In this document: in pieces, positions 1 through 64,000 of the stretch
How positions within the stretch are numbered: the first letter of the stretch is position 1
Layout of the letters: each line of letters starts with the position of its first letter
Source of the DNA: an uncultured Fidelibacterota bacterium
GTDB lineage: Bacteria; Fidelibacterota; Marinisomatia; Marinisomatales; Marinisomataceae
Reading direction: 5' to 3'
NCBI GenBank assembly: GCA_902578385.1
Contig: CACHCR010000002.1
Location: 65,873-129,872, forward strand
DNA length: 64,000 bases
Made by a program: the position numbers and the translations under genes
The notes under the pieces: model-generated
The model's input: the letters and a program-made list of their open reading frames with translations, nothing else
Told to the model about the DNA's origin: nothing
Database searches by the model: none

Positions 1-1363
1 TAGATCTAATCCGGATAATTGGTTTGTTTCGATTGTGCCGCCCAAAGATATAGAAAATTGGGAGCAAGATAATGATGTTTTAGATACATGGTTTAGTTCA
101 TGGTTATGGCCTTTTGCGGTTCATGGATGGCCTGATGTAAAATCCACAAAATATTTTCCAACTAATACACTTGTTACTGGTCCAGATATCATTTTCTTTT
201 GGGTAGCTAGAATGATTATGTCAGGATATGAGTTTATGGGAGATTTACCATTTACTGATGTTTATTTTACAAGTATTTTAAGAGATAATAAGGGTAGAAA
301 ATTAAGTAAGTCATTGGGGAATTCACCTGACCCAATCACTCTTTTTGAAAAATATGGTACGGATGCTACCAGGTTTTCTATTATGCTCATGTCTCCTCAA
401 GGCTCTGATGTTTATTTTTCTGAATCTGGAATTGAGGTAGGAAGAAATTTTATGACAAAGATTTGGAATGCCAGCAGATTCATTATCTTAAATCATGATG
501 AATCATTTTCGAATGAAATTAATTTTGAACAATTAGACAATTTTGATCAATGGATACTTGATTCGTTAGATGAAACTATTATTGAAGTAAATAAATCTTT
601 TGATAAATATCAGTTTAATGAAGCAATAAAGAAAATTTATGATTTTACTTGGAATGAATTTTGTAATTGGTATCTTGAAATTGTAAAACACAGATTCCAA
701 AATGGTGATTACATTACCAAAAGCAATTCCTTTAATATTTCTAAGTATGTTATAAAAAAAGTTTTACTACTATTGCACCCAATAGCACCATTTATATCAG
801 AAGAAATTTGGAATCATCTAAAAGATAAAGATGAAGATGATATTATTATATCTAAATGGCCTACATTAGTAGATAATGACTTCTCTTATGACAAAAATCA
901 AGTAGCAGATTTAAAAGAAATAGTTACTTCTATAAGAACTATAAGATCTGAATTAAATGTTCCACCATCTAAAAAAATTATCGTATTTGCTTATGCTAAA
1001 AATCAATCTGTAGAAAATGAAATAAAGCCTTTAATAGATTTAATTAAATCATTATCAAATACAGAAAATTTCGATTTAGGATTAAAAAAGATAAAGACAG
1101 ATAATGCAGCAGTTGCAGTTTGCAAATCAGTTGAATTATATATTCCATTGGGAGATTTAGTTAATAAGGACCAAGAACTATCTAAGCTAAATAAAAGGCT
1201 AGAAGAGTTAAATAAACTTATTCTTTTAATTGAACAAAAATTATCAAATAAAGAATTTGTCAGCAAAGCACCTGAAGATGTTATTAATGGTGAAAAAAAC
1301 AAACTAAACGATTTTATTATTGAAAGAACAAAAATTCTTTCTAATATTGAGGTATTAAAATGA
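1..1363 (+). CDS. valS: Valine--tRNA ligase, C-terminal part (5' truncated by window)
   Basis: DVLDTWFSS, GPDIIFFWVARM and KLSKSLGN (KMSKS) motifs; anticodon-binding domain and C-terminal coiled coil. The frame is open from position 2. Confidence 0.97.
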   Translation, partial: RSNPDNWFVSIVPPKDIENWEQDNDVLDTWFSSWLWPFAVHGWPDVKSTKYFPTNTLVTGPDIIFFWVARMIMSGYEFMGDLPFTDVYFTSILRDNKGRKLSKSLGNSPDPITLFEKYGTDATRFSIMLMSPQGSDVYFSESGIEVGRNFMTKIWNASRFIILNHDESFSNEINFEQLDNFDQWILDSLDETIIEVNKSFDKYQFNEAIKKIYDFTWNEFCNWYLEIVKHRFQNGDYITKSNSFNISKYVIKKVLLLLHPIAPFISEEIWNHLKDKDEDDIIISKWPTLVDNDFSYDKNQVADLKEIVTSIRTIRSELNVPPSKKIIVFAYAKNQSVENEIKPLIDLIKSLSNTENFDLGLKKIKTDNAAVAVCKSVELYIPLGDLVNKDQELSKLNKRLEELNKLILLIEQKLSNKEFVSKAPEDVINGEKNKLNDFIIERTKILSNIEVLK

Positions 1364-2688
1364 AAAACATAATTTTATTCTTTTTATCGCTTAATTTGGT
1401 ATTTGCCCAACAAGAATCTTCAACTAGATCTCTGACAATTTATAAAGATAGTTTTGCAGTTATTAATGAGCCAATTGTATGGAGTTTAAAATCTGGTAAA
1501 AATATTACTTCATTTACCAATGTTTCAAAGAATATACTTTTTGATTCTCCTGTGTTGAGTTTACAGGGCGTAGATATTCTATCTCAGACTCTTAATAAGA
1601 ATTTTACTTCATCAGATAATTTTTTGAAGAAGAGTATTGGTTCAGTTATTGAAATTGTTCCAATCAATGGTAGTCGAACTGAAGGTTTATTGATGGATAT
1701 TAATGGTTCTAGTATATCTATTAAAACTGGTAAAGGCTTAGTTGTTTTTCAAAGAAGTCAACTTTTATCATTCACGTTAAGATCTGGTAATGTACAAGAC
1801 AAATTTACTCCAGAACTTATTTGGGAACTAAATTCTGAAGAAGAAAAATCAATTAATGCAGAATTATCCTATATATCATCAGGTTTTTCATGGAAACCAA
1901 TTTATACTTTAACTATTAATGGGGATGATTCTTCTGCCACTTTATCTATCAATGCTGAGATTACAAATAATTCAAATGTTAGTCTTTTTGCTACAAAATT
2001 GAGCGTAGTTGAAGGAAATGTTCCTTTAAATTCTTCCTCAGTAAATCCTTCTTATCAGATGATTGAATCCAGAAGTTCAATGGAAAATAGAAATCTTTTA
2101 GGAGATTTCTATATTTTTGATATTGCATCTGAATTAAATCTTGATTCTATGCAAACAGTTCAACTGCCTATGATGGAAAAAAGAAAAATTATTTATGATA
2201 AAAAGTATGTATTCCAAAATTCTGAAAGAGACCAGGGAGATGAACCATTAAGTGTTGAAGTTTCTTTCGAAAATTCAGCTTCTAACAACCTTGAATTGCC
2301 ATTACCATCTGGTGTTTTATATTTGTATGAGAAAGATGATAATAGTTCAATGAGATTTATAGGTAGGAATTCACTTACGCAGATATATAAGGGCGGCATT
2401 GCTATTTTAGATGGAGGGAAAGCCTTTGATATTATTGGCAAGCGCAGAATTCTAAACTTTGACAGACAATCAAATAGTGAAGAATCTACAATTTCACTTC
2501 AAATTTTAAATACCAGTGATAAGTCTATAAAGGTAAAATCCGTAGAGAAGATTTTTGGTGACTGGGTCATTAAAGAATCTTCATCAATGTATATAAAAGA
2601 AGACGCTTCCACAATTTACTTTCCTTTAGAAATTGAACCTGGACAATCTGAGTTAATTACCTATACATATAAAAAAGAATGGAAGTAA
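1360..2688 (+). CDS. Secreted DUF4139-family protein
   Basis: Signal peptide; LSYISSGFSWKPIY, LPLPSG and FIG motifs typical of DUF4139/DUF4140 proteins. Confidence 0.75.
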   Translation: MKNIILFFLSLNLVFAQQESSTRSLTIYKDSFAVINEPIVWSLKSGKNITSFTNVSKNILFDSPVLSLQGVDILSQTLNKNFTSSDNFLKKSIGSVIEIVPINGSRTEGLLMDINGSSISIKTGKGLVVFQRSQLLSFTLRSGNVQDKFTPELIWELNSEEEKSINAELSYISSGFSWKPIYTLTINGDDSSATLSINAEITNNSNVSLFATKLSVVEGNVPLNSSSVNPSYQMIESRSSMENRNLLGDFYIFDIASELNLDSMQTVQLPMMEKRKIIYDKKYVFQNSERDQGDEPLSVEVSFENSASNNLELPLPSGVLYLYEKDDNSSMRFIGRNSLTQIYKGGIAILDGGKAFDIIGKRRILNFDRQSNSEESTISLQILNTSDKSIKVKSVEKIFGDWVIKESSSMYIKEDASTIYFPLEIEPGQSELITYTYKKEWK

Positions 2689-2694
2689 TGTCTT

Positions 2695-4794
2695 TTGAGC
2701 AAAGTTTTACAAGATTCTAATTCTTTAGATACACCAATACAATTTATCAAGGGCGTTGGTCCAAAAAGAGCTAAAGTTTTAGAATCATTAAATATTTTTA
2801 CAATTAAAGACCTTTTGTATTATTTCCCTAGAAAATATTTAGACAGAACTTCTCTTTCAACAATCGGATCCATAAATGAAGGAGATGAAGTGAATCTGGT
2901 TGGAAGAGTCAAATCTGTAAATCTAAAAAAAATGAAAAAAGGTAATTTTGTAACAGCAAATGTTGCAGATCATACTGGCTCTATTATGTTGATGTGGTTT
3001 AATGCAGCTGATTACATTCATCAATCATTAAAAGTTGGAGATTTATTAGCAATGCATGGAAAAGTTGCAACTTATCAAGGAAGCCCACAAATAGTGCACC
3101 CAGAGTATGATAAATTAAATGCAAATGAGATTTCTTTAACTACTGGGTTTATCATTCCAGTTTATCCATTAACTGAAGATTTAAAAAAATCAGGACTTGA
3201 TAACAGAAATTTAAGAAAAATAATTTATTTAGCTTTACAATCAGTTGAAGATATTGAAGATCATTTTGATAAAGATTTAAGAGATAATTTTGAAATAGAA
3301 GATTTAAATATTTCATTAAGAAATATTCATTATCCAAAAAATTTTGAATCATTAGATAAATCAATTCATAGATTAAAATATGATGAACACTTTTTCTTGC
3401 AATTATTACTTGCTTTAAGAAAGCAAAAAATTAAAGAAAATAAGTATGACTCAATAAAATTCAAGACTATTAGTTATAATAAAATACTAAAAAATTTAGA
3501 TTTCGAATTAACTGGAAGTCAGCAACTTTCATTGCGAGAAATCGTTGATGATTTTTTGTCAGAAAATCCTATGAATCGAATGATACAAGGCGATGTTGGA
3601 TGTGGGAAAACAATTGTCTCAATTCTTGCATCAGCAATTGTTGTTGATAATAATTATCAAGTTGCAATAATGGCTCCTACAGATCTTCTTTCAAAGCAAT
3701 TATATAAAAATTTTAAATCTTACTTTGATTCTATTGGAATTGAATGTTCTTTATTAGTTGGAAGCTTAAAATCAAAAGAAAAAAATAATGTTTTAGAGGA
3801 AATTAAATCTGGAAATTCCAATATAATTATTGGAACGCATGCACTTTTTCAGAATGATGTTAAGTTTAAAAATTTAGGTTTTGTTGTTATAGATGAACAA
3901 CATAGATTTGGTGTCAATCAAAGGCAAAAATTGTTGGCGAAATCTACAAACCCAAATCTTATGGCCATGACAGCAACTCCTATTCCAAGAACATTAGCAA
4001 TAACATATAATGGCGATATGGATTTATCAATTATTGATGAATTACCGAAAAATAGGCCTGAAATTCATACATCATATATTGATAAAGATAATTTATCAAC
4101 TGCATTTAATTTTATTAGAGAAAAAGTTGAAGATGGTGGACAGACAATAATAGTTTACCCTTTAATCAATGAGAGTGAAAAACAAGATCTATCAGCTGCT
4201 GTTGAATCTTATGAATATTTAAGGGATAATATTTTTCCTGATATTAAAGTTGGTTTAATGCATGGAAAATTAGACGATGAAAATAAGAATAATGAGATGC
4301 AAAGTTTTATGAAAGGTGATATAGATATTTTAGTTTCAACTACAGTTGTAGAGGTTGGAATTGATAATCCTAATGTAAATGTAATGCTTATAAATAATTC
4401 TGAGAGATTTGGTTTGAGTCAACTCCACCAGCTTCGCGGAAGAGTAGGAAGAGGAACATTAGAAAGTTATTGTCTTTTATGTAGTGATAGTGAATCACCT
4501 ACTACAAAAGAGAGATTAAGTATTATTGTAAACTCAAGAAATGGATTTGAAATTGCAGATGAGGATTTAAAATTAAGAGGTCCTGGGGAGTTTTTTGGAG
4601 AAAAACAAAGTGGATTTGTCAAATTTAAAATTGCAGATTTAATTACGGATGGTCCAATTATAAGAAATGCTCGAATGAATGCTTTTGAAATTATAAAGAA
4701 TGATGCAAATTTGACCCAAAATAATCATTTAATGATTAAACAAAAATTTGATGATGAATATTTACAACTTTTTTTAAAAACAACAGTAAACTGA
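2695..4794 (+). CDS. recG: ATP-dependent DNA helicase RecG
   Basis: KGVGPKR wedge start, QGDVGCGKT, DEQHRFG, TATPIPRT, QLRGRVGRG, DLKLRGPGE; TTG start. Confidence 0.97.
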   Translation: MSKVLQDSNSLDTPIQFIKGVGPKRAKVLESLNIFTIKDLLYYFPRKYLDRTSLSTIGSINEGDEVNLVGRVKSVNLKKMKKGNFVTANVADHTGSIMLMWFNAADYIHQSLKVGDLLAMHGKVATYQGSPQIVHPEYDKLNANEISLTTGFIIPVYPLTEDLKKSGLDNRNLRKIIYLALQSVEDIEDHFDKDLRDNFEIEDLNISLRNIHYPKNFESLDKSIHRLKYDEHFFLQLLLALRKQKIKENKYDSIKFKTISYNKILKNLDFELTGSQQLSLREIVDDFLSENPMNRMIQGDVGCGKTIVSILASAIVVDNNYQVAIMAPTDLLSKQLYKNFKSYFDSIGIECSLLVGSLKSKEKNNVLEEIKSGNSNIIIGTHALFQNDVKFKNLGFVVIDEQHRFGVNQRQKLLAKSTNPNLMAMTATPIPRTLAITYNGDMDLSIIDELPKNRPEIHTSYIDKDNLSTAFNFIREKVEDGGQTIIVYPLINESEKQDLSAAVESYEYLRDNIFPDIKVGLMHGKLDDENKNNEMQSFMKGDIDILVSTTVVEVGIDNPNVNVMLINNSERFGLSQLHQLRGRVGRGTLESYCLLCSDSESPTTKERLSIIVNSRNGFEIADEDLKLRGPGEFFGEKQSGFVKFKIADLITDGPIIRNARMNAFEIIKNDANLTQNNHLMIKQKFDDEYLQLFLKTTVN

Positions 4795-4801
4795 GGATAT
4801 A

Positions 4802-5116
4802 ATGAAAGAAAAACCAACAGAAAAACAACTATTTGACGCGTTAATTTCTCAAACAGCATACGGAATTTGGGTTTCATTAGGGAAGCTACAAAATCCTGTA
4901 AGCGGAGAAACTTCCGTTGATCTTGATCAAGCTTCAATTCAGATAGATATGCTAGATATGATTAATAATAAAATGCATGCAAGCCTTACGGAAGAAGAAA
5001 GAGAATATATTGATAAAGTTTTAGCAGAATCAAAAATGAACTTTCTTGAAGTTGAAAAAAGCAAAGCTGGGAAAGAAGATTCTAGTGAAGATACTAAAGA
5101 AGAAACTGAAGCATAG
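4802..5116 (+). CDS. DUF1844-family small protein
   Basis: LGKLQNPVSGE...DLDQA...IDMLDM pattern; GAGGA RBS. Confidence 0.75.
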   Translation: MKEKPTEKQLFDALISQTAYGIWVSLGKLQNPVSGETSVDLDQASIQIDMLDMINNKMHASLTEEEREYIDKVLAESKMNFLEVEKSKAGKEDSSEDTKEETEA

Positions 5117-5118
5117 CA

Positions 5119-7998
5119 TTGAGCTTTTTTACTACCTATAGCAAAAAACTAGAAAATTTAATTGCAGTAGTTATTTTCATTATAACTTTTGCAATTTATT
5201 TTTCAACAATGGCCCCAACTGTATCTTTTTGGGATACTGGAGAGTTTATTGCAACCTCATACATCCTAGGAGTTCCTCATCCACCTGGAAGCCCTCTATT
5301 TTTATTAGTTGGAAAATTTTTCAGTTTACTTCCTATCAGCAGTGATATTGCATTTAGAGTTAATATTTTTTCGCCAATAATTAGTGCTTTAACTATTAGC
5401 CTTCTTTTTCTCATATGTAATCAATTTATAGATAGAGTAAATCCAAATGATAATAATAAATTTTTTAAAATGTGTTCTTCACTTACAGCATCTTTGACTT
5501 TTGCATTTACTCATAGTCATTGGTTCAATGCAGTTGAAACAGAGGTATACGCTTTTAGTGGATTTATGACAGCATTGGTAGTTTATTTAATTATGATATG
5601 GTCAAGAAAAATTCATACTTCAAACCACATCATTTATTTAATTATCATCAGTTATATTATTGGTTTAGCAACTGGACTTCATTTATTAAACTTATTAACC
5701 ATCCCTTTTATTGGTCTAATTATATATTTTTCAATTGGGAACTTAAATAGTAAAAACTTACTCTTTACACTTCTAATTTCATTAATTATTTTTTTTGGTA
5801 TTCAACGTTTTATTATTCAAGGGTTACCTCAAATTACAGAATCGATAGGCCTTATTGGATTAACATTTTTACTGATATCTTTAATCATTATTTGTGCATA
5901 TTCAATCAAAAATAATAAAGGGTTGATATCTATTATTTCGACTTCAATAATTCTAATTATAATCGGTTATTCCACTTATTTTTCTATTTTTATTAGATCT
6001 GGTCAAGACCCTAATATTGATGAAAACAATCCTGAAACTGTTTCAGAAGCTATTTCATATCTTAATAGAGATCAATATGGTCAAATGACAATATTACCAA
6101 GAAAGTTTGATAATCTTCCTTCTAAAGTATCAATTGTAGGTTCTCCATTAAATGAAAATTTAGAATTTTCATTTGACCAAGAAAAAGACTATATGTTGTA
6201 TGAGATCCCATCTCAAGCAAGATTTCTATGGAATTATCAAATTAAAAAAATGTATATAAGATATTTTTTATGGCAGTTTGCAGGTAAGGGAGATAGTGGC
6301 GATCCATTTGTAACAGATGTAGGAGCTTTACCTGATGAAGATGGAGTGGACTGGAGACAATTTGGCTTACCTCTTGCATTGATTATGGGTTTTATTGGGA
6401 TAGGTTATCATTTTAGAAAAAACAAGCATGATGCATTTTCTTTATTGGTCTTATTTTTAATGACAGGTGTAGCAATCATCTTTTATTTAAATCAAGATGC
6501 TCCTCAGCCTAGAGAGCGAGATTATTCTTATGTAGCAAGCTTTATGACTTTCTCTGTATGGATTGGTCTTGGTATTTATGCATTTATTAATTTTATAACT
6601 GATTCTTTACTTGAAAAGTCAATTAAGCATAAGTCGTCATATTTTATGATTGTTTTATTTATTCTATTTATGCCAACTAGAATGTTAATTGCAAACTATC
6701 ATGAACATGATAGAACTGGAAATTATATCGCTTGGGATATGGCATATAATATGCTTCAAACATGTGAACCAAATTCTATTTTATTCACTAATGGTGATAA
6801 TGATACATTCCCACTATGGTATCTTCAAGAAGTTGAAAAAATAAGAACGGATGTTGTTGTTGCTAATCTTAGTCTTTTAAATACTCCATGGTATATTCAA
6901 CAATTGAAAGATCGTCACAAGACTGATCCATTTATTAAAATGAGTGAACAAGAAATACAAGGTCTTGATTTTAGAAGATGGGAATCAAAAAATATTTCAA
7001 TTAATGCGCCTAAAGATCAAAACAATATAAATGGTAAAATTGAGTGGGAGCTAAAACCTACTTATTTAGGTGTGGCGCTAAGAATACAAGATTTAATGGT
7101 TTTAAAAATTATAAATGATAATAATTGGAATAGACCAATATATTTTGGAGTAACTGTTTCTCCAACAAGTATGTTAAATCTTGATGATTATTTAAGAATG
7201 GAAGGTTTAGCATATCGTTTAGTTAATAATTCTAATGATGTTGTTGACCAAAGGAAGTTAACAGATAATTTATTATCATTTGTTGGCGAAAACTCATGGT
7301 TCAGTGATTATGACTCTAATAAAAATAATTATTCAACATTATCTGTTTCTAAAGACTATCAAAGAGGGTATATCTACAGAAATTTGGCTAATCCTAACGT
7401 TTATGTTGACCCTCAATTAGGCAGATTAGTTCAGAACTATAGAACTGGATTTGTAAGATTATCGATTTCACATTATCTAGATAAAAATTTTCAAGAAGCA
7501 GAGAATGCGTTACTAAAAATGGAAGAAATTATGCCAAGTAATGTTATTCCAATTCCTTCAAAACAATTGCAGTACCAAATCGCGCAAGTTTATAACGGTG
7601 TTGGTAATCAAGTCAAAATGAAATATCATATGAAAGAGCTAGTTGAAAGAACAGATTTAGAGCTTAATGATTATATATTGTATGGAAAGTCATTTATTCA
7701 ATTATTAGATGATTACAATGAATCAAAAATAATTTTTGAGACTATTTATCAAAACTATAAAGTTATAGAAAGATCAATTTCAAGAAGAGGATTTACTGCT
7801 ACAAAAATATCACAAAGCGAGTGGCAAGAGTGGCAAAAATCACTTCCTGAAATAGTTTATTTATTATTTTTAAGTTATAAAAATCTTGAGATGTATGATG
7901 AGGCAAAAACTTTACTAACAGATTGGATGGAAAAAAATCCAGCGGATGATAATGCTCAAAAGTTGCTTGATGAACTCTCCAAAATAGAATCTTCTTAA
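5119..7998 (+). CDS. DUF2723 multi-pass membrane protein (TMEM260-like GT-C glycosyltransferase) with C-terminal helical/TPR-like region
   Basis: APTVSFWDTGEF, HPPGSP, AVETEVY, QPRERDYSY and GDNDTFPLWY motifs; about 12 TM segments. Confidence 0.85.
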   Translation: MSFFTTYSKKLENLIAVVIFIITFAIYFSTMAPTVSFWDTGEFIATSYILGVPHPPGSPLFLLVGKFFSLLPISSDIAFRVNIFSPIISALTISLLFLICNQFIDRVNPNDNNKFFKMCSSLTASLTFAFTHSHWFNAVETEVYAFSGFMTALVVYLIMIWSRKIHTSNHIIYLIIISYIIGLATGLHLLNLLTIPFIGLIIYFSIGNLNSKNLLFTLLISLIIFFGIQRFIIQGLPQITESIGLIGLTFLLISLIIICAYSIKNNKGLISIISTSIILIIIGYSTYFSIFIRSGQDPNIDENNPETVSEAISYLNRDQYGQMTILPRKFDNLPSKVSIVGSPLNENLEFSFDQEKDYMLYEIPSQARFLWNYQIKKMYIRYFLWQFAGKGDSGDPFVTDVGALPDEDGVDWRQFGLPLALIMGFIGIGYHFRKNKHDAFSLLVLFLMTGVAIIFYLNQDAPQPRERDYSYVASFMTFSVWIGLGIYAFINFITDSLLEKSIKHKSSYFMIVLFILFMPTRMLIANYHEHDRTGNYIAWDMAYNMLQTCEPNSILFTNGDNDTFPLWYLQEVEKIRTDVVVANLSLLNTPWYIQQLKDRHKTDPFIKMSEQEIQGLDFRRWESKNISINAPKDQNNINGKIEWELKPTYLGVALRIQDLMVLKIINDNNWNRPIYFGVTVSPTSMLNLDDYLRMEGLAYRLVNNSNDVVDQRKLTDNLLSFVGENSWFSDYDSNKNNYSTLSVSKDYQRGYIYRNLANPNVYVDPQLGRLVQNYRTGFVRLSISHYLDKNFQEAENALLKMEEIMPSNVIPIPSKQLQYQIAQVYNGVGNQVKMKYHMKELVERTDLELNDYILYGKSFIQLLDDYNESKIIFETIYQNYKVIERSISRRGFTATKISQSEWQEWQKSLPEIVYLLFLSYKNLEMYDEAKTLLTDWMEKNPADDNAQKLLDELSKIESS

Positions 7999-9011
7999 TG
8001 AAATTATCAATTGTCATACCTCATCACAATGGTAAAAAGCTCATTTTTGAGTGCTTAGAATCTTTATTTAGAAATACTTCAATTCAAAATTTTGAAACGA
8101 TAGTAGTTGATAACTTATCTACTGATAATTCAGCAGATCAGGCAAAAGAAAATTTTCCTCAAATCAAATTATTAAAAGCAGATTCTAATCTTGGTTATAG
8201 TGGGGGTTGTAATTTTGGAGCAAAGATTGCAAAAGGAGAATATATTATATTTTTGAACAATGATACTCTTCATACAAATAACTGGATTGAAGAGTTGATT
8301 AGTTTTCTTGATAATAATCCTCATGCTGGTGCTGCTCAACCAAAAATTTTAAATGCGATAAATAAAGATACATTTGATTATGCTGGAGGCGCAGGAGGTT
8401 ATATTGATAAATATTGTTTTCCGTTTGTAAGAGGTAGGTTATTTAATACCTTGGAAAAAGATTCAAATCAGTATGAAAATGCAAAGAAAATTTTTTGGGC
8501 ATCAGGAGCAGCATTTATAATTAGAAGAAAATTATTAACCGAGTTAAACTATTTTGATAATATTTATTTTGCTTACATGGAAGAAATTGATTTATGTTGG
8601 AGACTTCAGGCAATGGGATGGGGAGTTTGGAATGTGCCAACTTCAAAAATTTATCATTATGGGAAGCAAACAATTAAAGAGAATTCATTTAAATCTCATT
8701 ACTTAAATCATAGAAATTCATGGATTTTATTTATCAAAAATTCCCCATCTTTTGAAAAGGGTTTTATGATTATTAAAAGATTTATTTTAGATCAAATGGC
8801 TGTAGTATATTCAATCTTTTCATTTGATGTTAATAGATTATTAGCAATTTTTGCTTCACACATATGGCTAATTTTGAACTTAAGATTATTAATTAATGCT
8901 CGTTTAAATAATCACTTAAGGCACCACAAAATAGATTTGATATATAAAAGGAGTATAGCTTTAGATTATTTTTTTAAACGTAAAAAATATTTTCATCAAA
9001 TATTTGAGTAA
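7998..9011 (+). CDS. Glycosyltransferase family 2 (WbbL/rhamnosyltransferase-like)
   Basis: SIVIP, VVDNLSTD, NLGYSGG, FLNND, WASGA, YMEEIDLCWR. Confidence 0.9.
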   Translation: MKLSIVIPHHNGKKLIFECLESLFRNTSIQNFETIVVDNLSTDNSADQAKENFPQIKLLKADSNLGYSGGCNFGAKIAKGEYIIFLNNDTLHTNNWIEELISFLDNNPHAGAAQPKILNAINKDTFDYAGGAGGYIDKYCFPFVRGRLFNTLEKDSNQYENAKKIFWASGAAFIIRRKLLTELNYFDNIYFAYMEEIDLCWRLQAMGWGVWNVPTSKIYHYGKQTIKENSFKSHYLNHRNSWILFIKNSPSFEKGFMIIKRFILDQMAVVYSIFSFDVNRLLAIFASHIWLILNLRLLINARLNNHLRHHKIDLIYKRSIALDYFFKRKKYFHQIFE

Positions 9012-9832
9012 AAATCTTTATAAATATTTGATCTTTGTGAATCTAAATATTGCATTTTTTTTAACATCTCTTTTTGACCTAGTTTTTCCATTATTTCAGC
9101 AATTTTAGGCCCATGATATTTCATAAACATATTTGTATAGTTTTCTTGGGAATAATTATCAAAAATTTCATCAAGATTATTAATCAATTCTTCTAAAGAT
9201 TGTACGCATTCATCAACATTACCATTTTCAAAGAGTTCATAGGACAAGTAAGTAGAAAATCTAAGCTTTCTTAGTCCAATATTATCTGTTAAAAGATTTA
9301 TTAGTAATAAGCGTTGCTCCCATCCTCTGGAAAAATTAGATGCACTTGCACGCACAGCAATGCTCCTTGCTTTTTCATAGTGCTGACTACCACCAAGAAA
9401 GCTCCATGTATCAAGCTCTGCTCCTAAAATAATATTTCCATAGAATCCTAACAGGCTTGAAAGTGGATCATAATAAACACTATCATAATAAAGTGATGAA
9501 TTTTGATTTAATGCAAATTGAGATCCTTTATCAAAAAAATGTAGATCAACATTATTACTAAAAAGAGATTGAATTAGATAGGCTTCTGAGCTACCTGTAT
9601 TTGCATTACCTTCAAAAATAATTTGAATATTCAAATTAAGCTCTAAGTCACGATATTCATCATTCCAAACTGTATCAACATAAAATTTCGTCATGCTATT
9701 TTTTAAATTAAACAATGAAGATTTTTCGTCATCTCGCAAGAGTCTATCATCAAAAGTAATGGCTGCATCTTTAAATTGAGCATTTAATCCAGTGCAGATA
9801 GATAGAATAATAGCATATTTAACTAACTTCAT
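8996..9832 (-). CDS. DUF4835-family secreted protein (PorD-like)
   Basis: Signal peptide from MKLVKY (ATG at 9832); FYGNIILG.ELDTWSFLGG.. and GW..R motifs. Confidence 0.65.
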   Translation of the reverse strand: MKLVKYAIILSICTGLNAQFKDAAITFDDRLLRDDEKSSLFNLKNSMTKFYVDTVWNDEYRDLELNLNIQIIFEGNANTGSSEAYLIQSLFSNNVDLHFFDKGSQFALNQNSSLYYDSVYYDPLSSLLGFYGNIILGAELDTWSFLGGSQHYEKARSIAVRASASNFSRGWEQRLLLINLLTDNIGLRKLRFSTYLSYELFENGNVDECVQSLEELINNLDEIFDNYSQENYTNMFMKYHGPKIAEIMEKLGQKEMLKKMQYLDSQRSNIYKDFYSNI

Positions 9833-9895
9833 TAGAGAGACAATTTTAATTTGTTTTCTTAGCATAAAAGACCTATATATTTTTTAATTTACAAA

Positions 9896-11317
9896 ATGAC
9901 CTTAATTAAAGACATAATTAACCAAAACAAGAGATTAGCAAAGATATCAAAGATTGTATCTGACTTAAGTACAGAGTCAAATATAAAATCTTATCTAGTT
10001 GGAGGGTGTGTAAGGGATTTGATGCTTAACCCTTCAGCTGATTCGATTGATATAGATATTATGGTTGAGGGAGATGGTATTAGTTTTGCAAAATTGTTAG
10101 CTAAAAAAATGAATGTTCCTAAAGTCGTTCCTTTCCCAAAGTTTGCAACTGCAAAAATTCCATATCATGAATATGAAATAGAAGTTGCTTCTGCAAGACT
10201 TGAATCATACGATAAATCCTCAAGGAATCCTTCATCTATTCAAATATCTAATATTCAAGATGATTTATTAAGAAGAGATTTTACCATTAATGCAATGGCT
10301 ATTTCATTAAATGAAAATAATTTTGGAGAATTTTTTGATCCTTTCAATGGAATGGAAGATTTAAAAAATAAAATTTTGAAAACACCCTTAAATCCCGATA
10401 ATACATTTTCTGATGATCCATTAAGAATGATGAGAGCATGCTATTTTGCATCTAAACTTTCTTTAGAAATTGAGCCTGAGTGTTTATTATCAATACAAAA
10501 TAATTCTGAGAGAATTTCAATTGTTTCTCAAGAAAGAATTACTAATGAGTTGTTTAAGATTCTAGGAACTGACAGACCATCTATCGGATTAAATATTTTG
10601 CAACAATCCGGATTAATGGAATATGTTTTCCCAGAAATTTCAATAATGTATGGCTTAGATCAATCAAATGAGTATCATCATAAAGATATATTTTATCACA
10701 CGCTAGAAGTTGTAGATAATGCCGCAAAATTATCTAATAATGTTGATTTAAGACTAGCAGCTCTAGTTCATGACATTGCGAAACCGAAAACAAGAAGGTT
10801 AAGCAAATCTAAAGGTTATACATTTTATGGGCATGATGATGTTGGTGCTAGAATGTTAAAGGGCGTAGCTGAAAGCATGAAATTTTCAAATTCTACCAGA
10901 GATTTTATTACAAAACTGACGGCATTGCACCTGAGACCAATTAGTTTAGCAAAAAAAGAAGTAACTGATTCTGCTATAAGGAGGTTAATTGTAGATGCTG
11001 GAGAAGAAATTGATGATTTAATGACATTATGTAGAGCTGATATCACTACTAAAAACCCAAAAAATATTTCAAAGTATTTAGCAAATTTTGATAGAGTTGA
11101 CAAAAGAATAAAAGAGGTTACAGAGATCGATAAATTGAAAGCTTTTCAATCTCCAGTAAGAGGTGATGAAATAATGAAAATGTTTAATCTCTCCCCCGGG
11201 AAAGAAGTTGGAAAGATTAAAACTATGATAGAGGATGCAATTATTAATGGAGAAATTAAAAATGATTATTCCTCTGCAATATCTTTTTTAACCAAAATTA
11301 AACAAGAAAAAAAATAA
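9896..11317 (+). CDS. cca: CCA-adding tRNA nucleotidyltransferase with HD domain
   Basis: VGGCVRD, DIDI, RRDFTINA, DDPLRMMRA, HDIAKP. Confidence 0.88.
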   Translation: MTLIKDIINQNKRLAKISKIVSDLSTESNIKSYLVGGCVRDLMLNPSADSIDIDIMVEGDGISFAKLLAKKMNVPKVVPFPKFATAKIPYHEYEIEVASARLESYDKSSRNPSSIQISNIQDDLLRRDFTINAMAISLNENNFGEFFDPFNGMEDLKNKILKTPLNPDNTFSDDPLRMMRACYFASKLSLEIEPECLLSIQNNSERISIVSQERITNELFKILGTDRPSIGLNILQQSGLMEYVFPEISIMYGLDQSNEYHHKDIFYHTLEVVDNAAKLSNNVDLRLAALVHDIAKPKTRRLSKSKGYTFYGHDDVGARMLKGVAESMKFSNSTRDFITKLTALHLRPISLAKKEVTDSAIRRLIVDAGEEIDDLMTLCRADITTKNPKNISKYLANFDRVDKRIKEVTEIDKLKAFQSPVRGDEIMKMFNLSPGKEVGKIKTMIEDAIINGEIKNDYSSAISFLTKIKQEKK

Positions 11318-11433
11318 CTTTGCTTTCAAAAATGTAAACTTTACTTTACTTGTCCTAAAATAATATTATTTATTGGGATGAAAGATGGAAACTTTTCGAT
11401 GTAAATTACGTCTATAAAGTGACAAGGGAATAA

Positions 11434-12702
11434 ATGAAAATAAAAGTATTACTTATATTACTATTTTGTTTGGTAAATGCACAAACATTGAGCGTCGATG
11501 AAGCTGTTAGAATTGCTTTAGAGAATAAAGCTGCTATCACTAATGCAGAAAAAGATGTTACAATTGCTAAGCTCAATAGAAATTCTACAGCATCTCTTTT
11601 ATTACCCTCTATAAATGCAAGTAATTCATTTAGGGAAACTACATATGGTAATTCCATACTTTCAGGATCAGAATCATATTCTGGTGGGGTTAATTTATCT
11701 CAAAGCTTATTTAATTTTGGCGGCAAGGTTAATTCAGTTCGTCAAAGTGATAATTCTTATCAGATTTCAAGAATTCAAAAGAGAAGTACTACTTCTAGGA
11801 TAATCCTAAATGTTTACACTTTTTATTATGATTATTTAAAAAATTCAGAATTATATGAAATTGCAAAAGAAGACTTACAACTATCTCAAAGACAGCTTGA
11901 TTTAGTTAAACAGCAATTTGATCTTGGAGCTGTTAGTAAGACTGATTATTTAAAAGCTACTGTAAGATATGGTACTGCAAAATCAACTTTATTAAATAGA
12001 GAACTAAGTTTTAATAATTCTTTTAAAAATCTTAGAAATAGTATGGGGCTTATTGGTACAGATACATTAATCAATCTTCCTAAAAAAGTTGAAATAAATT
12101 TAATCATCCCTTCATTTGATGAGGCTTATCAGTTAATGTTATCTAGCAGTCCAAGTTTAAATATTTTAGATAGAAGAGTTACATCAGCAAAAATTGGTGT
12201 TAAGCAATCATGGGCTTCAAGTTTACCAAGCTTAAATATGAGCCTTGGATATAATGCTACATCAAGTGACCAAGTTACAAAACAGTATTTTGAAGATAAT
12301 TATATAAAAAGTGCAAACTTGACTCTTAGTATTCCACTTTTTAATGGTTTTAGACAAAGAAATGATATAAAAATTTCTAAACTACAGTTATCTCAAGAAC
12401 AAGCCTCATATAGTTCTGCTATCAAAGATGCTGAAGTAGATCTTTATTCTTTGCTTAATCGATTAAATAATTATGAAGAATTAATCCCTATTCAAGAAGA
12501 AGTATTATTATCTGCCGAAGAAGATTTAAAGCTGGCTCAACAAAAGTATGAACTTGGCTCTGCAGATATTCTTGAGTTGTTGGATGCACAATTAGCTGTT
12601 ATTCAAGCAAGTTCATCATTAGTATCAACAAAATATGATGCAGCTATTCAGCTAGCGAATCTTGATGATCTCATTGGAACACTAGATAAAAAATATAAAT
12701 AA
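11434..12702 (+). CDS. TolC-family outer membrane efflux protein
   Basis: Signal peptide, two OEP repeats (LPSIN/LPSLN, IPLFNG, YELG...LELLDAQ). Confidence 0.9.
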   Translation: MKIKVLLILLFCLVNAQTLSVDEAVRIALENKAAITNAEKDVTIAKLNRNSTASLLLPSINASNSFRETTYGNSILSGSESYSGGVNLSQSLFNFGGKVNSVRQSDNSYQISRIQKRSTTSRIILNVYTFYYDYLKNSELYEIAKEDLQLSQRQLDLVKQQFDLGAVSKTDYLKATVRYGTAKSTLLNRELSFNNSFKNLRNSMGLIGTDTLINLPKKVEINLIIPSFDEAYQLMLSSSPSLNILDRRVTSAKIGVKQSWASSLPSLNMSLGYNATSSDQVTKQYFEDNYIKSANLTLSIPLFNGFRQRNDIKISKLQLSQEQASYSSAIKDAEVDLYSLLNRLNNYEELIPIQEEVLLSAEEDLKLAQQKYELGSADILELLDAQLAVIQASSSLVSTKYDAAIQLANLDDLIGTLDKKYK

Positions 12703-12711
12703 GGAGAATTT

Positions 12712-13971
12712 GTGAAGAATTTAATTGAAAAAATTATGCAACATAAAATGAAAGTTTTAGGACTTTTGATAGTTGTCTTAGGATTATCGTTTTTTTCTGG
12801 AAATGGTGATGATGCAACATTAGAAGTTTCAGTGCAAAAAGTGCAAAAAAAAGATCTTTCAAGTAAAGTAGTTGCAGACGGAGTTTTAACCCCTGAGACC
12901 GAAGTAAAGCTTAGCGCTAATAACACAACTTACATTACTGAAATTGCAGTTAAAGAAGGCGATTTTGTCAAAAAAGGTGATTTTTTAATGTCACTGGATG
13001 ATCGTCAACAAAAAGCTGCAACAGAAGCTTCAAGAGCAAGTTTAGAGGCAGCTAAAGTTCAGTTAGAACAAAGAAAAGCACAGCAAGAAAGGCAAGCAAA
13101 ATTATATGCTCAGGGACTTATTTCTGATCAAGAAATGGAATCTACAAATTCTTCATATGCCTCTGCTTTAAGTGCTTTTAATGGAGCACAATCTAGATTA
13201 ATTCAAGATGAAGATGCATTAGCTAAGCTAAGATTAATTGCTCCTCAGGATGGAACAATCACTTTTATTGATGGAGAAGTAGGTGATTTGGCTCAAGGTG
13301 GAATGTTTAATCCTAGCGTTCTATTAAAATTATCTGATTTATCTAAAATGGAAGTTTATGTTAATGTAAATGAAAATGACATTGCTGATATATCCTTAAA
13401 TGATTCAGCTTTAATTCAAGTAGACGCTTATCAAAATAGAAAATTTAAAGGTCTTGTTAAAGAAGTTGCATATGCTGCTACTACTTCTAGTGGCGGATCA
13501 TCTCAACAAGTAACGAATTTTCAGGTCAAAGTTCAAATGTTAGAAGTGGTAGAAGGTATGAGACCGGGAATGAGTGCTACTGTTGATATTGTTACAGAAG
13601 AAAGAATAGGAGTAATTGCTATTCCTATTCAGGCATTGACTACACCAAGATCGCCAAAAAAGTCTGAAAATAAGTCGGGATTTTCTGCTGAAGTTAGCGT
13701 GAATGGAGACTCACAATGGTCCAATAGAAATCAATATGGAGATAAAAAAAGTAAATCAACTGTTGTTTTTATTTTAAAGAACGATAACACTGTCGAAGAG
13801 CGTGTTGTTGAAGCAGGTATTGTTGGAGATAGAGATTATGAAATTATCTCAGGTTTAGATGAAGGTGAAACAATTGTTACTGGAAGTTTTATAGCAATTA
13901 GTAGAGAATTATTTGATGGAGCAGTTGTGAAGGTTAAAGAGAACTCTAGACCAAATCGTAAACGTGGCTAA
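12712..13971 (+). CDS. MacA/HlyD-like periplasmic adaptor subunit
   Basis: [10 protein letters not shown] lipoyl half-motif, helical hairpin, IAPQDG, RPGMSA, SGLDEGE. Confidence 0.9.
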
Positions 13972-14653
13972 ATCAAAAAAAGAAATTATATCCATTAAAT
14001 CAGTTTCTAAGATATATAACTTAGGAGAAACAGTCGTTAAGGCTTTAGATAATGTATCTTTAAGTATTTATGATAATGACTACATTTCTATCATGGGTCC
14101 TTCAGGATCTGGAAAATCAACATTGATGAATATTATTGGATGTTTAGATGTTCCAACAAAGGGAAAATACAAATTTAAGAATGAGTTGATTTCAGAAATG
14201 GACGACAATCAGCTTGCTAATATAAGAAACGAAAAAATTGGATTTGTTTTTCAAACTTTTAATCTTCTTCCAAAACTTAATGCAATGCAAAATGTTGAAG
14301 TTCCTTTAATTTATTCTTCCCTAGGAAGAAAAGATAGAAAAGAACGAGCAGAAGAAGCTTTACACATTGTTGGATTGCAAGATAGGATGACTCATAAGCC
14401 GAATGAATTATCTGGAGGTCAAAGACAAAGAGTTGCTATTGCAAGAGCATTAGTAAACAAGCCATCTATTATTTTGGCTGACGAACCTACTGGTAATTTA
14501 GATTCAAAAAGCGGTAATGAGATTTTAAAGTTTTTTACTAAACTTCATAAAGATGGAAATACAATCATTATGGTAACACATGAAGAGTCAGTAGCCAAGC
14601 TTTCAAAAAGAAGAATTGATATTTTTGACGGAAAAATTGCCAGAGATGAATAA
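13964..14653 (+). CDS. ABC transporter ATP-binding protein (MacB/LolD-type)
   Basis: GPSGSGKS Walker [23 protein letters not shown]. Confidence 0.95.
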
Positions 14654-15887
14654 TTTTTTAAAAAATATTATTATTGGTTTATTCTCTGTGAGGTCAAATT
14701 TAACTCGAGTTATTTTAACTGCATCTGGATTAACTATTGGTATTTTTACTGTAAGCTTAGTTTCTGCTGCTGTTTCAAGTATTGATAAAGAATTTGCTAA
14801 ATCAATGGATTACTATGGAAATGATAAAGTATATGTAGGAACATGGCCGTGGTCTTTTGATTTTGACTGGTGGAAATATAGAAATCGTCCAAAAATTGAA
14901 GAGTCTTCATTAGAGTATATTTCTCAATATAGTGAATACATTACAGATGTAAGTATCAAGAAAAATACTTGGACTAAAGCTACTTATGGGAATAAAGCTT
15001 CTTGGGTTCAGCTGAACGGAGTGTATCCAAGCTATCAAGATATGTTAAGTGGAACTAAGATTGAAAATGGAAGATTTTTCTCACAAAATGAATGGGACTT
15101 ACAAAGAAGAGTTATCATTGTTGGAGGAACAGTAAGGGATGGGTTTTTTCAGGGTAAAAATCCTATTGGTAAAAAAATAAGACTCAATAATGTTACTTTT
15201 GAAATTATCGGTGAGCTGAAAAAGCAAGGGATAGGAATGGTTCCTGGCGGAACATTAGATAATTTAGTAATTATGCCTTCAACCACTTTTGAAAGAATAC
15301 TTACAAGATGGGGATTTGATGAATTGGTTTTACAAACTAATCCAGAAGATATTCCTTTAGCTAAAGAAGAGGTTGGAATGATTATGCGTGTTGCTAGAAA
15401 AATTCCACCAGGAGATGATGATAATTTTGCTGTTAATTCTGCTGATGCATATATGGAACAATTTAATACAATGAAAAATGCAATAGCAGGTATGGGATTT
15501 CTTGTTACAGGAATCTCTCTAGTGGTTTCTGCAATAGGTATTATGAATGTAATGTTTGTTTCTGTAAGAGAACGGACAAGAGAGATTGGTTTAAGAAAAG
15601 CAATGGGAGCTACAAATTTTAATATTTTGACTCAATTTTTAAGTGAAGCAGTAGCGATAGCAATTATTGGTGGTACAGTTGGTATTGCACTTATAAGATT
15701 AACTGTTTTTGGACTTTCTTCTTTTCCAATACCTAATTTTAATGGATCTACACTTCCAATAAGCTTTGACCTAGTTCTTGTATTCTATACTTTCAGCATT
15801 TGTGTTGTTATCGGTATTTTGGCAGGTATGATTCCAGCTAGAACAGCAGCAAATCTAAATCCTATTGACGCATTAAGAGATGAATAG
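14646..15887 (+). CDS. MacB/FtsX-type ABC permease 1
   Basis: [33 protein letters not shown]; ATG at 14646 overlaps the ATPase stop. Confidence 0.9.
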
Positions 15888-17151
15888 AATAATAAATTAT
15901 TTAATTGATGCTATCGGAGGAGTCCTTTTTTATTTTGGACAAACAAAATTAAGAACTGCACTAACTCTTATGGGTATTACTGTAGGAGTTTCTTCTATTA
16001 TTGCAATTATGACTGTTTTAGAAACTTTTGAACAGTCTACTGAATCTCTTGTTTCAGATATGAAAACAAATATTTTTTACATTACAAAAGATAATCCTGT
16101 TCAAGTACAATTTGGTAATGATGCAGGGTGGGGTAGGCAAAAAATACCGAGAATCACGTGGGACGAGTATGAACAACTAAAACGAAATCTTACCTTAACA
16201 ACAAACATGGCTGCTACAACAGCTGAAGAACCTAGCGATAGAACAATATCTGTTGGAAAAGAAGAGTTAAAAAGTAGGCTATCAAGTTTTTGGGGTTCTG
16301 ATGGTGACGTTTTATCTGTTTCTAAATATGATATTCTTGATGGAAGAAATATGCAAGATGTAGATATTGAAAATGCTAGCCGAGTTGCTATTGTAGGATA
16401 CTACATTAAAGAACAGCTTTTTCCGTATTCTAACCCAGTGGGTCAAAGTATAGAGATTGATAATATTCCATTTGAGATAATTGCCTTAACTGAACCTAAA
16501 GGTGAATTATTAGGGCAAAACATGGACGCTATGATAGGTATTCCTATAAGTACATATATAAAATACTTTGGAGGTAAAGGATGGAGGGGAAGACCTGATC
16601 TTCAACTTATTTTAGAAGCTGAATCAATGGATGCTTTAGAAGATGCAACTGATGAAGCCATTGGAGTTTTTAGAGCTATAAGAAAAATTGCTCCAGGCGA
16701 ACCAAATAATTTTTATATCGCGACCAATGATCAATTGATGGATACTTTTGGAAGTTTTACATCATCATTAAAAATCTTTGTTGGTTTGGTTGCAGGTATT
16801 TCTTTAATAGTTGCTGGAATTGGTATTGCTAACATCATGCTTGTATCTTTAACTGAAAGAATTAAAGAAATTGGAATTAGAAAAGCATTGGGGGCAAGAA
16901 GAATAGATATTTTTTTGCAATTCTTGATTGAGGCAGTACTCATTTCCGTTCTTGGTGGAATTGTAGGAATTATTTTAGGGTTATCATTCGGGAATGTTGT
17001 AGCAACATTTCTTGATCAAGATCCTGTTATTCCTTATGAATGGGTTTTTTATAGTTTACAAATTTGTGCTTCTATGGGAATAATATTTGGTTTATATCCT
17101 GCAATCAGAGCCTCAAAATTGAATCCAATTGACTCAATGAGATACGACTAA
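15880..17151 (+). CDS. MacB/FtsX-type ABC permease 2
   Basis: RTALTLMGITVGV, GIANIMLVSLTERIKEIGIRKALGA, LNPIDSMR. Confidence 0.9.
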   Translation: MNRIINYLIDAIGGVLFYFGQTKLRTALTLMGITVGVSSIIAIMTVLETFEQSTESLVSDMKTNIFYITKDNPVQVQFGNDAGWGRQKIPRITWDEYEQLKRNLTLTTNMAATTAEEPSDRTISVGKEELKSRLSSFWGSDGDVLSVSKYDILDGRNMQDVDIENASRVAIVGYYIKEQLFPYSNPVGQSIEIDNIPFEIIALTEPKGELLGQNMDAMIGIPISTYIKYFGGKGWRGRPDLQLILEAESMDALEDATDEAIGVFRAIRKIAPGEPNNFYIATNDQLMDTFGSFTSSLKIFVGLVAGISLIVAGIGIANIMLVSLTERIKEIGIRKALGARRIDIFLQFLIEAVLISVLGGIVGIILGLSFGNVVATFLDQDPVIPYEWVFYSLQICASMGIIFGLYPAIRASKLNPIDSMRYD

Positions 17152-17168
17152 ATTTCATAGCCTTTTTC

Positions 17169-17197
17169 TTGCTGTAATGTTTCTAATCATCTAAATT
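17169..17197 (+). promoter_or_regulatory. Putative sigma70-type promoter for the gatC-kds operon
   Basis: TTGCTG-17 nt-TAAATT ending 14 nt before the gatC ATG. Confidence 0.4.
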
Positions 17198-17211
17198 GTC
17201 AAAAATAATTT

Positions 17212-17519
17212 ATGTCTAAAAAAAATAAAATTTCAGCACAAGAAGTTAAAAAAATCGCAGAATTATCGAGGCTGTCCTTATCGAGCGATGAGTTAAAAAA
17301 ACGAACAGAAGATATGAATAATATTCTCAATTATATGGACACTTTAAATGAGATTGATACTGAAGATGTTGAAGAGCTGTATAATGTTCATGATATGAAT
17401 AATTCACTAAGGGAAGATAGTTTTGATACTTCTTTAGATAAAAAAGATGTTTTAAAAAATAGCCCTAACTCTAATAATGACTATATAGAAGTTCCACTTA
17501 CTGTTAAAAAGGAAAGCCA

Positions 17520-17523
<4 letters not shown>
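17212..17523 (+). CDS. gatC: Asp/Glu-tRNA amidotransferase subunit C
   Basis: VKKIAELSRL, IL.YM..LNEIDT..VE, LRED, N.P....YIEVP. Confidence 0.9.
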
Positions 17524-19800
<2,277 letters not shown>

Positions 19801-19802
19801 AA

Positions 19803-20624
19803 ATGAATAAAGTCATATTAGATAAAGTTACATTTGGTGATAATTCTATACCATTGATCGGTGGTCCATGTGTTATTGAAAGTAGAGATCATTGTTTGGG
19901 AATGGCTGAAAAAATCACTGAAATTACTACAAAATTAAATATTCCATTTATCTTCAAAAGCTCATTTGATAAAGCAAATAGAACATCTATATCATCTTTT
20001 AGAGGAAATGGTTTAGATGATGGACTTAAAATTCTAGAGGAGATTAAAAGAACATTTAATATTCCAATAACAACAGATATACATCTTCCTGAGCATGCAC
20101 AGGCAGTTAGTGAAGTTGTTGATATTATTCAAATCCCAGCATTTCTTTGTAGACAAACTGATTTATTAATTGCAGCTGCTAAAACTGGTAAAGTAGTAAA
20201 TGTTAAAAAAGGACAATTTTTATCTCCCTATAAGGTTGAAAATATCATTAATAAATTAGAAGAAAATGGAAATAAGAATATCTTAATTACAGAGAGAGGA
20301 AATACCTTCGGCTTTGATAGCTTAGTTACTGATTTAAGATCAATCCCAATTATGAAAAAATTTGGTTATCCAGTTGTATTTGATGCAACACATAGTGCTC
20401 AAATTCCTGGAAATCATGAAAATAATACTGGCGGGAATAGAGAGTATATCCCATCACAAACTTTTGCAGCAGTATCAGCTGGAGCAGATGGAATTTTTAT
20501 GGAAGTGCATGATAACGTAGATAGTGCATTAAGTGATGCGAGTACTCAATGGCCCATAGAAAAATTAGAAAATACTCTTCAGTCTATTCTTGCTTTTAGA
20601 AAAACATATTTAAATCATGGATAA
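19803..20624 (+). CDS. kdsA: KDO-8-phosphate synthase (metal-dependent type)
   Basis: GPCVIES, FDKANRTS, NVKKGQF, DATHS, EVH. Confidence 0.97.
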   Translation: MNKVILDKVTFGDNSIPLIGGPCVIESRDHCLGMAEKITEITTKLNIPFIFKSSFDKANRTSISSFRGNGLDDGLKILEEIKRTFNIPITTDIHLPEHAQAVSEVVDIIQIPAFLCRQTDLLIAAAKTGKVVNVKKGQFLSPYKVENIINKLEENGNKNILITERGNTFGFDSLVTDLRSIPIMKKFGYPVVFDATHSAQIPGNHENNTGGNREYIPSQTFAAVSAGADGIFMEVHDNVDSALSDASTQWPIEKLENTLQSILAFRKTYLNHG

Positions 20625-21159
20625 AAAATTAAAAAAACAACTTTCTGAAATTAAGCTATTGATATGCGATATTGATGGAGTTTTAACTGATGGTTCTTTT
20701 ATTAAAAGTACTTCAGGTGATGAGTTGAGATCTTTCAATGCTCTCGATGGTGTTGGTTTTGTAATGTTAAGACTATTAAATCTACATATTAAAACTGCAT
20801 GGATAACTGGTAGAGAATCACTAACAACAACTCAAAGAGCTGAAGAATTACAAATTGATGATGTATATAACGGAGTTATTAGAAAAATTGATGCATATGA
20901 TGAATTAAAGAAAAAATATAATCTATCTGATCATGAAATATGTTTTATAGGAGACGATATTATTGATATTCCAATTTTAGAAAAAGTAGGATTTGCTGTA
21001 TCAGTACCAAATGCTCCAAAGTATATATCTAATTATTCACATTACGTTACTTCGCTTGAAGGAGGTAAAGGGGCGGTAAGAGAAGTCATTGATTTATTGA
21101 TTGAATCAAGAGGAGATTTTACTTCAAAATTAGATGAACTACTTAATGAACTTAGATGA
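20617..21159 (+). CDS. kdsC: KDO-8-phosphate phosphatase (HAD)
   Basis: DIDGVLTDG, IGDDIID, GGKGAVRE. Confidence 0.92.
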   Translation: MDKKLKKQLSEIKLLICDIDGVLTDGSFIKSTSGDELRSFNALDGVGFVMLRLLNLHIKTAWITGRESLTTTQRAEELQIDDVYNGVIRKIDAYDELKKKYNLSDHEICFIGDDIIDIPILEKVGFAVSVPNAPKYISNYSHYVTSLEGGKGAVREVIDLLIESRGDFTSKLDELLNELR

Positions 21160-21686
21160 TTATTAACTTTAATAAAATATTCTCAATTTATTTAATTCTA
21201 ATTTTATTTTCATGTTCAAAAAGTGAATTAAGTGATAATCTTGCAAAAGATGTACATGATCAATTATCAACAAATGTTGAAATTACACTTACAAAAAAAG
21301 GGAATATTACTGCAAAAATTAAATCAGAAATTCTAAAGAAAAATAATCAATCTCTTCAGCTAGAATTATATAATAACGTTAATGTCAATTTGTTTGATGA
21401 AAGTTTTCAGCAAAAATCTTTAATAAAATCCGAATCAGCGATGGTTAATGAAAAAGAAAATAAAATAAAAGCCTATGGAAATGTTGAGGTTATTTCAGAT
21501 GATGGTAAAGTTTTAAAAACAGATTCTTTATCTTGGGATAACAACTCTGACAGAATTTATACCAATGCAAACCTAGAGTTTATTACTTCAAATACAGATA
21601 CTTTATATGGTACTGGTTTTGAATCCAATATTGATCTAACCGATTGGAATATTTTAAAACCTAAAGGTAGTATTAAAAATGACTAG
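21156..21686 (+). CDS. lptC: LPS export protein LptC (lipoprotein-type N-terminus)
   Basis: LFSC lipobox, beta-jellyroll-like AYGNV/LKTDSLSW/GTGFES, position directly before lptB. Confidence 0.75.
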   Translation: MIINFNKIFSIYLILILFSCSKSELSDNLAKDVHDQLSTNVEITLTKKGNITAKIKSEILKKNNQSLQLELYNNVNVNLFDESFQQKSLIKSESAMVNEKENKIKAYGNVEVISDDGKVLKTDSLSWDNNSDRIYTNANLEFITSNTDTLYGTGFESNIDLTDWNILKPKGSIKND

Positions 21687-22410
21687 AGTTCTTCAAGCTA
21701 AAAATCTCGTAAAGAGATATGGAGATTTTTATGCAGTTAATGATATTGATTTAAATTTGCATAAAGGTGAAGTAGTTGGACTTTTAGGACCAAATGGTGC
21801 TGGTAAAACCACAACATTTTATATGATAACAGGTATGATAAGACCCTCATCTGGCAGAATAATTTTTGGTGATGAAGATATAACAAAATCTCCAATGTAT
21901 AAAAGAGCGCGTATGGGTATTGGATATTTAGCTCAAGAACCATCAATTTTTGGGAAATTAAGTGTTGAAGATAATCTTAAAATTGTTCTTGAAACCATTA
22001 TTCCTGACAAAGATGAGCAGGATGAATTAATTAACCAATTATTAACTGAATTTAATATTTCTCATATAAGAGATAATCTTGGAGCTGGCTTGTCTGGCGG
22101 TGAAAGAAGAAGAGTTGAAATATGTCGTACATTAGCACTAAAACCTGACTTTGTTTTACTGGATGAACCATTTGCAGGTGTTGATCCTATTGCAGTGGAA
22201 GATATCCAACAAATGATTATTTCACTTAAAAAACAAAAAATAGGAGTTTTAATTACAGACCATAATGTTAGGGAGACCCTATCAATCACTGATAGATCGT
22301 ATTTGTTATATGGTGGTAAGATTTTAAAATCTGGGAATGCTCAGACTCTTGCCAATGATGAAGAAGTCAGAAGAATATATTTGGGTAAAAATTTTAAATT
22401 GGATCAATGA
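21679..22410 (+). CDS. lptB: LPS export ABC ATPase LptB
   Basis: GPNGAGKTT, LSGGERRR, DEPFAGVDP, TDHNVRETL, YLG.F. Confidence 0.96.
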   Translation: MTRVLQAKNLVKRYGDFYAVNDIDLNLHKGEVVGLLGPNGAGKTTTFYMITGMIRPSSGRIIFGDEDITKSPMYKRARMGIGYLAQEPSIFGKLSVEDNLKIVLETIIPDKDEQDELINQLLTEFNISHIRDNLGAGLSGGERRRVEICRTLALKPDFVLLDEPFAGVDPIAVEDIQQMIISLKKQKIGVLITDHNVRETLSITDRSYLLYGGKILKSGNAQTLANDEEVRRIYLGKNFKLDQ

Positions 22411-23693
22411 GTAAATTTTCTACAAAGCTCAAACAAAAACAATCTATAGTTCCTCAGCAAATTATAAAATCAAGATTACTTGAGCTATCTATAGATGAGT
22501 TAGAAAAAGATTTAGAAACCGAAATTCAGATTAATCCTGTTTTAGAAGAAAGGAACATAGAAGAATCAAAATCAGGAACTCATACAGATCCATTTCCTGA
22601 TCAAAGTAGTTATGAATTATTTCTAGCTAATATTCCTGCAAGCATAGACATAAGCGATGAGCTAACATCGCAAATTGATACATCTGATTTGGATGATAAA
22701 TCAAAAGCAGTAGCCAAAGAGATTATCTATAATTTGGATAAAAATGGATTCTTAGATATTGAACTTGAATTAATTGCAGATAATCATGGATTAGATATTA
22801 ATGATATAGATAAAATAAGAAGAAAAGTGATGCAGCTTGTTCCTTCCGGAGTTGGAAGTAAAGACCTGCAAGAATATCTTATATATCAAATTGGAGATTC
22901 AAGTACTTTAGCTAATGAAATAGTGCAAGATTATTTTGATGAATTCTTAAATCAAGAAACAAATACAATAAAAGAAAAAATCAAGTGTAGTAACGAAGAG
23001 TTGGAAAATGCTCTCTTATTTATCTCAGAGCAAAATTTTTCTCCTATCTTAGATAATGATTTGGGGAATGAAAATGTTATCCCTGATGCAATAGTCAAAC
23101 AAAAAGATAATCAATGGTTAATTTTAATTAATGATAGATTCCTAAATAAATATCAGATTTCTCAAGATTATTTTGAGGCTGCAATGAATTCTAACTCATC
23201 CAAAGAAGAAAAAACATTTTTAAAGAATCATATTAGTAATGCACAAAACATTTTAGATACATTAGACTATAGATCTAATGTTCTTAAAAGTGTAATAGAG
23301 CAAATTTTATTAGCGCAGGGAGATTATTTGATTGGCAAATCAGATTTTTTAAATCCACTTAAATTGGAGGATATTGCAAAGGTTATTGATAAAGATATTT
23401 CCAGTGTAAGTAGAATTATAAAAAATAAATTTATTGATTCTCCTCTTGGATTAATTAGCTTAAAGAGTTTATTTTCAAATGCCCTTATTAAAAAATCTGG
23501 AGAAGTTACTTCATCAAACGAACTCAAAAAAACTATAAGTAATTTGATTGATGAAGAGGATAAAAAAAATCCACTTTCAGATTCAGATTTAGTGGATAAA
23601 TTAAAAGAAAATGACTTCCTAGTTGCTCGAAGAACAGTCGCAAAATATAGAAAATTATTAAACATTAAAAATGCAAATCAAAGGAAAGAATAA
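22407..23693 (+). CDS. rpoN: RNA polymerase sigma-54 factor
   Basis: Q-rich region I, HTH (SSVSR) and RpoN box ARRTVAKYR; follows lptB as usual. Confidence 0.93.
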   Translation: MSKFSTKLKQKQSIVPQQIIKSRLLELSIDELEKDLETEIQINPVLEERNIEESKSGTHTDPFPDQSSYELFLANIPASIDISDELTSQIDTSDLDDKSKAVAKEIIYNLDKNGFLDIELELIADNHGLDINDIDKIRRKVMQLVPSGVGSKDLQEYLIYQIGDSSTLANEIVQDYFDEFLNQETNTIKEKIKCSNEELENALLFISEQNFSPILDNDLGNENVIPDAIVKQKDNQWLILINDRFLNKYQISQDYFEAAMNSNSSKEEKTFLKNHISNAQNILDTLDYRSNVLKSVIEQILLAQGDYLIGKSDFLNPLKLEDIAKVIDKDISSVSRIIKNKFIDSPLGLISLKSLFSNALIKKSGEVTSSNELKKTISNLIDEEDKKNPLSDSDLVDKLKENDFLVARRTVAKYRKLLNIKNANQRKE

Positions 23694-24634
23694 TGAGTGT
23701 AAGACACTGTATAAAAGTTGATGACTTTAGTTCGAATGAAATTTTAGACTTATTTCAACTTGCATCAGAATTAAAATCAAAATATCGCAGTAAAGAAAGT
23801 TATCAACCTTTTAAAGATAGATCCATGGCAATGATTTTTGCTAAACCATCTGCAAGAACTAGAGTTTCTTTTGAAACAGGTTTTGCTTGGATGGGTGGAC
23901 ATGCAATTTATTTGGCACCACAAGATATTGGTTTAGGTACTAGAGAAAGCGCTTCAGACTTAGCACAACTTTTTAGTAGATATAATGATATGATTATGGC
24001 AAGAGTTTTTAGCCATAGCGATATGCTCGAATTTGAAAAGCATGCAACTGTTCCTGTTATCAACGGATTAACTGATTATAATCATCCTTGCCAGATTCTT
24101 ACGGATATGTTTACAATTTGGGAACAGAAGAAAGATAGTTTTCAAGATTTAAAGATTGTTTATGTTGGCGATGGTAATAATATTGTTAATTCATGGATCA
24201 GGCTTGCTTCAATTTTACCTTTTGAGTTTACATGTGTTTGTCCTGAAGGATATGAGCCAGATAAAGACACAATATCTTATGCCAAATCTAAAAACTTATC
24301 TACAATCAATATTTCACATAATCCTGAAGATGGCGTGAAAGATGCAGATGTAATTTATACAGATGTATGGGCATCAATGGGTCAAAAAGAAGAGATTGAT
24401 GAAAGAATCAAAATATTTTCTCCTTTACAGGTTAATAAAGAATTGGTGAAGCATGCTAAAGATAATTATATGTTTATGCATTGTTTACCAGCAGAGAGAG
24501 GTAGAGAAGTTACAGATGAAGTAATTGATTCTTCTAATTCAGTAGTATTCGAGCAAGCAGAAAATAGATTGCATACTCAGAATGCTATTATGGTTACTCT
24601 TTCAGATAAATTATCGCCTTGGAATAGATTTTGA
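23693..24634 (+). CDS. argF: Ornithine carbamoyltransferase
   Basis: KPSARTRVSF, HPCQ, DVWASMG, HCLP, QAENR. Confidence 0.95.
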   Translation: MSVRHCIKVDDFSSNEILDLFQLASELKSKYRSKESYQPFKDRSMAMIFAKPSARTRVSFETGFAWMGGHAIYLAPQDIGLGTRESASDLAQLFSRYNDMIMARVFSHSDMLEFEKHATVPVINGLTDYNHPCQILTDMFTIWEQKKDSFQDLKIVYVGDGNNIVNSWIRLASILPFEFTCVCPEGYEPDKDTISYAKSKNLSTINISHNPEDGVKDADVIYTDVWASMGQKEEIDERIKIFSPLQVNKELVKHAKDNYMFMHCLPAERGREVTDEVIDSSNSVVFEQAENRLHTQNAIMVTLSDKLSPWNRF

Positions 24635-24888
24635 AGTGGATTGAAATAGTTGATAGAAAAGACGGTCATACTCTAAGAGTTATAAATCTTAGCTACGTAA
24701 CTAGCATTGATTTTGAGTTTGTACATCGTAAAAAACCAAAACTTTCTAAAGAAATTATTGTAACAATCTCTGATTGTAATAATGAAACTCAAAATTATTA
24801 TTTTGGACCTAATTCAAATCATATTTGGTCAAACGATAAATTAATTCAACATAAGTTGGATAAATGTCTTGAATTTCTTAATAAGTGA
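24631..24888 (+). CDS. Hypothetical small protein
   Basis: 85-aa ORF whose TTG start overlaps the argF stop; fills the gap up to convergent lpxH. Confidence 0.55.
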   Translation: MKWIEIVDRKDGHTLRVINLSYVTSIDFEFVHRKKPKLSKEIIVTISDCNNETQNYYFGPNSNHIWSNDKLIQHKLDKCLEFLNK

Positions 24889-24894
24889 ATTAAT

Positions 24895-25626
24895 CTATAA
24901 TCTTTTGACAGAAATAGATTCACCGTCATATTTAGCATAGTTAAAATCTTCTTCAGAACAATCATCAAGAATAATTAATTGCTTTTCGTTATCAATAAAA
25001 TTAAATGAATGATGGTAGTGACCCATAATAACTATATCGCATCCTTGATTCCATTTTGACTTTGCATAATTAATCAATTCTGCATGAATATTATCTAATT
25101 TTTCCTGGTTCACTATGTGAGAGTCTTTTCTTTCATATGAAATTTTCTTTGCAATGTTTAAAGCAAGCTTCTTTGGTAATAATGAGTAGAAAAACCTAAA
25201 AATTCTGCTTCTTAAAATTAATTTTAATATCCTATATCCTCTATCCCATGATAAGATGCCATCGCCATGAGTGACATATATTTTCTTTTGACCAATAGAT
25301 AAAGTTTGATCAGTTAAGAATGTTTGATTTGTTAGAGAGCGAAACTGACTTCCAATCCAATAATCATGATTACCTGCAATAAAATAAATTTCAATTCCTT
25401 TATCTCTAATTTGTTTAAGTACTAAAAAAACTTCTTCAAAATAATTGGGATTATTTTTTTTGTATTCAAAGTAATAATCAAAAAAATCACCCATAATAAA
25501 TACGCTTCCACTGTTATATTCGATTGAATCTAAAAATTCCTTCATTTTTTTTATTTTTTTTTCATTTGATGGTGAGGAAACAGGAGAGAAATGATTATCT
25601 CCAAAAAAATAGATTGGTAATTGCAT
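24895..25626 (-). CDS. lpxH: UDP-2,3-diacylglucosamine hydrolase (LpxH-like metallophosphoesterase)
   Basis: GDNH, GDFFD, GNHD, HGD, GHYH motifs. Confidence 0.82.
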   Translation of the reverse strand: MQLPIYFFGDNHFSPVSSPSNEKKIKKMKEFLDSIEYNSGSVFIMGDFFDYYFEYKKNNPNYFEEVFLVLKQIRDKGIEIYFIAGNHDYWIGSQFRSLTNQTFLTDQTLSIGQKKIYVTHGDGILSWDRGYRILKLILRSRIFRFFYSLLPKKLALNIAKKISYERKDSHIVNQEKLDNIHAELINYAKSKWNQGCDIVIMGHYHHSFNFIDNEKQLIILDDCSEEDFNYAKYDGESISVKRL

Positions 25627-25755
25627 TTAAAAACTTAATCTTTTATAAAAATTGCATCAATGAATTAATAATTTAAATTTTTTGTTTTAAATTATACTAT
25701 CTTTGACAATAAAAATTATTTGAAACATAATCAAATTTTTAACTTATATAACCAT

Positions 25756-28700
25756 ATGCGCATTGTACTAATTATACTATTATTTATTAATCAATTATTC
25801 TCTCAGAGTTTTGGACAAAATAAAGTTCAATATGATTCTTTTGATTGGGATTATATTGTTAGTCCTAATACAAATGTATACTATTACGGAGATAACTATG
25901 ATCTTGCTATCTTTACGTCAAAAGTAGCTGAAAAATCTATAGAGCAAATTGGTAAACACTTAAGATGGAGAAGTAGTACACCAATAAAGATAATAGTTTA
26001 TACCTCTCATAATGATTTCCAACAAACTAATGTTGTAAATGTATATATGTCTGAAGGTATTGGTGGTGTAACTGAATTGTACAAGAATAGAATTGTTATT
26101 CCTTTTGAAGGATCATATGAGCAATTTGAACACGTAATACATCACGAATTAGTTCACGCTGCTATTAACCAATTAGTTTATGGTGGAAATGCTCAAGGTT
26201 TGATTAGTGGAAGAATTAGAGTCCAAGTTCCTTTATGGGCAAATGAAGGTTTAGCTGAATACCTTTCAGTTGATTGGGATACAAATTCAGATATGGTATT
26301 AAGAGACTTAGCTATTGAAGATAATTTACCTTCAATTCCAGAGCTTAATTATTCAATATTAGCATATAAAGGCGGACAATCTGTTTGGCAATATATCACT
26401 CAAAAATATGGAAGAGAAAAAGTTGGAGAGATTTTTCAGGAAATGAAAAGAGCTCAGGATGATGAGCGTGGTTTTGAAAGTGCCCTAGGAGTAGATTATG
26501 AAAAATTAACTGAAGATTGGCAGGATTTTGTTAAAAGAGAGTACTGGCCTGACTTAGTTAATAGAGAGAATTTTGATGATTTTTCAACAAAAATTACCGA
26601 TAGATCTCAATCAAGAAATTTTTACAATGTTAGTCCAGCATTTTCACCTGATGGTAATACAATTGCATATTTTTCAGATCAAGATGGTTATATGGATTTA
26701 ATCCTTTATGAAGTGGATTCTGAAAAACAAAAACGAAGGCTAATTAGAGGTAATACCACCCCAGATTTTGAGGAGTTAAAATGGTTACAGCCAGGAATTT
26801 CATGGTCACCTGATGGAGAATCCATTTCTTTTGCTTCTAAAAGTGGAGAACAAGATTCAATTATCATTGTAGATGTTAAATCTGGAAAATATAAAAAAAT
26901 TCCAATTGATTTGGATGGTGTATTTACCACCTCATGGCATCCATCAAAAGAAATCATAGCCTTTATGGGTCATAAAGATGATTCAAGTGATATTTATGTT
27001 ATTGATCTTAACTCAAAAGAAGTTACTAATGTAACCAATGATATTTTTTCTGAATCATCACCAAGCTGGTCTTCAAATGGAGAAGTAATATATTTTACCT
27101 CAGACAGAGGGAATAGTTTGCAAGCTGAAAATATGTTTGAAATTGACTTTTCTCAAACTGATATTTTTCAGTATAGTTTTTTAACAAATAAAATTACCCA
27201 ATTAACAGATACTGAATTTAATGAAAACTATCCAGTTGCAAGTTTAGATGGCAATTTATTTTATACTTCGGACTACAATGGTATTACAAATATTTTTAAA
27301 CATAATCTCTCTAATAATGAATCCTATCCAATTACAAATGTTATTACAGGTGTTCAACAAATTGACTTAGATGGTAGTAATAATTTAGTTTTTTCAGGAT
27401 TTAAAGAAAGAGGGTGGGATTTATATTTAATGAATAATTTGGATATGGCTTCTGAAAAAGAAATTAAGCCCACAAAGTTTTTTGATAGCAAAGGAGAAAA
27501 TAATGATTTTGAAGATTTGAGATCATTTACTTCAACTAAAAAAACCACAATTCAGGAAGATTATTCTAAATATATTTTTGCAAGAAATTATCAATATAGA
27601 AACAGTAAAAAAGAAGTTAATGAAGAAGTTGAAGTTGATTCTTTACGATTTCAAGATGATTATATAGCGAGAAAATATCAAACTGATTTCTCTGTTGATT
27701 ATATAGCTACATCTGCAACAATTGATAATCTTTTTGGAACCAGAGGTGTCGCAAATTTATCATGGAGCGATGTCATGGGCGATCATCGTATAAATATAGG
27801 AACTAACCTCGTTTTAGATTTAAATAATAGCGATCTAGTTGTTCAATATGCGTATTTAAAAAATCGGACTAATTATTATACTACGCTTTTTCAGCAAGCA
27901 AACACTTTTGGTTTAGGCTATAATTTGACATATGATTTTATTGGACAATTAAGAGACTATGGAATAGGATTTTTTGGTCAATATCCTTTTTCTAAATTTA
28001 CTAGACTTGATTTTGGAGCCACAATTAGAAATGTTGATTATGAAATTAAGCAATTTGATATTTTTACTTATCAAACCACTACTAATTATAAAGAAAATTT
28101 AAAAGCAGTTGTCCCAATGACAAGTTTTGTTTTTGATAATTCTACAAATGGCTACACTGGACCTGTTGATGGATTCAAGCAGTATTTAACATTTCAATTT
28201 AGTCCAGACATAGGCACTAATTCTATCCCATTTCAAACTCTAAAGTTTGATATGAGAAAGTATTATAAAATTAGTAGAAATTATAGCTTAGCAGCTAGAT
28301 TGATGTTGGGTAAAAGTGTTGGAGACAAGCCTCAAAAATTCTTTTTGGGTGGAAATTCGCAAATGATGATTTTCTCAGATACGCAAACCGAAGGTAGAGA
28401 TGATTCAGGATTCTATGCGCAAAGGGTTTTGGATTATGATAATACAAGTATTCTAGAAGATGTATACTTTAGTGAATATGTTTTTCCGTTAAGAGGTGCT
28501 AGATATAGAGAAAGAGTTGGCGAGAATGTAGCAGTAGCTAATTTTGAATTTAGATTCCCATTTGTTAACTATGTTGATGTTAGTTTTCCCGCAAGAATAA
28601 GATTTGGTAATATTTTTGGTCATTTATTTGTAGATGTTGGTGCTGCATGGGATTCTTCTGATGAGTTTGATAATAGTGAATTAGTTAGAAATAAATATGG

Positions 28701-28863
28701 ACTTACAGATCCTAAGGCGTCTCCAATTTTAACTACTTTCGGTATTGGAACAAAAATTTTCACTCCTTTTGCTTTAATTAGAATTGATACTGCATGGGAC
28801 AAATACCCCAGTGGAGGATATTCTAAACCACAATATATTGTATCCTTTGGATATGATTGGTAA
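25756..28863 (+). CDS. Omp85/BamA-TamA-family protein with N-terminal gluzincin-like metallopeptidase and PD40/TolB-like beta-propeller
   Basis: Signal peptide, FGQNKVQY, HELVH..WANEGLAEY, SPAFSPDG/SWSPDG repeats, PLRG, FVDVGAAW, terminal GYDW. Confidence 0.8.
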   Translation: MRIVLIILLFINQLFSQSFGQNKVQYDSFDWDYIVSPNTNVYYYGDNYDLAIFTSKVAEKSIEQIGKHLRWRSSTPIKIIVYTSHNDFQQTNVVNVYMSEGIGGVTELYKNRIVIPFEGSYEQFEHVIHHELVHAAINQLVYGGNAQGLISGRIRVQVPLWANEGLAEYLSVDWDTNSDMVLRDLAIEDNLPSIPELNYSILAYKGGQSVWQYITQKYGREKVGEIFQEMKRAQDDERGFESALGVDYEKLTEDWQDFVKREYWPDLVNRENFDDFSTKITDRSQSRNFYNVSPAFSPDGNTIAYFSDQDGYMDLILYEVDSEKQKRRLIRGNTTPDFEELKWLQPGISWSPDGESISFASKSGEQDSIIIVDVKSGKYKKIPIDLDGVFTTSWHPSKEIIAFMGHKDDSSDIYVIDLNSKEVTNVTNDIFSESSPSWSSNGEVIYFTSDRGNSLQAENMFEIDFSQTDIFQYSFLTNKITQLTDTEFNENYPVASLDGNLFYTSDYNGITNIFKHNLSNNESYPITNVITGVQQIDLDGSNNLVFSGFKERGWDLYLMNNLDMASEKEIKPTKFFDSKGENNDFEDLRSFTSTKKTTIQEDYSKYIFARNYQYRNSKKEVNEEVEVDSLRFQDDYIARKYQTDFSVDYIATSATIDNLFGTRGVANLSWSDVMGDHRINIGTNLVLDLNNSDLVVQYAYLKNRTNYYTTLFQQANTFGLGYNLTYDFIGQLRDYGIGFFGQYPFSKFTRLDFGATIRNVDYEIKQFDIFTYQTTTNYKENLKAVVPMTSFVFDNSTNGYTGPVDGFKQYLTFQFSPDIGTNSIPFQTLKFDMRKYYKISRNYSLAARLMLGKSVGDKPQKFFLGGNSQMMIFSDTQTEGRDDSGFYAQRVLDYDNTSILEDVYFSEYVFPLRGARYRERVGENVAVANFEFRFPFVNYVDVSFPARIRFGNIFGHLFVDVGAAWDSSDEFDNSELVRNKYGLTDPKASPILTTFGIGTKIFTPFALIRIDTAWDKYPSGGYSKPQYIVSFGYDW

Positions 28864-28869
28864 AATGCT

Positions 28870-29991
28870 TTGAAATTTTCTGTTTTATCTGAAGATAATC
28901 ACTCTTTAGCAAGGACTGGTTTAATTGAAACTGAACATTCAAAAATTGAAACTCCTGTATTTATGCCAGTTGGTACCCATGGAGTAGTAAAGACATTATC
29001 ACCTGATGATTTAAATAATTTGAATGTGAATATAATGCTTTCAAATACATATCACCTTTATTTAAGACCTGGTACAGACATTATTCATAAAAATAATGGT
29101 CTTCATAAATTTTTAAATTGGAATAAAAGTATTTTAACAGATAGCGGTGGATATCAAGTATTTTCATTGAGCAATATGAATGAAATTGCTAATGATGGAG
29201 TAAAGTTTAGATCTCACTTAGATGGAAGTGAACATTTATTCACTCCTGAAAAATCAATGGAAGTTCAAAGACAATTAGGTTCTGATATTATTATGGCATT
29301 TGATTATTGTCCGCCAGCTGATTGTTCATCTAAGGAGTTAAAGAGGGCATCTTTTTTGACTGAAAAATGGACAAGAATAGCTTATGAGTATTTATCTGAT
29401 AAAAAAGGTATTTATGGACATGAACAAACACTTTTTCCAATTATTCAAGGAGGTATTAATCCAGACGAAAGAATAAAATGTCTTGAACAAATGCTTCCAT
29501 TTGCTGAGTGCGGCATCGCCATTGGAGGTCTTTCTGTTGGAGAAAAAAAAGAGCCAATGTTGGACATTGTTGAATTACTTGGAGGTAAAATGCCTAAAGA
29601 TCAACCGAGATACTTAATGGGTGTTGGTAAGCCAACAGATTTAGTTAAGTCAATTTTACGTGGTGTGGATATGTTTGATTGTGTTTTACCTGCTAGAAAT
29701 GCTAGGAACGGACAAATCTTTACACATGAAGGTGTTATTAATATTATGAATAGTAATTATAAAAATGATACTTCACCTATTGATAAATATAGTTCAATAG
29801 AATTTGCTCAGATTTTTTCAAAATCTTACTTAAGACATCTTTTTAAAGTTAATGAAATGTTTGGGCTAAGAATTGCAACCTTAACAAACATAGCATATTA
29901 CTTAGATTTAATTGATGAAATAAAAAATGAAATTAATAATAATACTTTTGTAAAATGGTCTGAAAAGTATTTAAAAAAATATGATAAATAA
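28870..29991 (+). CDS. tgt: tRNA-guanine transglycosylase
   Basis: TPVFMPVGT, NTYHL, DSGGYQ, GGLSVGE, DMFDCV. Confidence 0.96.
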   Translation: MKFSVLSEDNHSLARTGLIETEHSKIETPVFMPVGTHGVVKTLSPDDLNNLNVNIMLSNTYHLYLRPGTDIIHKNNGLHKFLNWNKSILTDSGGYQVFSLSNMNEIANDGVKFRSHLDGSEHLFTPEKSMEVQRQLGSDIIMAFDYCPPADCSSKELKRASFLTEKWTRIAYEYLSDKKGIYGHEQTLFPIIQGGINPDERIKCLEQMLPFAECGIAIGGLSVGEKKEPMLDIVELLGGKMPKDQPRYLMGVGKPTDLVKSILRGVDMFDCVLPARNARNGQIFTHEGVINIMNSNYKNDTSPIDKYSSIEFAQIFSKSYLRHLFKVNEMFGLRIATLTNIAYYLDLIDEIKNEINNNTFVKWSEKYLKKYDK

Positions 29992-29994
29992 ATT

Positions 29995-30450
29995 ATGCTC
30001 AAAGTAGGTCAAAAAGCTCCAGATTTTTCATTGCCTAATCAAGATGATATTAATATATCATTAAAAAATTATAAGGGAAGAAAAATTTTGATATGGTTTT
30101 TCACAAAAGCTAGTACAGGGGGCTGTACTAAGGAGGGGATTGGTTTTAATGATGAGATACTTAATTTTAAAAAAGAAAATATTTCTATTATTGGAATAAG
30201 CAAAGATTCAATCAAAGCTCAAAAGAATTTTTGCTTAAAAAATGATTTTAAATTTGATATTTTGTCTGATACAGAATTGACTGTGCTCAAGTCTTATAAA
30301 GCCTGGGGATTGAAAAAAATGTATGGAAGAGAATATGAAGGTATTCTGAGAATATCTTATTTAATTGATGAAAATGGCAATATTGAACAAGCTTATAGCA
30401 AAGTAAAAACACTAACACATGCAACCGATGTTCTTGAATCTCTCAAATAA
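29995..30450 (+). CDS. bcp: Peroxiredoxin BCP/PrxQ
   Basis: APDFSL, KASTGGCTKE, GISKD, K.MYG.EY.GI.R. Confidence 0.88.
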   Translation: MLKVGQKAPDFSLPNQDDINISLKNYKGRKILIWFFTKASTGGCTKEGIGFNDEILNFKKENISIIGISKDSIKAQKNFCLKNDFKFDILSDTELTVLKSYKAWGLKKMYGREYEGILRISYLIDENGNIEQAYSKVKTLTHATDVLESLK

Positions 30451-31471
30451 TAAAAATCTATTTATATTTTCATTAATATTATTTTCATGTGCATCTGTTA
30501 AAGCTCCTCAAGGTGGTCCTTTGGATTTAATTCCACCAATATTAGAATCAACTACTCCAAGTGTTTTAACAGGATTACAAAAAAATCAGAAAATTATTCT
30601 TTCATTTAATGAGTTTATAAAAGAAGAATCATTAAAAAATGCTATAGAAATTTTTCCAAGTGTTGATGAAAAAATTGATTATGAATATCAAGGTAAAAAT
30701 ATTGTGATTACTCTTCCTTCAAGTTTAGATAAAAATAAAACATACGTATTGTCATTAAACTCTAATTTTTCAGACGAACAAAATGTTAGATTAAAAAATA
30801 ATATTATTATTCCTTTAAGCTTGTCTAATTCAATAGATAGCGGAAAAATAAGCGGAAAAATATTTGGATCATTCAAACAGCCTTCGATATTATTATGGAA
30901 AGATAAAATTGATAAAGATGTAATGATAAATCAAAAACCTGACTATATATTATCTTCATCAAATAGTTTTAATTTTGACTATTTGCCGGAAGGAGCCTAT
31001 TCAGTATTAGCTGTTGATTTATATAATAGAAGGTTGCCGCTTAATGAAAATAAAATATCATTCTATAATCAAAAATTTATTGAAGTTGGAAATAATAGCT
31101 TAAACATTAATTTCTATTTTAATAATATTTCAGTTTCAGATTCTTTAAATATTGAAAAAGATAGCATTGAAAAGACTGCAAGTTTATTTGGAAATTTAAA
31201 AGGAAATTTTATTTTACCGATCATTATAGAACTAAATGGCAAGGAAGATAGTTTTGAATCTGAGTTATCTATGAATGGTTCTTTTAGAATTGATGATGTT
31301 GAAAGTGGAAAATATCAATTGCTAGGTTATTTTGATAGAAATAATAATAAAATGCTTGATACTGGTGCTTTTGATAATGAAAATTTATCAGAGAAATTTT
31401 TTGTATATCCTGATTCATTATCATTAAGGTCAAATTGGGAGTTAGAAATTCAAGATTGGGAAATTGAATAA
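30428..31471 (+). CDS. Lipoprotein with Ig-like (Big_5) domain
   Basis: LFSCA...PQGGP.D..PP lipoprotein start, FNE motif, DRNNN Ca-binding-like loop. Confidence 0.7.
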   Translation: MFLNLSNNKNLFIFSLILFSCASVKAPQGGPLDLIPPILESTTPSVLTGLQKNQKIILSFNEFIKEESLKNAIEIFPSVDEKIDYEYQGKNIVITLPSSLDKNKTYVLSLNSNFSDEQNVRLKNNIIIPLSLSNSIDSGKISGKIFGSFKQPSILLWKDKIDKDVMINQKPDYILSSSNSFNFDYLPEGAYSVLAVDLYNRRLPLNENKISFYNQKFIEVGNNSLNINFYFNNISVSDSLNIEKDSIEKTASLFGNLKGNFILPIIIELNGKEDSFESELSMNGSFRIDDVESGKYQLLGYFDRNNNKMLDTGAFDNENLSEKFFVYPDSLSLRSNWELEIQDWEIE

Positions 31472-31881
31472 TGAAAAAAGAAGTAATTGTAGCAGTAAGT
31501 GGGTATTTTGATCCAATTCATGTTGGTCACCTTGAGTATTTAAAATTAGCAAAAAATCTTGGAAACAAATTAATTGTTATTATTAATAATAATCTTCAAG
31601 CTGAGCTAAAAAAAGGTGAATTTTTTATGCATGAAAAAGATAGAATGGAAATTGTTGCTGCACTTCGGTTTGTAGATGAGGTATTTTTAAGTGTTGATAC
31701 TGATGGTAGTGTTTGTAAGAGCTTAGAGATTATTAAACCTGATATTTTTGCTAATGGAGGGGATAGATCTTTAGATGAAATTCCAGAAACCGCAGTAATG
31801 AAAAAATATAATATTAAAATGGTTGATGGATTGGGAAGTAAAATAAGAAGTAGTAGTGACCTTACTGGAATCGGAAAATGA
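31471..31881 (+). CDS. Cytidylyltransferase-family nucleotidyltransferase (TagD/RibL-like)
   Basis: SGYFDPIHVGH (HxGH), NGGDR, IPE, SSS. Confidence 0.85.
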   Translation: MKKEVIVAVSGYFDPIHVGHLEYLKLAKNLGNKLIVIINNNLQAELKKGEFFMHEKDRMEIVAALRFVDEVFLSVDTDGSVCKSLEIIKPDIFANGGDRSLDEIPETAVMKKYNIKMVDGLGSKIRSSSDLTGIGK

Positions 31882-32162
31882 AAAGAAAACCAAGTAAAAA
31901 GAAACTTCAATTATTAGAAGATTTTTTAGAGTTAGGTGAAAAGTGTAATATTAAAATTATTCATGACAAGGGTGATTTTAACGGAGATAACTGTTTACTT
32001 TTTTCAAATGATACAATAGTAATTAATAAGCATAAACCACTTGAGCAAAGATTATATGTTTTAGCAAAGTGTTTTAGTCAAATTAACCTTGAGAATGTTT
32101 ATATTAAGCCATTATTAAGAGATTTAATAAATCAAGCAAAAACAGATAAAGTATATGACTGA
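31878..32162 (+). CDS. Small hypothetical protein (degenerate ImmA/IrrE-like N-terminal pattern)
   Basis: Translationally coupled on both sides; IVINK.....QRLYVLA pattern. Confidence 0.6.
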   Translation: MKRKPSKKKLQLLEDFLELGEKCNIKIIHDKGDFNGDNCLLFSNDTIVINKHKPLEQRLYVLAKCFSQINLENVYIKPLLRDLINQAKTDKVYD

Positions 32163-32652
32163 TCAAAAACATTTATGGGCTCCATGGAAAATGGATTACC
32201 TGAAAAATAAAAAACAGGATTCTCAAAAGATTTTTTCTGATTTTGCTAATGAAGAAAATGACAAAAAGAACCTTATTTTGCATCGTGCAAAATATTGTTA
32301 CGTAATTATGAATTATTACCCATATAACAATGGACATTTAATGGTTATTCCATTTAATGAAGTTGATAAATTTGAAGATTTAGAAGATAATGTTTTATCT
32401 GAGGTAATTACATTGTCAAAAAAAGTAATGAAAATTTTAAGAACTAACTTTAATTGTGATGGATTTAATTTCGGGGCAAATATAGGTGAAGGTTCTGGCG
32501 CTTCAATAGAATCTCATCTACATTTTCATATAGTCCCGAGATGGAAATCAGATACATCTTTTATGCCAGTTATTGGAAATACAAAAGTTATGCCACAAAC
32601 CTTAGAAGATACTTTTGAACAACTATTAAAATTATTTAAGGAAGAATTGTAA
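32155..32652 (+). CDS. HIT-family protein (Ap4A phosphorylase/FHIT-like)
   Basis: LWAPW, NYYPYNNGH, HLHFHIVPRW. Confidence 0.9.
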   Translation: MTDQKHLWAPWKMDYLKNKKQDSQKIFSDFANEENDKKNLILHRAKYCYVIMNYYPYNNGHLMVIPFNEVDKFEDLEDNVLSEVITLSKKVMKILRTNFNCDGFNFGANIGEGSGASIESHLHFHIVPRWKSDTSFMPVIGNTKVMPQTLEDTFEQLLKLFKEEL

Positions 32653-32936
32653 TGGATTTATTTTCACATTCATGGCTTCCATTCATATATCAGTATGGAT
32701 TCGGTATACTTATTTTTGGTGGAGGTCTTTTTGCTATATTTAAAGCATATGGCGGAAAAGAATTTTGGAATCAATATAAAATATGGATTCAAATTTTGAT
32801 ATGGGGATTCATTTATGTTACATCAATTCATTTACTGATGACTATCTCAGCGCTAAATGATTATCCTCAACTTTATATAGTTATTTTATCCTTATACATA
32901 TTTAATGTGTTTTTATTAACTAAGAAGATCACATGA
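32652..32936 (+). CDS. Small membrane protein (about 3 TM) coupled to the SSS transporter
   Basis: Hydrophobic 94-aa ORF; stop overlaps the symporter ATG. Confidence 0.7.
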   Translation: MDLFSHSWLPFIYQYGFGILIFGGGLFAIFKAYGGKEFWNQYKIWIQILIWGFIYVTSIHLLMTISALNDYPQLYIVILSLYIFNVFLLTKKIT

Positions 32937-34801
32937 ACACGATACCTACATCAGAATTATTTTGGGTGATTTTAACTGCTTATGTTTTCTTTGTCTTAGG
33001 TGCTGGATTATTCTTTGCTCGAAACAATCAATCAACGGAAGATTTTTTCTTTGGTGGTAGAAGATTTTCCTGGTGGTTAATTGGAATGTCGATGTTAGCA
33101 ACCGGAGTTGGTTCTCACAGTTTTGCTAAATATGCATCCAAAGGCTTTGAGTATGGATTTTCATCTACAATGACCTATATGAATGATTGGTTTTTTATGC
33201 CATTGTTATTATTTGGTTGGATTCCAATTATTTACTACATGCAAGTCAACTCTATTCCTGAATATTTTGAAAGAAGATTTAATTCCACTGTTAGAAATTT
33301 ATCTACTATTACGATGCTTTTATATCTTATCGGATATATCGGTATTGGGTTATTAGCTCTCGGGTCTTTATTACAACCAATATTGGGATGGGAAATCAAT
33401 ACGATTATTATTGTGGTTGCTATTATCTCTGGTACTTATGTATCTCTAGGTGGACAAACGGCTATCATCTTTACAGATTTTTTACAAGGAGTTATTCTAT
33501 TATTTGCAGGGTTATTAATTTTTGGTTTAGGTCTTGCATATATAGGCGGATTTGATCTTTTCTGGAGCAATTTATCAACAACAAATAAATTACCATTAGC
33601 TGATTTTAATTCACCACCTGACTTTAATTTTGTTGGAATTTTCTGGCAAGATGGTGTAGTAGGTTCAGTGGGATTTGCATTTATGAATCAGGCTGTAATT
33701 ATGAGATTCTTAGCCTCACGATCTGTTATTCATGCTAGAAGGGCAACCATGATGAACGTATTGGTTTTCTTGCCAATTGGAACAGTAGCTGTTTCAAATT
33801 CTGGTTGGCTTGCTAGGGCTATTGAGAATATATCCCCTGGATTAATTACAGATTTACTTCCCAATGGAAATGCAAATGGTGTATTTACAGTGGTTGCATC
33901 TTTAGTTGCAAATTCAGAAGCAATCTTCGCATTTTTGGTTGCTGCGGTAGTAGCAGCATTAATGTCTAGTTTGGACTCTCAAATTAATGCATCAGCAGCT
34001 GTTGCTGTAAACGATGTATACACGCCACTGAGTAAGAATCCTTCTGAAAAAACACGCTTAAGAGTGTCAATGTTTACTTCTTTGCTTGTCACTTTTGTTG
34101 GGATTCAAGCAGCATTTTTATTTGCACAATATGGCACTATTTATGAAGCTCATGGAGCATTTCATAGTGTAGTAACTCCACCAATGGTTACGGTTATTTT
34201 CCTTGGCATTTGCTGGACACGTTATTCATCAAAAGCAGCTGTGTTAACGTTTGTGCTAGGTGCAGCATTCATTTTTCTTGGGATCGAGTATCCTCAAACA
34301 TTAGTTCAGCCTTTTTCTCATGGGATAGAATATGTTGAAGCAAAACCATGGTCGTATATTAGAGCCTTATATAATGTTGTCGCATGTGTTTCAATAGGAA
34401 TTATTGTAACCCTACTTACTACAAAACCAAATCAATCGCACTATGAACAAATTAAAGGATTAACTCTTTGGACTATTAAAGATGGCCCAACATTCTTTAA
34501 AGGTTCAGAGGTGAATGAAAATTCAGGAAGTAAAATCACCTTTGATGGCGATATGATTAAAGTTGTCGATGACACAGAAAATAAAATATATTTACCAGCA
34601 GATTTGATGAAAGATCTTGGTGCAAAAGAAGGAGATTTTGCATATATATCTGATACAAGATGGTACTTGGGTGGAATTAAGTCAACTCACGCCTACATTG
34701 GAAAAATGTCATCAGGTAATAAAATCGAGATCTCTAAAAATGTACAGAACCATGGTCAATTCGATCCTTCAAAAAAATTATTTATTGAACTCGAATTATA
34801 A
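32933..34801 (+). CDS. Sodium:solute symporter (SSS) with C-terminal soluble domain
   Basis: DFFFGGR, SIPEYFERRF, GGQTAIIFTDFLQ, AALMSSLDS..N. Confidence 0.92.
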   Translation: MNTIPTSELFWVILTAYVFFVLGAGLFFARNNQSTEDFFFGGRRFSWWLIGMSMLATGVGSHSFAKYASKGFEYGFSSTMTYMNDWFFMPLLLFGWIPIIYYMQVNSIPEYFERRFNSTVRNLSTITMLLYLIGYIGIGLLALGSLLQPILGWEINTIIIVVAIISGTYVSLGGQTAIIFTDFLQGVILLFAGLLIFGLGLAYIGGFDLFWSNLSTTNKLPLADFNSPPDFNFVGIFWQDGVVGSVGFAFMNQAVIMRFLASRSVIHARRATMMNVLVFLPIGTVAVSNSGWLARAIENISPGLITDLLPNGNANGVFTVVASLVANSEAIFAFLVAAVVAALMSSLDSQINASAAVAVNDVYTPLSKNPSEKTRLRVSMFTSLLVTFVGIQAAFLFAQYGTIYEAHGAFHSVVTPPMVTVIFLGICWTRYSSKAAVLTFVLGAAFIFLGIEYPQTLVQPFSHGIEYVEAKPWSYIRALYNVVACVSIGIIVTLLTTKPNQSHYEQIKGLTLWTIKDGPTFFKGSEVNENSGSKITFDGDMIKVVDDTENKIYLPADLMKDLGAKEGDFAYISDTRWYLGGIKSTHAYIGKMSSGNKIEISKNVQNHGQFDPSKKLFIELEL

Positions 34802-34875
34802 TTTTTCTTTTTAATCTAAAATAAAAGTAATAATACTTGTTTTTTCGATAATAATATTAAAAATTTCTACCATCT

Positions 34876-34948
34876 TCCGGAGTAGCTCAGTTGGTAGAGC
34901 GAGTGACTGTTAATCACCAGGTCGGGGGTTCGAGTCCCTCCTCCGGAG
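34876..34948 (+). tRNA. tRNA-Asn(GTT), CCA not encoded
   Basis: Acceptor stem TCCGGAG/CTCCGGA, D-arm GCTC/GAGC, loop CTGTTAA, T-loop TTCGAGT, discriminator G. Confidence 0.97.
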
Positions 34949-34953
34949 CATCT

Positions 34954-35649
34954 ATGTCAGATAAAAAAAATATAAAATTAGTGATTATTGAAGATGACAA
35001 AGATATTCGCGAATTACTTTCATATAATATTTCAAGTTTAGGCTACCAAGTGCATTCATTTTCAAATGGAGAATCTGGACTAAAGTATCTTAGAAATAAT
35101 AAGTCCAATTTGGTTCTTTTAGATTTAATGCTTCCAGGTATTAATGGATACGATATTTGTAGAATTATCAAAAGTGACCCCAAATTAAAAAATCTTTTGA
35201 TAATAATGCTTACAGCTAAAGGAAGTGAAGCTGACATTGTAAAAGGTTTGGAATTGGGAGCAGATGATTACATAGTTAAACCATTTTCTGGTTCAGTTCT
35301 TTCTGCTAGAATTGCTGCTGTTTTGAGAAGAGTCAAAAAAACAGATTCAAAAATTTTAAACTTTGGTAGCTTAAAAATAGATATTGGTAAACATCAAGTC
35401 AGTGTAAATAATTCTATAATAGATTTAACATTTAGTGAGTTTGAAATTTTAAGTATGCTTGCCCAAAATCCTGGTTTGGTGTATACCAGATCTCAAATAA
35501 TTGACTCTATTAGAGGAGATAATTATCCTGCTACTGATAGAACAATTGATTTTCAAATTGTAGGATTAAGAAAAAAATTATCTACTGCAAAAAAATATAT
35601 TAAAACTATTAGGGGTATAGGATATAAGTTTAATGATGAAAAAGATTAA
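34954..35649 (+). CDS. phoB: OmpR/PhoB-family response regulator, probable PhoB
   Basis: IEDD, LLDLMLPG, GLELGADDY.VKPF, winged helix RTID..I..LRKK, TIRGIGY. The true start is the ATG at 34954; neighbours are phoR/phoU-like. Confidence 0.8.
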   Translation: MSDKKNIKLVIIEDDKDIRELLSYNISSLGYQVHSFSNGESGLKYLRNNKSNLVLLDLMLPGINGYDICRIIKSDPKLKNLLIIMLTAKGSEADIVKGLELGADDYIVKPFSGSVLSARIAAVLRRVKKTDSKILNFGSLKIDIGKHQVSVNNSIIDLTFSEFEILSMLAQNPGLVYTRSQIIDSIRGDNYPATDRTIDFQIVGLRKKLSTAKKYIKTIRGIGYKFNDEKD

Positions 35650-36673
35650 TACTTCGATTAATGATTTAAAGTCAGTTCTTGATACTATACAATCGGGTGT
35701 TATTTCTATAAATAAAGATAAATTTTTAATTTTTTATAACGATAAAGCAAAAAGAATATTTTCTTTATCTGAAGCATTCATTGGAAAACCAATATCAGGT
35801 ATTGTTAGAAATCCCAAAATATTAAACTTCATTGAGCAATCAATGAAAGCTATTGAAAATCAAAATGAAATTAAAACCTTTGAAGAAGACTTTTTTATTG
35901 ATGCTTCTCAATCCTTTGATGCAAAAGTAACTTTTTTGAAAGTTGAAGCATCCGCTAAGACAAAATATTTAATTGTTTTTAATGATATATCATCTATCAC
36001 ACAAGCACAGAACTCACAAAGAGAGTTTGTTGAAAATGTATCTCATGAACTTAGAACTCCAATCACTTCTATTTTAGCAGCGACTGAAACTATTCCTACA
36101 GAAACCCCATTTAGAGATATAATAATTAGACAATCTTTGAGAATGAATGAAATAATTGATGATTTGTTGCAGCTTTCTATGCTAGAAAACAATTCTGATT
36201 TTAATATTCATAAAGAAGAGATTAGTCTGAGCGATTTAATTTTATTTTCGGTTGAATCTGTAAAACACCTCGCGGATAAAAAAAATATAGATATTGAACA
36301 GCCTAAAGATTTTAATTGTTGCAATTTAAAGGTTGATATAAGCCTTATTCAAAATGCATTATCCAATATTTTAAAAAATGCAATTATGTATTCAAATCAA
36401 AATAGCAAAATCAATATTATTTTGTCCAGTCAAAAAGATTCATGCATTATTGAAATAATTGATAATGGAAAAGGCATAAAAAAAGAAAATATTAAGAATA
36501 TATTTAATAGATTTTTTAGAGAAGAGTCCTCAAGAAGTAGAGATTATGGAGGTTTAGGCTTGGGATTACCAATTGTAAAAAAAATTCTGAATCTACACAA
36601 TGGAGATATCACCATACATAGTGAGATAGACAAAGGAACTTCTGTAAAAATATTTTTACCCATTCAAATGTAA
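35633..36673 (+). CDS. phoR: Cytoplasmic PAS-HisKA-HATPase sensor kinase, PhoR-like
   Basis: PAS at the N-terminus, FVENVSHELRTP H-box, N.LKNA, DNGKG, F.RFFR..SR, GLGL; no TM segment. Confidence 0.75.
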   Translation: MMKKINTSINDLKSVLDTIQSGVISINKDKFLIFYNDKAKRIFSLSEAFIGKPISGIVRNPKILNFIEQSMKAIENQNEIKTFEEDFFIDASQSFDAKVTFLKVEASAKTKYLIVFNDISSITQAQNSQREFVENVSHELRTPITSILAATETIPTETPFRDIIIRQSLRMNEIIDDLLQLSMLENNSDFNIHKEEISLSDLILFSVESVKHLADKKNIDIEQPKDFNCCNLKVDISLIQNALSNILKNAIMYSNQNSKINIILSSQKDSCIIEIIDNGKGIKKENIKNIFNRFFREESSRSRDYGGLGLGLPIVKKILNLHNGDITIHSEIDKGTSVKIFLPIQM

Positions 36674-36682
36674 TCCTAACAT
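36661..36682 (+). promoter_or_regulatory. Candidate Pho-box-like 11-bp direct repeat upstream of the TonB receptor
   Basis: CATTCAAATGT-AATCCTAACAT. Confidence 0.5.
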
Positions 36683-36723
36683 AAGCTTTTTACATTTCTG
36701 CAAATTTAAAAGGAGATGTAAAA

Positions 36724-39579
36724 TTGAGAATACTTCAAGTATTATTTTTATCGTTAAGTTTCGTTTTTTGTCAAGATTTATCTGTTCTAACTGGTACTGT
36801 CACCGATAAGGACTCCGGAAAAGCACTAGTCGGTGTAAATATCATTATTGAAGATTCAGATAATGGTACTGCTTCCGATTTAAATGGCTCCTATACAATT
36901 TTTATTCAACCTGGTGAAGTTGTATTAAATGTTTCTTATATAGGTTATAAGTCAGAAAGATTCTCAATAGGTCTAATCGAAGGACAAAATAATTTTAATA
37001 TTGCTTTATCAATAAATGCCGTACAGTTATCTGGGGTTGAGGTGACTGGTCAAGCAGTCGATGGTAGCGATATAAGCATGATGATTGACAGAAAAGAATC
37101 ATCTAATGTTGAAGATGCAATTAGTTTAGAAAGAATGTCTAAAGCGGGGGATTCTAATGCAGCAGACGCTTTTAGAAGAGTGACTGGAGTTTCTGTAGTT
37201 GATAATATTGTTGCTGTAAGAGGACTGGGTGATAGGTATACAAATACCCAATTAAATAATTCTGATTTAGCTACCCCAGAACCTGAAAAAAGAGCTGTTC
37301 CTTTAGATCTTTTTTCCATTTCAATTATTTCTGGATTGAGTGCAAAAAAAACTTTTACTCCTGACTTACCTGGAACTTTTGCTGGAGGGGTTGTAAATAT
37401 TAAAACTTTAGCATATCCAGATAGAAAAATAATGAAGCTAAAATTTGGCGCTGGTACAATATCATCAATTGATAATAGTAGATTTAGAACTTCGAATAAT
37501 GGAATTAATTTCTTTGGTATAGATGGAAATGACAATAAAATGCCTGACGTTCCAAAAGATTTTTGGTTGTCAGAGTTTAGATATCCATTAACATCTGGAT
37601 CAACTAATCCACAAAACTATACTTCTTCACAATGGCGTGAATTACTATCAATAAATACAAATAAATTCAAACAAAATTATCGTTTTAAATCAAAAAGTAC
37701 CAGTCCTCAGATTTCATTTGGTGTTGAAAATGGTCAAAAGTTTAATAGTTCAAATGGTAATTATGAGTATGGATACTTTATAAATTATTCCTTTGGTAAT
37801 TCTTATGATTTTGAAGATGAAAATATTGGTAGATATTATGATAATACAACACTATCAAGATATTTAAATCTCCAAAGAGAAACATCAATTTATAATGCCA
37901 ACCATGTATTAAACATGAGTACAGGTTTAAAATATTTACAAGATCACAAGTTTAAATTATCTTTTTTATTTAGTCATAAAGCTAGCGATAAATTATCTTA
38001 TGCTTCTGGGGTACTTAAAAATTTAGAAGATGCAGTATCTATTCAACATTATTATAGTGAAAAATCTCTATCAAATTTGTCTCTGGAAGGGAATAGCATA
38101 TTTTATTCTTCAAATCCAAGTGAACTTGATTGGTCAATAAATTTAGGTTCTGCCTCATTGTACGAACCAGATGTTGCCTCTCATACTTACTCTAGACAAA
38201 GCACATTAAATCCTTACACCGTTGATGTAAGCAGTACGTCACCTGGTTTAAGATTTTGGGCTGATGGAGATGATACAAATAATAGTTTAGATTTGTCTTA
38301 CAAAGTTCAATTTGAAAACTTTCAATTGAAAAGTGGACTTAGAATTCAACAAAGAGATAGAACTTTTAAGAAAAGAATTTTTTATTATACTCATTCCACC
38401 GGGACATGGCCAAACAATATTCTTGAGGTTAATGATAATGATTTTGGAAGATCATTTGACGAAGCAAACTTTTTTGATGGGAATAGTGGTTTAATTATTG
38501 TTGAAGAAGCAGCTCAGCTTGCAAGAGCTGCATACAATGCGGATGAAAAGACAAATGCAATTTTCTCAATGATTGAAAGAAAATTTGATTCTTTTGATAT
38601 ACCAATTACTTTTATTGGTGGTATTAGATATGAAATGTATACATTAGACCTTAGGCCATATAATACCGTTACTGGTCAAACGTATGTTAACCCTTACAAC
38701 AATCCTACACAAGAGCCAACACTTGTAGATATTGATGAAAATTATGTACTTCCTTCTATCAATTTTATTTTAGATACTTCAAAGGATTCAAAAGTACGAT
38801 TTTCGTTATCTCAAACTGTTGCAAGAGCAGAATTTAGAGAATATGCACCTCTTGAATATCAGGCATTTTATGGAGATGATCAATATATTGGAGTCCCGAC
38901 ACTAGAGCAATCAGAAGTCACAAATTTTGATCTAAGATACGAGGCATATCCATCCGTAGGTGAAGTATGGTCGGTTTCATTATTTGCTAAAGATATGCAA
39001 AAACCCGTTGAAGAGGTATTATTAGTAAATGTTGAAAGATCATATAGTATGTATAATAATGCAAAATCTGCAGAGATTTATGGATTAGAGTTTGATATTA
39101 GGAAGAAGATAAATTTATTTCCATCATCAAGCGCTACCCAAATTTTAACTGCAAACGCTACACTATCATCATCAGATGTTGAGGTAAATGATTTTGTGGT
39201 TTCTCCATTTGCAGTGACTCCAATTGAAGATCAAACTAATAGGCCATTAATGGGTCATTCAGAATTTTTAGGGAATCTTTCCTTGGATACAATTCTTAGT
39301 TCAGGATATGAAATTTCACTTTCTTATAATGGTTTTAGTGAAAGAATTATTAAAGTAGGGGATGTAACAGGACATTATTTTGAAGCACCTTTTCATTCTT
39401 TAAATTTTACTTCAAAGAAAAAATTTGAAAATGGATTATCAGTTAGTGTTAAAGCAAAGAATCTTTTAAACAGCAATATTAAACACTATCTAAAAACTGA
39501 TACTGGAAATAAGTTAGATACAAAGATGCTTGAACCAGGTATATCTATATCTTTAAGTATGACTTACGATTTTAATTAA
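36724..39579 (+). CDS. TonB-dependent receptor with CarboxypepD_reg-like N-terminal domain
   Basis: Signal peptide, GTVTD..G..L.GVNI/SYIGY, plug VRGLGDRY/GGVVNI, beta-barrel ending YDFN; AGGAG RBS with TTG start. Confidence 0.92.
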   Translation: MRILQVLFLSLSFVFCQDLSVLTGTVTDKDSGKALVGVNIIIEDSDNGTASDLNGSYTIFIQPGEVVLNVSYIGYKSERFSIGLIEGQNNFNIALSINAVQLSGVEVTGQAVDGSDISMMIDRKESSNVEDAISLERMSKAGDSNAADAFRRVTGVSVVDNIVAVRGLGDRYTNTQLNNSDLATPEPEKRAVPLDLFSISIISGLSAKKTFTPDLPGTFAGGVVNIKTLAYPDRKIMKLKFGAGTISSIDNSRFRTSNNGINFFGIDGNDNKMPDVPKDFWLSEFRYPLTSGSTNPQNYTSSQWRELLSINTNKFKQNYRFKSKSTSPQISFGVENGQKFNSSNGNYEYGYFINYSFGNSYDFEDENIGRYYDNTTLSRYLNLQRETSIYNANHVLNMSTGLKYLQDHKFKLSFLFSHKASDKLSYASGVLKNLEDAVSIQHYYSEKSLSNLSLEGNSIFYSSNPSELDWSINLGSASLYEPDVASHTYSRQSTLNPYTVDVSSTSPGLRFWADGDDTNNSLDLSYKVQFENFQLKSGLRIQQRDRTFKKRIFYYTHSTGTWPNNILEVNDNDFGRSFDEANFFDGNSGLIIVEEAAQLARAAYNADEKTNAIFSMIERKFDSFDIPITFIGGIRYEMYTLDLRPYNTVTGQTYVNPYNNPTQEPTLVDIDENYVLPSINFILDTSKDSKVRFSLSQTVARAEFREYAPLEYQAFYGDDQYIGVPTLEQSEVTNFDLRYEAYPSVGEVWSVSLFAKDMQKPVEEVLLVNVERSYSMYNNAKSAEIYGLEFDIRKKINLFPSSSATQILTANATLSSSDVEVNDFVVSPFAVTPIEDQTNRPLMGHSEFLGNLSLDTILSSGYEISLSYNGFSERIIKVGDVTGHYFEAPFHSLNFTSKKKFENGLSVSVKAKNLLNSNIKHYLKTDTGNKLDTKMLEPGISISLSMTYDFN

Positions 39580-39580
39580 A

Positions 39581-39613
39581 AATTCAAACATAATTCTAAC
39601 AAACTTCAAATAG
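39581..39613 (+). promoter_or_regulatory. Candidate Pho-box-like triple 11-bp direct repeat
   Basis: AATTCAAACAT-AATTCTAACAA-ACTTCAAATAG. Confidence 0.55.
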
Positions 39614-39689
39614 CAAACTCAATTTGTAAATCTATTTTTTCATAGTGGAATTTTTCCGCACATTTTAATGGTAAAAAAAGGATAAGAAA

Positions 39690-41273
39690 ATGAATAGTAA
39701 AAAAATCATATTATCGATTTTTGCAAGTGTATTTCTTTTTACATCATGTGAAGACGATTCAGAGACTGTAGATAATACTACTCTTCCTCCATCTGCACAG
39801 GCATTCAACGCTGAGCATGTGATGGGAACATTAACCTATAATTTTTCTATTTCAGATTCTCAGGCTGCATCTGTTGGTACTGGTACTGGAGTAGCATATT
39901 CATGGGATTTTAATGGTGAAGCAACTGCTGTTGCTGCAAGTGGTTCACACACATTCTCTTCAAGAGGTTTAAAAACTGTTACATTAACAGTTACTACAAC
40001 CGGTTTAGATGGTACTACAACTTTGACAGATTCATATTCAATGGATATGAATGTTGAAAGAAGTTTGTACGGAGATGTTACTTCAGATTTAGATTTAGAT
40101 GGTGATTATGTACTTTCTGGCCAACTTCAAGTCAAAGATGGTGCAACCTTAACAATTGCAGCTGGATCTAACATTTATGCATTATCAGATGATGGTAATG
40201 GAAACGCTCCTGCAATCGTAGTATGGCAAGGTGGAATGATTGAAGCAGTAGGTACTGCTAGTGCTCCAATTATCATGACATCAATTATTGCAAGAGACGA
40301 ACCAGACAGACTTCCAATTGTTGGTGGTAGAGCATGGGGTGGATTAATTGTCTGTGGTTATGCACCAATTCAAGGCGGTGGAACTAGAACCGTTGAGGGT
40401 GTTGCTTCAGTACCTTATGGAGGTACAGATGCTGCTGATGACTCTGGAACATTAAGATATGTTTCAGTTCGTTATGGTGGTAGAGCAATTGCTCCAGATA
40501 ATGAAATTAATGGTATTACATTAGCTGGTGTTGGAACTGGAACAGAAGTTAGTTACTGTGAAGTAGCTTATAACTTTGATGACGGTTTTGAAATGTTTGG
40601 TGGAACTGTTGATTTAAGATACTGTATGGTATACAAAGTTGGCGACGACGGATTTGATACAGACACCGGATACCAAGGAACAGGACAATTCCTAGTTGTA
40701 GTTAGAGGAGCAACCTCAAATAGAGGTCATGAAATGGATGGAAGAAACAGCAGCCAAGCTGCAGACGATTCATTTCCTAAATTTTCTAATGTAACAATTG
40801 TAGGAAATAACAGCGGATCTTCTGAAGATGAGTCTTTAAGATTAAGAGAAGGAACTGCTGGCCAATTCCAAAATTATATGTTAGTAAATCAGCAAAGAAG
40901 AGGCTTCCGTGCAACTAATGAAGATGGAAATTTAGATGGAACATTTGTTGTAAATGGTTCAACTCCTCCTTCAGATGATGCTGATGGAAGATACATCTGG
41001 TTAGACCCTTTAAATGTTATGGATGATGTACCTGAGCCTGCAACAGTTGCAGCTACTGATGGAACAGATCCGGGTGCTAGCTTTACATTTAATGTACAAG
41101 ATGGTAATACTGGTGTAACAGAAGCAAACTTGCTTCCAACAACCGAGTTTACAGGATCAACTCCAACTGAAGCTAGTATGGATGCATCTGCAACATTTGT
41201 TGGTGCTTTAAAAGCTGGTTTCAACGATGATGCTTTTGATGGCTGGACAGTATGGTCGGAAGAAAGTCAATAA
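39690..41273 (+). CDS. Acidic surface lipoprotein with PKD-like domain and right-handed beta-helix
   Basis: LFTSC lipobox followed by EDD, YSWDF PKD motif, EINGITL.GVG.GT, DDGFE/DDGFDTD repeats. Confidence 0.8.
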   Translation: MNSKKIILSIFASVFLFTSCEDDSETVDNTTLPPSAQAFNAEHVMGTLTYNFSISDSQAASVGTGTGVAYSWDFNGEATAVAASGSHTFSSRGLKTVTLTVTTTGLDGTTTLTDSYSMDMNVERSLYGDVTSDLDLDGDYVLSGQLQVKDGATLTIAAGSNIYALSDDGNGNAPAIVVWQGGMIEAVGTASAPIIMTSIIARDEPDRLPIVGGRAWGGLIVCGYAPIQGGGTRTVEGVASVPYGGTDAADDSGTLRYVSVRYGGRAIAPDNEINGITLAGVGTGTEVSYCEVAYNFDDGFEMFGGTVDLRYCMVYKVGDDGFDTDTGYQGTGQFLVVVRGATSNRGHEMDGRNSSQAADDSFPKFSNVTIVGNNSGSSEDESLRLREGTAGQFQNYMLVNQQRRGFRATNEDGNLDGTFVVNGSTPPSDDADGRYIWLDPLNVMDDVPEPATVAATDGTDPGASFTFNVQDGNTGVTEANLLPTTEFTGSTPTEASMDASATFVGALKAGFNDDAFDGWTVWSEESQ

Positions 41274-41325
41274 TATTAATTTAACTTATAGTAATATAAC
41301 ATCTCCTATTGTGAATATTACTTAG

Positions 41326-41358
41326 AAAAGAGGGAAGATTTTTCTTCCCTCTTTTTTT
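41326..41358 (+). terminator. Rho-independent terminator after the lipoprotein gene
   Basis: AAAAGAGGGAAGA-TTTT-TCTTCCCTCTTTT plus T tract. Confidence 0.88.
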
Positions 41359-41363
41359 ATTTC

Positions 41364-41385
41364 AATCCTAACATAATCCTAAATA
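41364..41385 (+). promoter_or_regulatory. Candidate Pho-box-like 11-bp direct repeat upstream of phoU
   Basis: AATCCTAACAT-AATCCTAAATA, followed by TACTTT/TATATT -10-like elements. Confidence 0.6.
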
Positions 41386-41415
41386 TTTTTTTGTACTTTT
41401 CCTATATTATGGAGT

Positions 41416-42069
41416 ATGAATTTGCCTGACAGAATACAAGATTTAAACTATAATTTATTAAAACTAAGCTCGTTAGTTGAAACGAATATTAAAGATGCGT
41501 TTAGTGCAATAGAAAAAAAAGATTTAGATAAATCTAAAACTGTAGTCAATGTTGATTCTAAAATAAATATGATGGAAGTCGAAATAGAAAAAGAAGTCAA
41601 CGAAATTATTGAAAAATTCCATCCTACTGATTCAGATTTGCGATATTTATTAGCTGCTTTGAAAATTAATAATGAGCTTGAAAGAATAGGAGATTATGCA
41701 ACCAATATAGCTAGAAATACCCAGTTTATGGTTGAAAATCCAGATTTAGAATTACCTAAAATTCTAGCACATTCAGCTGAAACTTTAACTTCAATGTTAA
41801 ATGATGTTATTAATGCCTTTATTTTATCAGATGAAGCAAAAGCATTTAAAGTTATTGAAATGGATGATATTATTGATAACAATAATAGAGAGATATTTAC
41901 TCTTTTTAAAGAGAAAGCCAAAAGTAATTCCGAATTCTTAAGACAATTTATTGTTTTTACGAACATTTCTCGATACGTTGAAAGAGCTGCAGATCACACA
42001 ACTAATATAGCTGAGGATATTATTTTTCAAATTAATGGTAAAATAGTAAGACACGATGAAACAATTTAA
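41416..42069 (+). CDS. phoU: Phosphate signalling protein PhoU
   Basis: Two repeats: ELERIGDYATNIA and YVERAADHTTNIAE; DLR motif; GGAG RBS. Confidence 0.95.
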   Translation: MNLPDRIQDLNYNLLKLSSLVETNIKDAFSAIEKKDLDKSKTVVNVDSKINMMEVEIEKEVNEIIEKFHPTDSDLRYLLAALKINNELERIGDYATNIARNTQFMVENPDLELPKILAHSAETLTSMLNDVINAFILSDEAKAFKVIEMDDIIDNNNREIFTLFKEKAKSNSEFLRQFIVFTNISRYVERAADHTTNIAEDIIFQINGKIVRHDETI

Positions 42070-42090
42070 ATATTTAATAATCAGCTTATA

Positions 42091-43074
42091 ATGGACTTTT
42101 TAACATTATGGTCTTTTTTAGGATTTTTGTTTGCTGTGTATGCAGTTACTGCGAATGATAGTATTCAGACTCTAGGTACTTACATCGCATCTAACAGAGC
42201 TGACGTCAAGTGGTACTGGATGTTTGCTTATATGGGATCAATTTTTGTATTTACTATGATTCAAGGCTTTAATGCTGGAGACCCTGCTTTTGGTAGATTA
42301 ACCGAATTCCCAGAAATTGAAATCATGTGGTATCATGCATTAGCACCACTTGTTTTAGTTGTTTTAACTAGAGTAAAAATTCCTGTATCAACTACTTTCT
42401 TAGTTTTATCTGTTTTTGCTGCTAGCGTTGATGGTCTTATGGAAAAAATGCTTTTAAAAAGTTTTGTTGGATATGGAGTTTCATTTGTTTTTGCATTTGC
42501 TGCATGGTATTTCATAAGTAAATATATTTTATATGAGGGTGAAAAAGGTAATAATAAGTACAATAATTACTGGAGAACTGCCCAATGGATTACAACTGGA
42601 TGGCTTTGGTCAACTTGGCTTTCACATGATATGGCAAACATTATGGTTTTCTTACCAAGATACTCATCAGTCCCTACATTAGGTTTTCAAATACTTGTAG
42701 TTGGAATGATGTTACTAGGATTAGCTTTTATGTTTTATGAAAGGGGTGGAAAAATACAAGAAATTGTATTAACTAAAACCAACACAAGATATGTTCGTTC
42801 TGCTACTTTAGTTGATTTAGTATATGTATTTGTACTTTATTACTTTAAAGAAGTCAATGACCTTCCTATGAGTACTACATTTGTATTTATGGGCATGTTA
42901 GCAGGAAGGGAAATTGGTATTATCTTTGCTCAAGGCTATGGAACTCTTAGGTATACCAATAAAAACGTAAAAGCTATTTTTCCAATGCTTTATTCTGACT
43001 TTTTTAGACTTATGCTTGGCTTAGCTATTAGCGTTTCTCTTGCTTATGGAATTCAATGGTATTCCAACCTATAA
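42091..43074 (+). CDS. Multi-pass membrane protein, divergent PiT-like phosphate transporter candidate
   Basis: About 9-10 TM segments; twin motifs ANDSIQT/HDMAN and PVSTT/PMSTT recall PiT inverted repeats; lies 21 nt after phoU. Confidence 0.6.
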   Translation: MDFLTLWSFLGFLFAVYAVTANDSIQTLGTYIASNRADVKWYWMFAYMGSIFVFTMIQGFNAGDPAFGRLTEFPEIEIMWYHALAPLVLVVLTRVKIPVSTTFLVLSVFAASVDGLMEKMLLKSFVGYGVSFVFAFAAWYFISKYILYEGEKGNNKYNNYWRTAQWITTGWLWSTWLSHDMANIMVFLPRYSSVPTLGFQILVVGMMLLGLAFMFYERGGKIQEIVLTKTNTRYVRSATLVDLVYVFVLYYFKEVNDLPMSTTFVFMGMLAGREIGIIFAQGYGTLRYTNKNVKAIFPMLYSDFFRLMLGLAISVSLAYGIQWYSNL

Positions 43075-43090
43075 TACTCTATTTTATCAT

Positions 43091-43924
43091 ATGAATCTTA
43101 AAAATAAACTTGTTCTTATTACAGGAGGAGCTAAAGGTATAGGTTTAGCTACTGCACAAAGAATTCTAAATGAAGGTGGAAAAGTAATACTTTGGGATTT
43201 CAAGGAAGATGATCTAAACACAACTGTTAACAATTTTAAAGAGCAAGGATTCGATGTTTTTTCACAAATTTGTGATGTAACAAACAAAGAACAAGTTTAT
43301 AACAATGCAAATATCATTAAGGAAAAATTTGGTGGTATTGATATCTTAATTAATAATGCTGGTACTGTTTATACAGGATATATGCTGGATAGAAGTGATG
43401 AAGAGCTTGAAAATCTTATTAATGTCAATTTCACATCAATGATATATACTATTCGCGCATTTATGCCAGGTATGCTTGAAAAAAACTTTGGACATATTAT
43501 TAATATTTCTTCAGCATCTTCTATGACTGGAGCACCTAAGTTAGCAGTATATGCTGCTACTAAATGGGCAGTTGCAGGATTAACTGAATCTTTAAGACTT
43601 GAAGTTCAAAAAATGGGTAAACCCGGTGTAAAATTTTCTTCTATTCACCCCAACTTTCTTAAAAAGGGATTATTTGAAGGAACCAAACTTAATTTATTAG
43701 GACAGTTACTAGCTCCAGGGGTAAAAAGCCATGACGCTGTAGCTAAAGTCATTGTAAATCGTGCAATTAAGCTTGGCTTTCATTCTCCAAAAGTGCCATG
43801 GATCATGAACCAGGTTGTTTTACTAAGAGCTTTATTGCCAAGTTCATTATTAATAAAATTTAGTAGTCTTTATGGTCTATATGATATGATGGATGATTAT
43901 AAGGGCTATAATGATGGTAGATAA
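43091..43924 (+). CDS. Short-chain dehydrogenase/reductase (17beta-HSD11/RDH-like)
   Basis: TGGAKGIG, NNAG, YAATK; likely ATG at 43091. Confidence 0.92.
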   Translation: MNLKNKLVLITGGAKGIGLATAQRILNEGGKVILWDFKEDDLNTTVNNFKEQGFDVFSQICDVTNKEQVYNNANIIKEKFGGIDILINNAGTVYTGYMLDRSDEELENLINVNFTSMIYTIRAFMPGMLEKNFGHIINISSASSMTGAPKLAVYAATKWAVAGLTESLRLEVQKMGKPGVKFSSIHPNFLKKGLFEGTKLNLLGQLLAPGVKSHDAVAKVIVNRAIKLGFHSPKVPWIMNQVVLLRALLPSSLLIKFSSLYGLYDMMDDYKGYNDGR

Positions 43925-43946
43925 TTTTTTTATAAAGGAATAATGA

Positions 43947-44705
43947 ATGAAATATTATAAAAATCTATGGCTAATTATAGCATTTGCTTTTTCTATGTTT
44001 GGTTGCTCTAATCAAGATGCACAATCTTCTGATGCTGATAAGGAGTTGATGGTAACTTTTGAAGATTCCTTAAGCTACTCTATTGGAGTTAATATTGGAA
44101 AAAATTTACCTGAAACAGAATTTAATCAAGAGCTATTAATTGAAGGTCTTACTGATTATTGGAACCAAGAGGAGCCAAGATTAAATGCAGCTACTAGAAA
44201 TGAGGTTTTAAGAGCATTTAACATAATGAATTCACAATTAGAACGTGATAACATGAAGACAATGAGTGAAAGAGCATTGAAGCTTTCAAGAGAAAATAAA
44301 ATGAAAGGTCAAGAATTCTTAGAAAACAACAAAACTGCAGAAGGTGTGAGAGTTTTTAGTAGAAGTCAAATTCAGTATAAGATTATTGCAGAAGGAGAAG
44401 GAGCAATTCCTGACTATGACGATGTTGTCAAGGTACATTATAATGGATATCTTATTGATGGGCATAAGTTTGATAGCAGTTACGATAGAGGAGAGCCAGC
44501 TACATTTGGAGTCAGTGCTGTAATTCAAGGCTGGACAGAGGTTCTTCAAAAAATGAAGGTTGGTTCTAAGTGGGAAGTTTTCATTCCTCAAAATCTTGCT
44601 TATGGAACAACTGGAGTTGCTAGCGATCCTAAAAAGGGAGAGTATGTTATTCCTCCATCATCAACACTTATTTTTGAAATTGAATTATTAGAAATTCTGG
44701 ATTAA
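43947..44705 (+). CDS. FKBP-type peptidyl-prolyl isomerase lipoprotein (FkpA/Mip-like)
   Basis: FGC lipobox, SYSIG, HYNG.L.DG.KFDSSY, VIQGW, IPP.STL.FEIEL. Confidence 0.93.
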   Translation: MKYYKNLWLIIAFAFSMFGCSNQDAQSSDADKELMVTFEDSLSYSIGVNIGKNLPETEFNQELLIEGLTDYWNQEEPRLNAATRNEVLRAFNIMNSQLERDNMKTMSERALKLSRENKMKGQEFLENNKTAEGVRVFSRSQIQYKIIAEGEGAIPDYDDVVKVHYNGYLIDGHKFDSSYDRGEPATFGVSAVIQGWTEVLQKMKVGSKWEVFIPQNLAYGTTGVASDPKKGEYVIPPSSTLIFEIELLEILD

Positions 44706-44707
44706 AA

Positions 44708-45655
44708 ATGAATTTTAATAAGTTATTTCTATCATTTATTGCAATCTTAATTTTTAGTTGCAACCCCAGTCATCAAGTTATTGTGTTAGATAATCCAATG
44801 TTTGCAACTGATCCTGTAGAAGATGCTGGAATGGATAGTATAGGATTTTTAATGAGAAAGCATGTCATTGTAGTTACTGTAAAAGATAAAAATGAAATTC
44901 ATGTTTATAATGCAATGAACGGAGAATTTAAAAAATCAATTAAAAGGGATAATGCTTTTCCAAACGGAGTTACTACAATTAATGACCAGTTTGTATTGGT
45001 TACAGAAAGAGATAATAAACAGGTTGCAGTCTTTAACTCTTCAATGGATTTTCTTGGAACGTTTGGAAATGATGAGTTGCGTAGTCCATATGGAATTACA
45101 TTTTATAAACAAGAAGAGGGATTATACAAAGTCTTAGTTACTGATAGTTACGAGTATAATAATCCTAGAGAAGATAGAATACTCACTTGGGATTTCACAA
45201 TTGATAATGAAAGTTTTAATGTCAGCTCTGCTACCGTTTTAGGCAATCCAACTCTATACCAAGTTGAAAGCATTTATGCTGATCAGCATTACCAAACCTT
45301 ATTAGTTGCAGAAGAGATGCAGGAGCATCATAAAGTGATGGCTTTAGATTTAATGACAGGTGAAGTCAAAAAAGAAGATTTAGGTAATTTTAACAGAGGA
45401 AATGACCCTGAAGGTATTGCTTTAGTAATTAATAAAGATAACAATGGATATTGGATTTGTACTGAGCAAAGTAAAACAGATAATCGTTTTCATTTGTATG
45501 ATCGCAAAACGTTAGAATATATGAATACTATGTACTTAGATAATGTTTCCTACACAGATGGTATTGCTACCGCTTATATGCATGGTAAATGGTTTCTATA
45601 TGCAGTAGATAATGATGCTAGGGTTGTTGCATTTGAATTACCAGAAATCAATTAG
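44708..45655 (+). CDS. Beta-propeller phytase-like lipoprotein
   Basis: IFSC lipobox, NHL-like blades (PNGV, PYGI), VESIYAD, DPEGIAL, Q....F..YDR, TDGI motifs. Confidence 0.65.
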   Translation: MNFNKLFLSFIAILIFSCNPSHQVIVLDNPMFATDPVEDAGMDSIGFLMRKHVIVVTVKDKNEIHVYNAMNGEFKKSIKRDNAFPNGVTTINDQFVLVTERDNKQVAVFNSSMDFLGTFGNDELRSPYGITFYKQEEGLYKVLVTDSYEYNNPREDRILTWDFTIDNESFNVSSATVLGNPTLYQVESIYADQHYQTLLVAEEMQEHHKVMALDLMTGEVKKEDLGNFNRGNDPEGIALVINKDNNGYWICTEQSKTDNRFHLYDRKTLEYMNTMYLDNVSYTDGIATAYMHGKWFLYAVDNDARVVAFELPEIN

Positions 45656-46522
45656 ATGAACATACTGTATTTTCTAATATTTTTTTTCACTTTTCTTATT
45701 ATCATATATTTTTTAAGAAATTCAATTATTCTAAACATTTACAAGCTACCTTTAATAAGAAAATCTTGGCAGCTTCCCAATATGGATGCACATAGTGTTA
45801 ATCTAGTTAATAATGATAAACCTGTAGTTGTTTGTTGTGGAGACAGTATTACTCATGGACATATCGGCTATGATTGGGTGAGTTCCTTACGAGAGAAAGA
45901 TGATTCTAAGATTTACATAAATGCAGGTGTAAACGCTGACCTTACATGGAATTTAAATCAAAGAGCTGATGATATCATAAAACATAACCCAGATTATATT
46001 ACCATATTAATTGGTACAAATGATGCAATTGGAAGTCAGCCTGTCAAATTAATTCAAGATTACTATATCCAGACAAAAAATCTTCCTCAAACTCCTTCAA
46101 TAGATTGGTTTGAAGAACAAATTGAAATCTTTGTGGATGAGATTAAAAAAAATACTTCTGCTAAAATTGCAATCACTACACTGCCGTGGTTAGGAGAGCA
46201 AGAAGATGCTACTATTATTAATGTCATTAAGAATCATAATAAGATAATTAAAAGAATTGCTTTGAAATATGATATATCAATTATTGATTTGTTTTCAAAA
46301 TTCAAAGAAAAAATAAATCATAATGATAGCGTTCCATACACTACTTCTGAACTTAGAAGATTAAGGGGTCTTAGAGCTGTTATACTTTATTATGTATTTG
46401 GCTGGAGTTGGAATAGAATAGGCATGAAATATAAGCTTCAACTTCTTTGTGATCATATTCACTTGAATGAAAGAGGTGGAAGCTTAATAGAAAATGAAGT
46501 GAAAAGATTCTTGTCTAAATAA
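45656..46522 (+). CDS. SGNH/GDSL hydrolase, membrane-anchored
   Basis: GDSIT, NAG, GTND, DHIH. Confidence 0.9.
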   Translation: MNILYFLIFFFTFLIIIYFLRNSIILNIYKLPLIRKSWQLPNMDAHSVNLVNNDKPVVVCCGDSITHGHIGYDWVSSLREKDDSKIYINAGVNADLTWNLNQRADDIIKHNPDYITILIGTNDAIGSQPVKLIQDYYIQTKNLPQTPSIDWFEEQIEIFVDEIKKNTSAKIAITTLPWLGEQEDATIINVIKNHNKIIKRIALKYDISIIDLFSKFKEKINHNDSVPYTTSELRRLRGLRAVILYYVFGWSWNRIGMKYKLQLLCDHIHLNERGGSLIENEVKRFLSK

Positions 46523-46601
46523 ATTTAGAATCTCAATCATCGCCCATACTACTTATAATCTGCCATGCAAGAATAATAAATAGTATTTCCATATTTAAAA
46601 G

Positions 46602-46883
46602 TTAGTCTAATTCTTTTAATGCCTCAACTAATTGATATTCTTTTTCAAATATTTTTTCCATACCACCTTCTTCTTTTAGCAAGATATATCCATAAGATTT
46701 TGAACCAATTGCAATTTTATCTCCATAGCGAGTGTCATACCAATATTGGTCACCTTTACTGTCGATAATTACTTGATATCTACCATTTTGATTTTCTTCA
46801 TCATGATCATCAAATCCCATTAATAAAAACATGTTTACTGTTGCTAATATTCCAATGATAAAACTTTTAATATCTAATTTCAT
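46602..46883 (-). CDS. Small hypothetical exported/membrane-anchored protein
   Basis: Strong AAGGAG RBS, N-terminal hydrophobic helix, NGRYQ...DTRYG. Confidence 0.75.
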   Translation of the reverse strand: MKLDIKSFIIGILATVNMFLLMGFDDHDEENQNGRYQVIIDSKGDQYWYDTRYGDKIAIGSKSYGYILLKEEGGMEKIFEKEYQLVEALKELD

Positions 46884-46949
46884 ATTTTTCTCCTTATTAG
46901 TTATTGTAAAATTAATGGTTTTAAGAAATAAAGGGAGGGAATATTATTG

Positions 46950-47023
46950 TACCCCGGACAGGATTTGAACCTGTGACCTACGGATTAGAAATCCGTTGCT
47001 CTATCCAGCTGAGCTACCGGGGC
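46950..47023 (-). tRNA. tRNA-Arg(TCT), CCA not encoded
   Basis: Minus strand GCCCCGG TAGCTCAGCTGGATAGAGC ACGGA-TTTCTAA-TCCGT ... GGTTCAAATCC ... CCGGGGT A. Confidence 0.97.
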
Positions 47024-47078
47024 ATGGGCCAAATTTAACTAAATAATAAAAATTTTAAAGCTTTTTTGTAAAATTCTT

Positions 47079-47097
47079 CCGACGAGTCCCCGACGAG
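47079..47097. repeat. GC-rich direct repeat CCGACGAG x2 (11-bp period)
   Basis: CCGACGAG at 47079-47086 and 47090-47097 in an otherwise AT-rich divergent intergenic region. Confidence 0.8.
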
Positions 47098-47104
47098 AAA
47101 TTTC

Positions 47105-47133
47105 TTGCAAAAAATCTAGTTTAGTATTAGAAT
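47105..47133 (+). promoter_or_regulatory. Near-consensus sigma70 promoter
   Basis: TTGCAA-17 nt-TAGAAT, with AAGGAG RBS at 47164-47169. Confidence 0.7.
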
Positions 47134-47175
47134 ATTGAAATAAGCTTATTCACTAAACTTTTTAAGGAGAATAAA

Positions 47176-47403
47176 ATGGCTGAAAAAGTAAAAACATGTG
47201 GTGTTAGTAAAGAAAAAGGCTATCTATATTACTTAGGTAAAGATGGTAATGTATGGCGCTCAGGTATGTCAAGAGGCGGATCTGGTGGCGGTAATGCAGA
47301 AAAAGTTGCTGACGCAGGCGTAACGCGTGAAAGTGGTTACCTATACTTCATCGATAAAGACGGTGATGTATCTCGCGCACCTATGGCTAGAGGTAGAGGT
47401 TAA
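47176..47403 (+). CDS. Small basic protein made of two ~34-aa tandem repeats (candidate nucleoid-associated protein)
   Basis: AEKV..GV.(K/R)E.GYLY(Y/F)..KDG.V.R..M.RG twice, Gly linker; own promoter, RBS and terminator. Confidence 0.88.
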   Translation: MAEKVKTCGVSKEKGYLYYLGKDGNVWRSGMSRGGSGGGNAEKVADAGVTRESGYLYFIDKDGDVSRAPMARGRG

Positions 47404-47430
47404 TAAACTTTTATCTTTTTAGGTTTAATT

Positions 47431-47462
47431 AAAAAAGGAGCATTTCGATGCTCCTTTTTTTT
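47431..47462. terminator. Bidirectional rho-independent terminator
   Basis: AAAAAAGGAGCAT-TTCG-ATGCTCCTTTTTT between convergent genes. Confidence 0.92.
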
Positions 47463-48081
47463 ATTTTACTATAGAATTTTTATGACTACCAACAATTCCG
47501 CTTGAAACAATCATTCGGAATCCTTCTTCAACATTAACATCTGCTGGTGTAGTATCTTCTTTGGCTATAATTACAAAATATCCAGAAGTAGGATTAGGTG
47601 TTGTTGGTACAAATAAATGGTAGAATTGCTCGTTAATTTCATTTACAGATTCTCCAGTAACAAATCCTAATGTCCACATTCCTTTTCTAGGATATTCAAT
47701 ATAAACAACTTTTTGGAATGACTCAGTTTGAGACCCGGATAGTGTTTCAATTATTTGTTTTGTTGTTGCATAAATTGAATCGATTAAAGGAATTTTTTTG
47801 AAGATGCCTTCCATCCAGTTTACAACTCTTTTGCCAAAAACATTTCGTGCTAACGCTCCAACAATTATCAAAGCTAGAAATACAATTAGCAATCCAACCA
47901 ATGAGCTCAGCAATCCGAAACCAGGGAAATTAGCATTAACAAACCTTTCTAATGGTTCAGCAACAGTGCCACCAAGCCAAATTGTGACCTCTAAAGTAAC
48001 TTGAATTACATAGACAGTCAGAGCTAATGGTACAATAGTTGCAATACCTGCTAATAGATTTGATTTAATTTTTTCAATCAT
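47461..48081 (-). CDS. DUF502-family membrane protein
   Basis: KIPLIDSIY..KQ, EYPRKG, FVPTTPNPTSG. Confidence 0.9.
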   Translation of the reverse strand: MIEKIKSNLLAGIATIVPLALTVYVIQVTLEVTIWLGGTVAEPLERFVNANFPGFGLLSSLVGLLIVFLALIIVGALARNVFGKRVVNWMEGIFKKIPLIDSIYATTKQIIETLSGSQTESFQKVVYIEYPRKGMWTLGFVTGESVNEINEQFYHLFVPTTPNPTSGYFVIIAKEDTTPADVNVEEGFRMIVSSGIVGSHKNSIVK

Positions 48082-48106
48082 AATTTAATTTATTAAAAAA
48101 TAGATT

Positions 48107-48988
48107 CTATTTCCTATATATAAGTACAGAACTGCCAAGAATAAATAAGGTACCTATAATTTCTTTTGTTGATAACACCTCTCCTAAAAAAACCCATCCA
48201 AGAAAAATCGCAACAATTGGAGGAAAAATTGCAACATATGTTACTTGAGTAACATTTAGATGTTGATATAGCCAAAAATAAATCCCCCAAGATATAAACC
48301 CCCCGAAAATAATTAAGTATAACGTTGAAAGAATAAGTTCATTTGTCCAAATTATAACTGACAGATCTTCTTGAGCAAAAGATGACATCGAAAGCATAAC
48401 TACACCTGTTAATACTTGGCATACAGCATTCATTTGGAATGGGCCAACTTCATCATTATGTTTTTTATATTGAACACTTGGATATGCCGCAATAATAATT
48501 ACTGTGATTAAAACGATTATAGCGGAAAAAGATTGAGAAGCTAAGTCAATTTCTTGATTAGTACTCATAATAATAACTCCTAAAAGTCCTGTAAAAAGTG
48601 CTGCAATTTTATTTTTATTTAATCTTTCATTGGGATCATCTTTTATCATAAAATGAGCCATTAAACTTGTAAATAATGGGAATAAGCCCCATAAAATTGA
48701 AGATATGCTTGAATATATATATTGAGTTGCCCAGTAGGTCATTCCGTAAGATAAACTAAAGTTTAAAAGCCCAAAAGATAGATATAGTTTTATAGCTTGA
48801 GGAGTAGTAGGAATTGAAAGCCTCTTATAGTATATGTAAAAAAAGAATATAATTCCTGAAAAAAGAAATCTAAGTCCAACTCCATAGAATGGAGGTACTC
48901 CAGCATTTAAAGAGATTTTAATAAAATACCATGTTGAACCCCAAATCAAGCATAGAGCTATAAAAGGAAATAAAATTTTATTATTCAT
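48107..48988 (-). CDS. EamA/DMT-family transporter
   Basis: IWGSTW, PP....LRF, ten TM segments, LG..FLGE. Confidence 0.9.
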   Translation of the reverse strand: MNNKILFPFIALCLIWGSTWYFIKISLNAGVPPFYGVGLRFLFSGIIFFFYIYYKRLSIPTTPQAIKLYLSFGLLNFSLSYGMTYWATQYIYSSISSILWGLFPLFTSLMAHFMIKDDPNERLNKNKIAALFTGLLGVIIMSTNQEIDLASQSFSAIIVLITVIIIAAYPSVQYKKHNDEVGPFQMNAVCQVLTGVVMLSMSSFAQEDLSVIIWTNELILSTLYLIIFGGFISWGIYFWLYQHLNVTQVTYVAIFPPIVAIFLGWVFLGEVLSTKEIIGTLFILGSSVLIYRK

Positions 48989-49908
48989 TATTTTGAAGAT
49001 TGATATATGGTTGCAAGCAATGCACTTGCAATGTAAATACTAGAATATGTACCTACGATAACACCTATCAACATAGTAAATGAAAATGGCCTAATAACTT
49101 CTCCGCCATATATAAGCAAAACAATAATCACAAATAATGTAGTTAATGAGGTGATTAATGTTCTACTTAAAGATTGATTGATACTTTTATTAATTGTTGA
49201 TTCAAACATCACAGTACCAGAAGATTTCATATTTTCTCTAATTCTATCAAGAATAACAATTGTATCATTTAATGAATAACCCACAATAGTTAAGAATGCA
49301 GCAACAGTGCTTAGGGTGATTTCAAAACCAGTAAATGAGAAAACACCAAGTGTAATTATAACATCATGAACTAATGCTAAAATAGCTCCAAGAGCAAATC
49401 TAAATTCGAATCTTACTGATATATAAAAAAGAATTAATACTAAAGCAGAAATAACAGACCAAAATGCTTTTCCACTCAATTCTGATCCTACTTTAGGACT
49501 TACTGAGCCTAGAGATAGAATGAAATCATTTTTATTTTCCGGAACTTTTTCAGTCATAGAATTATAAAGATGATTAATTACTAATTGGCCAAAATTTTCT
49601 GGTTCATTATCAAGAGATTTTATTTTAATCATTACATCGCTTTCGCTTCCAAAATATTTTATTTCTTCACTACTTAAATCTAAAACACTTTCATTTACTG
49701 ATACCGATTTAAGAGCACTTCTAATCTCTTGAATTGAAACATCTTCTGAAAAATTTACTCCAATGGCAGTTCCGCCTTTAAAATCGATTCCGAGATTAAC
49801 TCCCATTAATAGCATTATAATAGAGCCAAAAGCTAAGACAGAAGAAAGACCAAATCCAAAGGATTTGAATTTCATAAAATTAATTTTTGTATTTTCCATA
49901 AATTTCAT
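48988..49908 (-). CDS. secF: Protein translocase subunit SecF
   Basis: GIDFKGG, HDV, GYSLNDTIV.DRIRE, SRT..TS, GTYSSI. Confidence 0.96.
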   Translation of the reverse strand: MKFMENTKINFMKFKSFGFGLSSVLAFGSIIMLLMGVNLGIDFKGGTAIGVNFSEDVSIQEIRSALKSVSVNESVLDLSSEEIKYFGSESDVMIKIKSLDNEPENFGQLVINHLYNSMTEKVPENKNDFILSLGSVSPKVGSELSGKAFWSVISALVLILFYISVRFEFRFALGAILALVHDVIITLGVFSFTGFEITLSTVAAFLTIVGYSLNDTIVILDRIRENMKSSGTVMFESTINKSINQSLSRTLITSLTTLFVIIVLLIYGGEVIRPFSFTMLIGVIVGTYSSIYIASALLATIYQSSK

Positions 49909-49910
49909 AA

Positions 49911-51710
49911 TTATATACTGAGTTTTTCAACATTCTTTCTTGTCGTTATAAAGTCAAAAACAAATCTTGTAACAATAATTGCAGTAAACATACTTACAAT
50001 AATTCCCCAGAATAATACAGTTGCAAAACCTTTTATAGGTCCACTTCCATATTGGTATAAAACTGCAGCAGCTATTCCTGTAGTTAAATTTGCATCTACA
50101 ATTGTTCTAATGGCTCTTTCATATCCCGAATCAATCGCTGATCTTACAGATTTACCATTACGCAATTCTTCCTTAATTCTTTCAAAAATAATAACATTAG
50201 CATCAACAGACATTCCTACTGTCAAAATTAATCCCGCTATACCAGGTAGAGTTAACGTAGCTTCAAGTAACGCAAGAACACCTAATAACAAAATTAAAGT
50301 CCATAAAACTGAAAAACTTGCAATTAAGCCTGATAGTTTATAAAAGAGAACTATAAATAAAACAACAAGCAATAAACCGATTGCCATTGATAATGTTCCT
50401 TTACTAATTGAATCAGCCCCCAATGAAGCACCTACGGTTCTTTCCTCTGCGATTGTAACAGGTACTGGTAATGCTCCTGCTCTTAATACAATAGCAATAT
50501 CCTCTGCTTCTTCAATAGAATCTAATCCCTCAATTACTGTACCACCGCCAAATATTTGACCTCTAATAACAGGTGCCATATGAACCTTTCTATCTAAAAC
50601 TATTGCAATTCTATTATTAATATTAGCACCAGTAATTCTAGCCCACTCTCTTGAACCTTCACTGTTCATTTCTACTTCAACAACCGCTTGACCTGCAGTG
50701 ACTCCTGCTTGACTTAATCTCATTTGAGCGTCTTCAATAACTCCGCCAGTTAGCTCAGCATTATTAAATAAATGATATAAAGTATAAAATTCTTCTTCTT
50801 CACCAATTTCATTAATTAGCTTAATAGAAGAATCACTTGTTAGAATAGTACTATTAGTTGCTTCCAATATTTGTTTTACATTATCCTGAGCTAAAATTTC
50901 TTTCATAGAACCAAGATTCTCTGAAGATATAGCCAAGTTTCCTCCTACTGAAATTAATAAAGATGAAAACCCGAGATTTGAAGAAGTATTAGAATCAAAA
51001 AGTTCATTAATTTCACTGTCTTCATCAATACTATTTTTGGATGTTGAAGAAGCGGCAATACTATCAATCTGTCTAATCATTGCATTAGTACTTTCAACAT
51101 CTTTTACAATCATTAATTCTAAAAGCGCTGTACTTTGAAGAAGATCCCTAGCTCTTTCAGAATCTTCGATTCCAGCTAACTCAACAATAACCCTATTATT
51201 TCCTTGTTTTTGTATTGTTGGTTCGGCTACTCCAAATTGATCAACACGATTTTGAATGATTTCAATTACTCTTTTAATTGAATCTTCAGATTGTAAGGAG
51301 AGTTGAGTAATTATTTGGTCTTTGGTTTTACCATAGTTAATAAAATATCTAGGTAATTTTAAATTCTTATCATCAGCAATATTTTCAAAAACTGTAAAAA
51401 AGTCACTTGATGAATTATTATACTCAATTTTTAACTCATCAAGAAAGTCATCAAAATTATTATCTTTATTTTTAGCAAGATTGTCTATTAGCTGAGGAAG
51501 ATCAACCTCAAGAACAATATAAATTCCACCTTTCAAATCTAATCCTTGTTTTAGGCTTCTAGATTCAAAGTAATCTTTTTGTTCAGATGATAGATTGGAT
51601 ATACTTTCGTCATCCATCATTGCATATCGTATAGATGGAAGTAGTGCATAAATACCTAATCCGAATACAAATAATATTGTTAATAATCTATTTCTAATTG
51701 AACTATTCAT
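49911..51710 (-). CDS. secD: Protein translocase subunit SecD
   Basis: GLDLKGG, RVDQFGVAEP, LRAGALP, GMSVDANV.IFERIKEE, DANLTT. Confidence 0.96.
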   Translation of the reverse strand: MNSSIRNRLLTILFVFGLGIYALLPSIRYAMMDDESISNLSSEQKDYFESRSLKQGLDLKGGIYIVLEVDLPQLIDNLAKNKDNNFDDFLDELKIEYNNSSSDFFTVFENIADDKNLKLPRYFINYGKTKDQIITQLSLQSEDSIKRVIEIIQNRVDQFGVAEPTIQKQGNNRVIVELAGIEDSERARDLLQSTALLELMIVKDVESTNAMIRQIDSIAASSTSKNSIDEDSEINELFDSNTSSNLGFSSLLISVGGNLAISSENLGSMKEILAQDNVKQILEATNSTILTSDSSIKLINEIGEEEEFYTLYHLFNNAELTGGVIEDAQMRLSQAGVTAGQAVVEVEMNSEGSREWARITGANINNRIAIVLDRKVHMAPVIRGQIFGGGTVIEGLDSIEEAEDIAIVLRAGALPVPVTIAEERTVGASLGADSISKGTLSMAIGLLLVVLFIVLFYKLSGLIASFSVLWTLILLLGVLALLEATLTLPGIAGLILTVGMSVDANVIIFERIKEELRNGKSVRSAIDSGYERAIRTIVDANLTTGIAAAVLYQYGSGPIKGFATVLFWGIIVSMFTAIIVTRFVFDFITTRKNVEKLSI

Positions 51711-51754
51711 AAGTGAGTGAATTTAATACATTAACATGCTTTTTCACTATTTTT

Positions 51755-52933
51755 TTAAATAATATTTAGTGCCTTTCCACAATCTTTAAAAGTGTCAACA
51801 GCATATACTAATTGTTCTCTTGAATGGATTGAAGAAAGCTGTACTCTTATCCTTGCTTGATCTTTTGGAACAACAGGAAAAGAAAATGGAATTACATATA
51901 TATTTTTTTCTAAAAGCATTTCAGATAAAGCTACTGCTTTTTTTGCATCATAAATCATTATTGGAACAATCGGATGTGAGTCTCCCTTTATCTCATAACC
52001 AATTTCTTTTATTTGCTCTCTAAAAAAAAGTGTATTTTGTTGAAGTTGTTTTAAAAGATTTTTATTTGAATTAATTATTTCTAAAGCTTTTAAGCATGCC
52101 ACTACTAATGTAGGAGCTAAGCTGTTAGAAAAAAGATATGGTCTAGATTTTTGTCTTAAAGTATCAATAATATTCTTTGAAGCTGAAACAAACCCTCCCG
52201 AAGCTCCGCCAAGCGCCTTTCCAAAAGTAGAAGAAATTATATCAACTTTGTCTAAAACATTATAGAATTCACCACTTCCTTTACCATTTTCTCCAATGAA
52301 ACCTGTGGCATGACAATCATCAACCATTACAAGAGCATCATACTTTTTAGCTAACTTAACAATTTCATCTACAGGTGCAATAGTACCATCCATACTGAAA
52401 ACTCCGTCAGTAACAATAAGTTTAATTCTCGCTGAAGATTGATTTAGTTTTTTCTCTAAATCGTTCATATCACAGTTTTTATATCTATGTTTTTGTGCTT
52501 TACAAAGTCTAACTCCATCAATTATTGATGCGTGGTTAAGTTCATCTGAAAATACAGCATCTTTATCACTTAAAATCGTTTCGAAAAATCCGCCATTTGC
52601 ATCAAAACAAGAAGAGTAGAGAATAGTATCATCTTTACCAAGAAATTTGCTAACGGAATCTTCTAATTGTTTGTGAATGGTTTGAGTCCCACATATAAAT
52701 CTTACTGAACCAAGACCAAAACCCCATTCTTGAATGGCATCTACAGCTGCTTTTTTAATTTCACTATTATTAGCTAATCCAAGATAATTATTTGCACAAA
52801 AGTTGAGTACTGTTTTACCCTTAACACTGATTTGAGCTTCTTGAGCAGTCTCAATTATTCTTTCATCTTTATAGGTACCTTGCTCTTTAATCTCATTTAA
52901 TTGAGCATTTAGGATTTGATCAATGTTTTTCAT
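51755..52933 (-). CDS. kbl: 2-amino-3-ketobutyrate CoA ligase (glycine C-acetyltransferase)
   Basis: NFCANNYLGL, SVRFICGT, NHASIIDG, DDCHA, STFGKALGG, SRPYLFSN. Confidence 0.95.
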   Translation of the reverse strand: MKNIDQILNAQLNEIKEQGTYKDERIIETAQEAQISVKGKTVLNFCANNYLGLANNSEIKKAAVDAIQEWGFGLGSVRFICGTQTIHKQLEDSVSKFLGKDDTILYSSCFDANGGFFETILSDKDAVFSDELNHASIIDGVRLCKAQKHRYKNCDMNDLEKKLNQSSARIKLIVTDGVFSMDGTIAPVDEIVKLAKKYDALVMVDDCHATGFIGENGKGSGEFYNVLDKVDIISSTFGKALGGASGGFVSASKNIIDTLRQKSRPYLFSNSLAPTLVVACLKALEIINSNKNLLKQLQQNTLFFREQIKEIGYEIKGDSHPIVPIMIYDAKKAVALSEMLLEKNIYVIPFSFPVVPKDQARIRVQLSSIHSREQLVYAVDTFKDCGKALNII

Positions 52934-53892
52934 TTTGCCTTATCAATTATATTATCTAAAAAATCTTCTAATTGCATGTTACTTGAAAACTTCCAATATT
53001 TTTTTGAGTTGTCACAATTTAAACTAGAGGGCCATGTATCTGCAACTGATTGAAATTTTTTCTCTTCATTAAATGAAACAGTAAAAGTAGGAAACTTTTG
53101 TATTAGCATATCACTTAATTCTTTAACTGAAAAATTTACTTCTTCAACATTAAATGCTCTAATAATAGAATTAATATTTTTAAAGCTCATAAGCTTCATT
53201 ATTGAAGAAATAGTTTTATTAATGCTAATAAAAGGAAGAGAGGTTTCAGGTAATAAATTACAATCAAAATGTTGTCCTTTTAAAGCCGCATGAATCATCT
53301 GTGATGCATAATCTGTGGTTCCTCCAGATGGAACAGTGTCATAACTAATTACCCCAGGAAATCTGATTGATCTGAAGTCTAAACCGCAAACTTTTAAATT
53401 ACTTTTTTCATGCACTCTACTTCCGTATTGCTCAATTGCAAGTTTATTATTCCCATAAATAGTATTTGGTTTTATTATATCCTGCTCTGATGCAAACTTA
53501 ATTTTTCTAGGACCATATACAGCTATTGAACTAGGGAAGAAAAATTTAGTGATATAATTATTATCAACAGCATTTTGAAAAGCACAATCAATCAAATTTC
53601 TGGAAGCATCTTCATTAACTTGAATTGCAAGTTTAGGATTTTTAGATGCAGTTTGACTTAATAGTGCTGCAAAATGATATACTTCAGAAATATAATTTTT
53701 TTTAAAAATGGAATTAATTAAATCATAGTTGAGGATAGTGTCCTTTATATAGGTCACAGAATTAATTTTTTCTTGAGAATCATTAATATCAATAGCAATC
53801 ACTTTTTTATTATGTTCTACTAGTTTTTTAACGATTTTGCTTCCAAGCTCACCATTAAATCCTGTAATTAATACTTTTTGTTCCACATCCAA
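52930..53892 (-). CDS. tdh: GalE-like (SDR-type) L-threonine 3-dehydrogenase
   Basis: ITGFNGELG, AALLS, PSSIAV, YGNNK, PSGGTTDYA, ADTWP; coupled to kbl. Confidence 0.8.
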   Translation of the reverse strand: MDVEQKVLITGFNGELGSKIVKKLVEHNKKVIAIDINDSQEKINSVTYIKDTILNYDLINSIFKKNYISEVYHFAALLSQTASKNPKLAIQVNEDASRNLIDCAFQNAVDNNYITKFFFPSSIAVYGPRKIKFASEQDIIKPNTIYGNNKLAIEQYGSRVHEKSNLKVCGLDFRSIRFPGVISYDTVPSGGTTDYASQMIHAALKGQHFDCNLLPETSLPFISINKTISSIMKLMSFKNINSIIRAFNVEEVNFSVKELSDMLIQKFPTFTVSFNEEKKFQSVADTWPSSLNCDNSKKYWKFSSNMQLEDFLDNIIDKAK

Positions 53893-53925
53893 AGTTAACC
53901 CAGATAAAATGATTTTTTAAAAACT

Positions 53926-53954
53926 TTGTATTAGCCTTATTTAGCGTTTAAATT
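53926..53954 (+). promoter_or_regulatory. Putative sigma70-type promoter for parAB
   Basis: TTGTAT-17 nt-TAAATT ending 10 nt before the parA ATG. Confidence 0.4.
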
Positions 53955-53964
53955 TTTCATTCAT

Positions 53965-54729
53965 ATGAAAAAAATTATCTCAATAATTAATCAAAAGGGA
54001 GGTGTTGGAAAAACCACCACAGCCATTAATTTAGCTGCAAGTTTAGCAATCTTAGAAAAGAAGACCCTTTTAATTGATTTTGATCCTCAAGCTAATGCTA
54101 CTACAGGGTTAAATAATTTTGATATTGAAAATGATTTCTCAATATATGATGCAATGATTGGAAGTGAAAAAATGTTAGACACTATTTCGAATACAAGTCT
54201 TGATTTTTTGCATTTTATTAAATCTGACACAAATCTTGTTGGTTGTGAGATTGAATTGGTTACGTTATCAAATAGAGAAAAGCAGCTTTTAAAACTTATT
54301 AATAGAGTCAAAAAGAATTATGATTATATACTGATAGACTGCCCTCCTTCTTTAGGGTTATTAACTCTCAATGCATTAACTGCATCAACAGATGTATTGA
54401 TTCCAATTCAAAGCGAATTTTTTGCATTAGAAGGTCTGAAAAGTCTTCAGGAGACCATAAAAATAGTTAAAGAAAATATTAATAGTAATTTGAATATTCT
54501 AGGCCTGCTTATTACAATGCATACAAAAAGATTGAGACTTTCAAAAAAGGTTGAACGTTTGTTAAAAACAAATTTTAAAAATAAATTGTTTAAGACAAAA
54601 ATAAGCAGGAATGTTCGTTTGGCTGAAGCTCCTGATGATGGTAAGCCAGCAATAATGTATGATGTTAATTGTTCAGGAGCCAAAGATTATATGGATTTAG
54701 CATTGGAAATTATAAATGAAAAAAGATAA
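53965..54729 (+). CDS. parA: Chromosome partitioning ATPase ParA/Soj
   Basis: KGGVGKTT, DFDPQANAT, DCPPSLG, RNVRLAEAP. Confidence 0.95.
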   Translation: MKKIISIINQKGGVGKTTTAINLAASLAILEKKTLLIDFDPQANATTGLNNFDIENDFSIYDAMIGSEKMLDTISNTSLDFLHFIKSDTNLVGCEIELVTLSNREKQLLKLINRVKKNYDYILIDCPPSLGLLTLNALTASTDVLIPIQSEFFALEGLKSLQETIKIVKENINSNLNILGLLITMHTKRLRLSKKVERLLKTNFKNKLFKTKISRNVRLAEAPDDGKPAIMYDVNCSGAKDYMDLALEIINEKR

Positions 54730-55546
54730 ACAGCTCGGTCAAGGTTTAGGCGCTCTTCTAACACCCTCAAAATCAAAGCTAGAGGATTATAATCAGAGTA
54801 GTATTCTTATTAGTAAAATTAAACCGAATCCAAATCAGCCTCGAAAGAATTTTGAGGATAAATCTTTAAAACAATTAGCCCAATCAATTGAAGAAAAAGG
54901 ATTAATTAGTCCTATCACAGTTAAGAAAGTTGATAATAAATATATTATCGTAGCTGGAGAAAGAAGGTTTAGAGCTCACAAGTTATTAAATAAAAAAAGA
55001 ATTCTTGCTTATGTTATTGATGCTGATTCTAATAAGGATGTAATGTATATGGCTCTTATTGAGAATATTCAAAGAGAGGATCTCAATCCAATTGAAGAAG
55101 CAAAAGGATACAAATATTTACAAGAAAATTTACAATCTTCAATTACTGAAATAGCAAAAACTGTTGGTAAATCAAGGCCAGCAGTTTCCAATGCTTTAAG
55201 ACTATTAAAGCTTCCTGATCAAATACAAGATAGTATCTTAAAAGGTGAAATAAATGCAGGACAAGCAAGAGCAATTTTACAGAGAAAAACTTCTCAAGGC
55301 ATGCTCCAGATTTGGCAAAAACTATTAACAGAGAAGATATCAGTACGTAAAACAGAAAAATTAGCTTCAAAAAGAAAGGTTTCTCCTCAATTACAAAACA
55401 TGCAAGACAAGCTTTCGAGATTAATTGGTGAAAAAGTAGTTATAAATCAAAATGCTAAAACCAAAAAAGGTTTTATTAAGATTAATTTCAGTAAAAAAAC
55501 AGTTGGTAGAGTATTAGATAAGCTAAAATCAATTAAGTCTGATTAA
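54716..55546 (+). CDS. parB: Chromosome partitioning protein ParB/Spo0J
   Basis: LGQGLGALL, NPNQPRK, AGERRFRA, ENIQREDL, HTH GKSRPAVSN.LRLL. Confidence 0.95.
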   Translation: MKKDKQLGQGLGALLTPSKSKLEDYNQSSILISKIKPNPNQPRKNFEDKSLKQLAQSIEEKGLISPITVKKVDNKYIIVAGERRFRAHKLLNKKRILAYVIDADSNKDVMYMALIENIQREDLNPIEEAKGYKYLQENLQSSITEIAKTVGKSRPAVSNALRLLKLPDQIQDSILKGEINAGQARAILQRKTSQGMLQIWQKLLTEKISVRKTEKLASKRKVSPQLQNMQDKLSRLIGEKVVINQNAKTKKGFIKINFSKKTVGRVLDKLKSIKSD

Positions 55547-55550
55547 TTTT

Positions 55551-56285
55551 ATGAAATTAAGTAAATATAAAATTCTATTTATTTCTCCATTTTCTGATAA
55601 ATCATGGCAAATAGAATTCAGTAGGTTCACATTTATTTCATCAATTATAGCATTAGTAACATTATTAATTTGTTCAATAATTCTATTATATTTTTCATCA
55701 CCGATTGTAAAAGAATATTTAAGAGTTTCTACAATTAATAAAGAAATTAAACAGCAACAAGAAATAATTAATAATATAGATAAGTCTATTGAAGAGATTG
55801 CGATAATGAAATCATACATTGATACTATAATTGGTACGGAGCAATCAAACGATTTAAATGAAAACAATATTAGATATATGATTGCAAATAATTTACCATC
55901 CGTTAAACCTACGGATGGTTTAATTAGTAAATTATACGATAAAGAAACAAAGCATTTAGGTATAGATTTAGTAAATGAAGTAGGAACTCCTATCTTTGCG
56001 ACTGCAAGTGGATTAGTTGTTTTGAGTGATTTTTCAGAGGATTTTGGAAATTTTATTATTCTAGATCATCAAAATGGATATATATCCCATTATTATCATA
56101 ATGAAGAAAATTTTGTCAAAAAGGGTGACTTTACAAATGCTGGTGATGTTATAGCAAAATTAGGTAATACTGGAATGTCTACTGGCCCCCATCTTCATTT
56201 TGAAATTTGGAAAGATGGTAAATCAATAAATCCGAATACTTTTTTCGACGATTTTAATTTAAAATCTGATAAATTACCTAAATGA
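55551..56285 (+). CDS. Membrane-anchored M23 metallopeptidase
   Basis: TM helix, coiled coil, HLGID, STGPHLHFE. Confidence 0.9.
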   Translation: MKLSKYKILFISPFSDKSWQIEFSRFTFISSIIALVTLLICSIILLYFSSPIVKEYLRVSTINKEIKQQQEIINNIDKSIEEIAIMKSYIDTIIGTEQSNDLNENNIRYMIANNLPSVKPTDGLISKLYDKETKHLGIDLVNEVGTPIFATASGLVVLSDFSEDFGNFIILDHQNGYISHYYHNEENFVKKGDFTNAGDVIAKLGNTGMSTGPHLHFEIWKDGKSINPNTFFDDFNLKSDKLPK

Positions 56286-56626
56286 AGATTCAATCAAAAG
56301 CAACCAATAGTCAGACAATTATAGCTGAAGATGTAGCTATTGACGGAAATATGATTCTTAGTGGGAATGTTACAATATATGGGGAAATCAAAGGTTCAGT
56401 AAAAACAGATGGTGCAATCCAGCTTGCAAAAAGTGGAAAAATTTTTGGCGATGTTCAAGCATCAATGATACAAATCAATGGCTATATTGAAGGTGATGCC
56501 CATATTAACGGCCCTGCTGAGCTTTTAAAAGGTTGTGAATTGGTTGGCAATCTAAAATATAAAGTTTTAACTATCGAAGATGGCGCTCAGTTCTCTGGAA
56601 GATGTGATATAATAGTTGATGAATAA
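56282..56626 (+). CDS. Bactofilin (polymer-forming cytoskeletal protein)
   Basis: TII.....IDG, G.I.G repeats, L.IEDGA.F.G. Confidence 0.9.
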   Translation: MKIQSKATNSQTIIAEDVAIDGNMILSGNVTIYGEIKGSVKTDGAIQLAKSGKIFGDVQASMIQINGYIEGDAHINGPAELLKGCELVGNLKYKVLTIEDGAQFSGRCDIIVDE

Positions 56627-56813
56627 AAAAAAGACTTTAAGCTCCATTATGGCTGAAAGTTATTCAGTCTATTTTGAATTTATTGGAATCATTCTTTCTT
56701 GGCTTTTAATAGCATTTTTTTTCTTTAATGACATTTGGAGAGTTTTTATAATGATTATTGGAGTTTTTCATGCTTCATATCGTGCCTACCAACATGTAAA
56801 TAATAATAATTGA
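56616..56813 (+). CDS. Small 2-TM protein, AtpZ/AtpI-like
   Basis: Two hydrophobic helices; position immediately before atpB. Confidence 0.5.
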   Translation: MMNKKKTLSSIMAESYSVYFEFIGIILSWLLIAFFFFNDIWRVFIMIIGVFHASYRAYQHVNNNN

Positions 56814-56867
56814 GATTTCCACTTTTTTTTCTGTTTTTCCTTATAACTTTCTATTTATATTTCGGCG

Positions 56868-58041
<1,174 letters not shown>

Positions 58042-58059
58042 TCAAAATAAGGAAATAAT

Positions 58060-58566
58060 ATGAATCCATTATTAACGCCAGAACTAGGCACATATGTCTG
58101 GTCATTAGTTATTTTTTTAACTGTACTTTTCGTTTTAAAGAAGTATGCATGGAATCCTCTTCTTGATTTTTTAGAAGAAAGAGAAAAGGATATTGCTGAA
58201 TCTTTGGAAATGGCTGAGAGTGCTAAAACTAATCTTGAAAAAATTAAAGATGAGTCTGAAAAAATACTTAATAAGGCAAAAAAAGAAGGCAAAACTATTG
58301 TAAGCGATAGCAAATTAAGAGCTGAAGAATCTGCAAATAAAATCCTTGATGATGCTAAAGCAAAATCAAATGAATTTCTTGATGACGCAAAATCAAAAAT
58401 TGAAATTGAGAAAAAGCGAGCAATTAAAGAAATTAAGGAAGAGGTTGTAGATTTAAGTTTAGAACTTGCTACAAAAGTTTTGCAGCGTAATGTTAAGGAT
58501 GATGATAATAATAAGTTTATTAAATCATCACTTGAGGCAGTAAAGGCAGATGAAGCAAAATCTTAA
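58060..58566 (+). CDS. atpF: ATP synthase F0 subunit b
   Basis: N-terminal TM, W.PL...LEERE, coiled coil. Confidence 0.94.
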   Translation: MNPLLTPELGTYVWSLVIFLTVLFVLKKYAWNPLLDFLEEREKDIAESLEMAESAKTNLEKIKDESEKILNKAKKEGKTIVSDSKLRAEESANKILDDAKAKSNEFLDDAKSKIEIEKKRAIKEIKEEVVDLSLELATKVLQRNVKDDDNNKFIKSSLEAVKADEAKS

Positions 58567-59092
58567 AAAAGTAAATATTTACTCGAACCTTTTAAATGAT
58601 GCAGTTAATTCGTTTGATGATTTTAATAGCGTCAGTATTGGGTTAGAAGAATTTAATTCTTCATTAAGAAGAGATTTATCTATTAATACATTTTTCAAAT
58701 CTAAGACAATTGATAGTTCGACCAAAATTAGTCTTTTTGAAAAAGCTGTCTCTCAATCAATGAATGGAATATTAGTTGAGGTGTTAAAAGTAGTAATTGA
58801 AAATGAAGATACTAATTTAGTTAATGATATTTTTAAGAGCTTTATTACACTTTCAAAAGAGAAACTAAATATAGCATTTGTTGATGTTACTTCTTCTGCT
58901 GAAATAAATAATAGTCAACAAGAAGATATAACAAGCTCTTTAAGTGATCTTATTAATAAGAAAATCAATATCAATTTTGATGTTGATAAAAATTTAATTG
59001 GGGGACTTAAGATTAAAGTAGACGATACTCTATATGATAGTAGTCTGCAAACAAAATTAGAAAAAGCAAAATCAAAATTGGTAGGGGTATAA
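58550..59092 (+). CDS. atpH: ATP synthase F1 subunit delta
   Basis: V.VTSS, VD.NLIGG, YDSSL..KL. Confidence 0.9.
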   Translation: MKQNLKKVNIYSNLLNDAVNSFDDFNSVSIGLEEFNSSLRRDLSINTFFKSKTIDSSTKISLFEKAVSQSMNGILVEVLKVVIENEDTNLVNDIFKSFITLSKEKLNIAFVDVTSSAEINNSQQEDITSSLSDLINKKININFDVDKNLIGGLKIKVDDTLYDSSLQTKLEKAKSKLVGV

Positions 59093-60610
59093 ATGGATAT
59101 TAAAACAAATGAAATTGGAGATTTGTTAAGAAGTCAAATCAAAAACATCAATGAAAATGTTGATGTAAATGAAGTTGGCGAAGTTTTAGAAATTGGTGAT
59201 GGTGTTGCCCGCACAAGTGGTCTGGGCAGCGTTATGAGTTCTGAGCTAGTTGAGTTCCCAAATAATGTATTTGGTATGGCATTGAATTTAGAAGAAGAAA
59301 ATGTTGGTGCAGTTCTATTTGGAGATAGTAGTCTTGTTAAAGAAGGTGATACTGTTAAGCGAACTGGTAAGGTTGTTGAGGTTCCTGTTGGAAAAGAATT
59401 ACTTGGGCGCGTAGTTGATCCTTTGGGACAGCCAATGGATGGAAAGGGACCTGTCAATGCTAAAGAAACTTTACCAATCGAAAGAAAAGCTTTAGGTGTT
59501 ATGCAAAGATTCCCAGTTAAAGAACCCCTACAAACTGGATTAAAATCAATTGATAGCATGATTCCAATTGGCCGCGGTCAAAGAGAGCTAATAATTGGAG
59601 ATAGACAAACTGGTAAGTCAGCAATTGCTATTGATGCTATTATTAATCAAAAATCAACTCATGATTCTGATAGCCCAGTATATTGTATTTATGTTGCCGT
59701 TGGTCAGAAAGCTTCTACTGTTGCAAAACTAGTTGCAGAGCTTGAAGCTAATGGCGCAATGGAATATACTACAGTTGTTGTGGCAAATGCGTCTGATCCA
59801 GCACCCTTACAATATATTGCTCCTTACTCTGGATGTGCCATGGGAGAATATTATAGAGATAATGGAATGCATGGATTAATTGTGTATGATGATCTTTCAA
59901 AACAAGCTACAGCTTATAGACAAATGTCACTTGTTTTGAGGAGACCTCCAGGACGAGAAGCTTTCCCTGGTGATGTATTTTATTTGCATAGTAGATTATT
60001 AGAAAGAGCTTCAAAACTATCTGAAGATTTAGGTTCTGGTTCTTTAACTGCTCTTCCAGTAATTGAAACTCAAGAAGGTGATGTATCTGCATACATTCCA
60101 ACTAATGTAATTTCCATTACTGATGGACAGATTTATTTAGATACTAATTTATTTAACGGGGGAGTCAGGCCTGCTGTTGATGTTGGTCTTTCAGTATCTA
60201 GAGTAGGAGGAAGCGCTCAAATTAAAGCAATGAAGAAGATTGCTGGAAAACTTCGTTTAGACCTTGCTCAATTCAGAGAGCTAGAGGCATTTGCAAAATT
60301 TGCATCTGATTTAGATGAATCTACTGCTGCTCAAATTACTAGAGGTAGGAGAATGGTTGAAATCTTAAAGCAGAATCAATATGTACCAATGTCTACTGAA
60401 AAACAAGTGGCAATTATTTATGCCGCAAGTCAGGGGTACCTAGATGATATTGATCTTGAATCTGTAAAAGAGTTTGAGGTAGGACTATTAGAGCATTTTG
60501 ATTCAAAGCATGCTGATTGCTTAGATGAGATAAGCAAAACAGGAGATATTTCTGACAAATTAGCTGATAAAATGATCAAAGCTATTGAGGAATTCAAAAA
60601 GAGCTTCTAA
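59093..60610 (+). CDS. atpA: ATP synthase F1 subunit alpha
   Basis: [29 protein letters not shown]. Confidence 0.98.
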
Positions 60611-60611
60611 T

Positions 60612-63152
<2,541 letters not shown>

Positions 63153-63170
63153 TTATTAGATTATTAGTAG

Positions 63171-64000
63171 ATGGCATTAAGAACTCATAATTGCGGTGAA
63201 CTAAATAAAAATCATATTGATCAAACTGTTAAACTTTCCGGTTGGGTCAACTCTATAAGAACACATGGTCAAATTATTTTTATTGATTTACGTGATCGAT
63301 TCGGAAAAACTCAAATTATTTTGAATTCCGATGAATTAATTAAAATTGGGAAAACCTTATCTAATGAAGATGTTGTTTTTATTGAAGGAAAAGTTTCTTC
63401 AAGATCAAAAGATTTAATAAATCCTGATTTAGAAACGGGTGAGATTGAAGTTTTAGTGAAAAAAATGATTGTACTTAGTAATGCAGAACCATTACCTATG
63501 TCCATTCAAGATAGAGATGCCTCATCTGAAGAGCATAGACTTAAGTATAGATACTTAGAGCTAAGAAATAATGATTTACAAAAAAATATTATTATTAGAC
63601 ATAATACAGCACAAACTGTACGAAATTTTCTTTCAGATAATAAATTTTTAGAAATTGAGACACCAGTCTTGATGAAATCTACCCCAGAAGGAGCTAGAGA
63701 TTATTTAGTTCCTAGTAGAGTTCACAATGGAAGGTTTTATGCATTGCCTCAATCTCCTCAGATGTATAAACAATTATTTATGATCTCTGGCCTAGATAGA
63801 TATTTTCAAATTGTTAAATGTTTTAGAGATGAAGATTTAAGATCTGATAGACAGCCTGAGTTTACTCAAATTGACCTAGAAATGAGTTTTGTTGATGAAA
63901 AAGATGTTAGATTAATAGTTGAGAAATTGTTAACTAAAGTTTTCAAAGAAGTAATCAATATTGAGCTAAAAGAATTTCCAATATTATCTTATCATGACGC
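63171..64000 (+). CDS. aspS: Aspartate--tRNA ligase, N-terminal part (3' truncated)
   Basis: Manually read frame: MALRTHNCGEL...GWV..IRTHG..FIDLRD, RLKYRYLELR, STPEGARDY, ALPQSPQ, CFRDEDLR.DRQPEFTQ. Confidence 0.96.
   Translation, partial: MALRTHNCGELNKNHIDQTVKLSGWVNSIRTHGQIIFIDLRDRFGKTQIILNSDELIKIGKTLSNEDVVFIEGKVSSRSKDLINPDLETGEIEVLVKKMIVLSNAEPLPMSIQDRDASSEEHRLKYRYLELRNNDLQKNIIIRHNTAQTVRNFLSDNKFLEIETPVLMKSTPEGARDYLVPSRVHNGRFYALPQSPQMYKQLFMISGLDRYFQIVKCFRDEDLRSDRQPEFTQIDLEMSFVDEKDVRLIVEKLLTKVFKEVINIELKEFPILSYHD

Follow-up and report, generated by a model that had tools for sequence, protein, structure and literature searches.

Tandem 11-bp repeats before three island genes as predicted Pho boxes of Marinisomatales (Marinimicrobia/SAR406)

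Three sets of tandem repeats in the window, i.e. the whole analysed stretch of 64,000 nucleotides, are highly likely to be Pho boxes, i.e. predicted operators for the PhoB-type response regulator encoded next to them in Marinisomatales (Marinimicrobia/SAR406). A preliminary description of the same DNA had already read them as 11-bp direct repeats that replace the -35 element. This reading fits the period, the target genes, a 9-nt geometry relative to a promoter box, the presence of a sole Trans_reg_C regulator and the conservation within the genus. It is the context of the repeats, namely their position and conservation, that supports it, and not their frequency. The predicted mechanism is ordinary; the consensus is new.

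Tandem 11-mers of the AATYCWAACAT type were read from the window sequence at 36661-36682, 39581-39613 and 41364-41385, in agreement with the preliminary description. As had also been claimed, these sites precede the genes for a TonB-dependent receptor, a lipoprotein and phoU, which start on the + strand at 36724, 39690 and 41416, respectively. The core had been given as C(T/A)AACAT. A conserved core is indeed present, but it is better described as the hexamer C-T/A-A-A-C-A with an AATY-type spacer. Counted in this way, the three sites hold two, four and two units.

Pho box 1 (36665..36681, + strand) consists of the hexamers 36665-36670 and 36676-36681, which are 11 bp apart from start to start. 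The first hexamer overlaps the last codons of the preceding kinase gene, and the site as a whole overlaps the kinase stop codon (ORF end 36673). In an alignment of six genus members the second unit is invariant and the first is variable at its last two positions. Pho box 2 (39585..39623, + strand) contains four hexamers, one exactly every 11 bp, that start at 39585, 39596, 39607 and 39618. Three units had been noticed here previously; the third is real, and the fourth (39618-39623) had been missed. An alignment of five species shows this region to be kept through the fourth unit and diverged beyond. In the genome G033 all four units are unlike those of the window, yet they stay within the permitted hexamer types. 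Pho box 3 (41368..41384, + strand) is formed by the hexamers 41368-41373 and 41379-41384, the second of which proved to be a real unit; among five genus members, one has a single change in this 22-mer. Sites 1 and 3 show no evident third or fourth unit. These two sites share an identical 13-mer, as described earlier, and the 946,280-bp genome has no other copy of it. Comparison within the genus shows units that are either invariant or altered only within the allowed hexamer types, next to spacer DNA that diverges.

Each array is followed on the + strand by a TAnnTTT-type promoter box: at 36691..36698 for the receptor gene and at 41394..41401 for phoU, both 9 nt past the last hexamer, and at 39633..39640 for the lipoprotein gene, 9 nt past the fourth hexamer. 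In 11 of 22 arrays, those of the three window sites among them, the distance from the last hexamer to the start of TA..TT is exactly 9 nt (8/19 without the window), and the other 20 offsets tested yielded 2 together. We infer that the TAnnTT box is a promoter element and that the array lies where a -35/-33 element would be found. Since the flavobacterial -7 box occupies positions -12 to -5 (PMC9723704), transcription of the receptor gene would start near 36703. A small hairpin (39645..39659, + strand), a terminator-like match, lies where the lipoprotein mRNA is predicted to have its 5' end; a stem is found at the same place in 5/5 species, with differing stem sequences. The lipoprotein gene ends in an intrinsic terminator (41324..41357, + strand) with a 15-bp stem and a subsequent T run. 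Its fold energy is -21.2 kcal/mol (z -4.7), and 0/200 shuffles fold as well. This terminator is missing from the list of the consensus terminator scan.

Arrays in related genomes and the adjacent regulator

Other families of Marinisomatales also have arrays of two to five C-T/A-A-A-C-A hexamers with exact 11-bp spacing before their orthologous TonB receptor. Because the 11-bp spacing is exact, the hexamers would lie on one face of the helix. Like arrays are found in relatives upstream of pstS operons, one PiT gene, porin-like genes and phoB. Footprinting of orthologous promoters, as suggested in the preliminary description, revealed conservation both across families and within the genus. The motif had also been regarded as lineage-specific; it is not confined to the genus and is common to the order Marinisomatales and one Chitinivibrionales MAG.

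Over 193 kb from 22 loci of other families, period 11 yielded 15 arrays of at least three units vs 1 in reversed-sequence controls, whereas periods 9, 10, 12 and 13 gave 3, 1, 0 and 0 vs 3, 1, 0 and 0 in the controls. Sixteen non-redundant upstream regions of the receptor were compared: 11 carry four to five units and that of L061 carries two, three are without an array, and one has merely a chance-like pair. The upstream regions of pstS operons or porins that were read in relatives all (6/6) contain two to three units. From an order-wide search for the exact pattern, the first 30 loci listed were taken, and intergenic matches with a gene at most 350 nt downstream left 13 promoters; of these promoters, three belong to pst operons, two to TonB receptors, one to PHO4/PiT, four to porin-like genes and three to others. 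Upstream of phoB in G074 and G127, boxes obey the 9-nt rule. No Pho box is present upstream of the phoB-like gene in the window's genome.

This gene (34954..35649, + strand, with the ATG read at 34954) encodes a response regulator with a receiver domain and a winged-helix Trans_reg_C domain (Pfam). PhoB is the best of 90 NCBIfam families that match the regulator. The scores are 215.9 bits against PhoB TIGR02154 and 205.4 bits against NF053854, both below the respective cut-offs of 296.2 and 270. Because the PhoB score does not reach its cut-off, the regulator is named PhoB-like here, and its assignment relies on gene context. Relatives have orthologues of it in linkage with pstSCAB-phoU, and in 4/4 relatives checked the cluster runs on into pstS-pstC-pstA-pstB-phoU. 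The gene that follows (35633..36673, + strand) encodes a short phoR-like histidine kinase of 346 aa with PAS-HisKA-HATPase architecture (Pfam), in which an N-terminal membrane or sensor part would not fit. The best NCBIfam matches of the kinase are PnpS and PhoR, both below cut-off.

Alternatively, the arrays may be the site of another protein that co-regulates phosphorus genes, either a different regulator or, as an upstream element, an alternative sigma factor. The adjacent regulator does score below the PhoB family cut-off, and its being the sole Trans_reg_C (OmpR/PhoB-type) match is a count for the window's genome, not for the larger relatives. Nevertheless, two to five tandem repeats at an exact 11-bp period are the signature of the OmpR/PhoB family of winged-helix proteins (PMC4415409), and the one such protein in the window's genome is encoded beside the sites. 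Furthermore, the arrays accompany the phoB-phoR pair across families, and a sigma element would not recur four times. We consider an operator of some other protein quite unlikely.

The phosphorus island

On its left side, the five-gene Pho island is bordered by tRNA-Asn (GTT) at 34876..34949 (+ strand, ARAGORN), and the phoB-like gene begins 4 nt past this tRNA. A listed ORF start at 34891 is not real; its frame runs through the tRNA. Downstream of the kinase gene, the TonB-dependent outer-membrane receptor (36724..39579, + strand) shows CarboxypepD_reg, Plug and barrel domains (Pfam, NCBIfam), and orthologues with 31-39% identity occupy the same cluster in other families. The surface lipoprotein (39690..41273, + strand) contains a PKD domain, its sole Pfam match, and after it a conserved domain (about 290 aa) without a sequence match in the PDB. 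This domain is predicted to be a beta-helix from a model with a mean pLDDT of 62 (70-95 in the core), for which Foldseek found weak matches to beta-helix enzymes and tailspikes (best E 2e-4, TM just 0.2-0.3). The product of phoU (41416..42069, + strand) matches NCBIfam TIGR02135 with 169.8 bits, above the cut-off of 130.25.

A membrane protein gene (42091..43074, + strand) follows 21 nt past phoU and is a core gene of the genus. The gene probably encodes a short phosphate permease similar to PiT/PHO4. Pfam gave no match for the product even at E 10, and BLASTP gives an E of 7e-4 to a PF01384 protein of L190. PF01384 is carried by 3 among the 120 listed homologues (73% identical), and the Atlas lead for this protein is 0.89. 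The PiT-like gene is present at 78-80% identity in genomes that lack the island, and in four such genomes of the same genus it directly follows tRNA-Asn. The island, with phoB-phoR and P-uptake genes, occurs in 7/38 genomes of the genus. A search of the window's genome (946,280 bp, 31% G+C, 75.7% complete) did not reveal pstS and yielded no pstB match at or above the cut-off.

Since pstSCAB appears to be gone and the kinase to have lost its membrane part, PhoB could still bind while the sites of this genus are relics or act in another way, e.g. by repression or as a roadblock. The missing pstS and pstB matches of this 75.7%-complete genome would agree with such a loss, as would the kinase length of 346 aa vs 588 aa for the orthologous ORF in L032 and the presence of just two units at sites 1 and 3. 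Yet all 5-6 island-bearing species retain the units and TAnnTT boxes amid nearby spacers that have diverged, which argues for present selection. In addition, relatives with complete pst operons have the same array-to-box geometry, and an array upstream of a promoter box is in the position of an activator. It is very improbable that the sites are relics or act otherwise.

If the repeats are Pho boxes, the short PhoR-like kinase would phosphorylate PhoB at low phosphate. Dimers of PhoB would then bind the direct repeats head to tail at the would-be -33/-35 position and recruit RNA polymerase. Three units would be switched on in this way: the TonB receptor, the putative beta-helix lipoprotein, and phoU together with the PiT-like permease. 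PhoU would presumably exert feedback onto the kinase. The proposed module of the genus is the five-gene island beside tRNA-Asn, without pstSCAB. At site 3 the layout, a terminator and then the box, is that of the pstS-operon box in the relatives L081 and L082, and box 3 is probably a former pstS-operon box that now drives phoU.

A more far-reaching proposal is tentative, and we regard it as rather doubtful in its entirety. In this streamlined SAR406 genus, for which no pstSCAB was found in a 75.7%-complete genome, phosphate sensing and uptake might reside on a portable island of five genes (phoB, a short phoR for a soluble kinase, TonB receptor, beta-helix lipoprotein and phoU) between tRNA-Asn and the core PiT-like gene. 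The permease would be under Pho-box control, and PhoU would report on the PiT-like permease and not on PstB. The receptor-lipoprotein pair, which is found beside phoBR across Marinisomatales and also in a Chitinivibrionales MAG, might then constitute an undescribed outer-membrane capture system for a phosphorus compound.

Frequency of the repeats

The preliminary description had proposed a genome-wide comparison with background. On simple counts this failed to reveal an excess for the window, the genome, the genus or 233 genomes. AATYCWAACAT occurs three times in the window vs a mean of 0.87, and 6/100 dinucleotide shuffles reach three (p about 0.06). Both strands of the 946,280-bp genome hold nine matches vs about nine expected from base composition; four of the other six lie inside ORFs and none is tandem. 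Arrays of at least three units number three in the window's genome vs three in the control. The exact two-unit pattern gave 138 matches in the 233 genomes vs about 223 in the backwards control, and 9 vs 24 in the window's genus. In a tandem-dimer scan the window sites are the top four of about 1.9 million positions, with a matrix built from those same sites. With an independent matrix from two distant loci only, site 2 is the best and site 3 the second best of 1,891,972 genome positions, and its maxima on shuffled genomes are 16.3-20.3 vs 17.2 for the real sites. For this genome, the regulon seems to comprise no more than the three island promoters.

The hexamer classes were chosen after the motif was seen, and the related genomes are not mutually independent. 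We judge the tandem form, the fixed 9-nt position relative to TAnnTT and the conservation in other families to be beyond chance. Although simple counts at chance level and the similar matrix scores of shuffled genomes would suit functionless A+T-rich repeats arising by chance in a 31% G+C genome, there is hardly any probability of this, since arrays recur at the orthologous place where receptor identity is 31-39%, the YAATY spacer recurs in 24/138 order-wide matches, and both the period-11 specificity and the fixed 9-nt distance contradict it.

Comparison with known Pho systems

Marinimicrobia (SAR406) are an abundant ocean group without any cultured member; consequently, their gene regulation is readable from sequence alone. 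The boxes described here would be the first Pho-regulator site for this uncultured ocean phylum: no Pho box description for it was found in the literature covered, which did not extend to subscription journals. With a defined Pho box, the phosphate-starvation regulon could be predicted for hundreds of genomes; the targets predicted here besides pst are the TonB receptor with the putative beta-helix lipoprotein, porin-like proteins and PiT. It should also aid the interpretation of metatranscriptomes from phosphate-poor waters. Moreover, a sister lineage is predicted to combine the TAnnTT-type promoter box known from Bacteroidota with a PhoB-type activator.

The E. coli PHO box is located just upstream of the downstream promoter box, as are the SAR406 arrays. 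The downstream box of SAR406 resembles the Bacteroidota TAnnTTTG -7 box, whereas that of E. coli is TATAAT. Unlike in E. coli, four-unit arrays are the rule before the receptor gene in SAR406. PHO boxes have an 11-nt unit, head-to-tail binding and a species-specific consensus (PMC4415409). The same paper describes the E. coli box, in a similar manner to ours, as at least two direct repeat units of 11 nt, each with a conserved and a less conserved part, and the DNA-binding domains of E. coli PhoB as arranged head to tail, with activation via contact to the sigma subunit. The conserved heptamer of E. coli is CTGTCAT (PMC4415409), in contrast to the hexamer C-T/A-A-A-C-A with an A/T-rich AATY-type spacer in SAR406. 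Streptomyces coelicolor differs by its GTTCACC consensus and high-G+C genome (PMC4415409) and by another phylum and sigma factor. Its PHO box is alike in that it is built of direct repeat units of 11 nt, which vary in number and conservation by promoter (PMC2275107 and PMC4415409). In SAR406 arrays the number of units likewise varies, from two to five.

The PhoP box of Bacillus subtilis is composed of hexamer repeats with a period of about 11 bp. Its hexamer TTAACA, mentioned in the preliminary description, differs from the commonest SAR406 hexamer at one position. Bacillus is Gram-positive and without outer-membrane receptor targets. Prochlorococcus and SAR11, which are streamlined marine bacteria, possess variable phosphate-acquisition islands, with phoB-phoR and P-uptake genes in only some genomes. 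In contrast to these, the content of the SAR406 island is a TonB receptor, a predicted beta-helix lipoprotein and phoU between tRNA-Asn and the PiT-like gene, with no pstSCAB. As in Prochlorococcus and SAR11, phoB-phoR and the P-uptake genes are present in part of the SAR406 genus, i.e. in 7/38 genomes.

Tandem repeats and their gene neighbourhood

Tandem repeats of the 11-mer AATYCWAACAT had been claimed in the preliminary description at 36661-36682, 39581-39613 and 41364-41385, and the sequence reads exactly so. These arrays (sites 1, 2 and 3) consist of hexamers of the type C-T/A-A-A-C-A spaced exactly 11 bp. They precede, in this order, the genes for a TonB-dependent receptor (36724-39579), a PKD lipoprotein (39690-41273) and phoU (41416-42069, above its NCBIfam cut-off). 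Upstream lie a sodium:solute symporter gene (32933-34801), tRNA-Asn (34876-34949), a phoB-like response regulator gene encoding receiver and winged-helix domains, and the gene of a PAS-HisKA-HATPase kinase (35633-36673). Downstream of phoU follows the gene of a 327-aa, putatively PiT-like membrane protein (42091-43074), and all these genes are on the + strand. The listed ORF start of the regulator runs through tRNA-Asn; the true start is the ATG at 34954. The best NCBIfam family is PhoB for the regulator, and the best families are PnpS and PhoR for the kinase, in each case below the curated cut-offs. The kinase (346 aa) begins directly with its PAS domain, and the orthologous ORF of a related locus (L032) encodes 588 aa with an additional N-terminal part; the kinase of the window's genus is apparently soluble and shortened. 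The window's genome, which is 75.7% complete, contains a single OmpR/PhoB-type regulator gene, and this gene adjoins the sites.

A hairpin with a T run at 41324-41357 (-21.2 kcal/mol, z -4.7) closes the lipoprotein unit just upstream of site 3. Hence, every site fronts its own transcription unit. A second, small hairpin (39645-39659) is found at the expected start of the lipoprotein mRNA. In 5 of 5 species a stem occurs in the same place with differing letters, which suggests a conserved 5' stem-loop that may serve as mRNA stabiliser or attenuator.

The conserved domain of the lipoprotein (~290 aa) has no match in Pfam and, by sequence, none in the PDB. Its predicted structure is confident in the core only and shows a weak likeness to beta-helix enzymes and tailspikes. 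Among the confirmed candidate stretches of the species-genome collection, 606 are related to the domain. They come from Bacteroidota, Poribacteria, Verrucomicrobiota and other groups, and a single protein often carries several copies in tandem (loci L085-L163). The 327-aa protein itself lacks a Pfam match as well. It carries two P-x-STTF motifs. Its close homologues in marine metagenomes exceed 7,600 in the set of candidates scored, with 73-82% identity among those listed and a PHO4 annotation in a few. The evidence for a PiT/PHO4-like permease, though thin, is consistent, and the protein may represent a very common family of short PiT-like permeases that Pfam mostly misses. A kinship with the porin-like proteins of relatives was also considered for this gene after phoU, and the proteins proved unrelated on comparison. 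In RNA libraries, 14 metatranscriptome runs contain 37-55% of the locus's sampled words. Contigs from four runs map to phoU and to the genes of the receptor, the lipoprotein and the permease-like protein; such contigs tell no starts, strand, levels or regulation, and may stem from DNA carry-over.

Chance expectation and conservation of the arrays

A genome-wide excess of the motif, implied by the preliminary description, did not appear: simple frequency tests on the window, the genome and 233 genomes of the order Marinisomatales show no enrichment and therefore cannot carry the Pho-box claim. The window contains three copies of the 11-mer where 0.87 are expected, a count reached in 6 of 100 shuffles. 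The 946,280-bp genome (31% G+C), counted on both strands, has nine matches, which is about the expectation by our own arithmetic from base composition; four of the other six matches are inside ORFs and none is tandem. Degenerate arrays of at least three hexamers are not enriched in the whole genome (3 vs 3 in reversed-sequence controls).

When tandem dimers were scanned over ~1.9 million positions, the top four were the reported sites, with a matrix derived from those sites themselves. No further intergenic tandem site was present among the best 45 of the 946-kb genome, and the best real-looking match outside the locus (contig C3, near 13981) is within the 3' end of an ORF. With a matrix drawn solely from ten units of two distant loci, sites 2 and 3 took ranks 1 and 2, and site 1 rank 14, among 1,891,972 positions. 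Equal scores arise in shuffled genomes (shuffle maxima 16.3-20.3); consequently, it is the location of the sites that is telling and not their score. The sites exceed chance by arrangement, not by counting.

The arrangement is conserved in most of the orthologous promoters read, a condition that the preliminary description had set. Among the 233 genomes, 30 have the lipoprotein domain, and several families share the gene order regulator-kinase-receptor-lipoprotein at receptor identities of 31-39%. Four to five hexamers at exactly 11 bp were found in 11 of 16 non-redundant upstream regions of the receptor. One further region has two clear units and one a chance-like pair inside an upstream gene. 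No array was seen in 3 of the 16 loci; two of these receptors closely follow another gene and are probably inside an operon. The commonest hexamers are CTAACA, CAAACA, CTAATA, CTCACA and close variants. In 22 loci (193 kb, both strands), a period of 11 yields 15 arrays of at least three units vs one in reversed controls, where the hexamer classes were set after the motif was seen and related genomes are not independent of each other. Periods of 9, 10, 12 and 13 yield 3, 1, 0 and 0 arrays in the same loci, equal to their controls.

Over 969 kb of sequence from many phyla, in 79 loci that encode the lipoprotein domain, 12 arrays of at least three units were counted vs six control arrays. Five Marinimicrobia-type loci together with one Chitinivibrionales locus account for ten of the 12. 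The remaining 73 loci, by title mostly Bacteroidota, Poribacteria and Verrucomicrobiota, contribute two arrays, which is control level, and thus the motif is not general to the FCB group. In the Chitinivibrionales MAG (L108), three arrays with the 11-bp period and hexamers of the same type, at 4670, 7062 and 12308, precede the lipoprotein gene, a DUF3450-ExbB-ExbB-TPR cluster (Ton system) and an ABC ATPase gene. This suggests that another FCB lineage has the same type of operator and places a Ton energising system under Pho control.

The island and the phosphate regulon

In four genomes of the order (G075, G074, G127 and G073), pstS is located just downstream of the regulator-kinase-receptor-lipoprotein cluster, and in 4 of 4 the gene order is pstS-pstC-pstA-pstB-phoU. 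All six upstream regions read there contain two to three units at 11 bp; four are promoters of pstS or MGS-pstS, one belongs to a second pstS copy and one to a porin-like gene. In two loci (L081, L082) the box comes after a terminator, as at site 3. A two-unit box is also present upstream of phoB in G074 and G127, with a weaker one in G075; none convincing was found upstream of phoB in G050, and none at the window's phoB, which begins 4 nt past the tRNA.

Across the order, the exact two-unit pattern has 138 matches, distributed over 82 of 233 genomes. The backwards control gives more (~223, a total made by hand), and hence most of the 138 are noise. The YAATY spacer of the window sites occurs in 24 of the 138, likewise counted by hand. 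In the first 30 loci listed (32 matches), crude ORF calls put 14 matches inside ORFs and 18 outside, 14 of the latter with a gene at most 350 nt downstream. These 14 represent 13 promoters: three of pst operons, two of TonB receptors, one of a PHO4/PiT gene, four of proteins with a signal peptide and a length of 308-312 aa (Porin_O_P matches one of them below threshold), and one each of a DUF5916/CBM9 protein, an NHL-repeat protein and an unknown protein. Within the window's genus, exact two-unit matches were noticed ~20 nt before an NHL-repeat gene (L179, genome G009) and before a 259-aa unknown gene (L183, genome G007). The match in G009 may well be chance, since this genome is without a Trans_reg_C match.

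The cluster is present in 7 of 38 genomes of the genus (G000, the window's own, and G012, G030, G010, G033, G028 and G007), and any OmpR/PhoB-type regulator in 9 of 38, one apiece. In four genomes of the genus without the cluster, tRNA-Asn is followed directly by the gene of the 327-aa membrane protein (78-80% identity) and the same downstream genes. Therefore, phoB, phoR, the receptor and lipoprotein genes and phoU (region 34876-42090) make up an insert of five genes between tRNA-Asn and a core gene. Among island-bearing species, island proteins are 87-97% identical vs 54-95% for flanking genes. No integrase was seen at the island. In one island-less genome (G005, L200), seven letters identical to the phoB start are found right behind tRNA-Asn; this remnant looks like a deletion scar. 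In three island-less loci (L199, L200 and L201), the gene of a different TonB receptor (~28% identity) separates the symporter gene from tRNA-Asn; this spot is empty in the window.

Neither pstS nor a pstB match reaching the cut-off was found in the 75.7%-complete genome, and phoU is retained. In four relatives of other families (L203-L206), the cluster is continued by pstSCAB-phoU. It seems that the high-affinity ABC transporter for phosphate was lost in the genus. The box at site 3 probably descends from a pstS-operon box after the loss of pstSCAB, because both share the layout of terminator, box and 9-nt spacing.

A 15.5-kb contig of another genome of the genus (G026, contig C2; L198 and L196) carries a primase-like gene with AEP/VapE-like domains beside a kinase gene, pstC, pstA, pstB, phoU and a regulator gene whose product is 43% identical to the window's. 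The contig, which has no array and looks foreign, was set aside; it may be a mobile element with phosphate genes or a foreign contig.

Promoter geometry and comparison with known PHO boxes

A constant distance separates the hexamer arrays of 11-bp period from a promoter-like box; the arrays precede phosphorus-acquisition genes and lie beside the sole PhoB-type regulator. In half of the arrays (11 of 22), the three window sites among them, this box, TA..TT, starts exactly 9 nt past the last hexamer. With the window left aside the 9-nt rule applies to 8 of 19 arrays, and all other offsets from 0 to 20 total two. By eye, several of the remaining arrays show the box in the same position with one letter changed.

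Units and TA..TT boxes are kept in alignments of five to six island-bearing species. Within the genus, site 1 has an invariant second unit and a first unit that varies at its last two positions only, and in the 22-mer of site 3 a single position differs, in one of five species. Site 2 is conserved through its fourth unit and diverges strongly thereafter. In G033, an island-bearing genome, all four units of site 2 are unlike the window's, yet each still fits the order-wide hexamer types.

We propose that at low phosphate the kinase would phosphorylate the regulator, which in this form would bind the arrays and activate the receptor, the lipoprotein, phoU and the downstream permease-like gene. 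No description of a Pho box for the phylum Marinimicrobia was found in the literature searched, whose coverage excludes most subscription journals. According to two papers (PMC4415409; PMC9306846), PHO boxes consist of 11-nt direct repeat units bound head to tail by the DNA-binding domains of the regulator, their consensus varies by species, and activation proceeds via the sigma subunit. The TA..TT box of the window and its relatives resembles the -7 box TAnnTTTG of flavobacteria, which for the housekeeping sigma factor spans -12 to -5 (PMC9723704). If this placement holds, transcripts would begin near 36703, 39645 and 41406, ~12 nt from the first base of each TAnnTT box, and a two-unit array would cover about -38 to -22, presumably the place of an upstream promoter element and of a PhoB-type activator.
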